Positions 1-64,000 of a DNA stretch of 64,000 nucleotides are shown here, one piece after another. Positions within the stretch are counted from its first letter, which is position 1. Each line of letters begins with the position of its first letter. The notes beneath the pieces are model-generated. The model saw nothing but the letters and a program-made list of their open reading frames with translations, did no database searches and was not told the origin of the DNA. Origin of the DNA: Thermoanaerobaculia bacterium (GTDB taxonomy: Bacteria; Acidobacteriota; Thermoanaerobaculia; Multivoradales; Multivoraceae); NCBI GenBank assembly GCA_963664405.1, contig OY761158.1:1184001-1248000 (forward strand), given 5' to 3'. The position numbers and the translations under genes are program-made.

Positions 1-16
1 CTATTCCTCCGCCCGG

Positions 17-2041
17 CTAGGGATAGGTCGGTGGGTAGGCTGGGAGGCTGCCCAGGATGCCGGAGCGAATCTCTCCAAAGAGATCGCCCCGCCACTCTCC
101 ACCCTTCGACGACTCAGTCGAGTTGATCACGACGACCAGATCCCACGCCGGAGACACGTAGACGTACTGACCCCCATGGCCGGAGGCGTTGTAGGCCCCG
201 CGCTCATCGTCGGGGCGGAGCCACCAGAGGTAGCCGTAGCCTCGGCGACTCCACGACGAGGTCGCCCAGGGCTCGATCGAGTCGTCGATCCACCGCCAAT
301 CGACGATCTGCGCTTCGCCCCAACGGCCTCGATCCAAGTAAAGCTGGCCGAATCGCGCCATCGCCCGCGGAGTCACCGAAAGGTTGTTGCCACCGAGGTA
401 AATGCCTTGCGGGTCCCGATCCCAGCTCGCCCGCTCGATACCCATCGGCTCGAAGAGCTTGGCGCGCGCGTAATCGAGAGTGCTGCGACCGGTGGCTGCG
501 GTCAAGGCGGCGGAAAGAAGATGCGTGTTGCCGGTGCTATAGCGGAACACCTCGCCTGGTGAGAACTCCATCGGCCGCTCCAGGGCATTGGCGACCCAGT
601 CGCGACTCGACACCCAGTTTCCGTAGTTGCCGAAGCTGGTCGACTCGAGCCCTGAAGACATGGTGAGAAGATGTTGGACCGTGATCGATCCCCGGTCCCC
701 CTCGTCCGCCCCCGACCGACCCAGGAGAGGCGCAATGGGGGTGCCGAGGTCCAACTCGCCTTCCGCAACGGCGATGCCGACGAGGGTCGAGAGAAGACTT
801 TTCGACGCCGACTTCATGTTGTGGAGCCGATCCGGCCCAGCGCCACGGAAGTAGCGCTCTACGGCGAGGAGGCCGTGGCGCAGGATGATCACCGCTTTGA
901 CGCCGTCGAGCTCGCCGATCCGTTCCACGCTGGCAGAGAGCCCGGCGACTTCGAAGCCCAGCGTTGCCGGCGCGGCATTCTTCCAGTCGACTTGCCAGCG
1001 ACCCGGCACCGGCTCACGACGAGAAGCGAGCTCTACGAGAAGACCGGTGTGCTCGGGTGGATCGGCTTCAAGAGGCCGCGTCACCTCCGACCACAGTAGA
1101 GCCCAGTCGTCACGATCACCATTCTGGAGAAGGTGGTCGCCCTGCTCCGAAAGGAGGGCCTCGTAGCCAGCTTCGCGGAGTCGGTTCAGGGTCCGACTCT
1201 CAGGTAACGGGCCGAGATCCGCACTCACGATCAGCGGTCGGGCATCGCCGAGGAGAGCGACCAGCTGGCGAGTCTGAGCCTCGCTGACCCCGAGATCCCC
1301 ACGCGTCAACTGAACACCGAGAACTGTCTCGATCCGGCCACCGCCTACGTCGATATCCGCACGTAGCGCGATCCGACGATCGAAAAGGTGCTTGCGCGGC
1401 TGGAGCTCGGAGACCTCGGCGGCGACGATGGGATAACGGCTGAGCACCGCGGCGCCCTCCTCGAAACCGAGCAGCCGCCGCGATCCGTTGGCGCGGGCGT
1501 AAACCGATTCCATCGAGAGCTCGGTTCCGAGCACCTCGACCAGCGGGCGACGATCGACGTAGCGCCACGCCTCTTGCAGGATGACGACATCGGCGTTGAG
1601 CCTACCGACGGCCTCGATCAACCGACGCTCACGCTCGTCGAGGTCAATCCGATCGGGGTAATGGTGAAGAGCATTGAGCTGCACGATCCGTAGGCGCTGG
1701 GCCTCGACCTCTACCGGTCGCGAGGCCCCCATCGAGATCGCGGCGACCTCCCCAGCCATCGCGCCCGTCAGCTCCGAGATGAAGAGCAGGCCCGCCATGA
1801 TGGCCCCTAGCCCCGATGCCAGCAAGACCCAGCGGAGCCACCGCCGCGCCGGCCAAGCAAGCGTCGCCAGGAGAAGACCTCCTACGATCGCGGTGATCAA
1901 GAGGCCGCCCGCGACCGATGGAGTCAGGACGCGATAGCGACCGACATGCCACAAGGCGACGGCCGCAGCGATAACCGCCGCCGCCAGCAGGAGCGCCGCG
2001 GCGACGGGCCAGCGACGAAGAGGAGCACCGACATCTTCCAT
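17..2041 (-). CDS. Membrane-anchored fusion: degenerate EEP (endo/exonuclease/phosphatase) domain plus class C beta-lactamase-like serine hydrolase
   Basis: Three N-terminal hydrophobic segments; EEP-like motifs (LNALH, DVVILQE, GAAVLSRYPI); C-terminal half has SxxK (SASK), LLTMSSG, YSTGN and ASGHGGQ. Confidence 0.8.
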   Translation of the reverse strand: MEDVGAPLRRWPVAAALLLAAAVIAAAVALWHVGRYRVLTPSVAGGLLITAIVGGLLLATLAWPARRWLRWVLLASGLGAIMAGLLFISELTGAMAGEVAAISMGASRPVEVEAQRLRIVQLNALHHYPDRIDLDERERRLIEAVGRLNADVVILQEAWRYVDRRPLVEVLGTELSMESVYARANGSRRLLGFEEGAAVLSRYPIVAAEVSELQPRKHLFDRRIALRADIDVGGGRIETVLGVQLTRGDLGVSEAQTRQLVALLGDARPLIVSADLGPLPESRTLNRLREAGYEALLSEQGDHLLQNGDRDDWALLWSEVTRPLEADPPEHTGLLVELASRREPVPGRWQVDWKNAAPATLGFEVAGLSASVERIGELDGVKAVIILRHGLLAVERYFRGAGPDRLHNMKSASKSLLSTLVGIAVAEGELDLGTPIAPLLGRSGADEGDRGSITVQHLLTMSSGLESTSFGNYGNWVSSRDWVANALERPMEFSPGEVFRYSTGNTHLLSAALTAATGRSTLDYARAKLFEPMGIERASWDRDPQGIYLGGNNLSVTPRAMARFGQLYLDRGRWGEAQIVDWRWIDDSIEPWATSSWSRRGYGYLWWLRPDDERGAYNASGHGGQYVYVSPAWDLVVVINSTESSKGGEWRGDLFGEIRSGILGSLPAYPPTYP

Positions 2042-2159
2042 CGGCGCTCAAGTTTAGAACGATCGCGCTATCTCGCCGCCCACCCGTTCTCCGACGCGCT
2101 CATAGGAGCGAATTGTGCCAGCGCACACCGTCGAAGCGTTGAAAAAGTCGCGAGCTGGG

Positions 2160-3710
2160 TCACGGGTCTTCGGAGGCTTCGACCTTCAAGACCACCCAGC
2201 CGTTGCGATCATGGACGCGCGGGTAAGGCGTCCGGCCCCACTGCTCTTCCCATCGCCGCTCCAGATCGTGAATCAGAATGTAGTCGTACAGCTGCGCGGC
2301 ACGCCAGTTGAAGCGCTCCGGCACCAGGTGCTCGTCGCCGAGCGAAAGGTAAGGCCGGAGCGAATTGCGGTAGCGCACCGGTGACACCGCGAGTAGGGCA
2401 AACGACTGATCCACTTCACCCAGCTGTCGCGCTTGGTAATAGGAAGGCGCGTGAAGGAAGACGTCGAATCGCAGTCCGGAGGGCGCCCGAGTGTAGATCA
2501 GACCCTTGACGATCTTGCCCGGAGGAATGACCGCGATGGCGTCGTCCAACCCGACGGCGTCACGATCGACGCGTTCGAAGATGGCCGACCACTGAAACGC
2601 AGAAACCAGGTGCAGGCTGATCGCGGCGCATGCCAGTACCGTTTTCAGACGTCCGGGCGAAGGCCAGTTCAGCGTCGACACCAGCAGCAGTGGGGCCAGC
2701 ACCAGGAAGCGCTGGTAGAGCAGGAAGAGACCGTAGGTCGGTAGCTTGCCGCTCTGGAGCGCGGCCGGAAGGACCGCGTAGAGCACCAGGGCCAGCAGCG
2801 CCAGGCTGAGAATCCAAGATCTCGCCGTCGGAGGGCCGCCCTCGGCGCGTCGCCCCCAGAGCGACAGCACGATGACGAGCGCGGCGAGGCCGGCCAACAC
2901 GATCCAGCCGCCACCCCCCGACTCGGCCACATTCAGAGACCATCCGAACGAGGCGATCTTGCGCCCCGGGCCGTCCCACACCGCTCGCACAGCCATACCG
3001 CTCCCGTCGTCGAAGAGCATCGGGAACTTGGCGGCTAGCGTGGCCTGACTGTTCAGGTACCATGCACCGCCCAGCAAGAGCGCCGGGATGGTGGCGCTGA
3101 CACGGATCCTTCGACGCCGCCAATCAGGTGCCTCTAGAACGGTCCAGACAGCCAGCCCGGCGAGACCGAAAGCGAAGACCATCGTATGTGCGAGCACAAG
3201 CAACAACCAGAGCATCGCGTCGACAATCCAGCTGCGCGCACCCCTCTGGCCTTGGAGCAATCGCGCTAGCAACCAGATGAGAATCGGAAGCCCCATACAG
3301 AAGGACATGAAACCGAAGATCAGGTTGAAGTGCAGCGCCAGGAGCATGCCGACGACAGCGTTCCATGGCGACGTGCCGAGACGGCGCGTCAACAAATACA
3401 TCGCACCAGCCATACCCGCCAGGTAGACGATCAGCAAGGCCTTCACCGCGAGCGTCTCGCCCAGGAGAGCCATCGCCGGAGCGAGCAAGAGCAGGTAAAG
3501 CAGGTTGACCTGCGGGAAGAGTTGGCTTTCGAAAGTCTGCGCCAGACCCGGCTCGTCGAGGTGGAGCAACAGCTGAGCGAGAGCGACGTGCTGGGGCAGG
3601 TCGACGAAGGGCAGGAAGGCCGTCGTGGCCACGATGGCGACCTGGAGCATCACGACGCCACAGAGCGCGACAATTGCGGGGCACGGTCTCAAAGGGCTAG
3701 GGTATTCCAT
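2160..3710 (-). CDS. Polytopic membrane protein, probable GT-C-fold glycosyltransferase
   Basis: About 11 hydrophobic segments; acidic DLPQH motif in first loop; soluble C-terminal domain; divergent from the glycan cluster. Confidence 0.55.
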   Translation of the reverse strand: MEYPSPLRPCPAIVALCGVVMLQVAIVATTAFLPFVDLPQHVALAQLLLHLDEPGLAQTFESQLFPQVNLLYLLLLAPAMALLGETLAVKALLIVYLAGMAGAMYLLTRRLGTSPWNAVVGMLLALHFNLIFGFMSFCMGLPILIWLLARLLQGQRGARSWIVDAMLWLLLVLAHTMVFAFGLAGLAVWTVLEAPDWRRRRIRVSATIPALLLGGAWYLNSQATLAAKFPMLFDDGSGMAVRAVWDGPGRKIASFGWSLNVAESGGGGWIVLAGLAALVIVLSLWGRRAEGGPPTARSWILSLALLALVLYAVLPAALQSGKLPTYGLFLLYQRFLVLAPLLLVSTLNWPSPGRLKTVLACAAISLHLVSAFQWSAIFERVDRDAVGLDDAIAVIPPGKIVKGLIYTRAPSGLRFDVFLHAPSYYQARQLGEVDQSFALLAVSPVRYRNSLRPYLSLGDEHLVPERFNWRAAQLYDYILIHDLERRWEEQWGRTPYPRVHDRNGWVVLKVEASEDP

Positions 3711-3793
3711 TGGACAGGTCGGGATCTAGCGAGGTCATCGCGGGGCTGTTGCAGCATCCTTCCGCTGTATTCCTTTCTGCTATCGTCCCGGCG

Positions 3794-5617
3794 ATGAAGG
3801 AATCTGAAGCCGCGGCCGACCGCGGCTCGGCGCTGCTGCTGCTCTTGGTCGGAACGGCGCTTGTTTACAGTTTCAAGCTCATCGGCGAGACGTACTTCGA
3901 TGGTTTCGTCTTCGACCTAGGCAGTCCGGGAGTCCCGTCGGCGCTCTACATTGGGTTCCTAGCTCTGTGGAGCTTCTTTGGGCTGTGTGCTGCAACGGCG
4001 TTTACACTCGGCTTCGTCCTGCTGGCGAACTTGCGCAAGGGCGGCTCGGTGGCGAAGAGCCTCCTGCCAGAGTATTCCGATCTGCGGTGGATTGCAGTTT
4101 CAGCGATTCTCGCGTTCCTGATCCCGCTCGGCATCCGCCTTTTTGTGCTCGACGGAGCGCCCCTAACGGACGACGAGAGCGCCTATCGCTTCTCCGCACA
4201 GCTGCTGGCCCAGGGTCGTCTAGTCGCTGACTCTCCACCTGAGAAGCTGTTCTTCGATCGTTCCTTCATGATCAACGACGGTCGTTTCTATAGCCAATAT
4301 TTTCTCGGCTGGCCGGCCCTGATGGTCCCTTTTCTCTGGCTTGGTCTGCCAGGATTGGCGAACGCATTCATCTCGGGTCTCACGGTCCCCGGGGTCTTCC
4401 TAGTGGCGCGGCGTTTCGCAGGCGGCGGAGCTGCCCGCCTGGCGACGCTGCTCTACCTCGGCTCGCCCTTCCTGATGGTCGCTGCAGCGACCGAGCTCTC
4501 GCACACTTCGTGTCTGGGCGCATTGGTGTGGATGACCTGGGCGACCCAGCGAAGCCGAGACGAGGACTCGAACTCCGCGGTAGCGGCATGGGTCGGGCTC
4601 TTCTTCTGCGTGGCCTTCTTCATACGCCCCCTGACGGCTCTGAGCCTCGGCCTGCCCCTCATGGCTTGGTGGGGCCTCGGGGTCTTGAGGCGTCAGGAGA
4701 GGGAAAGATGGCGGGTGGTGGTCGCGTTCGCGATTCCCTGCGTGCTGCTAGGAGGGCTCTTCCTCGAAGTGAACGTCCTACAGAACGGCTCGGCTACGAG
4801 GAGCGCCTATAGCGCGGCACTCGACTACGCGCGCGACAACGACTTCCGGTTTACACACTTTGACGAGGACACTACTCTTTCAGTGCCCCTAGACCCAACC
4901 CGACTCAAGATCGGCATCGCGAATGCCGGCGTGGCGCTCTTCCGGCTCAACGGCGCCATGTTCGGCTGGCCCATCTCTTTCCTATTGGTGCCCTTGGCGT
5001 GGCGAGCCAAGCAATCGGGGGTACTCTGGACGGGCATCGCGGCTTTCATGCTCTTCCACCTGACAATGCTCAACGTCGGAATCGATTCCTTCGGGCCGGT
5101 CCATTATCTCGAGCTCACCTGGCCCACGATCTTACTGTCATCAATCGGCGTGACGCGCCTCACAGAGCACCTGGCGGCTCGACCGGCCGCCGGAGGAATC
5201 GACTGGGCCTGCGCCCCGGCCATCCTGGTCCTTGTGCTCGTTGGTCTGGGGCTCACCTGCTACGTGCCACCGAGATTCGGCGCTTTGCGGAGCATGACCA
5301 CCGTCATCAATCGAGCGCTGCGAACGCCAGAGAACTACGGGCTCTCGAATGCAATCGTCTTCGCCCCGCGCTTTCTCACCCGCAACTGCGAGCTACCCGC
5401 GCCCCAGTCCTTCGTTCAATGGCGCCCCAATCCAGACCCGAGCCTGGAGGACAACATCCTGTGGGTGAATCACATCACAATCGACGACGACCGGCGCCTG
5501 ATGCGGCACTTCCCCGACCGGCAAGGCTTCGTCTTCGGTTGGGCGAGGGGCTGCAAGGGGGCGTTGCTGGCTCTCGACGACCCACGGGCCGACACGATTC
5601 CACCCGGTCCGAGCTAG
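3794..5617 (+). CDS. GT-C (ArnT/PMT, GT39/83-like) membrane glycosyltransferase
   Basis: TDDESAY motif after N-terminal TM helices; many TM segments; start placed at ATG 3794, 7 nt after a TATCGT -10 box. Confidence 0.7.
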   Translation: MKESEAAADRGSALLLLLVGTALVYSFKLIGETYFDGFVFDLGSPGVPSALYIGFLALWSFFGLCAATAFTLGFVLLANLRKGGSVAKSLLPEYSDLRWIAVSAILAFLIPLGIRLFVLDGAPLTDDESAYRFSAQLLAQGRLVADSPPEKLFFDRSFMINDGRFYSQYFLGWPALMVPFLWLGLPGLANAFISGLTVPGVFLVARRFAGGGAARLATLLYLGSPFLMVAAATELSHTSCLGALVWMTWATQRSRDEDSNSAVAAWVGLFFCVAFFIRPLTALSLGLPLMAWWGLGVLRRQERERWRVVVAFAIPCVLLGGLFLEVNVLQNGSATRSAYSAALDYARDNDFRFTHFDEDTTLSVPLDPTRLKIGIANAGVALFRLNGAMFGWPISFLLVPLAWRAKQSGVLWTGIAAFMLFHLTMLNVGIDSFGPVHYLELTWPTILLSSIGVTRLTEHLAARPAAGGIDWACAPAILVLVLVGLGLTCYVPPRFGALRSMTTVINRALRTPENYGLSNAIVFAPRFLTRNCELPAPQSFVQWRPNPDPSLEDNILWVNHITIDDDRRLMRHFPDRQGFVFGWARGCKGALLALDDPRADTIPPGPS

Positions 5618-5650
5618 CTGCCGGGACTGATAGCGGAGGCGACGCACACG

Positions 5651-6679
5651 ATGGTAGGGTCTCGCCGCGCGATGGCAACAGTGCTCGTAACAGGAGGAGC
5701 CGGCTACATCGGCAGTGTGCTGGTGCCAAAGTTGCTCCTCCAGGGCCACCGCGTCGTCGTCCTCGACGCTCTCTGGTTCGGGGATCGGGGGCTTCTGGCA
5801 GTCGCCGATTCGCCCGACCTCTCCCTCGTTCCTGGCGATTTGAGAGACGCGGAGTTGGTCGAGCGCCTGTTGCGCAAGCACGCGCCGGAAGTCGTGATCA
5901 ATCTGGCTGCCGTCTCCAACGACCCCTGTTCAGACATCGACGCAGAGCTCACTCGGAGCATCAACCTGGAGGCGACGTCCAAGCTGATGCATGGCGCCAA
6001 ACAGGCGGGCGTGCGGAGGTTTCTCAACGCCTCTTCGGCCAGCGTCTACGGGATCAAGAAGGAGTCGGAAGTCACAGAGGATCTCTCACTCGAGCCGTTG
6101 ACTCTCTACGCGCGATACAAGGCCGATACGGAGCGTGTCCTGTCGGCGCTCATCGACGACGAGTTTTGCGGCTTTTCGGTTCGCGCAGCTACCGTCTGCG
6201 GCTTTTCGCCGCGACTGAGGCTCGACCTGACCATCAATATCCTCACCTATCATGCAGTAACAAAGGGGCGGATTCGTGTCTTCGGCGGCGAGCAGTATCG
6301 ACCCAACATACACATCCAGGACCTGACCGATCTCTACACCCGTCTAGTCGACATCGACTCCACCGTAATCAACGGAAAGGCACTCAACGTGTCGGCCGGT
6401 AACTCGAGCGTCCTCGAACTGGCGCATATGGTTCGCGACCAGGTTTCAGCCGACATAACGATCGAGATCGTACCGACCGAAGACAATAGGTCGTACCGGC
6501 TTTCGACAAGTCGTGCGAGCAGCGAGATCGGTTTCGCAGCCACCCGGGATCTCAGCGATGCTGTCAAGGAGCTCAAAGCCAGCTTCGAAAACGGCACGAT
6601 CGCTGACCCTGATGACTTTCACTATCGCAACGTCGAGGTCATGACGCGACACCCTGAGATCTTGGCCTACACGGGCTGA
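5651..6679 (+). CDS. NAD-dependent nucleotide-sugar epimerase/dehydratase (extended SDR)
   Basis: TGGAGYIG, SSASVYG, YxxxK (YARYK); alternative start 5672. Confidence 0.9.
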   Translation: MVGSRRAMATVLVTGGAGYIGSVLVPKLLLQGHRVVVLDALWFGDRGLLAVADSPDLSLVPGDLRDAELVERLLRKHAPEVVINLAAVSNDPCSDIDAELTRSINLEATSKLMHGAKQAGVRRFLNASSASVYGIKKESEVTEDLSLEPLTLYARYKADTERVLSALIDDEFCGFSVRAATVCGFSPRLRLDLTINILTYHAVTKGRIRVFGGEQYRPNIHIQDLTDLYTRLVDIDSTVINGKALNVSAGNSSVLELAHMVRDQVSADITIEIVPTEDNRSYRLSTSRASSEIGFAATRDLSDAVKELKASFENGTIADPDDFHYRNVEVMTRHPEILAYTG

Positions 6680-6686
6680 GCCGACA

Positions 6687-7781
6687 GTGCGAGTCCCCTA
6701 CCTCAATCTGAAGGCCCAGTACGAGCCTATCCGAGCGCGCCTCCATCACGCTCTCGACAGCGTTCTGACCCACGGCCAGTTCATTCTCGGTCCTGAAGTG
6801 GCAGAGCTCGAGCGGCGCCTCGCCACCTACCTTGGCGTCAAAGAGGCGGTCACCTGCAACTCCGGGACGGATGCGCTCCTGTTGGCCTTCAAGCTGCGTG
6901 GCATTGGCGAGGGCGATGAAGTGATCACGACCTCGCACTCCTTTGTGGCCACAGCGAACGCGATCGTCAATGTCGGCGCAAGGCCGGTCTTCGTCGACAT
7001 CGAGACCGACACGATGTGTATCGACCCACGCGCCGTAGAGGCGGCGATCACTCCGCGTACCCGGGCCGTCGTGCCGGTTCATTTGAATGGCTACCCCTGC
7101 GAGCTCGGCGCAATCGAATTACTGTGCCAGCAGCACGATCTGGCACTGATCGAGGACTGTGCCCAGGCCCTTGGTGCTTCGCGCCGGGGAGCAGGTGTTG
7201 GTACACGGGACATCGGCTGCTTTTCGTTGCATCCTCTAAAAGCTCTTGCAGCGCCCGGCGACGCGGGGTTCCTCACGGTGACGTCAAACGACGATGCCAC
7301 CCGTCTGCGCGAGATCAGGAACCACGGGCTCATCGACCGCGACACCTGTGCTCGCGTCGGCATCAACAGCCGTTTGGATACGCTGCACGCGGCTTTCTTG
7401 CTCGTCAAGCTCGACACCCTCGATGACGCCCTCGCCAGGCGACGCCGCAACGCAGACGTCTACCGCGCAATTCTCGACGGCCTGGTGGAGTTGCCACCAG
7501 ACGGTCCGGACGTCGAACAGACGTGGAGTGCCTTTGTCGTTCGGCATCAAAGAAGAGACGAGATCATCTCGGCCTTGGCCGGTCACGGTGTCACGGCATT
7601 GGTCCACTACCCACGCGCAATCCACCAGCAGCCGGCCTACCTGCCACAGCCCGCCCTCCCCGTCACCGAGAGCGTTGTTTCGCAAATATTCAGCCTGCCG
7701 ATCGCCGCCGAGCTCAGCGAGGAGCAGGTACGCGCAGCCGCCGAGGTTCTATGCGCGGTTCTCGAGGAGACCGATGACTGA
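6687..7781 (+). CDS. DegT/DnrJ/EryC1/StrS PLP-dependent sugar aminotransferase
   Basis: NSGTDAL, EDCAQA, FSLHPLK (PLP lysine), GINSRLD. Confidence 0.92.
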   Translation: MRVPYLNLKAQYEPIRARLHHALDSVLTHGQFILGPEVAELERRLATYLGVKEAVTCNSGTDALLLAFKLRGIGEGDEVITTSHSFVATANAIVNVGARPVFVDIETDTMCIDPRAVEAAITPRTRAVVPVHLNGYPCELGAIELLCQQHDLALIEDCAQALGASRRGAGVGTRDIGCFSLHPLKALAAPGDAGFLTVTSNDDATRLREIRNHGLIDRDTCARVGINSRLDTLHAAFLLVKLDTLDDALARRRRNADVYRAILDGLVELPPDGPDVEQTWSAFVVRHQRRDEIISALAGHGVTALVHYPRAIHQQPAYLPQPALPVTESVVSQIFSLPIAAELSEEQVRAAAEVLCAVLEETDD

Positions 7782-9315
7782 GGCGGAGCCCAAGGTCGTA
7801 TCGGCCGACGCACTGGTCGACGTGCTGGCTGAGCTACGGGCGAAGGGCAAGAAGGTCGTGCAGTGTCACGGCTGCTTCGACATCGTGCATCCTGGTCACA
7901 TTCGGTATCTCAAATTCGCCAAGAGCCTGGGCGATGTTCTGTTCGTCAGCGTGACCGCTGACCGAGTGGTCGGCAAGGGTGAGGACCGACCCTACATCAG
8001 TGAGGATCTGCGTTTGGAGAACCTGGCCGTCCTCGAGTTCGTCGACTACGTCTACCTCGACGACAACAGTTGGGCGGGACCGATCCTCGAGCAGGTTCAA
8101 CCGGACATTTACGTCAAGGGCAAGGAATACGAGAGCAAGGGAGACCCTCGATTCGCTCAGGAACGCGAGTTGGTTGAGGGCTACGGCGGCAGAGTCGTCT
8201 TCAGCTCGGGCGACGTCGTTTACTCGTCGACCTACATTCTCAGTCAGTTCCGCGAACGTCTTCCCCTAGAGCAGGAGCGCCTGGAGAGCTACTGCCGGCA
8301 GCAGGAGATCACTCGCGAAAGGCTGATGGCGCTGACGAGGTCCTTCTCCGAGAAGAAGATCCTCGTGCTGGGCGACCCGGTTCTCGATCAGTACATCCAT
8401 TGCGAGGCGCTCGGCATCGCGTCGGAGGCACCGATTCTCACCGTCAACCCGATCCACGAGGATTGGTTCGCCGGTGGAGCGGCGTTGATCGCGGCACAGA
8501 TCGTAGAGCTCGGTGGAGATGCTGGGCTGTTCGTCAACCTGCGCCCGGGCGAAACGAGCGATCGCTTTCGCGACATGGTCCAAGCGTCGGGAGTCGAGCT
8601 CATCGATTCTGCCGACCGCGAACGGCCTGTCGCCATGAAGACGCGCTACCTGGTCGAAGAGAGCAAGGTCTTCAAGGTCGACAATGTGCGCTCCCTGCCA
8701 TCCTCAGCCGGCGCTTCGCGAACGATTGCCGGCGAGCTCGACTCGATTCTTGGCGACTACGACGGTCTGATCATCACCGACTTCGGGTACGGTTTCTTCA
8801 CCCGGCCACTCATCAACGCCCTAGAGACGGTAGTCGCGGCCCGGAGAAAGCCCTACTACCTCGACGTCAGCCATACGCACCATGCGAGTATCCTCAGCTT
8901 CAGCGGCCCACGGATCGCTACTCCGACGGAACAAGAATTGCGGTTCGCATTCGCGGACAATGAAGCTGGCCTGTCGAATCTGGCCTCCCGCTTCTTCCGC
9001 AAGACTAACGCCGAGAACCTGCTGCTGACGATGGGATCTCGCGGCGTGCTCCTCTTTCGACGGCCCGCCAGCTCCGCGCTCCGTCTTGACACTGACTTCT
9101 TGCCGGCGTTCGAGTCGGCAGCGATGGATCCTGTCGGTGCCGGAGACGTCTTCCTGGCAGCAGTGGCGCTCTCTGACCTAGCCGGAGCCAGCTGCCAAGT
9201 CGGCGCCTACTTAGGTAGCGCCCTCGCGGCTCTGCAGGTGGCTGTGCTCGGTAATAATGTCGTCGACTCCCGCGTACTGCACACTTATCTCGAGCGCCGT
9301 CCAGAGCTCAGATGA
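7774..9315 (+). CDS. Bifunctional HldE/RfaE-like protein: N-terminal nucleotidyltransferase plus C-terminal PfkB sugar kinase
   Basis: HGCFDIVHPGH (HxGH) and YVKGKEY at N-terminus; LGDPVLD and DPVGAGD in C-terminal half; ATG 7774 overlaps the upstream stop. Confidence 0.85.
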   Translation: MTEAEPKVVSADALVDVLAELRAKGKKVVQCHGCFDIVHPGHIRYLKFAKSLGDVLFVSVTADRVVGKGEDRPYISEDLRLENLAVLEFVDYVYLDDNSWAGPILEQVQPDIYVKGKEYESKGDPRFAQERELVEGYGGRVVFSSGDVVYSSTYILSQFRERLPLEQERLESYCRQQEITRERLMALTRSFSEKKILVLGDPVLDQYIHCEALGIASEAPILTVNPIHEDWFAGGAALIAAQIVELGGDAGLFVNLRPGETSDRFRDMVQASGVELIDSADRERPVAMKTRYLVEESKVFKVDNVRSLPSSAGASRTIAGELDSILGDYDGLIITDFGYGFFTRPLINALETVVAARRKPYYLDVSHTHHASILSFSGPRIATPTEQELRFAFADNEAGLSNLASRFFRKTNAENLLLTMGSRGVLLFRRPASSALRLDTDFLPAFESAAMDPVGAGDVFLAAVALSDLAGASCQVGAYLGSALAALQVAVLGNNVVDSRVLHTYLERRPELR

Positions 9316-10298
9316 CATTGCGGGCAAGGCGAGTGTTGCAACTCGTGGCGGGCATTGTCATCGCTGCAGTGCTGCTCTACTTGAGCTTCGCCAAGCTGAG
9401 TCTCGACGTCGTCATGAAGGAGCTCGCGAGTGCGAGGTTGGAGCTGCTCGGGCTGGCCATGCTCGTGCGTCTAGCGGCCCTTTCGTTGGCGTCGCTGCGT
9501 TCCAGAATCTTTCTCGCGCCGATACGCAGATTCAGCATCTATCGTCTCTTCAAGTCCCTCGTACTCGGGTTCATGATCACGAACCTCGTGCCGCTCAGGG
9601 CGGGTGAGCTAGCTCGCGTAGGCTACCTCGCGCGATACGGCAACGTCGCTGCCAGCAGCTGCCTGGCAGCCGTCGCGGCCGAACGGCTGCTCGACCTCAG
9701 CGTACTACTGGGTCTGTTCGTCGTCATTCTACCCGGGCTCGCTGTCGATCTACCGATCGGCGCTACGCTGTACGTGGGGTGCGGTCTGTGTGCCATTGCA
9801 ATCTCGGTCGCAGCTCTCTTGGGTAGGCACCCGCAGCGGTTGGTTGCCCTTTCGCGGGCCTTCGGCCATCTCCTGGGTCGGAAGCTTGGAGGCTTCTTGG
9901 AGGCTAAGTCGGCACTCTTTGCGCACGGGCTGTCCGCCCTCGGTTCGATGAAGGCGCTGCTCGCCGTGATCTTTCTCTCGGCCCTGTTCTGGCTCTGCTC
10001 GGTGGCCTCTATTCATCTCTGGCTCTTGGCTCTCGGGCTCGATCTCCCCTGGGGAGCACCAGTGGTCGTCCTCGCCTTCCTCTCGCTCGGGCTGGCCGTG
10101 CCGACGACGCCTGGCAACATTGGCACCTACCACTTTCTGGCCTTCGCGGCGCTCACGACTCTCGGCGTTTCGGACAACAAGGCCGGCTCGTTTGCCCTTC
10201 TGGGTCATGCGATGTCGATCGTGCCAACGACCTTGATCGGCGTCGTTCTGTTGCTCGGAGACGTCTATTACTCCAAACGAACAGCGTCGGCGTCATGA
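9312..10298 (+). CDS. Lysylphosphatidylglycerol-synthase-TM (UPF0104) family putative flippase
   Basis: NLVPLRAGELAR, ERLLD, PTTPGNIGTYH motifs; multiple TM helices. Confidence 0.85.
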   Translation: MTLRARRVLQLVAGIVIAAVLLYLSFAKLSLDVVMKELASARLELLGLAMLVRLAALSLASLRSRIFLAPIRRFSIYRLFKSLVLGFMITNLVPLRAGELARVGYLARYGNVAASSCLAAVAAERLLDLSVLLGLFVVILPGLAVDLPIGATLYVGCGLCAIAISVAALLGRHPQRLVALSRAFGHLLGRKLGGFLEAKSALFAHGLSALGSMKALLAVIFLSALFWLCSVASIHLWLLALGLDLPWGAPVVVLAFLSLGLAVPTTPGNIGTYHFLAFAALTTLGVSDNKAGSFALLGHAMSIVPTTLIGVVLLLGDVYYSKRTASAS

Positions 10299-10345
10299 GC
10301 TGACAGGGGCCACCACTCGGCAGTCCACAAGAGGTCTCGAGAGCG

Positions 10346-11065
10346 CTAGTGGCCCCCTGCAGCGACTCTAGCGTTGATGAGGGTCGGGGCCACGGGGTAA
10401 AGGAAGCGAGGGACGCGGAACCAAAGCAGTCCGATGACGGGCCGAACCGTATCAAGTCGTCCCGCCTGAGGCGGCCTGATCGGCAAGATCTGGACATCGG
10501 TGAAACCAGCCGTTTGCAACGCACTCTCGAAGAAACGAGCGGAGTGCATCACCACCAACGGGGTGTCGACCATCGCCAGAAGAGCCCGAGTCGCCGGCGA
10601 GAAGAGGAGCTGGGTCGCATATATGAATCGGTTGAGGCAGAATTCCGAGATCCATACAGACCCACCGTCGGCGAGGAGACGACGTGCCTCTGCGAGTACG
10701 TGTCGAACGCAAGTTCTCGCGCTACTCCCGCGGTTATCGGTGACGTGATGGAGAATCAACGGGAAGACGATGTGATCGAACGAGGCCGACTGGAGCGGCA
10801 GCGTTCGAGCCTCCCCAAGGACTCCCGACACGCCTTCCGGTAGCTCACCCAGCATCGCAACGCTGAGATCCGCCGCCGTCACCTGAGGTGGTAACGAGTT
10901 GAGGTCTGCCCTACTCCACAGGCCGCCAACACAGAGAACTCTGCCTGAGACCGAAGTTTCAATGACACGCGCGGTCACGGCGTGGTGAGCTCGCATTCCG
11001 GCCTCAGTGTCGCGATATTCCTCGGCCACATCGTCGAAGAACTGACGCACGTCGCGCGCGGTCAT
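10346..11065 (-). CDS. Class I SAM-dependent methyltransferase
   Basis: DLSVAML, LPLQSASFDHIV..LHHV, RRLLADGG; start at MTARD. Confidence 0.75.
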   Translation of the reverse strand: MTARDVRQFFDDVAEEYRDTEAGMRAHHAVTARVIETSVSGRVLCVGGLWSRADLNSLPPQVTAADLSVAMLGELPEGVSGVLGEARTLPLQSASFDHIVFPLILHHVTDNRGSSARTCVRHVLAEARRLLADGGSVWISEFCLNRFIYATQLLFSPATRALLAMVDTPLVVMHSARFFESALQTAGFTDVQILPIRPPQAGRLDTVRPVIGLLWFRVPRFLYPVAPTLINARVAAGGH

Positions 11066-11073
11066 GGCGAGAG

Positions 11074-11892
11074 CTACGGGGGCCTGCCCCGAACGGCTTC
11101 CTGGCGATATTTTCCGACTGCGCGTGCACCTTGCCAGACCTCCCAAATCGCCCGCAAGACCGACGGTGGCGCGATCGCCTTCGACTGGCCAAAGGAGCGA
11201 CCCCGAGAGACGAAGGGGGCTTCGGTGATGCGAAGCTCCGGTCGGCGCAGTTGTGCTTTCGCTAGCATCTCGGCGAAGTAGGCATGTCCCCCGGAGACTA
11301 CCTCGAGACCGCGAAAGGCCTCGACCCTGTACATCTTGAGGCCGTTGAGGTAGGCCCAGGGGAAGCCGTAAAGGGTGGACGTCACGCGCCCGAACGCGAA
11401 CGAGGCGAGGCGGCGGCCGAGGGTGCGAATGACCGGATTCTGCAAGTAGCCGAGAATTACATCACTTCCATGGCGCAGAGCCATGAAGTTGTCGATTGAA
11501 GTCGAGAAAACGAGCTCTCCGTCGCCCGGAAGCACCGTGACCCAGCTTCCGTCAGGGATGCTCTCGTAGGCCTCACGCACGCTTACCCCGAGACCTCTAT
11601 TTCGCTCGTTGGCTATCATCTCGCATCGAGGCTCACGTTCGCAAACCGCCCTCATGCAATTGGCGGTACCGTCGGTCGAGCCGTCATCGATCAGCAGCAG
11701 GCGCACGGTCATCGGAAGGTTCGGCACATGAGCCAAAACCTCCCCGACCACGGATTCGATCGAAGCCTCCTCGTCGAGGCACGGGATGATGACGAAAAGA
11801 GTCTCGGGCTCGGAATTCACGGCTGGTAATTCCAGGTTCGTGGCGGACACCGAAGGTGCGGAGAGAAGCTTGGGATGCTGCGGTCGGCCCAA
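11074..11892 (-). CDS. GT2 glycosyltransferase (DPM/ArnC-like); start uncertain
   Basis: IIPCLDE, IDDGSTDGT, NRGLG, PGDGE motifs. Confidence 0.85.
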   Translation of the reverse strand: MGRPQHPKLLSAPSVSATNLELPAVNSEPETLFVIIPCLDEEASIESVVGEVLAHVPNLPMTVRLLLIDDGSTDGTANCMRAVCEREPRCEMIANERNRGLGVSVREAYESIPDGSWVTVLPGDGELVFSTSIDNFMALRHGSDVILGYLQNPVIRTLGRRLASFAFGRVTSTLYGFPWAYLNGLKMYRVEAFRGLEVVSGGHAYFAEMLAKAQLRRPELRITEAPFVSRGRSFGQSKAIAPPSVLRAIWEVWQGARAVGKYRQEAVRGRPP

Positions 11893-12069
11893 GTTATCGA
11901 GTCAGGTAGAGGTTACCGCGTTCCCAGGCGGTTGTAATCTCATCGTTTACCCGCTGGTGGGCGATCGGCTCGATGTTGGTCTCGTCAGCCACCGCATCTA
12001 GAGTTCCCGCGCGGTACCGGATGCCCAGTGCCTGGATGACAGGTTAGAATTGGCAGCGGTAGGCGCAGC

Positions 12070-13125
12070 GTGGGAGGTACAGTCGGAGAATCCTTGATCG
12101 AGAGCACTTCGTCGGGGCGTAGGTGGGCAAACTGGTGTGCCGACCTTGGAGTCGACGATCTGTATTGGTCGTGGCCACACATCACGCTTTGGGCGCGGGA
12201 ATCGCAGGCGGAAGCCGTCGGGATACGCTGGAGCGATGGAAGCAACACCGTGCTTCTTTGTGTACTGCGGTGTGACCTTTCGAGGATTCCCGGCGGAAGC
12301 GGGCACTGCGACGTACGGACCGCATACAACTTCGGCGGACCACTGTGGACTGGAGGTAGCGAGCCCGATGTCGCCGCGTTCGAGCGCGACTGGGATGGGA
12401 TGCTCCACGAATGGGGCGCGGTGACCGAGTTCATGCGCCTCCACCCGTTCCGCCACACAGTTGTGCCGTCCTACTCCGTGTCTCATTTCAACGATCACGT
12501 GGTGGACCTGACCCAAGGCTACAAAGCGGCCAGGGCTCGTTATTACGGCTCTTGGCGCCGCGACCTGCAAAGAGCGGAGCGCCTGCAGCTCGAGGTCGTG
12601 GTCTCGACAAATCCTGACAAGCACGAGGTCGGAGCCTTCGAGCTCCTGTACGCGCTGACGATGGAGCGGCTCGGCGCGCCACTCTGGTACCGTTTCAGCG
12701 CGCGGACCGTCGCGGGTCTGTTCGCCCTGGACGATGTGAGCATGGTCACGGCCTACGCCCCCTCGGGCGAGCCTGCGGCGCTAGGGTGCCTGCTGCGCTC
12801 GGGGCCGCAGCTTTTCTACCATCTGAGCGCTGCCGACCCCGCGCATCGTGAGTTGCACCCGACCCATCTGATGCTCGATGCGATGGTGCGCGCTGGATGC
12901 GCTCGAGGATGTGAGTACCTGCACTTGGGCGGCGGAGCGCTGTCGCTGCAGAAATTCAAGTCCCGCCTCGCCAGCGGCAGCGTGCCCTACTACATTGTCA
13001 AGCGCGTGCTGGATGAAGACATCTATGCCTCGATCTGTGCCATGAATGACCTGCCGATCGACGGCGAGGTCTTCCCTGCCTGGCTCGGCGCATGGAGCAA
13101 CGCGTCGCAGGGCGCCCATGACTGA
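12070..13125 (+). CDS. GNAT family (FemAB/CelD-like) acyltransferase
   Basis: AYNFGGP, EFMRLHP, TMERLGA..WY.F, YHLSA, LHLGGG, LQKFK. Confidence 0.8.
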   Translation: MGGTVGESLIESTSSGRRWANWCADLGVDDLYWSWPHITLWARESQAEAVGIRWSDGSNTVLLCVLRCDLSRIPGGSGHCDVRTAYNFGGPLWTGGSEPDVAAFERDWDGMLHEWGAVTEFMRLHPFRHTVVPSYSVSHFNDHVVDLTQGYKAARARYYGSWRRDLQRAERLQLEVVVSTNPDKHEVGAFELLYALTMERLGAPLWYRFSARTVAGLFALDDVSMVTAYAPSGEPAALGCLLRSGPQLFYHLSAADPAHRELHPTHLMLDAMVRAGCARGCEYLHLGGGALSLQKFKSRLASGSVPYYIVKRVLDEDIYASICAMNDLPIDGEVFPAWLGAWSNASQGAHD

Positions 13126-14032
13126 GCACGGCGTCGCCGCGAAGGCGAGCTACGAGACGCTTCTCGAGAGCCTCAACGACGAGGTTGACGGATGGTCTCG
13201 TACCGACGCGCAGGTGCCCGCGCGGCCCCTCCTGTTCGTAGTGGGTATCCCCCGCAGCGGCACCACACTGCTGTATCAGCTGCTGGCAGCCAGCGGTGGA
13301 TTTGCCTATCCGAGCAACCTCATTGCACGATTCTACAAATCACCCGCTTACGGGGCGCGAATCCAACGACTGCTCGCGCCCCTGCTCGAGCGTGGAGCAC
13401 CGGAATGGAGCTCTCGAGCCGGGAACACAGAGCATTGGTGGGGGCCACACGAGTTCGGCTACTTCTGGCGGCATCATCTGCCGTTCGCCGAGCACCACGA
13501 GCCTGCCGGCCCGTCCATGGACAATCTCGCTCGGGCAGTAGCCGCATTAGAGGCTGAATGCACGAGCCCGCTGCTGTTCAAGAACGGCATCTTGTGTCTA
13601 GTGCTGCAGCACCTCGCGGCGGCGATGCCGACCGCCCGCTTCGTGCACATCCACCGCTCGCCTCTCGACGTCGCACTCTCGCTGTACCGAATGCGTGTGC
13701 GCTGTTACGGCGACGCGCGCAAGTGGTGGTCACTCCGACCTCGCGACGTGGACCTGTCCGCGCCGCCGGAAGTGCAGATCGCTGACCAGATCGCACAAGC
13801 GAAGTCGGCCATCAGCCAGGCCGCGACCGAGGTGGGACCGCTGCGATGGATGGAAGTCTCCTACGACGATCTTTGCGCCGATCCACACTCCGTCGTGAGG
13901 GCAGTCAGTCGTCTGATAGGCACCGAACTGGCAACGGCGGAGCTCCCTGGGCACTTCTCAGCATCGCGCACGGCGGATGCTCCGCTCGAAGATAAGCTGC
14001 GCACCGAGCTGGAGTATCGAGGGCTCGCTTGA
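13118..14032 (+). CDS. PAPS-dependent sulfotransferase
   Basis: 5'-PSB motif GIPRSGTTLL; 3'-PB motif HRSPLDVALS; ATG 13118 overlaps the upstream stop. Confidence 0.88.
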   Translation: MTEHGVAAKASYETLLESLNDEVDGWSRTDAQVPARPLLFVVGIPRSGTTLLYQLLAASGGFAYPSNLIARFYKSPAYGARIQRLLAPLLERGAPEWSSRAGNTEHWWGPHEFGYFWRHHLPFAEHHEPAGPSMDNLARAVAALEAECTSPLLFKNGILCLVLQHLAAAMPTARFVHIHRSPLDVALSLYRMRVRCYGDARKWWSLRPRDVDLSAPPEVQIADQIAQAKSAISQAATEVGPLRWMEVSYDDLCADPHSVVRAVSRLIGTELATAELPGHFSASRTADAPLEDKLRTELEYRGLA

Positions 14033-15072
14033 GCGAGGACCGGTGGGAGGTCGGCTCGGCCCTGCACTGGATGGCGGTGGCAGCGCCGCCCCAGCCATCG
14101 GTACTGCCCTGGGCTAACGGCCGCTGGCTCGGGACGGGTCGCCAGGCGCTGCGCCTTGTCGTTGAATTAGGATACCGCAAGCGGGGCTGGAGGCGGCTCT
14201 GGATCCCGAGCTATTTTTGCCAAGACGTGGCCCGTGCACTAGTGGCGACGGGAATTCGGCTCGAGGCTTATCCAGACCAGCCAGGCCGGCCAATCGAGCC
14301 ACCCGAAACACACCCTGGCGACGCGCTGCTGGTCCATAGTGGTCTCGGTTTGAGGGCCGGACGGCCCGCTGTCCCTGTTGACGTGATCGAGGATCACACC
14401 CACTCATTGCTGTCGCCTTGGGCTCGTGGGAGCGACGCCACCTTCTGCATCGCGTCGCTGCGGAAGCTACTTCCAGTGGCCGATGGCGGGGTCGCCTGGT
14501 CTCCAGCTGGACTCGCGCTCCCGAGCATCCCTAAGCAAACGGACGCCCAGCGCCGCGCTACGGAGACCCGGCTTCAAGGCATGTTGCTGAAGGCGCATTA
14601 CCTGGCGGGCTTGGCGGTCGACAAATCGACGAGCCTGCACCTGCTCGATGCCGGAGAGGCGGCCTTCGCCGACGGCGATCTGTGTCTAGCCTCAGCCCTG
14701 ACCCGTGCGCTCGTGCCCGCATTGCCCTTCGTTGGCTTTGAGCAAGCGCATCGCGACAACTACGCTCGCCTGTCAGCCGCTCTCATCGACGGCGGGTCTC
14801 GCTGCGTGGTGCTGGCGCCGGAGGAGTCCGCCGCACCGTTCTGCGCTTTCGTGGTGTTCGGCGATGCCGCAACTCGCGATCGCGTCCGCCGACAGTTGGC
14901 AGCGAAGAATGTCTATGCGAGCGCGCTCTGGCCTCTCGACCCCTCGGTTGTGAATGGCATTCCAGACGAGGACAGAGATCTATCAGCGCGCAGCTTCTGT
15001 CTTCCCGTCGACGCCCGCTATGATGGGTCGGACATGGACCGCATCGTAGAGGCCTTTCGCTGCGCAGAGTGA
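14029..15072 (+). CDS. DegT-like PLP-fold protein of polysaccharide loci
   Basis: TGRQAL, PSYFC, IEDHTH, SLRK, LPVDARY; coupled to the sulfotransferase. Confidence 0.7.
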   Translation: MSEDRWEVGSALHWMAVAAPPQPSVLPWANGRWLGTGRQALRLVVELGYRKRGWRRLWIPSYFCQDVARALVATGIRLEAYPDQPGRPIEPPETHPGDALLVHSGLGLRAGRPAVPVDVIEDHTHSLLSPWARGSDATFCIASLRKLLPVADGGVAWSPAGLALPSIPKQTDAQRRATETRLQGMLLKAHYLAGLAVDKSTSLHLLDAGEAAFADGDLCLASALTRALVPALPFVGFEQAHRDNYARLSAALIDGGSRCVVLAPEESAAPFCAFVVFGDAATRDRVRRQLAAKNVYASALWPLDPSVVNGIPDEDRDLSARSFCLPVDARYDGSDMDRIVEAFRCAE

Positions 15073-15109
15073 TGCGCAACTAGCATCGGGCTGCTAGTAC
15101 ACTCGCGCC

Positions 15110-15793
15110 ATGAATCCGGACGAGCATCACAGTCGGCTTTACTACAAGAAACTGCTTCCCGCCTCGGCGTGGCGACGCATTCTCGCTAGTCAGCAGCAAG
15201 AGATCTACGACCGTTTCATCGAGCACTTCCCCGCAGCCGCTGAGACGACCGTCCTCAATGTCGGTGTCAACGCGGATTTGCGTGAGCATCATCAGTACTT
15301 CCTGGAGTCGCGGTACCCCTACCTGGAGAAGGTCGTTGCCTGCGGGCTCGAATCGGACGACTACTACGGGAGTCTCTTTCCCGCGGCGACTTACAAGCAG
15401 GTTTTTTCGCGGCCAACCACTACCGTTCGAGGACGGCAGCTTCGACCTGGCATTCTGCAGCGCCGTCGTCGAGCACGTCGGCTCACGCAGCGATCAGTGT
15501 CGCTTTGTGAGGACGTCCTGAGGGTTGCCAAGCGAGCGTTCTTCACCACACCGAATCGGTGGTATCCGATCGACCTGCACACATTACTCCCCCTGCTGCA
15601 CTACTTGCCGGGGCGTCTCTACCGCCCTCTGTACCGACTATTGGGCTTCGAGTTCTTTTCGCGCGAGCAGAACTTGAACCTCCTCGACCGCTCCTCACTG
15701 GCGTCCCTCGTGCCTCGCGAGAGGCCCTTCGAGATCCGAACGCACAAGTTCCTGGGGCTGCCCTCGAATCTTCTGCTCTCGGTCAATCGTTGA
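15110..15793 (+). CDS. Class I SAM methyltransferase with two compensating frameshifts
   Basis: VLNVGV and TTPNRWYP are in the main frame, while LPFEDGSFDLAFCSAVVEHVG lies in another frame (about 15408-15510). Confidence 0.8.
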   Translation: MNPDEHHSRLYYKKLLPASAWRRILASQQQEIYDRFIEHFPAAAETTVLNVGVNADLREHHQYFLESRYPYLEKVVACGLESDDYYGSLFPAATYKQVFSRPTTTVRGRQLRPGILQRRRRARRLTQRSVSLCEDVLRVAKRAFFTTPNRWYPIDLHTLLPLLHYLPGRLYRPLYRLLGFEFFSREQNLNLLDRSSLASLVPRERPFEIRTHKFLGLPSNLLLSVNR

Positions 15794-15841
15794 CACAAGG
15801 GTGGGTCGGCCATTCGCCCCCGCCTGCTACTCCGTCAGGCC

Positions 15842-18671
15842 TCAGGCACTTGCCTCTTCCTCCTCATGGATGACGACCGTACCGGCATCCCCGTCGATAG
15901 TGATCGTCTGACCATGCTTGATCCGCTTGGTGCCGTTGCCGACCCCGAGCACTGCGGGTATGCCGTACTCCCTGGCCACGATGGAACCGTGAGCGAGAAT
16001 GCTGCCCATATCGGTCACCAGGCCAGAGGCGTGGGCAAAGAGCTGGGTCCAGGCAGGCGTGGTCAGCGGCGAGACCAGGATCGACCCGGGAGCCATCTTG
16101 TCGAACTCGGCGGCACCTAGCACGACGCTCGCCTGAGCGGTCACCCGCCCCGAGCTCACCGGAAAGCCTCTCATCAAGTCGCTGGACTCGTCGTTCAGAA
16201 TCTGAGTCTCCTTGAAGGCGACGTTAGGATCCTGGCGCGCTTCCTCCGGAAGAGTGCCGGGCGGATGATGGCGCTTGCGTGCCTCCCTGAGCTCGCGGCG
16301 CTCCGCCGCCAACTCACCCAGCTCGGGTAGAGCTTCACCGGCCTTACGCCCCTCGATGGCTCGTGTGAGCTCTTCAGTGACCATGAAGTAGGTGTCCTCC
16401 GGAATTCTGAAGGTGCCGGCTTCCACCATGCGCCGGCCTAGCTCTTCGGCCATGGGGCGCAGCACCGACCAGGTGTAGCCGAAGTGAAATGCCACTTCTT
16501 CCCGGATGTAGTTGTACTTGCGAGCCAGCCACAGACGATAGCGAAACTGCCAGTACTCGAGGCCCTCGAGCAGCCCTCGGACCGCCTCGAATTTCTCTTG
16601 GCGAATCGACGACGCTCTGATGTCCTGGTGCTTCGGATCGTAGTCCCTGTCCCGAACCATGGCCTTCAGACTGGCGAACAGCGCCGACGGATCTTCGACC
16701 TGGGTGGGTTCCACGAAGTCCATGCTGTAACCCTGGTGGCCGTAGGCGTCAAGATAGGCTCTGATGCCCGCAAGCACCTCGGTGGCATCCCTCGCGCTGC
16801 CGCAGTGCCTCCATCAGAAACCTGCCAGGCGTGACCGTGACGACATAGGCTAGCTCGTCGTTCGCGCGCACCAGTTTGGCGATCTCGAACAGGTCGGCGT
16901 TGGCCTGCATGCTCTTCGATTCGATGCCGGACAGGAACTGACCGCTGATGAAATTGTGATCCGGCAAGGTCTCTCGGAGAAAGCACTGCAAGTGATCGTC
17001 GGTGGACTTGGCGACTCCGAAAGTGTGGCCCGAGTTGCTCGACCAGTAGTAGCCCTCCTCGATCCCCATCTCGCGAATGCCCTCGAGCAGCTCTTCGTCG
17101 CCAGCCGTCGAAAGATCGAGCTTGCTCCATTTCTCAGCGGTAGCCACCAGTCGAGGCCTGGTGACCTCGTGCCACTCACCGAGCTGTCGGTCGTTGAACG
17201 CCGTCTTGTGGGCGAATACGTAGGTCGGGTTGTCGCTCTCGGGCATGGTCACAGCATGGGCCAAATTCCCGGCGTCCTGAGTCTCGGCCCAGGTCCTGAA
17301 GGCTCTCTGGTCTTCCTCAGAAAGCTGCGAGACGAAGAGGTCCAGGTCTTCTCGCTCCTGAATGGCGAGAGTTTTCTGGTGCTCCTGCCGCTTTTGCTCG
17401 GCTTCCATCGCCTGCTGCTCGGCGGCCTCGATCTCCGCCTCGCTGACGGGTTCGGGTTTCTTGTCTTTCTGGCCTCTCCTGCCGAGGATCTGAGGGAAAT
17501 CAAAGCGCATGTAGGCGTAGCCGTTCACAGTGACGAACAGCGGCCCGCCGCCCACCAGAATGCTCTTCCCTTTTCGAGTGGATTCGAGGCCTTCGGTGAG
17601 ATACAGCTCCTCGAAAAGCGGGCAAACCGGGTCAGGCATGTTCTCGACGATCTGGCGACGACTCACATACTGAGCCGGTGGAGTGGGAGTCCAGTCGACT
17701 TCGATGGGCTGGACAGGCAGGTTGGTAATCGGCCGGGACTGCAGCAACCAGAGCTTGCCCTCCGACACCGCCCACTCGATGTCCTGCGGAAGGTCGTCGT
17801 AAAGCCTCTCGACCTCGAGCGCGGTCGAGACCAGCTCTTCGAGCCGCTCGTCAGACAAGGACGAGCGCTGCCGATCGCCCTCCGAGACATCTTCCAGGCG
17901 CGTGCCCTGCTCCCCGTCAGAGACGATCTGCTGCTCCTTGGGGCCGATCATCGTCTCTTTCGCCGCGCGGGACGCCCGATCCACGATGTAAGTGTCTGGC
18001 GTCACCTGCCCGCTCACCACCGCCTCGCCCAGCCCGAAGCTCGCATTGACGATCATCTCCGAGCGCTCCCCGGTCGCCGGGTTGGCGGTAAACAGAATCC
18101 CAGAGACTTCGGAGCGCACCATGATCTGCACCGTGACCGCCATGGCGACAGATTCTTGGTCGATCCCGTTCTGGTGCCGATAGCTGATCGCCTGCGGTGT
18201 CCACAGTGAAGCCCAGCAACGCCGAACCGCCTCGACGACAGCTTCGCCGCCTCGAACGTTCAGGAAGGTCTCCTGCTGGCCGGCGAAGGAGAGCCCTGGC
18301 AGGTCCTCCGCCGTGGCCGAGGAACGCACCGCAACCGGTGGCGCGTCGCCGCCGAGGGCGCCGTAGGCCTCGCGAATCTCGGCAACGACCGCCGCCGCGA
18401 GGGGGGGGCCATCGAAGAGAGCCTGAATGCTCCGCGATGCCGACTCGAAAGACAAGGCGCGATCCGTCACCTCGGCTCTGGCGAGATCGACGATCTTCGC
18501 CTGCAGATCGTTCTCACTGACGAAACCGCGATAAGCGGCCGTGGTCACATGGAATCCGCCGGGGACCGAAAAACCCGCGTTGACCATGCGGGCGAGAGAC
18601 CTCCCCTTACCTCCCACGACCTCGAGCGAGTCTTCTGTCGTCCACAGGGGTAGTACGCTTGCTGCAGTCAT
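15842..18671 (-). CDS. PEP-synthase/rifampicin-phosphotransferase-like dikinase (ATP-grasp, substrate domain, C-terminal His swivel), split by one frameshift
   Basis: VGGKG, AVRSSATAED, SFAGQ, QDIEW, LQSRPIT in 16749-18671; LAHGSIVAREYGIPAV in 15842-16777; removing one G at about 16790 joins them (RE-DATEVLAG). Confidence 0.85.
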
Positions 18672-18879
18672 TGCCTAGCTCCTCCATCGAAAACTGAGTC
18701 GAGGCGCACTTTACCAAACTTGTAACACTGTGCGTTTTTTTGGAAACGCACCCTGACATTGACCCATCGGGCGGCACTGTCACGCCTCCAGACTCCTTGA
18801 CTGACCGCGATCGCGGAAGTAGCCTTCTCGAGTCGCCAAGCCTCGATAGAAGCAACGATCCGGAGGAGGCAGTCGCCCT

Positions 18880-19332
18880 ATGAGAGCCGCACTGATTCCG
18901 ACCCTCGCTGTCTCACTTGCGTGCATGGCTGGCCTCCCTGCTCCGGCGCAGGAGAGCGCTCCTGATTCGGTCCTGACCGTGGAGATCGAGATCAAGCCGG
19001 GTAGCGGCAACAGTATCAACCCCAAGAAGAAGGCTCAGATCCCGGTTGCGATCATGGCAACAAGCCTCTTTGACGGAGACGATGCCGACTTCGTCCCCTG
19101 GACCATTGACGCTGCGAGTCTCAGGTTCGGCCCAGCCGAGGCGAAGATTATCCATGATGCCGGGCATGAAAATGACGTGGACGGCGATGGCGATTTCGAC
19201 ATGATCATCCACTTTTCCACGCCGAACACCGGCATCTCCTGCGGTGATACCGAAGCGAAGCTGACGGGCGCGACCATCGCAGGCGAATCCTTCGAGGGAG
19301 TGGACAAGGTCAAGACGACGGGGTGTAAGTAG
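18880..19332 (+). CDS. Small secreted protein with DxDGDGD Ca-binding-like motif
   Basis: GGAGG SD; signal peptide ending APA-QE; IEIKPGS..INP..IPVAI; DVDGDGDFD; two Cys in the mature part. Confidence 0.75.
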   Translation: MRAALIPTLAVSLACMAGLPAPAQESAPDSVLTVEIEIKPGSGNSINPKKKAQIPVAIMATSLFDGDDADFVPWTIDAASLRFGPAEAKIIHDAGHENDVDGDGDFDMIIHFSTPNTGISCGDTEAKLTGATIAGESFEGVDKVKTTGCK

Positions 19333-19358
19333 GAGACGTTCAGCGCCGTCGCAAGTCC

Positions 19359-20639
19359 ATGGAAGTACTGCTCATAGGGTCCGGTGGGCGTGAAAACGCC
19401 ATCGCCTGGAAGATCGCTCAGAGCCCCCGCTTGACCCAGCTCTATTGCGCGCCGGGAAGCGCCGGGATGGCTCGATACGGCGAGTGCAAGGAGATCGACG
19501 CGATGGACATCGACGGCCAGATCGCCTATGCCAGGGAAAAGTCGGTAGATCTGGTCGTCGTCGGCCCGGAGAATCCGCTGGAGGCTGGCATCGTCGATCG
19601 CCTCGAAGCAGAGGGCTTCAGGGTCTTCGGCCCGAGCGCGGCCGCCGCGAGAATCGAGACTGACAAGGATTTCGCGCTCGACCTGATGCATAGATACGGC
19701 ATCCCGACCGGCGCCTTCGCCACCTTCAGCGACCCACTACCGGCTAAGGAATACGTCAGGAAACAAGGCGCGCCGATCGTCCTCAAGGCGGCGGGACTGG
19801 CGGCGGGTAAGGGGGTCATCGTCGCCGAGACCCTCGATCAAGCCCTCGAAGCCGTCGACGAGATCTTGGTCGACGCGGCCTTCGGGGCGGCCGGCGCCAA
19901 GCTGGTCGTCATGGAGTATCTGGACGGGGAAGAGGCTTCGATCTTCGGCTTCACCGACGGCAAGGATCTGGTCTACACGGTCTCCTCGCAGGATCATAAG
20001 CGCATCGGAGAGGGTGAGACGGGTCTCAATACCGGCGGAATGGGAGCCTACGCGCCGGCCTCCGTCGTCACCGCCGAGCTGGAGCACGAGATCTACGATC
20101 GGGTCATGAAACCGACGATCGATGCTCTGGCCGCGGAAGGGACGCCCTTCAAGGGCATCTTGTATGGCGGGCTGATCTTCACCGCCAAGGGGCCGCAAGT
20201 CATCGAATTCAACTGCCGTCTGGGCGACCCCGAAGCCCAGGTCGTGCTGCCGTTGATGAAGACCGACATCCTGGATATCTTCGAGGCAGCCGTCAACGGA
20301 AGGATCTCCGAGATTGACATGGAGTTGGACGAGCGCGCCGCCTGCTGTGTCGTCATCGCGTCGAAGGGCTACCCCACCCAATACGAGAAGGGGTTCCCAA
20401 TCACCGGGATCGACGACGCGGAGGCGCTCGGCGACGTCATCGTCTTCCACGCCGGCACCGAGAGTCGCAATGGCCGGCTCTTGACCAAAGGCGGCCGCGT
20501 TCTTGCCGTCACCGGGGTCGACAAGGACATCCCGGCCGCCATCGACCGTGCCTACCGTGCCGCCGACAGCATCGGCTTCGAGAACCCCTACATGCGCCGA
20601 GACATCGGCTACAAGGCGCTCGAGCGACTGAAGAGCTGA
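19359..20639 (+). CDS. purD: Phosphoribosylamine-glycine ligase
   Basis: IGSGGRE, VGPENPL, GLAAGKGV, QDHKR, NTGGMGAY, EFNCRLGDPE, GGRVL. Confidence 0.97.
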   Translation: MEVLLIGSGGRENAIAWKIAQSPRLTQLYCAPGSAGMARYGECKEIDAMDIDGQIAYAREKSVDLVVVGPENPLEAGIVDRLEAEGFRVFGPSAAAARIETDKDFALDLMHRYGIPTGAFATFSDPLPAKEYVRKQGAPIVLKAAGLAAGKGVIVAETLDQALEAVDEILVDAAFGAAGAKLVVMEYLDGEEASIFGFTDGKDLVYTVSSQDHKRIGEGETGLNTGGMGAYAPASVVTAELEHEIYDRVMKPTIDALAAEGTPFKGILYGGLIFTAKGPQVIEFNCRLGDPEAQVVLPLMKTDILDIFEAAVNGRISEIDMELDERAACCVVIASKGYPTQYEKGFPITGIDDAEALGDVIVFHAGTESRNGRLLTKGGRVLAVTGVDKDIPAAIDRAYRAADSIGFENPYMRRDIGYKALERLKS

Positions 20640-20730
20640 ACACCGGCCCGGCTTGAAGCATCGCCAAGAACTTGGTACGGTGTTCCAAGTCTCTGCCCCC
20701 CCCTTTTCATCACCGGCCTGGAGGAGATTC

Positions 20731-21366
20731 GTGAGCGAAATCAACATGGCAGATCTAAAACCCGTCGGCGAGTTCGGTTCCAAGGAGTGGTGCAAAGAGT
20801 GTGCAAGATACGGAGTCCAGATCCTCGAGGAAGCCGATCTTCCGCAGGATCTCGAATGGGGATTCAGCGAGATCTACACCCACCCACCGGAAAGATTGCT
20901 GGCGGACGGGCGGGAGATGTCGGCGTACTACATCATGGTCAAAGACGGGAAAGTCACAGGCGGTGACGGCGCTCCGGAGGAGTGCCGTGCGCTCCCCGGC
21001 TTCCACATCAAGATCCAGTGGGCCTCGATCTGCAACCAGTCGAGCTCGAAGTACGGCCGCGAGGGTCAGATGCAGCGCTCGGCGGACGAGAAGGTGATGT
21101 TCCAGGAGATCACGGAGCATGTGGGCCGTCCCAACCCACTGGGTCTGGGCGGCGGACCCAAGGCGGTCTGGCCCAAGGAGGTCGGCATGGCGCTCGGCAA
21201 GGGCTCCGAGGAGGGCGGCGGCCTGCACAACATCGCCGCCAGTCTGCAGATGCCCTCTCCCGAGTTCGCGGATCTACCGAAGACCGAGATGGGCGTACCC
21301 GCCTTCTCGAAAATGACCGACGAGCAGAAGTCGCAGTTCTTGAAGCTACTCGCGGTCGAGATCTAA
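20731..21366 (+). CDS. Hypothetical protein
   Basis: GTG start after GGAGGAG; strong GC3 codon bias; no recognised family. Confidence 0.7.
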   Translation: MSEINMADLKPVGEFGSKEWCKECARYGVQILEEADLPQDLEWGFSEIYTHPPERLLADGREMSAYYIMVKDGKVTGGDGAPEECRALPGFHIKIQWASICNQSSSKYGREGQMQRSADEKVMFQEITEHVGRPNPLGLGGGPKAVWPKEVGMALGKGSEEGGGLHNIAASLQMPSPEFADLPKTEMGVPAFSKMTDEQKSQFLKLLAVEI

Positions 21367-21382
21367 CCGGTCATCGCCGAAG

Positions 21383-22888
21383 TCAAGACGCGGCCGGTTG
21401 GCTCGCTCGGATCTCCGTCTGAATTTCCGCAAGCCTTTCTTCTGTAAGCGGGTAATTCCACAGCAAAGGCATGGCTACGAATTTGAACATTGCGGGGACT
21501 ACCGAGTAGAGACATGCGATACCAAAAAGGGCAGCAGCCGTATTCGTCGTATTGAGGGGGTCGGCGAGTGAATTGAAGCCGATGAGGACCGCCACGTTGG
21601 CGCCGATGAATAACCCGAGCGCGTACGCCAGCTTGCGGGTCATTGTCCAGATGGAGAAGTACGCGCCGCCCCGCTTCTGGCCGGTCTTGACGGTGTCGAG
21701 ATCGATGACATCAGCCGCCATTGCGTAGGGCAGCGCGGACAGTGCCCCGATCGAGGACCCCTTCAGGCACATAACCGCGATAAAGAAGAGGAACTTCCCC
21801 GTCGGAATGCCCTCGAAATATCCCATCGCGCCGGCATAGGCGTCGGCCGGCAGAAAGGCCAGCAATCGCGAGACTTCGAAGGCCGTGAAGTTGTCGGCAT
21901 CCATCCAGGCGATGAGTGGAACGAAGGACGACCACAGCGCGTACCATCCTATGGCCACCATCAATGCCCGGTGTTTGCCGACTCGCCTGGAAAGAGCAAA
22001 CCAGATCGGTATTGCGATGATCTGGGAGATGAAGAAGGGCGCCAGATAGAAGCCATACAGATCACCGGCCAGGAGAACATGCTTGACGAAGAAGAAACTC
22101 ACAGTGTTCGTCATCGCCGAGCCGATGGTAGCGAAGAGAAAGATGATGACGAGTTTTCGATAGGGCTCATTCGCCCAGGCAAGGCGCATAGTTTCCTTGA
22201 GCGGAATTCGTGCCTTGCTTACTTCCTCGACTTCATATTCAGGGACTGAGATCACGCCATTCAGAACGTAGATCGGCGTCGAGATGACGATGAAGATGGT
22301 CAACAGGTAGACCGCGTCCGAAGGTTTGTCATAGCCCCAGAAGAAGATGACCGCCGGGGTCAGTGCACCAATCAGTTGCCCTCCGACGAGGAAGGCCTCC
22401 CGCCAGCTCATGATCAGAGTGCGCTCGTTGTAGCGGGTCGATAGTTCAGCGCCCCATGCGCTGTAGGGGACGTCCTTTATGGTGGCTCCGATGTAAAACA
22501 CGATCAGGGACATCAACAGCCACGGATAGCCGTTGTTGAACCTCATGCCCAAGAATTCCACCTCGCTGAACTCGAAAGGTGGTATCCACAGCAACCAAGC
22601 GCCGAGAATGTAGAGTGGGGTGCCGGCGACGAGGAACGGTTTTCGCCGACCCCACTTGGTCCTTATGCGGTCGGACCAGAACCCGATCAAGGGGTCGGTG
22701 ATGCCATCGAAAATTCGCGAGGCCATTACCAGAAAGCCAACGAAACCCAGAGCCAGGCCGAAGCCTTCGGCGTCGGCGTAGACCGCCGGTAGATAGACGG
22801 CGATGATCAGCCCGTTCATGGCGAGAGGCATCGCCATCGCCCCGTAGGACGCTAGCTGCCATCTCGACAAGCTGGATTTCTGGGACAA
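21383..22888 (-). CDS. MFS transporter, GPH (glycoside-pentoside-hexuronide) family
   Basis: RIFDGITDPLIG..SDR...WGRRKP, PYSAWGAELS..YNER, AMAADVID; about 12 TM helices. Confidence 0.9.
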   Translation of the reverse strand: MSQKSSLSRWQLASYGAMAMPLAMNGLIIAVYLPAVYADAEGFGLALGFVGFLVMASRIFDGITDPLIGFWSDRIRTKWGRRKPFLVAGTPLYILGAWLLWIPPFEFSEVEFLGMRFNNGYPWLLMSLIVFYIGATIKDVPYSAWGAELSTRYNERTLIMSWREAFLVGGQLIGALTPAVIFFWGYDKPSDAVYLLTIFIVISTPIYVLNGVISVPEYEVEEVSKARIPLKETMRLAWANEPYRKLVIIFLFATIGSAMTNTVSFFFVKHVLLAGDLYGFYLAPFFISQIIAIPIWFALSRRVGKHRALMVAIGWYALWSSFVPLIAWMDADNFTAFEVSRLLAFLPADAYAGAMGYFEGIPTGKFLFFIAVMCLKGSSIGALSALPYAMAADVIDLDTVKTGQKRGGAYFSIWTMTRKLAYALGLFIGANVAVLIGFNSLADPLNTTNTAAALFGIACLYSVVPAMFKFVAMPLLWNYPLTEERLAEIQTEIRASQPAAS

Positions 22889-22916
22889 GGCTGCGGTGCG
22901 CCGGCGAGAGCCGGCG

Positions 22917-23885
22917 CTACTTGCTCACTTCCTGATAGAGCCACGGACAGTCGATCAAGGGCGGCGCCTGGACGCCGCGCGCGGCCACATCGAGACGCAT
23001 GTCGCGCATCTGTTCGCGCTCATCCTCCGGTGATTTCAAGCGCTCGTGACCCCACAGGCTTGGGCCGTCCAAGATCTCGACCGGCTTCCAGGTCTCAGGG
23101 TCGATCATCCGTCCGCCCCAGCCGTTCTCGACGAAGAATCCCGAAGGTGTCTTGGCGTAGAAGGAGGTCATGTAGTCATTGGTGTGGCGGCCCAGTGTAA
23201 AGGCTACGCGGTCCTCTTCCACCTGTGCGAGGTCGTAGCCCTGGCCGACGTCGTCCAGGGACTGATACTCGACCATGAAGTGATGAAAGCCGGACCGACC
23301 GGAACCGATCACTGCGAAACTGTGGTGGCGCCCGTTGACATGGAAAAAATGGAGCGGGTAGGGCGCGGTGATGAAGTCAGTGAGCTCGAAATCCAAGAGG
23401 TCCCGATAAAAAGCCAACAGCGGTTCGGGATCCTCTACATGCAGGACCGCGTGCCCCATACCGAGTGGCCCGGTCTTGAAGCCTGAGATCGGACGACCCG
23501 GTTGAAAAGTCTCGCTGGCGCACATCGGGTTCCAGAACAGCTCCAATCGGTTGCCGGCCGGATCCTTGCAGACCAGGAGCTCCTCGACGAAACGCCGATC
23601 GGCAAGCTCTTTGGCCCCCCACTCGACCGCAACGCCGGCGCCGTCGAGTCGGGTCGCGTAAGCCTCCAGATCGTTCTTCTCCGCAACTTCCCAGCCCATG
23701 AACGCCAAGGTCTCACCGGGCTCGTTCGAGACCACCAAGCGCTGTTTACGATCGTCCATGCGGAACGCAAGCGTTTGCCCGCCACGGTCGACCTCCTGCA
23801 TGCCGAGCAGCTTGCCGGCAAAACCGCTCCAGTCTTCAAATCTGTCAGAGCGAATGCCGAGATAGCCGAGCGCGGTGATAGACAT
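22917..23885 (-). CDS. Type I (VOC) extradiol ring-cleavage dioxygenase, BphC/HsaC-like
   Basis: ITALGYLG, DPAGNRLE, GMGHAV, RHHSFA, HHFMVE, LGRHTND, SFY.KTPSGF..E. Confidence 0.9.
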   Translation of the reverse strand: MSITALGYLGIRSDRFEDWSGFAGKLLGMQEVDRGGQTLAFRMDDRKQRLVVSNEPGETLAFMGWEVAEKNDLEAYATRLDGAGVAVEWGAKELADRRFVEELLVCKDPAGNRLELFWNPMCASETFQPGRPISGFKTGPLGMGHAVLHVEDPEPLLAFYRDLLDFELTDFITAPYPLHFFHVNGRHHSFAVIGSGRSGFHHFMVEYQSLDDVGQGYDLAQVEEDRVAFTLGRHTNDYMTSFYAKTPSGFFVENGWGGRMIDPETWKPVEILDGPSLWGHERLKSPEDEREQMRDMRLDVAARGVQAPPLIDCPWLYQEVSK

Positions 23886-23924
23886 GTCCGGCATCCTATC
23901 GTTACTCATAGGCAGCGCGATCAC

Positions 23925-24125
23925 ATGACATCGACGGCGAGCCCCAAGAAGAGCGCTGACCTCCTTTCGGAGATCATCGATCACGGACCGATCAGCGCCC
24001 AACAGCTCCGTGTGATCGGGCTGTGCATGTTCTTCAACATGCTCGACGGTTTCGACATAACGGCGATGGCCGTCGTTGCGGGAGCGGTGTCGAGTGAGCT
24101 CCATCTCACCGCCGACAGACTGGGG
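23925..24125 (+). pseudogene. 5' stub of an aromatic acid:H+ symporter (BenK/PcaK-like MFS)
   Basis: IIDHGPISAQQLRVIGLCMFFNMLDGFDITAMA is a typical AAHS TM1; similarity stops after about 67 codons. Confidence 0.75.
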
Positions 24126-24152
24126 CGGCTCGATTCGGGGTACGATTCGCCA

Positions 24153-24374
24153 ATGAAGCTCACAGTCGATACTCGAGGCCGCCAGCTCGGCGAGCACCGA
24201 TTCGAAGACGCCGATGGCTACGTGATGCCGCCGGCCCCCAACACCAGCTCGCGTCGCATCCCCCTCGGCGACTTCCCGACCGGCCCCGACGTCGGCACGC
24301 GCCTGCCCGAGGTGGTCGCCGTGCAAGCGCTACGTCAACGTCCGCGGCAAGGTCCGCTGGCAAGCCTGCGATGA
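24153..24374 (+). pseudogene. 5' stub of a peroxiredoxin/AhpC-like protein
   Basis: TACGAT-6 nt-ATG start; FPTGPDVGTRLPEVVA resembles redoxin N-termini; no catalytic motif follows. Confidence 0.45.
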
Positions 24375-24565
24375 CGTGCAATGCGGTCTCCCGGAATCGA
24401 CCAGCTTCGATTTCCGGATCGAGGCCGTCTTCGCGCTCCTCGGTGACATGGGGCCATACGTGGGCCGAGTCCCGGCGATGAACGGCGCCGCTCACTTCCA
24501 GAAGATGTAGGATCGGCGAAACTCCAAGTCGTAATCCCCTTTCTCCGCTCTTCTGGAGGCCGACC

Positions 24566-27181
24566 ATGCCCAAAGCGCGACACCTTGCAGTCTTCGCCCT
24601 TTGCACTGGCGCTCTGCTTACAGCAGTGTTCCAGACAACGCGAGCACAGCCTACTGGGCAAGACGGTGCCATGTCGGCCGAGCTGCGAAGCCAGGTCGAG
24701 TTCCTCAAAGAAGACCTTCAACGGAGCCCCACCGACGGCTCGAACCTGGCCGAGCGAACGCCTGTGGTGTGGGATTGGATCAACGCCTACGCCCTCGCCG
24801 GCGGAGCGGTGCCCACCAGCGCGACTGGAATCCTTCAGTCCGCCTTCCGCGAGCTGGTCGAGGCTGAGCGCGAAGGGCGTGAGCCTCGAGTGGCTCTCGA
24901 TCAACGCCCCGACGGACGCGCAATCTACGCCGACGCCCGCATCGATCAGGTGATCGAAGAGCTTCGTCTCAAAGACGAGGAGCCCGGCGCTCTGGGCACT
25001 TTCTCTCTCAGCTCCAGCGGACCCTTCACCGCCGACTCGTGGATCACGATCGAACAGACTTACACCGTCGGAGACCTGCCTATGAAGCAGGGGGCGAGAG
25101 TGGTTGTCGGGCGCAACGGTCAGTGGGATCGCGGCGGCCTGCAGAATGAGGGTCCGGGTGACGGCTACGTCACCATCAAGTCCTCGAGCCCCAGCGCTCG
25201 ATTCGCGAAGATCGACCTTGTCCTGGGCACCGGACGTTACCGGGCTGTGCGGCCGACTTTCCGCCTCGAGCAAGGGACTCTCGGCAAGGGGGAGTCCTTC
25301 ACTCTTGTTTACGGCGACAAGAGCGGCGGCGGACGCGGCTGGCGGCTGTTCACCTATGAGAACGACCTGACGCTCTTGCCCGTCAATATCGATCACTCGG
25401 GCGAAGGGAGATTCCCGACCCACCAATGGCCCGCCTTCAAGGTCGTGGGCGCGGGCGTCGCCAGGGCGAAGGGCTTCGCCCCCTCGATCGTCGAGCCGGG
25501 AGAGACCTTCGAGCTTGCCGTGCGCAGCGAAGACGTGAACTTCAACCGAGCGACAGGTGAGATTCCCGCCTATGAAGTCACGCTCAACGGCCGCTCCTTC
25601 CGAGATCTGCCAGCTGGGGGTCCTGCGCTCAACATGGTCGGCGACCTTCGCCTCGACGAGGAAGGGGTCTATCGCTTCGACATCGAATCAGCCGACGGCA
25701 GGATCACCGGAAGCAGCAACCCGGTCTGGGTCCGCCGCGATCCTCCCCACCGCATCTACTGGGGCGAGACCCACTCCCACGCAGGGATGGCGGAAGGTCA
25801 GGGCTCGATCGACGGCGCCTACCGCCATGCCCGCGACGATGCCCAGTTGGACTTCTACGGAATGTCCGAGCACGACACCGCGATGGACGACTTCGAATGG
25901 AAGAACATCCGCGAGGGCGTCCAGCGTTACAACGATCCGGGCGAGTTCGTCGCCTTCCTGGGCTACGAGTGGACGGTCCAGCGCCGCTACGGCGGCCACC
26001 ACAACGTCTTCTACCGCGAGCCCTTCCCCACTCGCGTCAGCGCTCAGGCGGCGCCCAATCTGGCTCTGCTCTATCAAGGTCTGCGCGAGCTCTACGACAC
26101 TAACGATGTCGTCATCATTCCCCACGCCCACCAACCGGGCGACTGGCGCAACAGCGACACCGACATGGAGACCCTGGTCGAGATCATGTCGATGCACGGC
26201 ACCTTCGAATGGTTCGGAAACTATTACCTGCGTCGAGGGCACCAAGTCGGGTTTATCGCGGCCTCAGACGACCACCGAACCCACCCCGGCTACACCGGCA
26301 CCCGCCCCCGAGGGATGACACAGTTCGGCGGACTCGCCGCAGTACTGGCGGGGGAGAAGACCAACGACGCGATCTTCGACGCGCTCAAGCAGCGCCGGGC
26401 ATACGCTGCGACGTCGGCCGACCGGATCATCGTCGACTTCGAGCTCAATGGCGAGCCGATGGGGCAGCGGATCGAGTACAGCGAGAATCGTCGCCTCCGC
26501 GCCAGGGTGATGGGAACGGCGCCGATCCTCGAGGTCGCCGTGGTCAAGAACGGCGACGTGGTCTATCGCAAACGACCGCTGCGCACCGACCTGAGCCAGA
26601 CCGTGACGGCGCAAATCGAGCTCCACTCCTCCACCGAGCCCTTCATTCGCGAGAGCCCACGTGGTTACCGGCGCTGGAGTGGCTCGATCGAGGTTCACGG
26701 GGCAAAGCTGGTGGGCCATCAGGTCCCCCATGCCGAGAATCCCCATCTCGAGAGCTGGAAGCGGGAAGGCGATCGGATCGTCTTCGCGACGATCACACGC
26801 GGTCGAGCGGACTCGGTTCTGCTCGAGATCGAAGGCGCGAGCCCCTCGACAGAGGTCGTGATCGATCTGGACGAGGGGAGCGAGGCCGGCAAGGCCCCGA
26901 TCCACATTCGCCCCTACGCAACCCACCCGGCGCGAAGGCTCCGACTGGCCTTCTCCGATCTGCGCGACGGGGTTCTGGAGACCGACCTACCGGCCGACCC
27001 GGATTCCGATCGAGTCACGCTCCAGCTGATCAGTCATGACCAGCCCTTGGACACCGATCTTGATTTCGACGACCAGGACGCGCCCGGCCACGGCGACTAC
27101 TACTACGTCCGCGTGAAACAGATCAACGGGGCGATGGCCTGGTCGTCGCCCATTTGGGTAGGGGGCGAGGAGCCCCGTTAG
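24566..27181 (+). CDS. Secreted DUF3604/CehA-McbA-like PHP-fold metallohydrolase (paralog 1)
   Basis: Signal peptide; YWGETHSH, SEHD, GYEWT, GHHNV, PHAH, ASDDH; C-terminal YYYVRV...AWSSP. Confidence 0.8.
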   Translation: MPKARHLAVFALCTGALLTAVFQTTRAQPTGQDGAMSAELRSQVEFLKEDLQRSPTDGSNLAERTPVVWDWINAYALAGGAVPTSATGILQSAFRELVEAEREGREPRVALDQRPDGRAIYADARIDQVIEELRLKDEEPGALGTFSLSSSGPFTADSWITIEQTYTVGDLPMKQGARVVVGRNGQWDRGGLQNEGPGDGYVTIKSSSPSARFAKIDLVLGTGRYRAVRPTFRLEQGTLGKGESFTLVYGDKSGGGRGWRLFTYENDLTLLPVNIDHSGEGRFPTHQWPAFKVVGAGVARAKGFAPSIVEPGETFELAVRSEDVNFNRATGEIPAYEVTLNGRSFRDLPAGGPALNMVGDLRLDEEGVYRFDIESADGRITGSSNPVWVRRDPPHRIYWGETHSHAGMAEGQGSIDGAYRHARDDAQLDFYGMSEHDTAMDDFEWKNIREGVQRYNDPGEFVAFLGYEWTVQRRYGGHHNVFYREPFPTRVSAQAAPNLALLYQGLRELYDTNDVVIIPHAHQPGDWRNSDTDMETLVEIMSMHGTFEWFGNYYLRRGHQVGFIAASDDHRTHPGYTGTRPRGMTQFGGLAAVLAGEKTNDAIFDALKQRRAYAATSADRIIVDFELNGEPMGQRIEYSENRRLRARVMGTAPILEVAVVKNGDVVYRKRPLRTDLSQTVTAQIELHSSTEPFIRESPRGYRRWSGSIEVHGAKLVGHQVPHAENPHLESWKREGDRIVFATITRGRADSVLLEIEGASPSTEVVIDLDEGSEAGKAPIHIRPYATHPARRLRLAFSDLRDGVLETDLPADPDSDRVTLQLISHDQPLDTDLDFDDQDAPGHGDYYYVRVKQINGAMAWSSPIWVGGEEPR

Positions 27182-27194
27182 AGGCCGCGCGAAT

Positions 27195-29366
27195 TCAGGG
27201 ACGCCGGAAGGGCTCCGGGTGGAGAAAGCGATCGACGGCGTTGCGCGTAATGCGCGCGACATCGTTCTTGCCTCCGTCGGTCGCCAGAGCGGCGCCCCAG
27301 TTGATCGAGCCGGTCGAGAAGACGGCGCCGCCATTGGGGCACTCGAAGAAGACGACGTCGTTGCGCACCTGGGGGTCGGCGGCAGTCGCGATCTCGGTCT
27401 CGTGGAACTCCTCCTTGGTCTTGAGCATCTCGGCGGGTTGGTCCGTGGCCGTAGCAACGACGAGGGCGTGAGGCGGAGATCCGAGACGGATGTCGAAGCG
27501 GTCGATCTCTTCGCCCGACGGACTGTCGAGACGACGGTGATCGCCGAATCGTCGCTCGTTGACCCCGTCGAACAGGAACGCTGCTCTGGGATCGTCGCTG
27601 GCTTCGGTGCGCTCGAAGCCGACCGTGTGGCCGAAGCCCTGGGCGGCGAAACCGACCCCACAGAGCAGGTTCGGCGGACGCCCGATGCGACGCCACAGTC
27701 CGCCGTACTCGCCACCCCACTGGTGGTAGGACTCGCCGGGCTCCGCCAACCAGGCTCTCGTACCGTCTTCGGCCCGCCGCACCTCCATCACACCCTCATG
27801 GTCGCGATCGAAGGCGACGCGCCAGTAAAAGCCGTTACCGCCCATGTAGAGAAGGCGGCCGCCCTCCTCCAGCCGACTCTCGAGAGCGTCGAGCATTCGC
27901 GTCGACCAGTACTCGGGGTGGGTACCGGTCATGACGGCGCGATAGCGACTCAGGAGCTCGCTTCCCTCCTCATCGAGATCCTCGTCGGTGGCGATGTCGT
28001 AGGCGATGCCCTCGCGCTCGAGCCACGCGGTGAGTCGGGTATCGGCCGCGAACCCCCAAGGAACGTTCTTCGATTTGAGATTCATGACGGGCCGTCGTCG
28101 CGACGAGAAGACGACACCGGAGCCGTCACGGTGGTAGTCGTAGTGCGAGAGGCCGAATTCGGGATGAGAGAGCAGCGTTGCATCGTTGGGTAGCGGCTCT
28201 GCGGGAGGCTCGCCAGTCAGATGGCTGGGCCTGAGGTGAATGGTGTGGTTGGCGTAGGCGAGATAGGTGGCGGTGGGAACCAGAAACAGGAGGTTCGCGG
28301 TTATCTCTCCGCGCGGTGGACGAACGAAGAACTGGATGTGGTCTTCGTGCCGGCCCCGGCGCAGGCGCACAGCGTAGATACCGCTTTCGAGGTGGTCCGG
28401 AATCGTGAGCTCGAAATCGGAATCCCACTCGGCGTCGGCGAGATCGTCGTCGTGGAAATGGACCGCCCCGTACTGTTCCGGAGCCTGCTTCCAGTCGTGA
28501 ATCTCGCCAGTCCACCGCCGCCCGGGCACGGCCCGGGTCGGCAGGTTGTGGAGGACTCCATGGCGCCCGTGTGGGGAGAGGTCTTCGAAGCCGTCGGTCG
28601 CGATGCCGCGCGAGAAGTCCCACCATCCGACGACCCGCGAATCGTCGGGGCTGAGGGCGTCGAGCCCGTCCGAGTCGAGGACTCCCCGGATGAGTCGGGG
28701 CGCCTCCAGCCGGCCGTTGAAGGTGCGGTCGGCAAAGCGCAGGCCAGGCGACGGAAGAACGCCATTCGCTGGGTCGAGAGGAACGATGGGCAGAAGAGGT
28801 ACCACGACCTCGATCCGCCGCAGCGACAGTCGGTCACCCGGAGAGCGGGCCTGAGGCTCCTGGATCAGCGTGACCGTGCTCGCTTCGAGATCTCGCGACA
28901 CCGCAACGCGGGTCCAACGCCGCTCCGGCAATGCGACGCCGGTGTCGACCGGTGAGCCGTCGAGGTCGATCGAGAGCGAGCCCTCCTCGGAAAGCCCGAT
29001 CGTGAGCTCGTCGGTACTAACCAGGGTCTGGCGCCTGCCGGCGCCGGGTGTCGTCGGGAAAACCCACGCCTCGAAGGTGAAACTCTCGGGGATCGAGACA
29101 CCGCCGACCTCCGCCCAGGAGCCGATCTCGATCGACTGCTCACGCCCGTCGTAGCTACCGTTGATCGGCGAGTCGAGCTCGATCTCCTCGAAGCCGCCAC
29201 CCATCGGATAAACATCGCCGCAGACCGTCCGAACCAACTGGGCATCGTAGGAGCCCGCTTCGTAGCAGCTGACCATGAATCGAACTCGACTGCCGGGACG
29301 AGCCGACAGCGGCTCGCAGTAGCCGACCACAGACTTGGCGTTTCGTAGGTCGAGGTCGGAGGACAT
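27195..29366 (-). CDS. N,N-dimethylformamidase large (beta) subunit-like protein with LamG-like insert
   Basis: YGAVHFHDDDL, SGIYA, TYLAYAN, HPEYWS, YMGGNGFYW, GAVFSTGSI. Confidence 0.88.
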   Translation of the reverse strand: MSSDLDLRNAKSVVGYCEPLSARPGSRVRFMVSCYEAGSYDAQLVRTVCGDVYPMGGGFEEIELDSPINGSYDGREQSIEIGSWAEVGGVSIPESFTFEAWVFPTTPGAGRRQTLVSTDELTIGLSEEGSLSIDLDGSPVDTGVALPERRWTRVAVSRDLEASTVTLIQEPQARSPGDRLSLRRIEVVVPLLPIVPLDPANGVLPSPGLRFADRTFNGRLEAPRLIRGVLDSDGLDALSPDDSRVVGWWDFSRGIATDGFEDLSPHGRHGVLHNLPTRAVPGRRWTGEIHDWKQAPEQYGAVHFHDDDLADAEWDSDFELTIPDHLESGIYAVRLRRGRHEDHIQFFVRPPRGEITANLLFLVPTATYLAYANHTIHLRPSHLTGEPPAEPLPNDATLLSHPEFGLSHYDYHRDGSGVVFSSRRRPVMNLKSKNVPWGFAADTRLTAWLEREGIAYDIATDEDLDEEGSELLSRYRAVMTGTHPEYWSTRMLDALESRLEEGGRLLYMGGNGFYWRVAFDRDHEGVMEVRRAEDGTRAWLAEPGESYHQWGGEYGGLWRRIGRPPNLLCGVGFAAQGFGHTVGFERTEASDDPRAAFLFDGVNERRFGDHRRLDSPSGEEIDRFDIRLGSPPHALVVATATDQPAEMLKTKEEFHETEIATAADPQVRNDVVFFECPNGGAVFSTGSINWGAALATDGGKNDVARITRNAVDRFLHPEPFRRP

Positions 29367-29610
29367 TTGTCTTGGACCTACCTCCAGACCGAGAGGACCC
29401 GATCTACAGGTCGAAGGGTGCCTGGAAGAACCACTTGTCTCGGTTCTCGCCTGCCTCCAGCCCCGCCGTCATCGCTTTGAGCTCTCGATCTCCCATGACT
29501 CCACTCTACTCCTCTGCAGCCACGTCTGGCCAAAGTACGTTGGCGCGACTGATACGCTCGTTTCCCGTCCCGAGGCAACATGGTGGCGCCCACGACCCTG
29601 GAGTATCGAC

Positions 29611-31527
29611 GTGACGAAACGCCTTGGCCCTCTTGCAATACTCACGGTCTTGATCGCGGCAACCCCCGCCGCGATCGCCCAGGAAGGACGCCGCCCAAAT
29701 ATCCTCTGGCTCTCGAGCGAAGACAACGGCCCTCACCTCGGCGCCTACGGAGATCGCTTCGCGGACACGCCGAACCTCGACGCTCTGGCCAGCCGGGGCC
29801 TGCGCTATGAGGTTGCCTGGTCGAACGCACCGGTCTGTGCACCGGCCCGCACCACCATCATCACCGGTTTGTACGCCACCTCGATCGGCGCCCACCATAT
29901 GCGCAGCGAAGTGCGACTTCCAACGAGCTTCAAGCTCTTCCCCGAAATTCTTCGCGATGCCGGCTACTACACTTCGAACAACTCCAAGCTCGACTACAAC
30001 CTGGCCGAGTGGGGAGCAAACCTCGACGAAGACAAAAGCCGGCGCGTGTGGAACGAAACGTCGACGCAGGCTCACTGGCGAGCGCGCCCAGCGGGGGCGC
30101 CCTTCTTTTCCGTTTTCAACTACACCATCACCCACGAGAGTCGGATCCGAAGCCGCCCGCACGAGGCGAAGCACGACCCTGCCGGAGTCACTCTTCCGGC
30201 TTACCACCCAGACACACCGGAGGTGCGGCGCGACTGGGCCCAGTACTACGACAAGATGACCGAGATGGATGCCATGGCCGGCGCACAGCTCCGCCAGCTC
30301 GAAGAGGACGGTCTGGCCGGCGAGACGATTGTCTTCTACTGGGGCGATCACGGCATCGGTCTTCCGCGAGGCAAGCGCACGCCGCTCGACTCCGGGCTCC
30401 ACGTACCACTCCTCCTCTACATCCCGCCGGATTTCCGTCACCTCGCGCCGGAGGACTACCAACCAGGCGGCGTAACCGATCGCCTGGTCTCCTTCGTCGA
30501 CTTCGCGGCCACAGTGCTCTCGCTCGCAGGCATCGAGCCGCCCGAGCACTTTCAGGGGCTGGCCTTTGCCGGTCGCCATGAGGCGGAAGCGAGAGAGACT
30601 CTCTTCGGCTTCCGCGGACGCATGGACGAACGCCCGGATCGTGTGCGCAGCGTGCGCGACGACCGTTACATCTACGTCCGCAACTACATGCCTCATCGCC
30701 CCTACGGCGCCCACGTCGCCTACATGTTCCAGACCCCGACCACGCAGGTCTGGCACCGGCTCTACGAAGAGGGGAAGCTGCCCCCCGAGCAGGCCTTCTT
30801 CTGGGAGCCGACCAAGCCCTATGAAGAGCTCTACGATCTCGCCAGTGATCCCTACGAAGTGGAAAACCTGGCCGGCTCGCCCGAGCACGCAGCGACCCTT
30901 TCGCGGCTCAGAAAGGCCCTCGACGAACATCTCCGCGAAACGGTCGATGTCGGCTTCATTCCCGAAGCGGAGATGCTGGCACTCGCCGGAGCCGGGACGC
31001 CCTGGGATCTCGCTCGGGACTCGGCTCGCTACGACCTCGATGCCGCGATGGCAGCCGCGGACGTTGCCTGCCGCGGCAAGATGAGCGACATCGAGACCCT
31101 GCGCGGACTGCTCGGGCACGACGACGCCGTCCAGCGTTATTGGGGTGCGCTCGGCGCGCTCATTCGCGGCTCGAGTGGGGTCCTCCCCTTATCCGCCGAG
31201 CTCGTAGATCGTCTCGCCGACCCCGCCCTGTCGGTGCGCATCGTTGCTGCCGAAGCCCTGGGGCGATACGGCAAGCCCGATCATCTGCAGACGAGCCTCG
31301 AGGTTCTGATCGATGCGGCCTCGGTGGACTCCCGGCCGGTCATGGTCGCGGTGGCTGCTCTCAACTCGATCGACGCGCTCGACCAACGAGCACGACCGAT
31401 CGCCGATCGGCTTCGCCGTCTTCCCACCGACCACGACAAGATCTCAGCGAAACAGGACGACTACGTACCAAGGCTGGTCGAGCACATCCTCTCGGACTCA
31501 CGAGGCGAACAGGCTTCGCCTGAGTAG
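29611..31527 (+). CDS. Formylglycine-dependent sulfatase with C-terminal HEAT-like repeats
   Basis: Signal peptide; RPNILW; CAPAR (CxPxR); GDHG; EELYDL..DP.E; helical tail (VRIVAAEALG). Confidence 0.9.
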   Translation: MTKRLGPLAILTVLIAATPAAIAQEGRRPNILWLSSEDNGPHLGAYGDRFADTPNLDALASRGLRYEVAWSNAPVCAPARTTIITGLYATSIGAHHMRSEVRLPTSFKLFPEILRDAGYYTSNNSKLDYNLAEWGANLDEDKSRRVWNETSTQAHWRARPAGAPFFSVFNYTITHESRIRSRPHEAKHDPAGVTLPAYHPDTPEVRRDWAQYYDKMTEMDAMAGAQLRQLEEDGLAGETIVFYWGDHGIGLPRGKRTPLDSGLHVPLLLYIPPDFRHLAPEDYQPGGVTDRLVSFVDFAATVLSLAGIEPPEHFQGLAFAGRHEAEARETLFGFRGRMDERPDRVRSVRDDRYIYVRNYMPHRPYGAHVAYMFQTPTTQVWHRLYEEGKLPPEQAFFWEPTKPYEELYDLASDPYEVENLAGSPEHAATLSRLRKALDEHLRETVDVGFIPEAEMLALAGAGTPWDLARDSARYDLDAAMAAADVACRGKMSDIETLRGLLGHDDAVQRYWGALGALIRGSSGVLPLSAELVDRLADPALSVRIVAAEALGRYGKPDHLQTSLEVLIDAASVDSRPVMVAVAALNSIDALDQRARPIADRLRRLPTDHDKISAKQDDYVPRLVEHILSDSRGEQASPE

Positions 31528-31706
31528 GCTGCCGAGTTGCCCTGCACCCCTGTGTGTGTGCGACCCACCCATTCTTCTCTCGGGGCGTGGCCCCCGTTAG
31601 CGGGGAAGTCGCCTCAAGATGAGCACTTGCGGAGAGTTGGAACGCTAACTCGAGGCTCCGACCACCTCGGAAGTCGCAGTGGCTACTCCGAGCCGCTGTG
31701 ACGGTC

Positions 31707-33422
31707 TCAATCCTTCAGGGTGTAGGCCTTGTGCCAGCTCTGATCCGCGCCCGCACCCACATTGGCGATGTGCACATCCAGCAGGTAGGGCTCACCGGCG
31801 GCCTGGGCGTCCCTGCCTCGCTTCAGGGCCGCGTCCAGCTCGCTGGGGTCATGGACGTGTTGTCCATCGATGCCCTGAGCTTTGGCCAGCATCACGAAAT
31901 CGATCGCCGGGTCACCCAGAAAGGTCTCCGGGTACTTGTTCTGCTCTTTCATGCTTCCGCCCCAGGCGGCGAAGTTCACCCGAACCGTCTGGTATTGCAT
32001 GTTGTTCCAGACCACGGTCAGGATCGGCAGGCCGTAACGTGCCATGGTCCAGAACCCGGACGACGAGTACATCACCGAACCATCGCCGATGCTCAATACC
32101 ACCGGCCGTTCCGGCGTCGCCAGCTGGGCTCCGACGGCGCTGCCGACACCGTAGCCCAGGCTACCGCCGTAGGTACGCACATAGCGCCAGTCGTTGTCGC
32201 CGAATCCGAACGGCATCAAATGATCGGCCGCACGAAAATTCTCGGACACGATCATCGTATTGGGTGCCAGGCACTCGCTCATACGCTGACCGAGATAGTT
32301 GGGGTGAATGGGGTTGGCACCCGCGTGGGACGATGCACTGTCGCGCTGTTCGGCCAGACGGACTTCGGTCTGAGCGGCCAGCTCACTCCGTCGTTTCGCC
32401 AGCTGAGGCAGGTTCGCATCGGCTTCGCTCCACTGGGCATTGATGGCACTCAGCGTGTGCTTCACGTTGGACCAGATGGAGATGTCCAGGGCGAAAGTGT
32501 TGCCGAGTTGTGAAGGATCGTGGCCTATCCCGATCGTCAGCGCGTTGGGGAAGCGATCATCCGACGGGTTGGCCCGCGTATTCGCGCGATAGCCGACACA
32601 GCACACTACGTCGTAGTCCTCCGGTCGGCCATCGACCATTCCGACGAAATTCGGGTGGGCGCGTGGGAACGCCCCGTAGTCGAAGAAGCCGATCGCAACT
32701 GGCAGCGCGTAGTTCTCTGCCAGTTCCAGAATCTCCGCCTGTGCACGGGCATTCGCGACATCCGGGCCAATCAGCAACAGAGGCTTCTCGGCGTTGAGCA
32801 GCGCGTCATGAATGCGCTCGATCGTCGCGCTGTCAGGGATCTGTGCCGTCTCCAGCGCTTCACCCGGTGAAATCACGCCTTCCACATCTTTCTGACTCAG
32901 GGCCTCGCTGGTAAAGCCGAGAAACACCGGGCCGCTGGGCATGGACAATGCCTCTTTGAACGCGCGTCGCGCGGCCATGGGAATCCCCCGGGCATCACGA
33001 ACCTCCCAGCGCTGCTTGGTCACATCCTGGACGATGCTCATGTGGGAAAAGCCTGCGCTGACGCCGAGTGTATTGTGGTCGCCAAAGGATCCAGCGTCGC
33101 GCATCGCCGAGGTAACCACCATGGGGGTGCCGTCGAAATGTGCATTGAAGAGCTGACCGGAACCCTGTCGGGTACCGGCCGCCAGGTGGACGTTGACGAA
33201 CGCTGGTTTCCGTGAAGTCCTGGCGTAACCGTCGGCCGCTGACAGGACAAGAGACTCGTTCAGAAGCAGGATCGGCTGAACACCGGGTACGGTCAGAAAG
33301 GCGTCGAAAAAACCCGCTTCTGCACTCCCCGTGTTGGTGAAGGCATAGTCGACCCCCTGTGCAACCAGTTGGTGCATCAGGAGCTCGCCGCCCGTGCCCG
33401 TCACCTTCGTCCCAGTAGTCAT
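31707..33422 (-). CDS. ThDP-dependent enzyme, benzoylformate-decarboxylase-like
   Basis: NTGSAE, ADGYAR, GGSLGYG, GDGS...WNN ThDP motif. Confidence 0.85.
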   Translation of the reverse strand: MTTGTKVTGTGGELLMHQLVAQGVDYAFTNTGSAEAGFFDAFLTVPGVQPILLLNESLVLSAADGYARTSRKPAFVNVHLAAGTRQGSGQLFNAHFDGTPMVVTSAMRDAGSFGDHNTLGVSAGFSHMSIVQDVTKQRWEVRDARGIPMAARRAFKEALSMPSGPVFLGFTSEALSQKDVEGVISPGEALETAQIPDSATIERIHDALLNAEKPLLLIGPDVANARAQAEILELAENYALPVAIGFFDYGAFPRAHPNFVGMVDGRPEDYDVVCCVGYRANTRANPSDDRFPNALTIGIGHDPSQLGNTFALDISIWSNVKHTLSAINAQWSEADANLPQLAKRRSELAAQTEVRLAEQRDSASSHAGANPIHPNYLGQRMSECLAPNTMIVSENFRAADHLMPFGFGDNDWRYVRTYGGSLGYGVGSAVGAQLATPERPVVLSIGDGSVMYSSSGFWTMARYGLPILTVVWNNMQYQTVRVNFAAWGGSMKEQNKYPETFLGDPAIDFVMLAKAQGIDGQHVHDPSELDAALKRGRDAQAAGEPYLLDVHIANVGAGADQSWHKAYTLKD

Positions 33423-33474
33423 GTCTATCTCCCGTTTGCTTGGTTTGTCCTTGGTCAGGAGCTTCCTGCACCAC

Positions 33475-33641
33475 CTAGTGTCGTGTCCCGGAAATGCCTG
33501 CATAATAGATCGAGGTCATTTCGTTCGCTGCCAAGGCGCGGCGAGGCAGGCATATTGAGAAATCTGTCGACGAGGCGTAACGAAGGCAGCGAGCGAAAGG
33601 GGCCGAGCTATTGGGTAGGCACTTCTGGGACACGACACTAG
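33475..33641. mobile_element. MITE-like element, copy A (167 bp, CTAG ends)
   Basis: 27-bp terminal inverted repeat CTAGTGTCGTGTCCC(G/A)GAA(A/G)TGCCT(G/A)C; interior homologous to 49719-49884. Confidence 0.8.
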
Positions 33642-33856
33642 GCACCGGAGACCTGAGTTTATGAGGTCTCGCCCCCCTGCAGTGCCACTTTGGTGACAGT
33701 CGCTGCCGATTACCCCTGCACCGCGTACCTCTGGATGTTGCGGATCGCCCGAGATCTGCGACTCGGCTCAGTTGTTATGATCGACGCCGTCACCAAACAG
33801 AGGGCTCGCGGCAGATCCAGGCGGCGGCGGCTCGTTCGGCACGAAAGGAAACCGTT

Positions 33857-34912
33857 ATGCGCTCGCCTCATCTCTTCCGGAATGCTGTCATGATCGCGGT
33901 CGCCACCGGCCTCGCGCTCTTGGTGCCCACGGCCAGCGTGGCAGGCGATGACATCCCGAGGACCGCCTCGGGCCGGCCCGATCTCGGCGGTACGTACGAC
34001 GTCGCTACTCTGACGCCGCTCGAGCGACCCGAGAAGTACGGCGACAATCTCTACATCAGCGTGGAGGATGCAGAGAAGATCGCCGAGGAGGAGAGGATCC
34101 GCTACGACGAAAGAGCGCAGAACAGCGATCCGAATCGCGCGGCGCCTCCCGAAGGCGCCAGCGTGGGTGGCTACAACTACTTCTGGCTCGATCGCGGCGT
34201 GGACGCCTTCACTGTCGACGGCAAGTTTCGCACTTCGATCCTCCTCGACCCGAAAGACGGCCGCCGGCCGCCGCTGACGCCGGAGGGGCAGGAATACGCC
34301 GACAAGCGAGCCGAGAGTCGCGACAAGTACACAGGAGGAGCGTGGTGGATCGACCAGGAGGGCCCGGGGCCCTACGACAACATGGAGCAGCGCGGCCACC
34401 CCGAGCGCTGCATCCTCGGCTTCACCGGCACCACGCCGACCTTTCCCAGCGTTTACAACAACTTCAAGCGGATCGTTCAGACCGAGGACCACGTGATGAT
34501 CCTGGTCGAGATGGTGCATGACGCCCGCACGGTGCGGATGAGCTCGGAGGGGCGCGCCGTAGGGCACCCGCCGCCCACAGTCCGCAAGTGGCTCGGCGAC
34601 TCCATCGGCTGGTGGGAGGGCGACACTCTGGTCGTTGACACCACCAACTTCCATCCTCTGTCCTGGACCCGATACGGCACGGAGAATCCGCACGTCGTCG
34701 AGCGCTTCACCAGACTCGAAGACGGCGACCTTCTCTACCGCTTCACTGTCGAGGACAACACGATCTGGACCGCGCCCTGGACCGGCGAGTACGTCTGGCG
34801 TGCGAGTGCGGAGAAGGTCTACGAGTACGCCTGCCACGAAGGGAACTACGCACTCGGCAACATCATGCGCGGGGCCCGGATCCTGGAGCGGGATGCCTTG
34901 AAAGAGAGATAG
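33857..34912 (+). CDS. Secreted conserved hypothetical protein
   Basis: Signal peptide; PRTASGRPDL, WLGDSIGWWEGDTLVVDTTNF, YEYACHEGNY motifs of a widespread uncharacterised family. Confidence 0.8.
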   Translation: MRSPHLFRNAVMIAVATGLALLVPTASVAGDDIPRTASGRPDLGGTYDVATLTPLERPEKYGDNLYISVEDAEKIAEEERIRYDERAQNSDPNRAAPPEGASVGGYNYFWLDRGVDAFTVDGKFRTSILLDPKDGRRPPLTPEGQEYADKRAESRDKYTGGAWWIDQEGPGPYDNMEQRGHPERCILGFTGTTPTFPSVYNNFKRIVQTEDHVMILVEMVHDARTVRMSSEGRAVGHPPPTVRKWLGDSIGWWEGDTLVVDTTNFHPLSWTRYGTENPHVVERFTRLEDGDLLYRFTVEDNTIWTAPWTGEYVWRASAEKVYEYACHEGNYALGNIMRGARILERDALKER

Positions 34913-34926
34913 AGACGAGGCCCCCC

Positions 34927-37053
34927 TCAGCTCGAGGTCAGGGTGCCAAAGCCACCGCCTTCGCCGGCGAGCTTCTCGAGCAGCGGCGCCGGGCGCCAGT
35001 GATCACCTAACTCATCGGCGTACCGGTTCATATCGGCAACGATCGTGGCCAGGCCCTGTTGCTCAGCCCAGTGCATCGGCCCCCCGCGGTACTTCGGGAA
35101 TCCGTAGCCATAGCAGTACACGATGTCGATATCGGAGGACCGCAGCGCAATGCCGTCGTCGAGCAGCTGAACACCAATGTTGACCAAGGGATAGAGACAA
35201 CGTTTGAGGACCTCATCGTCTGCGACTTCGCGCCTCTCTACCCCGAGCTCGGCTGCGGTCTCGCGGATGATGTCCTCGACCTCCGGATCGGGCGTGGCCG
35301 CTCGACGCTCGTCGTAGATGTAGTAGCCACGTCCGGATTTCTGGCCGAATCGGTCTTTTTCGCACAGCTTGAACGACACCATTGAGGTGCGGGGCGCATC
35401 GTCCAAGGTGCCGCCACCGAGCTTGTGGGCGCGCCAATAGAGGTCGAGCCCTACCAGGTCGCCCATGCGGAACGGACCCATGTTGAGGCCAAAGTCGTAG
35501 ATGACCTGGTCGACTTGCCACGGGCTTGCACCACTCAGGATCAACTCCTGCGCCTCCTCCATGTAGCCCTGGATCATCCGATTGCCGATAAATCCCGGTG
35601 CGTTTTTCGACAGAACGGCGGCCTTGTCCAAGCTCTTGCCGAGCGTCATCGCTGTCGCAACGGTCGCCTTGTCGGTCTTGTCGCCTCGAACCACTTCGAG
35701 CAGGCGCATGACATTCGCCGGACTGAAAAAGTGCATCCCCACGACCTTTTCCGGGCGCCTGGTCACTGCCGCCATCTGATCGATGTCGAGCCCCGAGGTG
35801 TTGCTCGCGAGGATGGCGCCGTCCTTCATCGTTGCGTCGAGTTTTTCGAACACTTGCTTCTTGACGTCGATACTTTCGAAAACGGCTTCGACAACGACGT
35901 CGGCACTACCCACTTCGGCATAGTCGAGCGTTCCCGAGATCAACCCAATTCGGGCGTCCATATCTTCCTGTGCAAGACGACCACGCTTCACCTGACTCGC
36001 GTAGTTCCTCTCGATCGTTCCGAGCCCTCGCTCCAACGCCGATCGATCCACCTCGAGAATCTTGACCGGGATGCCGACATTGGCGAAGCACATCGCGATG
36101 CCTCCGCCCATCAGGCCACCGCCGACTGTTGCCGCGGACGCGATGTCTTTGACCGGCGTTTCGCGCGGAATGTCGGGGATCTTTCGAGCCAGGCGTTCGG
36201 CGAAGAACACATGAACCATGGCTGCGCGCTGCGGGTTTTGTTGACAGGCGATCAGGCGCTCATGTTCGATGCTCATTCCTTCGTCGAACGAATCCGACAT
36301 CACGGCCGCGCGGATACACTCCAGTGTCTGCCTGCCATTGAATTGGCCGCGCATGCGCTTCTCGACGAAAGCCTCACCCTGCTCGAAGATCTCCGGGTGC
36401 TTTCGATCCTCCAGGGTCCGCTCATCCATGTCGCGGATCCGGCGCGGCGGAGCGCCGTCTCGAACAAGCTGCCTTGCGTAGCCAATAGCGCCCTGGACGA
36501 AGTCTTCGTCTTCAATGAGCGCGTCGACGATGCCGAGCTCGAGCGCATCTTCGGTAGCGAATGGGTCTCCGGTCAGGATCGGCATCAGGGCATTCCCCGC
36601 GCCGATCAAGCGAGGCAGTCGTTGGGTACCCCCGCCACCGGGCAAGATCCCGAGCTTGATCTCCGGCAGTCCGACCTCCGCACCCGGCTTGATCACGCGG
36701 TAATGGCACATCAGCGCGTGCTCCAAACCTCCGCCGAACGCAGTCCCGTTGATTGCGGCGATAACCGGCTTAGGGCTGGACTCCATCCAGGCACCCGCGG
36801 TCTTGCTCGGCTTCGGTAGGTCCGCGGGCAGCGACTTGCCGAAGTTTCTGATGTCCGCCCCGGCTATGAACGCACGGCCCTTCCCAGTGATCACAATGGC
36901 GGTGATGTCATCGTCGTCGATGGCCCTCTCGAGGTGCATCGACAGCCAATAGGTGACACCGGTACTGAGAGGGTTGACCGGCGGGTTGTCGATGGTCAGG
37001 AGTGCGATCTCTCCCTGCTTTTCGTAGTGAACGGTTCCAATCAGATCTGCCAT
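34927..37053 (-). CDS. Enoyl-CoA hydratase / 3-hydroxyacyl-CoA dehydrogenase (FadB/FadJ-like)
   Basis: FIAGADI, GGGLE, PGGGGTQRLPR, GGGLMGGGI, SNTS, GMHFFSP, PGFIGNR. Confidence 0.93.
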   Translation of the reverse strand: MADLIGTVHYEKQGEIALLTIDNPPVNPLSTGVTYWLSMHLERAIDDDDITAIVITGKGRAFIAGADIRNFGKSLPADLPKPSKTAGAWMESSPKPVIAAINGTAFGGGLEHALMCHYRVIKPGAEVGLPEIKLGILPGGGGTQRLPRLIGAGNALMPILTGDPFATEDALELGIVDALIEDEDFVQGAIGYARQLVRDGAPPRRIRDMDERTLEDRKHPEIFEQGEAFVEKRMRGQFNGRQTLECIRAAVMSDSFDEGMSIEHERLIACQQNPQRAAMVHVFFAERLARKIPDIPRETPVKDIASAATVGGGLMGGGIAMCFANVGIPVKILEVDRSALERGLGTIERNYASQVKRGRLAQEDMDARIGLISGTLDYAEVGSADVVVEAVFESIDVKKQVFEKLDATMKDGAILASNTSGLDIDQMAAVTRRPEKVVGMHFFSPANVMRLLEVVRGDKTDKATVATAMTLGKSLDKAAVLSKNAPGFIGNRMIQGYMEEAQELILSGASPWQVDQVIYDFGLNMGPFRMGDLVGLDLYWRAHKLGGGTLDDAPRTSMVSFKLCEKDRFGQKSGRGYYIYDERRAATPDPEVEDIIRETAAELGVERREVADDEVLKRCLYPLVNIGVQLLDDGIALRSSDIDIVYCYGYGFPKYRGGPMHWAEQQGLATIVADMNRYADELGDHWRPAPLLEKLAGEGGGFGTLTSS

Positions 37054-37117
37054 CGTTGAGCCCCTCTTGAAATTCCGGCCGAAGGTTGTCGAAACCCCAC
37101 ATCATTTTCCTCGGCTC

Positions 37118-37882
37118 TCAGTGGTTCCACCACGCCTGATCAGAAAACGATCGCATGTCGAGCTCATGAGTCCAGACCGATCGATGTTGTTTGGCGATGT
37201 GGAAATAGGTGTCGGCTATCTTGGCAGGGAGCATCAGTCCGTCATGCTCCATGCCGCGTGATTCTCTCAGCTGCTGATACTTCTCCGGCCCAAGCATTTT
37301 TCCCAAGGTGTCGGGAGCATCGACAGCGCCGTCAATAAGGATATGGGCGACATGGATACCCTTGGGCGCGAATTGCGCGTTGAGGGTCTGGCAGAGCATG
37401 CGTCGGCCGGCCATCGCGGCCGCATGAGAGTGTTGACCAGCGTTACCGCGCATCGCCGCCGTAGCGGAGGTAACGAGGAGGGTGCCATGACCGCGCGCTT
37501 CCATCAGGGGGCACACCACCGACGCTAAACGGAACAATCCGAAGGTCGCCATGCGCCAGCCCAGCTCGAAAGCTTTGTAGCTGGTGTCTGCCAGCGGCCG
37601 GTTTCCGATTTGGGCCCCCAGGTTGTAAACGGCGACCTCAACGGGACCAATGTCCGCCTCGACCGCGGCCACGCGATCTTCGATGCTGTTCTCTTTGACC
37701 GCATTGAGCAAATAGCCTGAAGCTGAGCCCCCGTCGCTCTCGATCTCTGCGATCAACATCTTCAAGCCATCTTCGTTGCTTCGCCGACACAAAGCGGCAT
37801 GATACCCCTCTCGGGCAAAGCGTTTTCCGACATTGCCACCGATACCGGCTCCGGCACCCATAACCAAACAAACTGGTTTCAT
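37118..37882 (-). CDS. Atypical short-chain dehydrogenase/reductase
   Basis: GAGAGIG, YNLG, TSATAA.RG, IHVAHILIDG; lacks YxxxK. Confidence 0.85.
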   Translation of the reverse strand: MKPVCLVMGAGAGIGGNVGKRFAREGYHAALCRRSNEDGLKMLIAEIESDGGSASGYLLNAVKENSIEDRVAAVEADIGPVEVAVYNLGAQIGNRPLADTSYKAFELGWRMATFGLFRLASVVCPLMEARGHGTLLVTSATAAMRGNAGQHSHAAAMAGRRMLCQTLNAQFAPKGIHVAHILIDGAVDAPDTLGKMLGPEKYQQLRESRGMEHDGLMLPAKIADTYFHIAKQHRSVWTHELDMRSFSDQAWWNH

Positions 37883-37912
37883 CCTCGTACTCCTCGACGG
37901 TCGATGTCAACT

Positions 37913-38521
37913 CTACTTGCTTTGAGCCCGCGCCAGTGCCGGACGGCTATAGCAAGCTTGCGACCAGCGCTACACGTTGGCAAATGCCGAGTAATCGAAC
38001 TCGGCGGCACCCAGCAGAAGCATGACGGCGGCCAAGTTGAGATCGGCAACACTGAAGCTCTCGCCTACCAGCCAATCGCGGCCGGCCAGCGAAGCGTCGA
38101 GTACTTTCAGCGGTCGCAGCAGTCCCTTGGCTGCGCGCTCGATCACGCCAGCGTCTCGCTTTTCCTCGGGTGTAAACACTTTCTGGATGACGAGTTGGAG
38201 CTGTAGGGGCTCGATCTCACTGATCCCCCACACGCTCCACTGCCAGGTTCGGGCTTCTGCCTGAGCATCCCGAGGATACAGTGGGCCGCCGTAGGTCTTT
38301 GTCAGATACAAATTGATCGCCATCGACTCAAAAAGCTTCAGATCGCCGTCTACCAGCGCTGGGACCCTTCCATTGGGATTCACCTCCAGATACTCGGCAG
38401 CTTTCGTGTCACCGCGGAAGTTGGTCTGCACATGCTCGTAGTCGATGCCGACTTCTTCCATCGCCCAGATCGAGCGAAGCGCTCGCGACGTTGAGATTCC
38501 ATATAGCTTAGGCTTCGCCAT
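37913..38521 (-). pseudogene. Glutathione S-transferase interrupted by an in-frame TAG 19 codons before its natural end
   Basis: NPNGRVP, ESMAI, FSVADL; past TAG 37970-37972 the frame continues RWSQACYSRPALARAQSK*, a typical GST terminal helix. Confidence 0.8.
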
Positions 38522-38582
38522 CACTTGCCCTCGGTTTTGGTGTTCTGCGTTATGCGGTCGATCTTCTGTTTACTCGAGCCCT

Positions 38583-38621
38583 ACGCTAGTAGTTGACACT
38601 CCAGGTGTCAATATCTAGACT
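38583..38621. promoter_or_regulatory. Symmetric divergent sigma70 promoter pair overlapping the palindrome TTGACAC-N5-GTGTCAA
   Basis: + strand TTGACA(38593)-17 bp-TAGACT(38616); - strand TTGACA(38611)-17 bp-TAGCGT(38588). Confidence 0.8.
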
Positions 38622-38627
38622 CGAGCC

Positions 38628-39395
38628 ATGACTGCTTCCATCGCTCGCCCCAACCCCGAACGTCGGGTAGCGATCGTCACCGATGCCACCATGCACTTGG
38701 GTCCCGACCTGGCGCGAGTGCTCGCCCAACGCGGCCACGATCTGGTCCTCGGTGAGGCGGCCGATGGCCTCGCGGAGGAGGTCCGGGAGCTCGGCGCCGC
38801 GGTGGAGACGGTCGACGGGGTCGCCGACCTCACCCAGCCGCAGGCAGTTCAATCCCTGGTCGAGCGTGCACTCAGTCGCTTCGGCCGTCTCGATGCCGCG
38901 TGCATCCGCACCGGAAAGATCATTGGAGGGGACTTCCTCGACGCAACGTTGGATGAGCTCCGAGAGCTTTCGAGCGAAAACCTGGAATCGGTATTTCACG
39001 CACTCAAAGCCCTACTACCTCCGATGATCGAAGCGAAAGCCGGGCAGGTCGTGATCGTTACCAGTGCGTCCGGCGCGCGGGCCGTACCCCAAGCGGCCCT
39101 CTATAGCGCGACGAGAGCAGGCGCAAACATGATGGTTCGCAACGCCGCCCTGTCGGTGGCGAAATACGGAGTCACGGTCAACGCGCTTGGCACGAACTTT
39201 CTCGACTACCCAGGATTCGTTCGCGCAAGCGGGGCGGCAGACCCCGACATCCGACGGAAGATCGAATCACGGATTCCGCTCGGCCGCCTCGGTCATCCAA
39301 GCGAGGTGGGCCACTTTTGCGCCGGCCTCCTCGATGGAACAAACCGATTTCAAACCGGCCTTTTCTTTCCCATGAGCGGGGGATGGAACGACTGA
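38628..39395 (+). CDS. hheG: Halohydrin dehalogenase, G-type-like (SDR fold)
   Basis: Catalytic S-x12-Y-x3-R; T-x4-H-x-G in place of the NAD Gly motif; GTNFLDYPGF and GLLDGTNRFQTG match my recollection of HheG. Confidence 0.8.
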   Translation: MTASIARPNPERRVAIVTDATMHLGPDLARVLAQRGHDLVLGEAADGLAEEVRELGAAVETVDGVADLTQPQAVQSLVERALSRFGRLDAACIRTGKIIGGDFLDATLDELRELSSENLESVFHALKALLPPMIEAKAGQVVIVTSASGARAVPQAALYSATRAGANMMVRNAALSVAKYGVTVNALGTNFLDYPGFVRASGAADPDIRRKIESRIPLGRLGHPSEVGHFCAGLLDGTNRFQTGLFFPMSGGWND

Positions 39396-39434
39396 CTCGG
39401 GGAACGGATCGTCCACTCTGAGAGCGGCGAAACG

Positions 39435-39740
39435 TCAGTGCATCTCACCCCAGCTCATCGATAGGACGCGGCTGATCTGACAGAGGGGACGGCCGCTCTC
39501 CTCCATCCAGGCATTGAACGCCTGCTGAACCGCCAACCGGTCTCGCTTCCCCGTCGGTTTCTTGGCCACCAGGCCCTGATCGACAAGACAGCCGACCACA
39601 TCCGGTCGAAGCATGAAGGTGTCCTTGCCCATCTCACGGAGGAACATCGGGCCGGTCTCGCCTCCGAGCCGTTGGCCTTCTTTGTTCAGAAGATCCCAGA
39701 GCGAAACGATGTCTGTCGACGGCCAGTCGGCGAGCCCACG
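39435..39740 (-). pseudogene. 3' half of a DNA-3-methyladenine glycosylase I-family protein
   Basis: LADWP..DIVSLW..L..EGQRLGG.TG..FLR.MGKDTF...AFNAW..ESGRP..QISR; N-terminal half absent. Confidence 0.7.
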
Positions 39741-39844
39741 AGGACGGTCAACGGCCTCGCGGCCTGGTTCACAGCCTGGAGAAGACCACATGGACATCCA
39801 GCCTGCGAGCCACGGGTCGTGAGCGCTTCGAGTATGCTCTCGTC

Positions 39845-40783
39845 ATGTTACGAATCGCCCTCTTCGGGCAGGCGGGGTTTGGCAAAGACACGCTCCACGG
39901 GCTCCTCGACAGCGGCCACAAAGTGGTCGGAGTATTCGCGCCGCCCGAGGGCAAACGGCCGGATGCGCTTGCCGAACGGGCCGCAGAGCTCGGCCTTCCG
40001 CTGATTCGCCGCCGTTACTACCGAAGAAAAAATGGCGAAGCGATTCCGGCGGCGGTCGAGGCTCATCGCGAGCTCGGCGCGGATCTGAACGTGCTCGCCT
40101 CCGTCCAGGTTTTCCTCCCACCCGAGATCGTCGATGCTCCCCGCCACAAGAGCCTGTGCTTTCATCCGTCGCTGTTACCGGCATACCGCGGCGGAGCGGC
40201 GATGCAATGGCAGATCATCGACGCCGTCCACGAGACCGGCGTGTCGATCTTTGTGCCGGACACGGGCGCAGATACCGGACCGGTGGTCGTTCAGAGAGGT
40301 GGAGTCGAGATCGGGCCTACTGATACGACGGCGACGCTTTTTTTTCAAAAGCTCTACCCACTCGGCGTGGCGGCCATGCTCGAGGCCGTAGACCTGGTGG
40401 ACTCCGGAACGGCCGCCCCGAAAGCCCAGGACGAATCGCGCGCATCTCACCAGGGACTCGTCGGTGACACTGTCGGCGCGATCGACCTCACAAAGAACGC
40501 GGCGATCATCGACCGGCTGGTGCGTGGGTGTGATCCCCAACCCGGTGCGTGGCTCACTATCGGCGAGCAGCCAAAGGTTCGTCTCTACGACGCGGAGCTC
40601 AGCCTCGCGACTTCGGGCGCGGCGACTGGCTCGATCGTGACCATCGACGATGCCGGCCTCCATATCGCCCTCGACGGCGGAACCCTACGCATTGGCCGCG
40701 TTCGCGCAGACGGTGGCAAGGAAGGGGCAGCGGAGTTCGCCAGCCGCATGGGCCTCGAGGTAGGCCAGTCCCTGGCACCCTGA
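39845..40783 (+). CDS. Formyltransferase, Fmt/ALDH1L N-terminal-domain-like
   Basis: FHPSLLP.YRG, ETGVSIF, DTGP, RGCDPQPGAW. Confidence 0.85.
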   Translation: MLRIALFGQAGFGKDTLHGLLDSGHKVVGVFAPPEGKRPDALAERAAELGLPLIRRRYYRRKNGEAIPAAVEAHRELGADLNVLASVQVFLPPEIVDAPRHKSLCFHPSLLPAYRGGAAMQWQIIDAVHETGVSIFVPDTGADTGPVVVQRGGVEIGPTDTTATLFFQKLYPLGVAAMLEAVDLVDSGTAAPKAQDESRASHQGLVGDTVGAIDLTKNAAIIDRLVRGCDPQPGAWLTIGEQPKVRLYDAELSLATSGAATGSIVTIDDAGLHIALDGGTLRIGRVRADGGKEGAAEFASRMGLEVGQSLAP

Positions 40784-40835
40784 GAAGTCACTCCCTCTGG
40801 GTGCAGGGCTACTCGGAGGACTGCACGGTCGCGAC

Positions 40836-41495
40836 TCAAGTGGTAGTGATCTTCGAGCCGCCTTCCTTCAAGTCCTTGGCACTCTTCGCGCCCTGGGGAA
40901 CCTCACAACCTCGCTGAATACCCGGCTTCTCCGCCATGCGCTTCATCCAGGCTTGGAGGTTGTCGAGACCCTCGATATCCACCCTTGCCCAGTAGTAACT
41001 CCGCACCCATGAGTAGTTGGCGATGTCGGCAATGCTGTAATCACCGGTGAGGTAATCACGACCGCTGAGCCGGTGATCGAGCACCTCGTACAGGCGTCTG
41101 GACTCGTTACAGTAGCGGCTGATCGCTTGCGGGATTTGTTCAGGGAAGTAGCGGACAAAGACAACGGCCTGCCCCTGCATGGGGCCGATTCCGGACATCT
41201 GAAACATGAGCCACTGCATGACGTCGTAGCGACCGGCGAGATCGGTGGGCATGAGCTTGCCGCTCTTTTCAGCCAGGTAGAGAAGGACGGCACCGGATTC
41301 GAAAACGCTGATCCCGGTGTCGGTATCCACAATCGCCGGAATGCGGCCATTGGGACAGATCTTCAAGTACTCTGGATCCCGCTGCTCGCCTCTCCCGAGG
41401 TTGATCAAGTTGACGTTGTAGGGCAACGCCATCTCTTCGAGAGCCATGGAGACCTTCCAGCCATTCGGTGTTCCGGATGTGAAGAGCTCGATCAT
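40836..41495 (-). CDS. Nu-class GST / GSH-disulfide oxidoreductase (YfcG/YghU-like)
   Basis: [41 protein letters not shown]. Confidence 0.9.
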
Positions 41496-41731
41496 TCTCT
41501 GGCTCCTTGATTCACGGCCGACTCCTCAGCCATCAAAGCCATCGTATCGCCACCAGGTCCGCGGCTTCTCGTTGGACCGGCGATCAAAAGCCGCCTCACT
41601 CTCATCCCTAGCGCTCCGGCGGATCTGGTTGCCGCGCAGGGCGCCCTGGTGCGCAGATGCTACGTGGTTCCAAGCCTCGATCTGGGGGTAACGCGATTGG
41701 GCGACCAGCCCCCGGGCAACGAGTTCGGCAA

Positions 41732-41755
41732 CGAGCTTTGGAAACGCTGGTCTAG
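41732..41755. repeat. Solo terminal inverted repeat of the copy-B MITE type
   Basis: CGAGCTTTGGAAACGCTGGTCTAG is 23/24 identical to the reverse complement of 49719-49742; no partner end seen. Confidence 0.75.
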
Positions 41756-41772
41756 GCTCCTCCTTGTCGCCG

Positions 41773-42387
41773 TTACCGTTCCTCCGCTACACGCTTCGCC
41801 GACGCACGTTCGTTGACGCGACCAAGATAGTCGCTCAATTCAGGCAGTTCTGCCGTCAGATCAATGCCGCACAGCTTCTTCGCGACCATGGTGGCGAGAG
41901 GTACGGTGTTGGCGACCACAATGTCGGCGACCGTGAACTGACTCCCACCGATCCAGGGGTCGAAGGTCGCGAGGCGGCCCAGTGATTTCACCCCGCGCGG
42001 CACCATTTTGTTGACGGTCTTGTTGATTGCCTCGTCCTCGGGTGCACCGAAGGCGGCAGCCGGAACGCCCGGTCGCGCGGCGAGGTCGATGTAATAGATG
42101 GCGTGGTGGGCAATCTGTCGCGCTCGCGCACGAGCGTAGGCGCCGCCAGGCAGGAGGGTTGGTTCCGGATGGGTTTCCTCGAGGTACTCGAAAATCGCCA
42201 TGGTCTCCGCGAGCGGCCCTTCGGGCGTCTCGAGGCTGGGTACCTTGCCCATCGGACTACGCGCCAGCCATGCTTCGTCCCGGCCCGGCATCTGCTCCAC
42301 TTCTTCGAATTCGAGGCCCTTCTCGATCAGCATCGTCTTTGCGATGGTGTAGTAGTTGCTCATCTTGATTCCGTGCAGTCTCAACAT
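41773..42387 (-). CDS. Glutathione S-transferase
   Basis: SNYY, SPMGKVP, ETMAI.EYLEE, FTVADI. Confidence 0.9.
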   Translation of the reverse strand: MLRLHGIKMSNYYTIAKTMLIEKGLEFEEVEQMPGRDEAWLARSPMGKVPSLETPEGPLAETMAIFEYLEETHPEPTLLPGGAYARARARQIAHHAIYYIDLAARPGVPAAAFGAPEDEAINKTVNKMVPRGVKSLGRLATFDPWIGGSQFTVADIVVANTVPLATMVAKKLCGIDLTAELPELSDYLGRVNERASAKRVAEER

Positions 42388-42426
42388 GGTGAATCTCCTT
42401 TGCTTGTTTTCGTGTGAGGCGGGACC

Positions 42427-43533
42427 CTATCCCTCCGCCAGCAGCTGATTGTCTTTGCGGCTGATTCTCTGTGGAATCTGGAATTTCATCAGCTCCATTC
42501 CCCCAAGCCCTTCCAGCATAGGGTCCACCGTACGTCTTTCTGAACTGCTCAATGATTGATAGAAATCCAGCGCGCGCTGCAACATCCACTGTGAATAGGC
42601 CTGCACGACGCGAGTTTCTTTGACACCGCCAAGGCTAAAGTGGTGCTCACCAAACATTGGAGGAATGGGCTCGCCGGGATGTTCTCTCACCCACGCCTCA
42701 ACATGCCTGGCAATATCCATCAACAGTGGGCCGTGTTCTTCAAATTGATGTCTCAAAATCGGATACAGCGTTTCCGGCACAGCGTCGCCTGGTAGGAAGC
42801 TTCCTGATTTAGGTTCAGGATTGTTCATCCGAACAACCCATCGGTAGACTTCCGGCGCACGATCCTGCATGAGCTTCTGAGGGTATGGATCCCTGCCAAG
42901 ATGCGCATAAAGTGGGCCCATAAAACCAAAATCACCCACGCTGGGTCGGCTCCCCAACAGGAAAGGGTATTGCATGAAGTGGCCATTGAGGTGATCCAGA
43001 AACATCCCATACCACCTTTCGATCGGTTTGTGGGTCCTCTGTGTTATTCCAAGGCGAGGCAAGACCACATCCTTTCGATGATTCGCCACCTTTTCCCAGA
43101 TCTGATATCGCACCTCTTCATTTGCATCGGGCTCATGATTGGCACCAAATTCGTTGCCAAGCAATTCGAAATTCTCGTCCTTAAAATACCAGCGGTAATA
43201 CATGGCTGGAAAAAAGAGAAATTCATCCCCGTACAACTCCAGCAGAAACGCAACTAATTTTTGCTTGGGTGTGTCCGGATAGATGGAAGGCGCCGGAAAG
43301 CGGGCTTCTAGAAAATCAATGATCTCGGTGGTGTCCTGCACCGCTACATCATCCGGCGAAACGATCACAGGAACCAGATCAATATTGGTGCGGGGAGACA
43401 ACACCTCTCGACGCATTTGACGCGTGGTCGTGATCTCCTCGAACGGGATATCCTTGTAACGCAAATAGGCCCTGGTTTTTCCGGAGTACAGGGAGAACTC
43501 ATACCCATAGTGTTTATAGACTTCGTTAGTCAT
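42427..43533 (-). CDS. Long GST-family protein, lower GC than its flanks
   Basis: SLYSGKTRAYLRYK, VPV, QDTTEIIDFLE, FLLGSRPSVGDF..GPLYAHL.RDP. Confidence 0.85.
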   Translation of the reverse strand: MTNEVYKHYGYEFSLYSGKTRAYLRYKDIPFEEITTTRQMRREVLSPRTNIDLVPVIVSPDDVAVQDTTEIIDFLEARFPAPSIYPDTPKQKLVAFLLELYGDEFLFFPAMYYRWYFKDENFELLGNEFGANHEPDANEEVRYQIWEKVANHRKDVVLPRLGITQRTHKPIERWYGMFLDHLNGHFMQYPFLLGSRPSVGDFGFMGPLYAHLGRDPYPQKLMQDRAPEVYRWVVRMNNPEPKSGSFLPGDAVPETLYPILRHQFEEHGPLLMDIARHVEAWVREHPGEPIPPMFGEHHFSLGGVKETRVVQAYSQWMLQRALDFYQSLSSSERRTVDPMLEGLGGMELMKFQIPQRISRKDNQLLAEG

Positions 43534-43679
43534 CTTGGGGGGCCGAGTGTGTCGGTAGCGACTCATTGTATCGACAAGGGTCGCGGCCAGTCTCGATACC
43601 CACTTCCGTCGACTCACTGACAACCGGCGGCCGCACTTCACCCCTGTGCTACCGTCCGCAGGCTCGACGAGAGACGACG

Positions 43680-43769
43680 ATGAGCAGTGCCCTCGATGGG
43701 GTCCGAGTCCTCGACTTCGGCCAGTACGTAGCTGGCCCGCTCGCAGCCATGCTGCTGTCCGCCCAGGGC
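43680..43769 (+). pseudogene. 5' stub of a CaiB/BaiF (family III) CoA-transferase
   Basis: MSSALDGVRVLDFGQYVAGPLAAMLLSAQG, then similarity is lost before the usual ADVIKVE. Confidence 0.75.
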
Positions 43770-43934
43770 TCGTTGCCTCGAGGGTGCTCGTCGAGTCGCT
43801 CTAGCCGCGCCCATCGATACATGCTCTTATCACCAGAGAGTTGGTGAAGGAATCGATATCCGGGAAGACAGCGGCTTTCCCATCGAATTGACGAAGCAGG
43901 CGAGCCTCCGATAGGTTGCTTGGAAGGGCAGAAA

Positions 43935-45407
43935 ATGAATGGCGGATTCGACTTCGACAACACCTACGCGCGTGAGCTCGATGGCTTCTACGTAGCGTCG
44001 AAGGCGGCCGAAGTACCGGATCCGAAACTGCTGAAGCTCAACCGCGGTCTCGCCGTGGAGCTTGGCCTGGATCCCGACGCTCTCGCTTCCGCTCGCGGTG
44101 CCGCAATCTTCGCCGGCAACGAGCTCCCTGAAGGCGCCAGCCCCCTGGCACAGGTCTATGCCGGGCACCAATTCGGCGGCTTTGTGCCCAGGCTCGGCGA
44201 CGGCAGGGCACTGCTTCTGGGCGAGGTCATCGACCGCGCCGGTAGGCGTCGCGATGTCCAGCTCAAGGGCTCAGGGCGCACGCCCTTCTCGCGTGGCGGA
44301 GACGGCAAAGCGGCAATCGGTCCGGTTCTGCGGGAGTACCTGATCAGTGAAGCGATGCACACCCTCGGAATTCCCACCACCCGCGCGCTCGCAGGCACGA
44401 CAACCGGCGAACAGGTCTTCCGCGAAGAGTCGCTCCCAGGGGCAGTGCTCACACGCGTCGCGGCAAGCCACATAAGGGTCGGTACGTTCGAGTTCTTCGC
44501 TGCGCGCGGAGAAATAGAGAAGGTAAAGCAGCTCGCCGACTACAGCATCGCGCGCCACTATCCGGAGCTTCGCGACACAGATCGCCCCTACCTCGCTTTC
44601 CTGGCAGCGGTGGGCGACGCTCAGGCGGCATTGCTCGCACGCTGGATGCACGTTGGCTTCGTTCATGGCGTGATGAACACCGACAACACCGCGATCTCAG
44701 GGGAAACGATCGACTACGGGCCGTGCGCCTTCCTCGACAGCTACGATCCGGACGCGGTATTCAGCTCGATCGACACCGGCGGGCGTTATGCCTACCGGCA
44801 ACAGCCCTTGATCGCACGCTGGAACCTCGCTCGGCTGGCCGAGTCGCTGCTTCCCCTGATCGATGACGACCACGAGCGAGCTGGCGAGCTGGCAAGCGAT
44901 ACCGTCAATGGTTTTGCCGATCGCTACGCCCTGCACTGGCTCGAAGGGATGCGTGCAAAGCTGGGGCTGGTCGATTCAGAAGAGGACGACCTCGATCTAG
45001 CGAATGGCTTCCTGGCCGCTCTGGAAGGGCAGAACGCCGACTACACACTCGCCTTCCGACGACTGTCGGAGGCGGCCAGGGGTAACGACGACTCGCTACG
45101 GGCCCTTCTCGACGATCCCGGCGCATACGATCACTGGGCGAAGCGCTGGCAGGCTCGGTTGTCCCGCGAGAGCTTGAGCGCCGAAGCGCGGGAGCAGGCC
45201 ATGAACCTCGTGAACCCGATCTACATTCCCCGGAATCACAAGGTCGAGGAAGCACTGGCGGCAGCGGCGGACGGCCAGACGCTCGGACCCTTCGAGAGAT
45301 TGCTCGAGATCCTCGAGAGCCCCTTCGAGGAGAAGGAGGGGCTCGAAGCCTATGCATCACCGGCGCCCGCTAGCTTCGGATGCTATCGGACCTTCTGCGG
45401 CACTTGA
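43935..45407 (+). CDS. ydiU: Protein adenylyltransferase SelO/YdiU
   Basis: YAGHQFG, LGDGRA, QLKGSGRTPFSR, GFVHGVMNTDN, IDYGP, C-terminal TFCGT. Confidence 0.95.
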   Translation: MNGGFDFDNTYARELDGFYVASKAAEVPDPKLLKLNRGLAVELGLDPDALASARGAAIFAGNELPEGASPLAQVYAGHQFGGFVPRLGDGRALLLGEVIDRAGRRRDVQLKGSGRTPFSRGGDGKAAIGPVLREYLISEAMHTLGIPTTRALAGTTTGEQVFREESLPGAVLTRVAASHIRVGTFEFFAARGEIEKVKQLADYSIARHYPELRDTDRPYLAFLAAVGDAQAALLARWMHVGFVHGVMNTDNTAISGETIDYGPCAFLDSYDPDAVFSSIDTGGRYAYRQQPLIARWNLARLAESLLPLIDDDHERAGELASDTVNGFADRYALHWLEGMRAKLGLVDSEEDDLDLANGFLAALEGQNADYTLAFRRLSEAARGNDDSLRALLDDPGAYDHWAKRWQARLSRESLSAEAREQAMNLVNPIYIPRNHKVEEALAAAADGQTLGPFERLLEILESPFEEKEGLEAYASPAPASFGCYRTFCGT

Positions 45408-45470
45408 CAAGCAGAGAGGGCCAGCACGGCCGGCCCGGTCCACGGGGCCGCGGACGGCCGCGTTCAAGCT

Positions 45471-46175
45471 TCACACCCCCGACCTCTGGTACGCGACGCT
45501 AAAGCGAGAAGTCTCGACAGCCCCGCTCAACTCCTCTTCCAGAGCCGCGAGCTTGCTCGGCGTGAGCTCCCGGAAACTGTAGGTGAGGACCATCTCGCCG
45601 TCGTGTCGCGCAAGACTCTCGAGTCGCCCTCGGCGAACCCGCTCTTCCAATAGAGACAGCACCGACGCCCGTTTCTCGTCGAATTCCGCTACATCGGCCG
45701 AAAGAAGAACGACTCCGCTACGGCCACCGCCACCAAGCTTTCCCCACATCCAGTCTCCGCCGGCCGCGGCAACAAGAGCGATCACCAGGATGATTGCGAG
45801 GAAGGCGAAGTTGAAGGTGGCGCAGGCGAGCGAAGCGGCAATCACCACCATGAGAAACCCGATCTCCTCCGGTTCCTTGACGGGGGTACGAAAACGCACG
45901 ATCGAAAGGGCTCCGAGGAGTCCCAGAGATAGCGGCAGAGAGAACTGGATGCAGATGAAGATCGCGGTGATCGACAGACCCAAGAGCGGGAACGCCCGAT
46001 GCATCTCGGTGCCGGTCTGCCGACTTCCATAGAATCGCGAGTAGAGGTAGGCCACGAACACAGCGCTTGCCAGCGACAGCCCGAGGACGAGAAAGAAGGG
46101 AACAATCCCGACCTCCTCCATCTGGCGGTCCCCCAGCTCTCGCAGTCGTTCGAGACTTGACGTCAGGTCTTCCAT
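45471..46175 (-). CDS. DUF4956 family membrane protein
   Basis: LSLGLLGALSIVRFRTPVKEP. Confidence 0.88.
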   Translation of the reverse strand: MEDLTSSLERLRELGDRQMEEVGIVPFFLVLGLSLASAVFVAYLYSRFYGSRQTGTEMHRAFPLLGLSITAIFICIQFSLPLSLGLLGALSIVRFRTPVKEPEEIGFLMVVIAASLACATFNFAFLAIILVIALVAAAGGDWMWGKLGGGGRSGVVLLSADVAEFDEKRASVLSLLEERVRRGRLESLARHDGEMVLTYSFRELTPSKLAALEEELSGAVETSRFSVAYQRSGV

Positions 46176-46210
46176 CGTTGGCTCACTTTCTGGGAGTTGT
46201 TGGATCGGTG

Positions 46211-46909
46211 TCAGGTGGAAAAACAGGCGAGGGCATACTTGGAGAAAGAGTCAGCTCGGCATCCCAGCTCCAACAGGCCCCGCATCACCGGCGGCAGCTC
46301 AGGCGAATCTCCTTTTGCCTCCACCACCGTACCGAGCCCACCCTTGGTCATCACCGATCCGGGCAGCGCCAGCGGATTGTGCGCCTCGACCCGGATCTCA
46401 CGATCGAGGGAGACCCTGGTGCCCGTGTAGGGCTCTACAAAACGCAATCGCTCGTAGCGCATGAAGAGCACCGGCATCAGAAGCGGAGGGCACCAAAGGC
46501 CGGCACGTCGCAGAAGAGTGCCCAGATCGGGCATGCCGGGGTGATCCAGCTCGAGCGAGGCCGGAGCCGGCTCAGGCATGTTCAAACGGACTCGCCCCTT
46601 GCTCCGCCTCGTACCGCGCCTGAGCTTGATCTCGGCGAAAGCTACGGTCGGTGGGGGGCCACTTTCTTCCTCGTACCAGCGCAGCCGCACCCTGGTCTTG
46701 AGGTAGTCACTGTCGAACTTCTCCCCCAGTAGAGCCAGGCTCGGGGTGTCGTAGTAGATCGTCGCCACGGTGTTGAGCGGGTGCTGCAGGTCCGCAACAC
46801 AGCAACTATCCAGGAAGTCGCGGACTAGGGCCACGCTGAGACGAGGCGCGACCTCGTGTTTGAGCTCGTACTCGAGCGGCCCGAAACCGGCTGTCGGCAC
46901 CCAGTTCAT
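46211..46909 (-). CDS. VTC (CYTH-like polyphosphate polymerase) domain protein
   Basis: ELK, IYYDTP, RVRLRWY, EIK, YER, VEAKG, FSKY; directly upstream of DUF4956. Confidence 0.8.
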   Translation of the reverse strand: MNWVPTAGFGPLEYELKHEVAPRLSVALVRDFLDSCCVADLQHPLNTVATIYYDTPSLALLGEKFDSDYLKTRVRLRWYEEESGPPPTVAFAEIKLRRGTRRSKGRVRLNMPEPAPASLELDHPGMPDLGTLLRRAGLWCPPLLMPVLFMRYERLRFVEPYTGTRVSLDREIRVEAHNPLALPGSVMTKGGLGTVVEAKGDSPELPPVMRGLLELGCRADSFSKYALACFST

Positions 46910-47010
46910 ACGTCTGACCAGTACATTGTCGCCTAGACTCGAAGTGTGACAACAGCGTCACCCTTGGCGCGGCTGTGACAATATCTCTTATGATCGTTGC
47001 AAAGGGTCCG

Positions 47011-48885
47011 CTATCGAATCGTCATCCGGCCGAGTGCTTCGCTCTCGAGCGGCAGCTTGGCGTCGCCGGCCTCGAAACCGTTGATCTGGAGCACATAGGC
47101 AACGATCTCGACATAGGTTGAGTCCGGCAGCGAACCCGGAGACTCCGGCGGCATGGTCTTGGCGTAGACGTAGAAGTCCGCAACCGTCCTTCCAGACCAT
47201 TCACCCTCGAAATACTCGCCCGCGAGCGGGGTGCCGAACGCGCCGTCGGTCATCGTGTTGCCATGGCAGACCGCGCAGTAGGACTTGTAGGCGGTCTTTC
47301 CGATCGCGGCCTGCCCGGCAGTGAACCGGGGCGGCATGCCGGCAGCGCCTTCCCTACCGGAAGCAGCCGTCTGAGCTCCATGCGGAGTAGGCTCGCTCCG
47401 TCGCGGCAGGTCCGTCATCGCGTCTTCCCCTGCCGTGCCCTCACCTTCGTAGGTGAAGGCGAGAATCGCACCCGGGTTCCGCATTGTCTTGGTCACGCCC
47501 CCGCCAACAGCCTCGGCAAGACCACTCGAATCGGTGGCGATGTAGATCGTCTTGCGGTCCGGGCTGACCGCCGTGTCGCGGAGACGGTTCTCGGACTGGA
47601 AATAACGCCTCATGTGGCCGGAGGTAGCCTGCCCTTCGGCATTGAGAGGCGCGACATAGAGCGAGCCGCGCTTGAGCGTCGTCACCAAGAGGACCTGGTC
47701 CCACCCTGGGATGCCCTCGCCTTCCGACCGGTAGTACTCGACGCTCGAAGCACCGACGGTCGGGAAGCAGATGAAATTGATGCTGCCGCAAGCAGGGTCG
47801 TGAAAATCGTAGTCGCTCTCGACCGTGAACAGGGTCGCGATCGGCGGTACGAAGGCCTTGGTGAAAGCCGACTCGGCCTCCAGCGGCACGGAGGGATCAA
47901 TGCCAACGTTCTCCCATTGCAGATCGGCGCACGGCGTGGTCGCGTCGGCCCAGCGAGCGTAAACATAGGCGTTGTCATCCTGGCGACCAGCAACATGCGG
48001 CCAGCCATAGTTGGAGCCCGGCTTGAGGATATTGATCTCGTCATCGGTCTTCGGCCCGTGCTCGGTCGAATAGAGCGTGCCGTCCGGCCCGAAGTCGATG
48101 CCCTGCGGATTGCGGTGACCGTAGGTGTATACATGGCTCACCACTCCGGCGATCTCCGGATTGTCATCGGGCACGGAGCCATCGAGATCGAGGCGCAGCG
48201 ATTTGCCGACATAGGAGACGTAATTCTCGTCGTCGAGCTCTTGCTGGGTGGGCAGACGCTGGGCCTCGATCGGCTGGCAGAAGTTGGTGATCTGATTGTT
48301 ACCTTTGTCGCCGTTGGTGAAGTAGAGCTTGTTGTCGGGACCCACCTTGAGACGCCCGGCATTGTGGTCGTTGCCGGTTGGCAGCCCGGTGATCAGGTCG
48401 ACGGGATTGGACAACGTTCCATCCGCCTCGTCGTAGCTGAGCCGCACGATCTTGGCGTATAGATAGCGGTAGGGACTGTTCGTGTCGCTGACCGCCGAAA
48501 CCGCCCCCTCGCCCTCATCCACGTAGGTATAGGCGACGTACACGTATTCGTTGCCGGTGCCTTGCAGCAGCTCGGGGTGCAGGGCCATGCCAAGCAAGCC
48601 ATCCTGAGCGCCGGGTGCGGAGACCTCACTGAGGGTGATCGCCACGCTCTGGTCGCCGCTGACGGGATCGATGCGGCTGACACGCTTGCCGGTGCGCTCG
48701 GTCACCCAGAGCCTATCGTCGGGCCCCCATGTCACTTCCCAAGGCCCTGCGAGCCCAGAGATGAGCACCCTCTCGCCGAAGTGTTTGGTGCCGCGCACAA
48801 CCGAGTCGGTCGTGTCGTGAGCGAGGACTGGTTGGGCGAAAGCTAGCGCCGTCAACAGGAACAGAGATGGAGCGAAGTACTTCAT
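47011..48885 (-). CDS. Soluble-type PQQ glucose/sorbosone dehydrogenase fused to a C-terminal cytochrome c
   Basis: Signal peptide; QDGLLGMALHP, DHNAGRL, GHRNPQG, EHGP..DDEIN, NYGWP; linker; CAVCH heme motif with later Met. Confidence 0.88.
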   Translation of the reverse strand: MKYFAPSLFLLTALAFAQPVLAHDTTDSVVRGTKHFGERVLISGLAGPWEVTWGPDDRLWVTERTGKRVSRIDPVSGDQSVAITLSEVSAPGAQDGLLGMALHPELLQGTGNEYVYVAYTYVDEGEGAVSAVSDTNSPYRYLYAKIVRLSYDEADGTLSNPVDLITGLPTGNDHNAGRLKVGPDNKLYFTNGDKGNNQITNFCQPIEAQRLPTQQELDDENYVSYVGKSLRLDLDGSVPDDNPEIAGVVSHVYTYGHRNPQGIDFGPDGTLYSTEHGPKTDDEINILKPGSNYGWPHVAGRQDDNAYVYARWADATTPCADLQWENVGIDPSVPLEAESAFTKAFVPPIATLFTVESDYDFHDPACGSINFICFPTVGASSVEYYRSEGEGIPGWDQVLLVTTLKRGSLYVAPLNAEGQATSGHMRRYFQSENRLRDTAVSPDRKTIYIATDSSGLAEAVGGGVTKTMRNPGAILAFTYEGEGTAGEDAMTDLPRRSEPTPHGAQTAASGREGAAGMPPRFTAGQAAIGKTAYKSYCAVCHGNTMTDGAFGTPLAGEYFEGEWSGRTVADFYVYAKTMPPESPGSLPDSTYVEIVAYVLQINGFEAGDAKLPLESEALGRMTIR

Positions 48886-49035
48886 TAGAATCTCTCGAGG
48901 GTTGCGACGAAAGAACCAGAGTATTCCATCGTCCGCTCGAGGTCACGAACAAGCAGCCCCACCCAAGCAGAGGACTTAATCCGGTCGACCTTACTCCCGT
49001 GGCGCCGACTCTCACTGAGAGCAGCCAGCGCGGAC

Positions 49036-49704
49036 TCACGCACCAAGCCAGGCGGTGAGTCTTGATCTCTCGCGGACCAAGCCATCCTGATTGAAGTGGT
49101 GAACACAGAAGTGGGCCCAGGTATCTTCGAACGCCATCTCCATGTCACCCGTCACCGATGTGGTGCCTAGTCCGAGCTCCGCGTAGGTAAATTCGATGCT
49201 GCCGCTCGGACGCGCAATCGCAACATGAAACGGCTCACCATTGAACTCGTTGATCTTCGGGCTCCCGCTGCTCTTCAGTATGCCGGGTATCTCGGCCCTG
49301 GCGGTCCGCCCCTCCAGGTCGGCCACCAGGTCTATCGGCAAGAACAAAGTCTCGCAAAACTCGGAACAGGTCGACGCAAAGACAGAGAAGAAATTGCTCA
49401 AAGGCGCGCCGGCCCGCCCTGAAACTATCGTTTCGAGTGCACTCCGCTGTGCTTCATCCGCTCGTTCGTCGATGACGATCTGACGTTTTCCGTTACCGTC
49501 CGCGATCTCTCCCGGCCACTTGTAGAGACCCGCCCAGTTCAGTCCCCTGATCGGAGTGTCGTTGAAGTGACCTTCGACGATGTGGCCGATGAAGGCTGAT
49601 TGACAATAACCATAGGTGCTCGGCAGATTGAACTGGCAGCCGCAGTTGATCTCGCAATTGCAGTTATCGTAGGTCTCGCTCTTGAAGAGCCATTGATCCG
49701 TCAT
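49036..49704 (-). CDS. DUF1326 family protein
   Basis: DNCNC...CGC....PSTYGYC, IDERADEAQRSAL; GGAGG SD. Confidence 0.85.
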   Translation of the reverse strand: MTDQWLFKSETYDNCNCEINCGCQFNLPSTYGYCQSAFIGHIVEGHFNDTPIRGLNWAGLYKWPGEIADGNGKRQIVIDERADEAQRSALETIVSGRAGAPLSNFFSVFASTCSEFCETLFLPIDLVADLEGRTARAEIPGILKSSGSPKINEFNGEPFHVAIARPSGSIEFTYAELGLGTTSVTGDMEMAFEDTWAHFCVHHFNQDGLVRERSRLTAWLGA

Positions 49705-49718
49705 CTCGACGCTCCTCC

Positions 49719-49884
49719 CTAGACCAGCGTTTCCAAAGTTCGCGCACACATCTCGGCCCCTTCTGCCCGCTGGCGGCGTTGCGCCTCCTCGACATATTGC
49801 CCAATATGCCTGCGTCGCCGCGCCTGGCCAGCAAACAGAATGACCTCGAGCTATGCAACACGAACTCTGGAAACGCTGGTCTAG
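49719..49884. mobile_element. MITE-like element, copy B (166 bp, CTAG ends)
   Basis: 24-bp TIR CTAGACCAGCGTTTCCA(A/G)AGTTCG; interior is an inverted homolog of 33475-33641. Confidence 0.8.
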
Positions 49885-49925
49885 TCCTCTTGTGGCTCTC
49901 TGAAAGGCTTTGCCCTCGACGAGCT

Positions 49926-52508
49926 CTAGTCGCCGCTCTCCCCAACCCAAAAGGGGCTCGACCAGGCCATGCTTCCGTCGATCTGACGGACCCGCAGATA
50001 ATAATAATCGCCAGGCTGGGCTTCCCCCTGATCGGTAAAGCTGAAGTCCTGGTCCAGAGCCTGCCCGCTGGTCACGATCTGCGCCGAGAGCGCGTCGGTG
50101 TGCTTGAGCACCTGATACTCCTTGCGCTCGACCTGGCCCTTCAAATCTCCCAGCCGGAACTCCACCGTATTCGCCGGCAACTCCTGCCGCACTCGGGCAT
50201 AGCCGCCCGACCCCGAGGACTCCGTCGTTTTTTCCATATCGACGGTGATCACCGTATCCGGGCTCGCACCACTCAGCTCGAGCAGCAGCGATTTGCCTCG
50301 CCCGCGGGTCGGAAAGTCGAAATCGATTCGGTTGCGCCTCGCCGCATCGCCGGCAACGCGATAGGTCGCCGGTTGCGTGAACCACGGATCCCTGTACCCG
50401 GTCAGCCGCGCGCCCTTGACGTTTATCGATCCTTTCCAGGGACGCCCGCCGCGAGGAACCACCCGCTCGCCATGGACCTCCGTCGACGACTCGAAGGTGA
50501 TCTGCACCTGAGCCTCATTCGAGAGATCGCTCTCCAGATACCTCTTGGTGTACACGATAGTCCCGTTCTTGATCACATCGATCGCATCGATCGGTGCCGT
50601 GCCGTTCACCCGGCAGTCGATCCGCCGAACCGAGGAGTTCTCCTGACGCATGCCCATTCGCCCGCCGTTGAGCGTCACGTCGAGAAGGATCCGCTCGCCC
50701 GTCGTCGCATAGGTCGCACGGTTACGAAGCGCGCTGAAGATCTCGTCGGGACTGTTCTCTCCCGCCAAGGTCGCCGCCAGGCCACCCAGCTGTCGATTGC
50801 CGATGCCCGAGTATCCGGGGTGGCCGTTGTGGTTGTCGGATGCCCCGACGAAACCGACGTCGAACCCGTTCTGCAGGTACTTGTTGCCGAACCAATCGAA
50901 GGTGCCATGCCCCGACTGAATCTCGACCAGTCGCTCCATGTCGGGGTCGCTGTTCGTCCAGTCTCCGGCTTGATGAGCGTGAGGAATGATCAGCACATCG
51001 TCGGTGCCGTTCTGTCGGCGCAATCCCGCATAGAGCTCGTCGAGCAGGGGCGCCTCTTGATTCGGCATTCGGCGTCGCCCGGGCGTGTCACGGAAAAACA
51101 CGTTGTGGTGGCCACCATAAGGGAGCCGCGAGGTCCACTCGAAGCCGAGGATGGCGGTGAACTCACCCGGCACCCGGTATTTGTCGATCATCTCCTGCAG
51201 CGTTCGCCACTCACTGTCGTCCATCCAGATGTCGTGCTCAGACAGACTGAGAAAGTCGAGCCTGGCTACGTCGCGCCCGAATTTGTAATAGCCGTCCGGC
51301 GACCCCTGCCCCTCGGCGAACGCCGTGTGCCCGTGGGTCTCGCCCCAGTAAATACGATGCCCCGGATCGCTTTCCACCCGCACGGGATTGCTCGTCGCCT
51401 GCATCGAAGCGTCGGCGTTGCGAACCGTGAAGCGATAGATGCCCGGCTCGCTGAGACGCACATTCTCGAGCAGCGACATCGCCGGGCTTCCCGCCGCGAT
51501 CGTTCTGAACGGTTTCCCGTTAACCAGTACCTCGAGCGCGGGCGTAACCCCGGAAGAGAGGTTCTTGCTACGGTCCTCGGCTCGCACGGCTAGGGTGAAC
51601 GGTTCATCCGGTTCTACGATCGAAGGCGCCACCGCATTGACGTAGCGAACTTCGTTGCGACCGATCACTTCAAACGAAGGCCACCTCGGCCGCAGCAGAT
51701 CGCCCTTGCCCTCGATATCGGCGTAGAAGTGCAAGATCACCTGATCGTTCGACGCATCCTGGAGCCTGAGCCCGGGCCCACCGCCGGACCTCTCACCGTA
51801 GGTAATCGTGATCGTCTCGCCTTCCGCGAGCGCCGATCCACTCAGACGAAAGGGAAGGACGGCGCCGCGAAGCTGAAAGCTCAGCCACTCCGCCCAGGGC
51901 CTGCTCTGTGTAAAGGTCGCGTCCGGATTCGAGCTGCGAATGGTGACGTAGTTCTCCTGGGCCGGATCGTCGACCTGGATTCCCACACGTCGGCCCCCAC
52001 CCCGAAGAAGAATGCCGCCGCCCTCGGCCATACCCAAGCTTCCAACGGTGTAAATCTGCGTCACGGTGACGAGCTCGCCGGCATGAAAGGGTCCCGAGGG
52101 AGTGAGAGTCAGAGAGCCGACCGCGCCGGGGTGCTCGTCCTTGATCTGGAATTCGCGCGTATAGCGCCGGACAAACTCCGATACCGTCGCCACCGGCATC
52201 TGAGCCGCCCCACCCAGCCCTCGCAAGACCCGATTCGCGTTGGCCGTAAGCTGCGGAAAGCCATCGGGCACCGGTCCTCCCGTCAGCGAGTAGGCGTTGG
52301 CCCACTTCCACAGGGTGTCGAGCCGTTCGCTGAGGACCGCGGCATCGCTGCTGCTCTGGCGAGCTTCATCCTTCAACAATTCGACTCGCTGCCGTAGCTC
52401 GGCACTCAGGTAGTCGTCGCGGTCGCCTCGGTCTCCCCGCTGAGCGGTAAGCACGAAGAAGAGCGCGCATAGGGTTGCGAGGCCGATGGCTGTCCGGGGT
52501 CGATTCAT
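49926..52508 (-). CDS. Secreted DUF3604/CehA-McbA-like PHP-fold metallohydrolase (paralog 2)
   Basis: YWGETHGH, SEHD, GHHNV, PHAHQ, ASDNH, YYYLRV..AWSSP; collinear with 24566-27181. Confidence 0.8.
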   Translation of the reverse strand: MNRPRTAIGLATLCALFFVLTAQRGDRGDRDDYLSAELRQRVELLKDEARQSSSDAAVLSERLDTLWKWANAYSLTGGPVPDGFPQLTANANRVLRGLGGAAQMPVATVSEFVRRYTREFQIKDEHPGAVGSLTLTPSGPFHAGELVTVTQIYTVGSLGMAEGGGILLRGGGRRVGIQVDDPAQENYVTIRSSNPDATFTQSRPWAEWLSFQLRGAVLPFRLSGSALAEGETITITYGERSGGGPGLRLQDASNDQVILHFYADIEGKGDLLRPRWPSFEVIGRNEVRYVNAVAPSIVEPDEPFTLAVRAEDRSKNLSSGVTPALEVLVNGKPFRTIAAGSPAMSLLENVRLSEPGIYRFTVRNADASMQATSNPVRVESDPGHRIYWGETHGHTAFAEGQGSPDGYYKFGRDVARLDFLSLSEHDIWMDDSEWRTLQEMIDKYRVPGEFTAILGFEWTSRLPYGGHHNVFFRDTPGRRRMPNQEAPLLDELYAGLRRQNGTDDVLIIPHAHQAGDWTNSDPDMERLVEIQSGHGTFDWFGNKYLQNGFDVGFVGASDNHNGHPGYSGIGNRQLGGLAATLAGENSPDEIFSALRNRATYATTGERILLDVTLNGGRMGMRQENSSVRRIDCRVNGTAPIDAIDVIKNGTIVYTKRYLESDLSNEAQVQITFESSTEVHGERVVPRGGRPWKGSINVKGARLTGYRDPWFTQPATYRVAGDAARRNRIDFDFPTRGRGKSLLLELSGASPDTVITVDMEKTTESSGSGGYARVRQELPANTVEFRLGDLKGQVERKEYQVLKHTDALSAQIVTSGQALDQDFSFTDQGEAQPGDYYYLRVRQIDGSMAWSSPFWVGESGD

Positions 52509-52593
52509 GAGTTAGAGCCCTCGAGTCCTTGAGCCAAAATTTGTCTGTCCTTCTGGGTCAGGAGACATATCTTACTCGCAGCCACGCAACCCG

Positions 52594-53211
52594 CTACCAC
52601 CCGAAGCTGTCATGCTCAGAGCCGAGGTACTCCACCTCTTCGGGCGTCGACTCTCTGCCGAGCGCGGCATTGCGGTGAGGAAATCGACCGAAGCGCTCGA
52701 CGAGGTCAAAGTGCTGTTTGGCATACCTCCACTGGGTCGATAGAACCTTCTCCAACGGAACGGGCGCCCGCAGAGGAAGCGCCGAGAACTCTTCGAGAGA
52801 GCGGCTCTGCATCGCCGGGTCCTCGGCGTGCTCGAGCGGAAGGAGAGCGAAAACTGCCTCCACGGGATGAAGCTTCGCGACGTGGCCTCTCTCGAGCGAG
52901 AGTAAGCAGACCTCGAGAGCGAGAGGATCCAGCTCGAAGGCCCGTGCGGTGCCGCGATAGAGATTCCGCGGAAACTGGTCGAGCACAATGGTCAGCGCCA
53001 GAGCCGAGCGTGGGCCGGCCTTCCAGCCGTCGAGCTCGCCTGCCGCCGCACACTCCAGGGTCGGCCCGAATCGGATCCGGACCTCGTCGTCGAAGTGGGG
53101 ATCTGAGCCGTACCAGACAGTGTCGCGCTGTCGCGCAGTCTCAGCGCTGATCAGGCTGTCGGCAAACCAAAAGCTCAGAATGTCGTCGCTGAGTTTGGAG
53201 GACCCGGTCAC
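52594..53211 (-). CDS. DUF924 family protein
   Basis: LDQFPRN, LPLEHAED, RFGRFPHRNAALGR.ST.EE. Confidence 0.92.
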   Translation of the reverse strand: MTGSSKLSDDILSFWFADSLISAETARQRDTVWYGSDPHFDDEVRIRFGPTLECAAAGELDGWKAGPRSALALTIVLDQFPRNLYRGTARAFELDPLALEVCLLSLERGHVAKLHPVEAVFALLPLEHAEDPAMQSRSLEEFSALPLRAPVPLEKVLSTQWRYAKQHFDLVERFGRFPHRNAALGRESTPEEVEYLGSEHDSFGW

Positions 53212-53226
53212 GAGGAACTCTCGGCC

Positions 53227-54264
53227 TTATCTGTGTGCAGGTAAAGGCACGCCTCTGCCAAGATCCCTGGTTCGCTGTCTGGTCCTCGAAACGAAGGGGT
53301 TGTCCTCCAGGTGCTCGTCGATGGGATTGATCGCTCGCCCCAGAAAGCGCATCGCGTCTCGAGTCCTAAGCGCCATGAATTGATTCCCGATGTGATTGGC
53401 ACCGCGAACCAGCCGATACTCGTGCATGATGCCCTCGTCGAAGAGAATCCGGTGGAGAAACTCCGCGCCGCGATAGAGAAGGAGCACGTCCTCGTCGCCG
53501 ACCTCGAGGTAGATACTCATGCCCGCCTCGCGGATCCTCGCCGGGGCCTTGGCAACGATTGTGATCGGGTGGTTGGCGTTCCAATAATCGGCGTCGACGG
53601 GAGATCCGAAGATGGCGGGGTACACGTCCTCTCTGTAATGGGTGTCGAGAGACAGCGTGTCCTCCCAGCTTGCGACGGCCTCGATGGCCGGTTCGAGGGC
53701 AGCAACACCGGCGAATTTCTCAGGATACTTGAACGCCATCCTCAGCGAGCCCATGCCGCCCATCGAAGTGCCCATGAGGTACACCTGGTCCGGATCGACC
53801 TCGTAGCTCCGCAGCAAATGAGGTAGATACTCCTTGATGATCATCGACTCCCAGTTCTGGGAGCCGTCGCGATAGTCCATGTAAAACGATCGGCCCGCGG
53901 TTGGCGTGCTCCAGATGGCGGGTGCCAACTCGCCGGCATTGGTCACTTCGTCGATCGCAGCCGTCATGCCCTCGAGCTGCCTGGCGGAGCCGCCCCCGCC
54001 GTGCAGGTACAGGATCAGTGGGCTCGCCTCGCCCTTGCGGAGGCCCGGTGCGAGATAGACGCCGTACTCGAGCTCCGAGGGACTTTGCGCAGGGTCGGCC
54101 GCCTGCATGATATCTAGGCTGAAAGTTCCCGGCGTGGAGGAGGGATTTCCAGTCGGGGCCGCGAGCTCGACGCCGGCACTCGCGAGGGCAGAGATCGCCA
54201 GAGAACCGAGCAGAGTGACGACCGGCATTGCCAGCCGTCGATCGCGAACAGAGATTGCAGTCAT
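53227..54264 (-). CDS. Secreted alpha/beta hydrolase (esterase family)
   Basis: Signal peptide; YLHGGG; GTSMGG nucleophile elbow; GDED; GANH. Confidence 0.85.
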   Translation of the reverse strand: MTAISVRDRRLAMPVVTLLGSLAISALASAGVELAAPTGNPSSTPGTFSLDIMQAADPAQSPSELEYGVYLAPGLRKGEASPLILYLHGGGGSARQLEGMTAAIDEVTNAGELAPAIWSTPTAGRSFYMDYRDGSQNWESMIIKEYLPHLLRSYEVDPDQVYLMGTSMGGMGSLRMAFKYPEKFAGVAALEPAIEAVASWEDTLSLDTHYREDVYPAIFGSPVDADYWNANHPITIVAKAPARIREAGMSIYLEVGDEDVLLLYRGAEFLHRILFDEGIMHEYRLVRGANHIGNQFMALRTRDAMRFLGRAINPIDEHLEDNPFVSRTRQRTRDLGRGVPLPAHR

Positions 54265-54321
54265 GTTTTGAGCCCCTATCTGATGTCGTAAGAGTGAAGC
54301 CCGGATTATGACCGAATCACA

Positions 54322-55703
54322 TCAGCCAGGGCGGCGACCCCCGCCTCCTGGACCTCTTTGAAACTCGCTCTCGGAGACAAATCCATCGGAGTCGGCATCC
54401 AGACGGTCGAACCTATCCCGCATCGGCCTGGGCGCCTCGTCCAAACTGATGCGTCCGTCACCATCGGCGTCCAAGCTGCTGAAGTCCGGCCGGCCCCGAC
54501 CCCCTGGGCCTGCGCGCCCTCGGGCCCCGCCACCTCGGCCGCCGCCGGGTCCGCCCGGTCTCCCGCCCGGCCTTCCCCGGGGCTGTGGCCCGTCGGCGGT
54601 GGTTTGGATGCTCCAATCGTGACTCTGGTCGCGGGCGAGCTTTATCCGGTAGCTCTGGTTGACCGGCACGCAGAAGGTCAAGGCATCGTCACAGGCGTAG
54701 TAGAAGACATCCAGGTCAAGAGGCTCATCCACACTCTCGGCGGTCACATCGATCAAGAACTCGCGGGGGTCTGCGTCCGCCTCGGCCTCAACCTCGGGGC
54801 CAACTCCGCTCGCGGGCGTGACCGTGACTCCAGCTGGTGCGGTGAGCTCGAACTTGACCGGGCCGGCCTCGTTATTCCAATGCACGCGGTAGAGGGGATC
54901 GAGATGGAACGCCAGGTACATCTGGCCATTGCCGTCGGCAAGGATTCCAGGGTCGCCTTCCGCGCGGATCTTGGCGTAGAACGGAACCTTGCTTTCTTCC
55001 ACCAACGCCTCGACCTCGATCGGCCACATGACCTCGGGTTTCTCGATCCGAGCAACGATGTCCTTCGCCACTGTAGGGGCCGGCGGCTGCGCCGGCAGAT
55101 CCAGGTCTTCAACCCGGGTGGGCTGCTCGACCGCGCCCACCAGCCGCTCCATGTCAGCTCGTAGCTCCGCCGGGTTGCTCCAAGCGCGTCGGGCGACGAT
55201 GACGCCTTCGGGTCAATCACCAGCTCGCTATTCGGCGTCTGACCCATGGCCTTGTGCCACACGTTGTCCATGGTATCGGCGAGCCAATTCACCGATGTGC
55301 CGGTCACGCGCTTGGCTTCCGCCACGTGCATCAAGCGTTCCTCGATGGTGACCGGGCTGACGTAGTTGTTGTACTCGGGGTGCGCGAGGGGCTTGTAGAC
55401 GTAGTAGAAAACGACGCCCTTGGGAGCGTAATCTCTTTCGATCGTCTCCCAACTGGGGACGTTACGCAGAAAGGGCGGTCACGTAAGGCAGCCGAGGGTC
55501 ATCACCGTGTAATGACCCCGGGTGAGATCCCTCACTTTAGCCGGCTTACCCTGATCATCGACGAGAGTAAGGTCCGGGACACTCTCGCCGATTTCTGGCG
55601 CCACATCGAATCGGCCGTCCGCTCGCCTCTCTTGGGCGACGGCGATACTGGCTTGAATCATCGCGCCACTGATGAGCAACAGGGTTGCAAAGCGATGGCT
55701 CAT
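54322..55703 (-). CDS. Secreted deiodinase-like selenoprotein fused to nDsbD-like and EF-hand domains (UGA=Sec at 55479-55481; one frameshift at about 55211)
   Basis: Reading through TGA gives LGCLT-U-PPF...YVYKPLAHP...EER...DTMDN; adding 1 nt at IDP/EG joins ORF 54322-55152 with YACDDALTFC and two DxDxDG EF-hand loops. Confidence 0.8.
55435..55478 (-). promoter_or_regulatory. Bacterial SECIS-like hairpin directly 3' of the in-frame UGA
   Basis: CGUC-CCC[AGUU]GGG-A-GACG upper stem; apical loop starts 25 nt after UGA with G as second loop base; lower CUUUC/GAAAG stem. Confidence 0.65.
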
Positions 55704-55876
55704 GTCGGACTCCTATGCCCAGGCTTTCGTCGAGAAGGACTTGCGTTTGGCCCCATCCTACCGCACAGCAGGTCGGCCTCGGGACTCGCCGACGCCAAAC
55801 CCCGCCCTTCGTCAGGGAGTTGAAGAGTACCGGCGATGGACGCTCCGGCTCGGTGGCCCGGACCAAGCCGTCCGCC

Positions 55877-56989
55877 TCAAGCTGTGCGCGTTGACAGTCG
55901 CGGAGTGATGATGCCGAGCTCGATCGAGGTCTCGACCAGGTCGCGGATGGTGTCCTCGAGCGGGCGGATCGTCGCGCCGAGCACAGACTTCGCCTTCTTC
56001 GAGTCGTTGAGCACGTTCGACTCCACGGTTATCGGCTCGCCGCGGCTGGTCACCGTCGCCGGCTCTCCCAGCACGAACGACGGGAAGTTCTCGCTGATGA
56101 TCTCGGCAATGCCGGTTCCCAGGCGAAGCGCCGACCGGCCGCCGCTGCCGTGCATCATGTAGCGGTTGCCGCCCGCCGTGGCCTTGTGGTCCACCGGCGA
56201 CTCTGCGGCGAGACGGTGGGCCTTGACCAAGTCACGAACGTCGATGATGTTGTAAAACATGTCGTACTTGGACGGCCAGTTCGGCTCCAGGCCTCCCGCC
56301 AAACGACCGATCTGCTCGATCCACTGACCAACCTGCGCCTTGAACAGTATGGGACCGCAGATCATCGCCGGGTTCATCGTGATCACGTCCCACATGCCGC
56401 CGGAGTCGTCAGCCGCGGCGTTGATCAACCGTTCGGTGTCCACCTTGCTTCTCGCGTACGCGTTTGCCGGTCTCCGCCACTCGTCGGGGTCCACCTCGTC
56501 GGACGCCCAGTCGAGCTCGGTCCACTCGTAACCTTTAGGAAGCGTGGCGCGTTTTGCACCGCTGACCGCGGCCATCGAGCTAGTGTAGATCATGCGCTTG
56601 ACAGTGCCGCTCGCATTGACGGAACTGATCACGTTCTGCGTTCCGACCGTGCCGCCGTCGTAGACGTCCTGCGCCGTTTCGCCACTGGCGAGGGGCTGCG
56701 CCTCGGCCGAGTTTCCCAGTACCGCGGCGACGTGGAATACACAGCTGGCGCCCCCGAAGGCGTCGTCGTACGAACCTGGAGTGAATAGATCGCAACCGTC
56801 GACGATCTCGACATTGGGCAAACGGTCCAGATAGCTCACGCAATCCTGACCCCGCCACGAGCTGGCGTCACGGATACAGGCACGAACCTCATACCCGTGG
56901 AGAGCCAATTCACGGACCATGTGCCCGCCGGTGTTGCCGGAACATCCCGTTACAACGACGGGACCCTCTCGAGGGGTGATTGCTGACAT
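55877..56989 (-). CDS. NAD(P)-dependent reductase, dihydroflavonol/aldehyde reductase-like extended SDR
   Basis: TGCSGNTG, VFHVAA, YTSSMAA, YARSK, IDVRD. Confidence 0.85.
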   Translation of the reverse strand: MSAITPREGPVVVTGCSGNTGGHMVRELALHGYEVRACIRDASSWRGQDCVSYLDRLPNVEIVDGCDLFTPGSYDDAFGGASCVFHVAAVLGNSAEAQPLASGETAQDVYDGGTVGTQNVISSVNASGTVKRMIYTSSMAAVSGAKRATLPKGYEWTELDWASDEVDPDEWRRPANAYARSKVDTERLINAAADDSGGMWDVITMNPAMICGPILFKAQVGQWIEQIGRLAGGLEPNWPSKYDMFYNIIDVRDLVKAHRLAAESPVDHKATAGGNRYMMHGSGGRSALRLGTGIAEIISENFPSFVLGEPATVTSRGEPITVESNVLNDSKKAKSVLGATIRPLEDTIRDLVETSIELGIITPRLSTRTA

Positions 56990-57105
56990 TGGATCGGCTC
57001 CTAAGTGTTGTGGTTTGTGCACTCTGCCACTAGGAGCGGGCCATCCTACTCGCTAGGGCCGGCCCGAGAAGATCAGGGCGGCATGCCACCGATCTCTCGA
57101 CCCGC

Positions 57106-57906
57106 TCAGTGCTCCTGAAAGACGGGCTCGCGCTTGTTCAGAAAGGCCGCTATCGCCTCCCGGGCGTCGTCCGCTCCGAAATTCACCGTCTGCGCCATCG
57201 CCTCGGCGTCGAGGGCCTCGTTCAGGCTGTACGAGAGAGCGTCGGTGAGCATGCGCTTGGTCATCTTCAGAGCAAGCGGCGCACCCTGAGCCAGGCGCAC
57301 AGCCCACTCGTCGACAAAAGCATCGAGATCTTCGGTTGGAACCACGCGGTTGACGATGCCGATCCGTTCCGCCTCTTGGGCCGAGATCACTTCGGCGAGC
57401 AAGGCAAGCTCTTTCGCTTTGTGCATGCCGACCAGCCGCGGCAGCAGCCACGATCCTCCGCAGTCGAGGCTGAGACCGCGCTGCGCGAAAATCTCGGAGA
57501 AGCGGGCACGCTCGGAGGCAACGATCAGGTCGCAGCCGAGCGCCAGGTTGCAGCCGCCGCCGACCGCGACACCGTCGACCTTGGCAATCACCGGGGCGCT
57601 GATCTGGTGTAAGGCCAGAATGACTTTCGAAACGTCATGCATCTTGTCGAGCTGATGACGCGGCGGTGGAGGCTCGGCGCCGGCGGCCTCTCGGTCCGCG
57701 CCTTCGGAGAGGTCAGCGCCGGAACAGAAGTCGCCGCATGACCCGGTGATCACGAGCACTCTTTCGTTGTCGCGCTGGCCGAAGGTGGAAAAGACCTCGA
57801 GCAGCTCTTTCCACATCGTGCTGTTGAGCGCGTTCTTCTTGTGGGGGCGGTCGAGAGTGAGGGTGACTACCCCGGTGTCGGCGTGATCGAGTTTCAACGT
57901 TTCCAT
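57106..57906 (-). CDS. Enoyl-CoA hydratase/isomerase (PaaG-like)
   Basis: FCSGADL, AVGGG..LALGCD, DCGGSWLLPRLVG. Confidence 0.92.
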   Translation of the reverse strand: METLKLDHADTGVVTLTLDRPHKKNALNSTMWKELLEVFSTFGQRDNERVLVITGSCGDFCSGADLSEGADREAAGAEPPPPRHQLDKMHDVSKVILALHQISAPVIAKVDGVAVGGGCNLALGCDLIVASERARFSEIFAQRGLSLDCGGSWLLPRLVGMHKAKELALLAEVISAQEAERIGIVNRVVPTEDLDAFVDEWAVRLAQGAPLALKMTKRMLTDALSYSLNEALDAEAMAQTVNFGADDAREAIAAFLNKREPVFQEH

Positions 57907-58009
57907 AATGGGGACATCCTACCCTCGCCCCACCGCGATAGGATCGGCGGCGCTCTGAAAGCACTCGTCTCTCCGTCGCAAAAGGATAGAAGCCACAAGG
58001 AGTCTGAGG

Positions 58010-59155
58010 ATGAAGTCCAGAATCTGCAAGATGCTCGGGATCGAGTTCCCTCTTATCGCTTTCACCCACTGTCGCGACGTCGTCGTCGAAGTCACCAAGG
58101 CGGGAGGCATGGGTGTCATGGGAATCGCCGGTATGCCGGCCGAACAGCTAGAGATCGAGCTGTCCTGGATCGACGACAATATCGACGGTCTTCCCTACGG
58201 CGTCGATGTCCTGATCCCCAACGCCATGGTCACCCGCGACTCACAGCCAACGCCGGAGCAGGTGCTGGCGATGGTGCCTCAAGAGCATAAGCAATTCGCT
58301 TCGCAGATCCTCGAGGATCACGGCATCGACACCAGCGACATCAACGATGAAAGGCGGCTCCAGAGTACGGGCTTCGGCGACAACCTGCGGCCCGAGGGAG
58401 CGAAGAAGGTCGTCAATGTGGCGTTCTCGCACCCGATTCGGCTGATCGCCAACGCTCTTGGTGTGCCCCCCGATTGGCTGCTCCAAATGGGCAAAGAGCG
58501 AGGCGTCCCGGTTGCCGCTCTGGTCGGTGCCAAGCAGCACGCCATCAACCAGGTCAAGGCCGGGGTCGACATCCTGGTGGTCTCCGGCACCGAAGGCGGC
58601 GGCCACTGCGGCAGTGTCTCGTCGATGGTGCTGATTCCCGAGATCTACGAAGCCATCCAGGAGTACGGCGATGTGCCGATCCTGGCCGCCGGCGGCATCA
58701 TGACCGGAAAGCAGATGGCGGCGGCGATGGCAATGGGCGCCGACGGGGCGTGGACAGGGTCGATCTGGCTCACCACCACCGAGGCAGAGACCTCGGAGGT
58801 GATGAAGCGGAAATTCATCGAGGCGAGCTCGAGCCAGACGGTGCGCTCTCGGAGCCGCACCGGCAAGCACGCCCGTCAGCTCTCCTCTGCCTGGACCGAG
58901 GCATGGGAGTCGGAGGGAAGCCCGGAGCCCTTGCCGATGCCCCTCCAGACCATCGTCAGCGAGCCGGCGCTCGCCAAGGTGCGCAAGCTCGGCGAGATCG
59001 GTCACGAAGGAGCGATCGAGGTCGAGACCTACTTTGTCGGGCAGGGCGTCGGCCTGGTCGACAAGATCCAGTCGACGCGCAACGTCGTCTATGGATTCCA
59101 GCAAGACTTCGTCAAAGCCTACGGTCGCCTGTCCGACTTTCTCGAAGATTCTTGA
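58010..59155 (+). CDS. Nitronate monooxygenase / FabK-like flavoprotein
   Basis: FTHCRDVV, GTEGGGHCG, LAAGGI, GAWTGS. Confidence 0.88.
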   Translation: MKSRICKMLGIEFPLIAFTHCRDVVVEVTKAGGMGVMGIAGMPAEQLEIELSWIDDNIDGLPYGVDVLIPNAMVTRDSQPTPEQVLAMVPQEHKQFASQILEDHGIDTSDINDERRLQSTGFGDNLRPEGAKKVVNVAFSHPIRLIANALGVPPDWLLQMGKERGVPVAALVGAKQHAINQVKAGVDILVVSGTEGGGHCGSVSSMVLIPEIYEAIQEYGDVPILAAGGIMTGKQMAAAMAMGADGAWTGSIWLTTTEAETSEVMKRKFIEASSSQTVRSRSRTGKHARQLSSAWTEAWESEGSPEPLPMPLQTIVSEPALAKVRKLGEIGHEGAIEVETYFVGQGVGLVDKIQSTRNVVYGFQQDFVKAYGRLSDFLEDS

Positions 59156-59178
59156 GGAAGACACTAAGGAGAGCCACG

Positions 59179-60117
59179 ATGAGCGAAGCCTTCGACACCC
59201 CGTTCTATCTCTGCGGGCCTCTTCGGTCGCCGAAACAGATGCTCGCCGACCAGGAATATGGTGGCCACGAATCGATACACGACGACAAGATGGCCGAGAA
59301 TCTAGGGTTCCGCGGTGCTCCGATCGAAGGGCCCACCCACTTCAGCCAATTCGTACCGCTGTTGGCCGATCTGTGGGGGAACGAGTGGTTCGAGACCGGC
59401 TGTCTGAGCGCGCACTATCGCAACGCCGTGGTCGAGGGTGAAGAAGTTCGCGCCTTCGTCGAGCGGCCGGGGGACGGTCAGACCCTGGTGCAGATTCGAG
59501 CGGAGAAGGGCGACGGCACGGAGGTCCTCATCGGCACCGCCTCAGTCGGTAGCGATGCACCCGAATCCGAGCTCGAGCGTCGGCTCGCCAAGCTTCGTCC
59601 GCCTGAGCAGCTGGTCATCCTGCGCGACCTGGAGGTCGGCATGCGCGGCGCGGAGATCGAGGAGGTGCGGATGGATTTCGACCAGCATATGGGGAACATG
59701 TATCCATTCACGCTCAACCGGAAGCTCGAAGTCATCACCGAGTCGACGCCCTGGTACACCAAAGAGGGTGGGGCGGGCTCCCCCTGGGGCCGCGCGATCA
59801 TGCCGCTCGAGATGGTCAGCGTGCTTGCTGGGTACAGCACAGGCAAGGCTGGTTTCAAGACCCGTGGCCCAGCCGTCGGTCTCTTTGCCGGTCAACAGAT
59901 TCGCATGATCAAGGGGCCGCTCTTCGTCGGCGAGGACTACCTCATCGATCGCGAGATCATCGCCCTCAGTGAGAGTCGACGTACCGAGTCCAACTGGGTC
60001 AAGACCTCGATCCGCCAGCCCGGCTCGAACGCACTCCTGGCCGAGATGATCCTCAACGGCGCCACGCTCAAGGAGTCGTACGCCAACTACGCGAAGGAGC
60101 TGGCTGAGCTGGCCTGA
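59179..60117 (+). CDS. Conserved protein with probable double hot-dog (MaoC-like) fold
   Basis: AAGGAG SD; SIHDD..A..LGF..APIEG hydratase-like motif; second strand-rich repeat. Confidence 0.65.
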   Translation: MSEAFDTPFYLCGPLRSPKQMLADQEYGGHESIHDDKMAENLGFRGAPIEGPTHFSQFVPLLADLWGNEWFETGCLSAHYRNAVVEGEEVRAFVERPGDGQTLVQIRAEKGDGTEVLIGTASVGSDAPESELERRLAKLRPPEQLVILRDLEVGMRGAEIEEVRMDFDQHMGNMYPFTLNRKLEVITESTPWYTKEGGAGSPWGRAIMPLEMVSVLAGYSTGKAGFKTRGPAVGLFAGQQIRMIKGPLFVGEDYLIDREIIALSESRRTESNWVKTSIRQPGSNALLAEMILNGATLKESYANYAKELAELA

Positions 60118-60125
60118 ACTTCCAG

Positions 60126-60659
60126 TTGTTCTTGAGCGGTCTGAGAGAAACGATGGCCGACGCGATCGCGTCGAGCCCACTGCGCGATCTGGCGATCTAT
60201 CTGCTGCGCAACGTGCCCGGCCTGCCACCGATCATCCAATCGGTGCACATTCTGGGCATCGCCGCGATCATGGCGTCGACGATCATGATCGATCTCAGAA
60301 TCCTGGGAGTCGCGGTCCCGAGCCAGCGCGTCGACGAGATGGTGAAACGCCTGATGCCGTGGACGTGGTGGGCTCTGCTCTCCAACTTCCTCACCGGTCT
60401 ACCCTTCGTCCTCGCCCGGCCCGGAAAATACTTCTTCAACCCTGTGTTCGCATGGAAGATCACCTTCCTGGTGCCGGCAGTCCTGTTGGCGCTAGCGGTT
60501 CATCGCCTGACCTCTCGTGAAGAGGGCTACTGGGAACAATCCTCGCTACGCCGAGCCTGCGCCAAGGCGATTGCGGGACTCTCTCTGGTGCTGTGGCTCG
60601 GGGTCGTCATGGCTGGGCGATGGGTTGCCTATTCGGATTACCTCTTCTGGTCCGAATGA
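60126..60659 (+). CDS. DUF6644-like membrane protein (copy 1)
   Basis: QSVHILG..IDLRILG, NPVF..K, GRW; four TM helices. Confidence 0.75.
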   Translation: MFLSGLRETMADAIASSPLRDLAIYLLRNVPGLPPIIQSVHILGIAAIMASTIMIDLRILGVAVPSQRVDEMVKRLMPWTWWALLSNFLTGLPFVLARPGKYFFNPVFAWKITFLVPAVLLALAVHRLTSREEGYWEQSSLRRACAKAIAGLSLVLWLGVVMAGRWVAYSDYLFWSE

Positions 60660-60677
60660 GGCGCAGCCACTAAAAAG

Positions 60678-61166
60678 ATGCCTATCTCCGAGTTATGGCT
60701 CTGGCTGGAGGGTCTCCCCCTCTCCCAGGACATCGGCATAAGCTGGTGGTTTCCCTTTCTGGAGTCGATCCACGTGGTGGCCATAACCTTCCTGGTGGGG
60801 TCGATCCTGATGGTCGACCTGCGCCTGCTCGGCGTCACTGCTCTGGGCTACGCAGCCAGCCGCATCACCCGCGAGCTCGTCCCGTGGACCTGGGGCGCCT
60901 TCGTTCTCTCCCTGCCCACCGGCTTCGGGATGTTCATGACCCGCGCCGCCCACTATGCGGGGAACCCGGCATTCCAGATCAAGATGATCTTTCTCCTGCT
61001 CGCCGGTGCCAACATGGCCCTCTTTCAGTTCCGCTCGATAAAGAACATCGAGTCGTGGGATGACGCCAAGGCGACTCCCCTGGCCGCCAGAATCGCGGGC
61101 GCGGCATCGCTTCTCCTCTGGGCCGGCGTCATCTTCGCCGGCCGATGGACCGGGCACCTGAACTAG
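60678..61166 (+). CDS. DUF6644-like membrane protein (copy 2)
   Basis: ESIHVV..VDLRLLG, NPAF..K, GRW; tandem paralog. Confidence 0.78.
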   Translation: MPISELWLWLEGLPLSQDIGISWWFPFLESIHVVAITFLVGSILMVDLRLLGVTALGYAASRITRELVPWTWGAFVLSLPTGFGMFMTRAAHYAGNPAFQIKMIFLLLAGANMALFQFRSIKNIESWDDAKATPLAARIAGAASLLLWAGVIFAGRWTGHLN

Positions 61167-61202
61167 CCGAGGAAAATGATGAATATCATTTCCCTCGGCT
61201 AG
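61163..61202. repeat. 40-bp CTAG-bounded hairpin between convergent genes (terminator or mini-element)
   Basis: CTAGCCGAGGAAAATGAT-GAAT-ATCATTTCCCTCGGCTAG, 17 of 18 positions paired. Confidence 0.7.
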
Positions 61203-61310
61203 TTGTCGTTTGGCGCCGAGAACGGCGCACTCGGGCTTCGCTTCCTATCCGCTTCGGGCAGCGGTTTCCTACCGCGCAGACTCCTAGCGTCGCAGCGCCG
61301 AGGTCAGCGT

Positions 61311-61967
61311 CTACTGGGAGGGGAAACCCTCCGTCTCCATCACCTCGATCATCTGACGTGAGTGGCGGACCGTATGGAGAGGCACGTAGAGCACCCAGTC
61401 GTAGGCGCTCAGGGTGTTGAAGATCGGGAAGGGATGCTCGGAGGTGTGGGATTTGAGCGGATCGTCGGTCTCTCTGATGAACTTCTCGATCTCGTCATAG
61501 AGCTCCGAGAAGCGTTCGACGATGGCGTGGCGGCCGATCTCACCGCTGGGCCTGACCTCCATCGGGGCGGTGGCGCCGCCTTGACCCGCAGGCTGGCGGT
61601 TGGGCATGACCTGGAGTAGGAGCTGCGACTTCCCCTGGGTCTTCTCCTTCCAGTCGGCGTTCATCCCGGCATCGAGCGCCTCCTTGGCGGAGGTGAAGAG
61701 GGCCTCGTTGGAGCGGAGGATGTGCTCGGCGCATTCACCCACCGACCAGCGGTCCTCGTTCGGCTTCCACTTCCACTGAGCGTCCGAGGTACCGGCGAGA
61801 AGCTCCAGATACTGGGCTCGCGACTCTGCCATGAGATCCATTAACTGCGTCCGCTCTTCTTCGGTGATCTTGGCCTCCGGGTCGTTGGTGGCAGCGAGGA
61901 CGAGGGCGCTGGGGAGTGACATCGCCAGACAAAGGCTAAGGATGATTCGGTGATTGTTGGAGCTCAT
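61311..61967 (-). CDS. Secreted DinB/YfiT family protein
   Basis: Signal peptide; WSVGECAEH, HPFP, HTVRH. Confidence 0.85.
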   Translation of the reverse strand: MSSNNHRIILSLCLAMSLPSALVLAATNDPEAKITEEERTQLMDLMAESRAQYLELLAGTSDAQWKWKPNEDRWSVGECAEHILRSNEALFTSAKEALDAGMNADWKEKTQGKSQLLLQVMPNRQPAGQGGATAPMEVRPSGEIGRHAIVERFSELYDEIEKFIRETDDPLKSHTSEHPFPIFNTLSAYDWVLYVPLHTVRHSRQMIEVMETEGFPSQ

Positions 61968-62018
61968 GTCTTCCTCTTCTCAATCCGGGAGTCTGTCAGA
62001 TCTGATGAAGGGCAGCCG

Positions 62019-62047
62019 CTAGTGTTGTGCCTCCGACATGGCACTAG
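62019..62047. repeat. Collapsed derivative of the copy-A MITE (ends only)
   Basis: CTAGTGTTGTGCCTCCGACATGGCACTAG; each end resembles the copy-A TIR (12/15 and 11/14). Confidence 0.5.
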
Positions 62048-62091
62048 GAGGTGACGGCGGGCTGAGTAGCAAGTATCCTGTCGCCTGAGCG

Positions 62092-63093
62092 ATGCGATAC
62101 GGGCTGATCCTCAACAGTAGAACCGTACCCGGCGATGTCGAGCTTGCGCGCCGCGCCGAGGCGGCGGGCTTCGACGCGGTGCTCGAGCCCGAGTTCTTCA
62201 ACCGCAACGCGCTGGTGCGAATCGCCTCGATCGCCGCTGCGACCGAGAAGATCCTGGTTGGGAGTGGAATCGCCAACAGCTTCACCCGATCCCCGGTGGT
62301 GTTGGCCAACGCCGCGCTGGACCTCGACGAAGCCAGCGAGGGACGTCTCATCCTGGGTTTGGGCACCGGTCTGCATCGTATGAACGTGGATTGGTACGGC
62401 GTGCCCTTCTCGAAGCCGGTCTCACAATCCCGCGAGCTCTTCGCCCTTCTGCGCTACGCCTTCGCCAATCATGGGCCAGGCTTCGCTTGGTCGGGTGAGT
62501 TCTACCAGCACAAGATCCCCGCCTACAGTCGACAGACCATTATCCGCCCCGACATCCCGCTGTGGCTGGCGGCGGTGGGCCGGGGCATGACCCGGGCGGC
62601 AGGCGAGTTCGCTGACGGCCTGGTCGGGCATCCGGTCCACACGCTGAAGTGGCACCGCGAGGTCACCCTGCCTCTACTCCAGGAGTCAGAGGAGAAGGCC
62701 GGGCGCAACGCGGGAGCCTGCCCGCTCTTTCCCTACCTCGTCACCTCCATTCAGGAGGATCGTGAGGTCGCGATCCGGGATGCCAAGAAGCAGATCGGCT
62801 TCTCGTTCACGGTCAAGCACTACTGGCAGATCCTCGACCTCCACGGAATGGAAGAGATCGGCCGCGAATGCCGTCGCCATCTGGCGAGCTTCGATCTCGA
62901 GGCGATGGCCGACGCCGTTCCCGATGCCCTGGTCGACGAGATCGCCATGGCCTGTACCCCCGATGAAGTGGTGGACCGGCTCGCCGCCTGGCGGGAGCTG
63001 ACACCGATGGTTCTCTTCCACCCCACCTCGATCGGGGTTCCGGCGGAGAGGGTTGCGGCCTGCACCGACCACCTCTTCGAGAGCCTCGCCTGA
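62092..63093 (+). CDS. Luciferase-like (LLM) flavin/F420-dependent oxidoreductase
   Basis: AEAAGFD, GSGIAN.FTRSP, SEGRLILGLGTG, LAAVG, ADG. Confidence 0.88.
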   Translation: MRYGLILNSRTVPGDVELARRAEAAGFDAVLEPEFFNRNALVRIASIAAATEKILVGSGIANSFTRSPVVLANAALDLDEASEGRLILGLGTGLHRMNVDWYGVPFSKPVSQSRELFALLRYAFANHGPGFAWSGEFYQHKIPAYSRQTIIRPDIPLWLAAVGRGMTRAAGEFADGLVGHPVHTLKWHREVTLPLLQESEEKAGRNAGACPLFPYLVTSIQEDREVAIRDAKKQIGFSFTVKHYWQILDLHGMEEIGRECRRHLASFDLEAMADAVPDALVDEIAMACTPDEVVDRLAAWRELTPMVLFHPTSIGVPAERVAACTDHLFESLA

Positions 63094-63108
63094 TCGGCGC
63101 CGAGAGAG

Positions 63109-63795
63109 CTAGTCGTCCTCGACGATCGGGTTCACGGTGAACGGCACCCAAGCCATCCGATCGTCCCAGAAGATCGCAAGCTTGCCACCTTCGTCGCTCA
63201 TGTCGAGAAACTGCCACGACAGCTGGTCGAGCACGTAGGGGAGGCGCCGAGCTCCATCTCTGTGCGAACAAGATCGCGGTCCGCAGTGTAGTAATAGGCG
63301 CCGAACAGCGCCTCCTTATTGTCGTAGTCGTAGACCTTCTGAGCTGGCCAGGCAGAGACGATCAGGGTCCACGAGTCGTTGCCGAGCTCGATGAAGAGCG
63401 TGTACTCCCCCGCTTCGATTCGTGCACCGCCGACGACAAGCGGTACCTCGGTGATCAGTCGGGTCGTGTAATTGGCGCCGGCGCGCCAGACCTCGGCACC
63501 GTCGTTGAGCGCCTCGATCCAGTCGTCGGGGCCAAAGATCACGGCCACGCTTGATCGGTCTACCGTACTCGATCTCGATCCACTTCCCCTGGATGTAGCC
63601 CACGCGCTCGTCGTAGCGACCGAGAACCTCGGTTGCGGAAGAGCCGGCGGGACTGGCGCGCCGTTGCTGAGCCTGGCAGGGGGTCGTGACCGCGAGCGCG
63701 AGCGCCGCCGCGGCGATCAAACGGGGGCGGAGGGCAGAGCCAGGTTCCAGCAGCAGCAACGAGCTCCTCGAGCTGTTCTCGGACTCACGGATCAT
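63109..63795 (-). CDS. DUF2911 family secreted protein with two frameshifts; start uncertain
   Basis: RASP, IEYGRP.KRGR, then VWRAGAN, AGEYTLF, then DQLSWQF...W..RMA; frames switch at about 63537 and about 63243. Confidence 0.75.
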
Positions 63796-63883
63796 CCGCT
63801 ACGAAGACGAGATGGCGGTCGCCGATTTCGGGCAACAGAACGTTCGTGTGGTGCAACTCGCCGCAATGAAGGCGGATTCCTAG
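63752..63883 (+). pseudogene. Possible 3' stub of a SAM-methyltransferase gene
   Basis: SNELLELFSDSRIIRYED..VADFG...RVVQLAA.K resembles TehB-like C-termini; no 5' part present. Confidence 0.4.
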
Positions 63884-64000
63884 CCCCGGAAAACGGGAAC
63901 CGCGATCGGAAAGTCGACATCGGCATAGACCGCGAGCGAATCGGCAATCTCGTCGCCAGCCCACCCGGCCTCGTGCAGCTTGCTCTCGATCTCCTGCTTA
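63880..64000 (-). CDS. Partial ORF entering from the window edge, DUF5671-protein N-terminus-like and apparently truncated
   Basis: KQEIESKLHEAGW...YADVDFPIAVPVFRG*. Confidence 0.4.
   Translation of the reverse strand, partial: KQEIESKLHEAGWAGDEIADSLAVYADVDFPIAVPVFRG

Follow-up and report, generated by a model that had tools for sequence, protein, structure and literature searches.

A candidate bacterial selenoprotein gene joining a deiodinase-like domain to a divergent DsbD-like domain and EF-hands

On the minus strand of the window, by which we mean the whole stretch of 64,000 nucleotides analysed here, three open-frame fragments follow one another from 55703 to 54322, interrupted by an in-frame TGA and by a change of frame. 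The locus raises the question of whether these fragments are one gene, whether its TGA would be read as selenocysteine (Sec), and what kind of protein it might encode. An earlier note on this DNA had taken them for a hidden, secreted, deiodinase-like selenoprotein with a fused dithiol domain and two EF-hands, an interpretation that we find to be partly supported.

One gene in three fragments

With one missing base counted, the three fragments make up a single gene of 460 codons, and the existence of unbroken orthologues of 387-466 amino acids bears out the proposal that they belong together. The sequence elements named in the earlier note were all found in their places; among them are the active-site context GCLT-TGA-PPF and, in the N-terminal domain (N-domain), the motifs YVYKPLAHP, TIEERL and LADTMDN. 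The features of the gene are these:

54322..55703, minus strand: whole gene, read in frame A (55703-55215) and frame B (55212-54325), then a stop
55710..55714, minus strand: ribosome-binding site AGGAG, about 6-7 bases 5' of the ATG, by direct reading of the sequence
55703, minus strand: start ATG
55635..55703, minus strand: probable signal peptide, with a basic start, a hydrophobic core and AVA before Q
55120..55613, minus strand: deiodinase-like thioredoxin-fold domain, from Pfam/NCBIfam, a PDB profile search and Foldseek on an orthologue model; split by the missing base
55479..55490, minus strand: redox motif C-L-T-U, with the putative Sec codon TGA at 55481-55479
55443..55461, minus strand: SECIS-like hairpin, 17 nt 3' of the TGA
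55204..55206, minus strand: one-base loss; the plus strand has CC here and CCC in public contigs
54631..55026, minus strand: DsbD-N-like beta-sandwich domain, the core of the modelled segment 54598-55107
54871..54882, minus strand: HWNN motif, its W, N and N invariant across the family alignment
54670..54693, minus strand: Cys pair C-DDALTF-C of the C-domain, nearly invariant
54487..54588, minus strand: Gly/Arg/Pro-rich linker, from the sequence; the matching stretch has low confidence in the orthologue model
54471-54436, minus strand: EF-hand loop 1, DADGDGRISLDE, DxDxDG
54399-54364, minus strand: EF-hand loop 2, DADSDGFVSESE, DxDxDG
54322..54324, minus strand: stop codon TGA, acting as a true stop

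The N-terminus, MSHRFATLLLISGAMIQASIAVA, is signal-like, and the N-termini of orthologues are of the signal or lipoprotein type (e.g. LLPLAAC, LLALGCS); the gene product is thus probably exported, either as a soluble protein or as a lipoprotein. A promoter scan of the locus returned no promoter-like site, and the sole terminator-like hairpin found in a terminator scan is intragenic and within chance expectation. The neighbouring genes in the window (an esterase, an NAD-dependent epimerase, DUF924, DUF3604 and an enoyl-CoA hydratase) offer no functional hint.

The frame changes between 55215 and 55204, where the earlier note had placed a slip of one nucleotide and had advised a check of the reads. 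Contigs of three public runs (X1, X3 and X4, from two studies) carry one extra C after 55204 and have 0 other differences from the window over 1551 bases; a relative that is about 96% identical is in frame at the break site, and a homologue that is 97% identical (P0003) reads through it. Because the break is absent from public contigs that are otherwise identical, it is due either to an error of assembly or to variation between strains and not to a programmed slip, and it does not stand as a biological feature. The two frames do share a stretch of C and G where they overlap, a point in favour of a programmed ribosomal frameshift; the chance of this is virtually nil, since the site has no slippery heptamer, a shift is unneeded in all orthologues and paralogues inspected, and the extra base in the identical contigs contradicts it. 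We therefore reject the frameshift.

If the loss of one base were real in the strain, the window copy would be dead. A genuine pseudogene making a truncated product, while the work falls to two intact paralogues at other places in the genome, would agree with the window sequence as given, which is out of frame, and a copy split over two frames recurs in at least one further relative (G078). Such a reading is nonetheless rather improbable, given that the contigs from three runs are identical over those 1551 bases save for the extra base, that a loss in a short homopolymer run of a single-contig assembly is a typical consensus error, and that no further decay is seen: neither frame closes before its end, and every residue that is invariant in the family is present.

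The TGA codon and its surroundings

The genome carries the Sec machinery whose presence the earlier note had made a point to check, namely selA (423 bits), selB (340 bits), selD (362 bits) and tRNA-Sec. In the best 80 loci of a species-genome collection, from which the TGA and neighbourhood counts were taken, TGA is kept in 73, TGC stands in one and six have no in-frame motif. All five strong orthologues among the genomes of 40 relatives have TGA at the same site, as do two paralogues and one canonical deiodinase-family gene in the genome itself, and a Cys occupies the Sec position in 19 of the 20 full-length database homologues fetched. The recurrence of the TGA at one site is well beyond what chance would give. 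Amino-acid conservation is continuous across the TGA in the alignment of relatives, and selA adjoins the gene in 19 and selB in 15 of the 80 best loci. A locus with TGC (L113) has a disturbed frame, and a search of the phylum gave one copy without a stop at the site, where the codon is TCA (Ser) and the hairpin is intact. A metagenome scan with a Cys form (P0124) produced one usable locus, itself another Sec form.

Downstream of the TGA, the sequence CGTCCCC-AGTT-GGGAGACG (55461-55443) can fold into a hairpin with a stem of seven positions, one of them C-A, and a loop of 4-5 nt with G second; the 81-nt stretch has a folding energy of -28.8 kcal/mol (z -2.66). A small apical loop with a G is the rule for bacterial SECIS elements in the text of PMC1088965. 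Across the family, 87.1% of cells are paired (84.0 +/- 0.4 in shuffled alignments, with 0 of 500 shuffles reaching the observed value), and pairing drops to 33-56% when the hairpin is slid. Two third codon positions form the closing pair, with CG in 60, GC in six and AU in three sequences, and wobble positions are near invariant within the stem and variable outside it. An Rfam search around the TGA gave nothing relevant, its sole row being a chance snoRNA match (E 7.9).

Taken together, machinery, conserved TGA, hairpin and Cys-form homologues support the claim that the TGA at 55481-55479 sits where a Sec codon would, and that the gene is, by sequence criteria, a putative bacterial selenoprotein gene. 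One might instead see a plain stop in this codon and separate small genes or non-coding remains in the fragments. Public gene callers do treat it so: all nine database homologues fetched begin after the TGA, and the only name that their sources give is 'hypothetical protein', much as the earlier note had expected of standard annotation. Yet conservation runs straight through the TGA in all relatives, and the upstream piece would be 74 residues long, ending one residue before the active site. Since the Sec machinery and the hairpin, along with homologues in Cys form and the presence of selA or selB as neighbours, speak against it too, a plain stop is exceedingly improbable, and we reject it as far as sequence analysis reaches.

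None of the sequencing runs listed as carrying the sequence is recorded as RNA, a result with no bearing on expression. The genome's selD itself contains an in-frame TGA.

The family occurs widely among uncultured marine bacteria, and gene callers split its genes into two pieces. It amounts to 496 matching stretches in the species-genome collection and to 828 cluster representatives at E 1e-10 in a library of 1.84 billion proteins, with hosts among uncultured Gammaproteobacteria, Acidobacteriota, Gemmatimonadota, Planctomycetota and Verrucomicrobiota. A large family is hence being systematically truncated and left unnamed by public annotation, and even the plainest reading of our results would put right how a selenoprotein gene is annotated in the genome of the window and in many others.

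The deiodinase-like domain

The nearest known relatives of the N-domain are shown by homology to be the iodothyronine deiodinases, together with the deiodinase family of bacteria, in agreement with the earlier note. Dio3 (4TR3) is the best PDB match of the N-domain family profile (E 3.1e-7), and among NCBIfam models NF038285 alone gives a significant match to the domain, with 33 bits for the window gene and 42-71 bits (E 1e-19) for intact relatives against a cut-off of 250. The model T4_deiodinase (PF00837, cut-off 27) matches 73 of the 74 family members at E 0.01; its score is 19.4 bits for the N-part of the window gene and 16.3-26.0 for four intact relatives. The canonical deiodinase-family member in the same genome, with the motif GSYTUPPF, has 115.7 bits to PF00837 and 171.7 bits to NF038285. 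With scores below the curated cut-offs, the gene product is a relative and not a member of the families PF00837, NF038285 and PF11412; the two Pfam models among these had been put forward earlier as a check, and the product falls short of both.

The peroxiredoxin-like families lie close by. The N-part of the window gene stays under the cut-offs of PF00578 (17.6 vs 26 bits) and PF08534 (18.9 vs 26.6 bits), some relatives barely exceed such cut-offs (Redoxin 27.4 in the paralogue L026, AhpC-TSA 26.3 in the L019 domain), and at E 0.01 Redoxin matches 70 and AhpC-TSA 56 of the 74 family members. In Foldseek, the orthologue model superposes on Dio3 and Dio2 (4TR3, 9H48) with TM 0.71-0.76 and rmsd 2.3-2.8 over about 175 columns, and on ResA with TM 0.80-0.85, so that by fold ResA is as good a match as the deiodinases.

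With Dio1-3 (PF00837) the window family has in common a thioredoxin/peroxiredoxin-like fold in which Sec opens the first helix within T-U-P-P-F, and A-H-P, E-(E/D)-R and D-T-M-x-N follow in the same order in the HMMER alignment with Dio3. Mouse Dio3, however, has S-C-T before U where the window family has C-L-T; the site is thus a CxxU pair of the thioredoxin type and not the S-(C/A)-T-U found in deiodinases. The change from EE to KPL recorded in the earlier note shows in the HMMER alignment, where the E-E before A-H-P in Dio3 aligns with K-(A/P)-L in the family. Dio1-3 are moreover membrane-anchored eukaryotic enzymes, whereas the window protein is predicted to be exported, soluble or as a lipoprotein, and carries two additional modules.

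ResA, TlpA and CcmG, as well as the peroxiredoxins, resemble the window family in being exported thioredoxin-fold proteins with a pair of the C-x-x-C type, and differ from it after the active site, where its motifs follow the deiodinase pattern. TlpA-like proteins have the context W-C-x-x-C and peroxiredoxins P-x-x-x-T-x-x-C. The window family presumably lacks both, with a Cys in place of the peroxiredoxin Thr.

These relationships bear on whether the protein could be a true reductive dehalogenase applying deiodinase chemistry to marine iodinated or brominated aromatics. Its nearest solved and curated relatives are deiodinases, T-U-P-P-F, A-H-P and D-T-M-x-N are common to Dio3 and the family in HMMER, and the record titles and run labels of relatives refer mostly to marine water and sediment. 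The deiodinase family cut-offs are not reached, however, Redoxin and AhpC-TSA score nearly as high as T4_deiodinase, E-E before A-H-P has become K-(A/P)-L, and the active site is of the thioredoxin type; we regard such an activity as improbable.

Bacterial deiodinase-like selenoproteins have been on record since 2005, from the Sargasso Sea (PMC1088965) and, in 2008, from the GOS data (PMC2398784). They have Sec, the superfamily, a bacterial SECIS, Cys-form homologues and an unassigned function in common with the window family. Two reviews (PMC9312934, PMC13188914) list the published bacterial family, in their text, under PF00837 with the motif UxxC, as against CxxU in the window family, which furthermore scores 33-71 bits where NF038285 demands 250. 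The text of the literature covered describes no deiodinase-like selenoprotein whose chain also includes a DsbD-like domain or EF-hands, although some of the sequences of 2005 and 2008 might belong to the subfamily.

The DsbD-like domain and a proposed function

The middle domain, referred to here as the C-domain, is shown by homology to be distantly related to DsbD, namely to the alpha domain at its N-terminus, and the Cys pairs of the two are equivalently placed. Profile-profile comparison by hhalign with the DsbD_N alignment gives 94.6% (E 6.9e-8, 112 columns; 0.4% for the reversed-template control) and lays the Cys pairs upon one another, YFAC..C.P of the query on YQAC..C.P of DsbD_N. The AlphaFold model of the C-domain (pLDDT 91.6) finds E. 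coli nDsbD entries at the top of the Foldseek list (E 1.5e-3 to 9e-3, TM 0.35-0.54), where they account for seven of the 14 best matches listed; in VIA-align against 48,161 chains it appears as a generic Ig-like sandwich, with nDsbD at rank 13 (Z 6.5). A six-frame search of the genome with Pfam DsbD_N (PF11412) found eight other domains and left the window gene and its paralogues unmatched at E 1e-3, and the best score among relatives was 13.4 bits (E 0.079, one orthologue) against a cut-off of 25. The nDsbD-like domain of the earlier note is therefore upheld by profile-profile homology and the aligned Cys pair but not by the Pfam cut-off.

Structures are known for nDsbD and ScsB (1L6P, 1JPE, 3PFU; the complexes 1Z5Y, 1JZD and 1VRS; ScsB 6C29). 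As in the modelled C-domain, where the Cys pair lies within a second motif, FYYACDDALTFC, these are Ig-like beta-sandwiches that carry, close to the end, a Cys pair in the context Y-x-A-C-x(n)-C-x-P. The Cys spacing differs, with six residues in C-DDALTF-C and two in the DsbD_N consensus C-dd-C; the motifs HWNN and DPREF are specific to the window family; and the N-domain of DsbD lies upstream of a membrane domain, whereas the C-domain lies downstream of the Sec domain. The partners to which nDsbD hands electrons, among them CcmG, DsbC and DsbG, have a thioredoxin fold, and it is this pairing that the window gene joins in one chain. A similar order of domains is found in the C-terminal part of DipZ, the DsbD homologue of M. 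tuberculosis (2HYX, 5CYY), in which a thioredoxin-like domain is followed by a beta-sandwich as in the orthologue. When the orthologue is modelled at full length, DipZ is its best Foldseek match (E 1.4e-10, 330 columns), yet the two proteins orient their domains differently (rmsd 13.9, TM 0.29/0.37) and identity is 12-14%.

Whether the C-domain takes part in redox chemistry is a separate matter. Its Cys pair might be a structural disulfide in a domain for substrate binding, anchoring or oligomerisation, with CxxU reduced by free periplasmic partners. This would be in keeping with a generic Ig-like sandwich, with a score under the DsbD_N cut-off, and with DipZ, whose thioredoxin-like domain precedes a non-redox beta-sandwich. 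It is at odds with the profile-profile match, which aligns the pair together with the flanking Y-x-A-C...C-x-P, and with the joint fate of the two redox sites: among 119 relatives in which both are covered, 103 keep both, 14 have lost both and only two are discordant, so that the pair and CxxU/C are kept or lost jointly in 117. The 14 double losses represent at least two events and only about two independent ones, a clade of 13 and P0167. We consider a structural disulfide unlikely, while granting it a real chance.

The reading that we favour, with a confidence somewhat better than even, is that of an exported Sec protein of 460 residues acting as a periplasmic Sec reductase that is recharged via its own DsbD-like dithiol. 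The selenolate would attack an oxidised or halogenated substrate in the periplasm, which could be a peroxide, an organohalogen, or a disulfide or sulfenate on a protein; the selenenyl intermediate would then be resolved into a selenenylsulfide by the Cys that precedes Sec by three residues. The fused dithiol would reduce this bond and would in turn receive fresh electrons from the membrane reductase DsbD or from a different thiol donor of the periplasm. A single DsbD is encoded in the genome, with DsbD_N and DsbD_TM in one frame of 659 codons; neighbourhood analysis of the loci revealed no conserved DsbD or CcdA partner. A more specific form of the proposal, in which the self-recharging selenoenzyme dehalogenates marine organohalogens (or carries out some other two-electron reduction) with electrons from the cytoplasm passed on by DsbD and the fused dithiol, is a long shot; if true, it would amount to a bacterial deiodinase-type enzyme with a built-in electron donor. 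Should the C-domain be an electron relay, the protein would represent a natural single-chain hand-off from nDsbD to a thioredoxin fold with a selenium enzyme at its end, and a tractable bacterial model for the re-reduction of deiodinase-type Sec centres.

The tail of the favoured Sec reductase may bind Ca2+ for stability or localisation. Its two EF-hands, already remarked upon in the earlier note, are borne out by canonical 12-residue DxDxDG loops and by three Pfam models that exceed their cut-offs over two stretches: EF-hand_5 with 35.5 bits (E 5.6e-9), EF-hand_6 with 33.6 and EF-hand_1 with 30.7.

Gene architecture and the break in its reading frame

The gene under study lies on the minus strand of the window (55703-54322) and comprises a thioredoxin-fold, deiodinase-like N-domain with a C-L-T-U motif, a DsbD-N-like β-sandwich with a Cys pair (C-domain) and an EF-hand tail. 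Its features are as follows.

55703, minus strand: ATG start codon, preceded by AGGAG
17 nt after the TGA at 55481-55479, minus strand: hairpin CGTCCCC-AGTT-GGGAGACG, from sequence and covariation
54324-54322, minus strand: TGA stop codon, up to which the second frame remains open

The frame that begins at the ATG reads MSHRFATLLLISGAMIQASIAVAQ and onwards up to the TGA, located immediately 3' of G-C-L-T, beyond which the same frame encodes PPFLRNVPSWETIERDY, YVYKPLAHPEYNNY, TIEERL, WLADTMDN and SELVID. The plausible reading then switches to the next frame between 55215 and 55204 (GVIVARRAWSNPAELRADMERLVG), and this second frame encodes HWNN, DPREF, FYYACDDALTFC, a Gly/Arg/Pro linker of 34 residues and two canonical EF-hand loops. 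All of the features that the earlier note listed are present in the window sequence.

The earlier note had assigned the downstream domain to the same gene, and this is borne out by orthologues in the genomes of five relatives and by two paralogues in the own genome, all of which encode the whole protein in a single unbroken frame of 387-466 residues. The '1-nt slip' that it mentioned fared differently. Logan contigs from four public runs were aligned to 54250-55800. The contigs that cross 55204 in three of the runs, which come from two studies, are identical to the window in all other letters and carry one extra C after plus-strand position 55204 (CC to CCC), which restores VIDPKGVIVARR; in two runs one contig spans all 1551 bases. 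The fourth run represents a relative with 58 differences and an extra G four bases away that is likewise in frame; the database protein P0003 (97% identical, VIDPDGVIVARR) is consistent with this. The contigs demonstrate an intact gene at the DNA level; the runs possibly contain the assembly's own source and are hence not independent of it. The break is in all likelihood a homopolymer consensus error of the single-contig assembly, a strain variant being the other reading; a programmed frameshift was rejected on account of the extra-base contigs and the unbroken orthologues and paralogues. One relative's copy (L163/L166, G078:C2:2235577-2236867) is likewise divided between two frames that overlap; as that genome, too, was assembled in very few contigs, this suggests a similar consensus error.

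A terminator-like hairpin with a T-run lies inside the gene (55414-55429, minus strand), about 50 nt 3' of the TGA, one having been found against 0.8 expected by chance. A DUF3604-domain protein of 860 residues is encoded three genes further downstream (49926-52508, likewise minus strand), beyond DUF924 and esterase genes; no connection of this gene to the selenoprotein was seen.

The in-frame TGA and its hairpin

The gene almost certainly encodes a real selenoprotein: the selenocysteine (Sec) machinery, the conservation of the TGA, the natural Cys forms, the hairpin and the selA/selB neighbours together leave little room for an ordinary stop, and on these sequence grounds the proposed Sec site GCLT-UGA-PPF is highly probable. 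The own genome encodes the machinery that the earlier note had suggested looking for, namely selA (423 bits), selB (340 bits), selD (362 bits) and one tRNA-Sec. The selD gene (C1:388007-388930) itself contains one in-frame TGA, denoting a Sec-containing selenophosphate synthetase, and a second selD-like gene without TGA is located at C1:565727-566650.

A search with the N-part through 41 genomes, 40 of them from relatives and one the own genome, recovered five strong orthologues of 58-65% identity with exactly one TGA each, as well as three more TGA-containing copies in the own genome. The C-domain motif is encoded in 496 stretches when each species is represented by a single genome, and in 73 of the 80 best related loci G-C-(L/F)-T-TGA-P lies 196-204 codons upstream of it; one locus has TGC, and six lack such a TGA motif in frame. 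Homologues with Cys at the site, as had been sought, also occur in nature, Cys occupying the Sec position in 19 of 20 fetched full-length database homologues and Ala in the other. Within the phylum the family is present in 13 of 301 sampled genomes, the own genome included. Among the 80 related loci selA adjoins the gene in 19, mostly directly downstream in the same orientation, and selB in 15 (examples at L045:5771-7279 and L051:4488-6389); representative neighbours score 549 bits for selA and 314 bits for selB.

The SECIS-like hairpin was analysed in 81 Sec-form sequences (74 distinct). Its cells are paired in 87.1%, compared to 84.0 ± 0.4% in shuffles (0/500 reach 87.1%) and 33-56% with the partner slid. 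The closing pair, formed by two third codon positions, varies between C-G (60), G-C (6) and A-U (3) and is unpaired in 5; a C-A mismatch occupies one position of the stem in 56 sequences, where 18 have U-A. Wobble positions are invariant or nearly so in the stem, with no majority base just outside it. The hairpin is also perfectly kept in one locus (L160, G094:C7:448492-449625) whose Sec position carries TCA (Ser), a codon differing from TGA by a single base; this would be a base error or else an inactivating change of recent date.

As anticipated, standard annotation misses the gene: the family is unnamed or 'hypothetical' in protein databases, and 9/9 fetched entries start 3' of the TGA.

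Relationships of the N- and C-domains

The deiodinase likeness stands as a matter of nearest named family and fails as one of membership, the window's family being a separate subfamily below the PF00837 and NF038285 cut-offs. The window N-part scores below every curated cut-off, and the sole NCBIfam model with a significant match is NF038285, 'deiodinase family protein' (see table).

Profile scores of the N-domain (bits; the final column gives the fraction of family N-domains matched when scanned singly at E 0.01)
Model; window N-part; cut-off; intact relatives; matched
T4_deiodinase; 19.4; 27; 16-26; 73/74
Redoxin; 18.9; 26.6; 17-27; 70/74
AhpC-TSA; 17.6; 26; 17-26; 56/74
NF038285; 33; 250; up to 71 (E 1e-19); –

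Against 177,635 PDB sequences the family profile matched mouse Dio3 best (4TR3, E 3.1e-7), in an alignment covering T-U-P-P-F, A-H-P and D-T-M-x-N; the ranks below it go to an uncharacterised protein, Dio2 and ResA. The orthologue L019, modelled with AlphaFold (pLDDT 91.2, pTM 0.87), retrieved three Foldseek groups at similar E-values (1e-10 to 1e-8), led by the C-terminal two-domain part of DipZ, with ResA second (TM 0.80-0.85) and Dio3 and Dio2 third (TM 0.71-0.76, rmsd 2.3-2.8). The active site of the family is CxxU, a thioredoxin-type pair. The own genome also holds a canonical deiodinase-family selenoprotein gene (L028, C1:2219000-2220400; GSYT-TGA-PPF, PF00837 115.7 bits) without DsbD-like domain or EF-hands, and thus both the classic and the divergent fused family.

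The C-domain is very likely a DsbD_N homologue. The window domain (54598-55107) was modelled as a β-sandwich (pLDDT 91.6), for which E. coli nDsbD entries are the top three Foldseek matches and seven of the 14 best listed, albeit weak (E 1.5e-3 to 9e-3, TM 0.35-0.54); in VIA-align nDsbD ranks 13 (Z 6.5) and ScsB 35 (Z 6.1) amid many Ig-like folds. The Pfam DsbD_N model does not reach the domain, which qualifies the nDsbD-like assignment of the earlier note; in its favour, hhalign of the C-domain family against an alignment of 35 DsbD_N domains from the own genome and relatives gave 94.6% probability (E 6.9e-8, 112 columns; column-reversed control 0.4%), placing Y-F-A-C...C-x-P on Y-Q-A-C..C-x-P and G-F-H-L-D-P..H-W-N-N on G-W-H-I-Y. 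The two proposed EF-hands score above Pfam cut-offs, their number varying from 0 to 4 among relatives.

Passages of papers from 2005 (PMC1088965) and 2008 (PMC2398784) describe bacterial deiodinase-like selenoproteins, and passages of reviews from 2022 and 2026 (PMC9312934, PMC13188914) list them with PF00837 and the motif 'UxxC'; the family may overlap with the 2005 and 2008 sequence sets. Full-text searches, covering the running text of papers, found none on a DsbD-like or EF-hand fusion of a deiodinase-like selenoprotein.

Possible coupling of the redox sites and variant architectures

Among 119 relatives covering both redox sites, CxxU or CxxC occurs together with the C-domain Cys pair in 103 and both are lost in 14, the discordant ones being one CxxT with and one CxxC without the pair. 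No fewer than two events underlie the double losses: one clade of 13 relatives with DxxD or ExxD (support 1.0), and P0167 alone. This joint keeping and loss would fit a relay, weakly but consistently. Within DsbD, the thioredoxin-fold gamma domain normally supplies nDsbD with electrons, which nDsbD passes on to thioredoxin-fold partners; the own genome encodes one full DsbD, a possible electron source for the fused dithiol. Several orthologues carry lipoprotein-type signals, and together with the putative signal peptide of the protein studied here these suggest export to the periplasm.

The analysis establishes the gene structure, the Sec context and the relationships of the domains. In the mechanism we propose, the selenolate would attack a substrate that is either oxidised or halogenated, the intermediate would be resolved by the Cys located three residues before Sec, the fused C-domain dithiol would re-reduce the selenenylsulfide and DsbD or another donor would recharge the dithiol, while the EF-hand tail would bind Ca2+. 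Judged from sequence, the chances that the C-domain dithiol serves the Sec site as a relay appear evenly balanced, and dehalogenation is an improbable activity.

The clade of 13 (P0199, P0210, P0218, P0219, P0221, P0223-P0225, P0228, P0229, P0233, P0237 and P0239), with CxxU/C replaced (mostly by DxxD or ExxD) and no C-domain Cys pair, appears to be a non-redox offshoot; 10 of its members have 680-830 residues and a large N-terminal extension. The intact own-genome paralogues of the three-module selenoprotein, L026 (C1:2329400-2331400) and L027 (C1:1993800-1995600), are 53-56% identical in the N-part, each with TGA, hairpin, Cys pair and one or two EF-hand loops. Among database relatives P0123 carries the whole module in two tandem copies, P0127, P0128 and P0146 have an extra N-terminal stretch with EF-hand-type loops, and P0136, P0152, P0167 and P0193 possess large unrelated N- or C-terminal domains.
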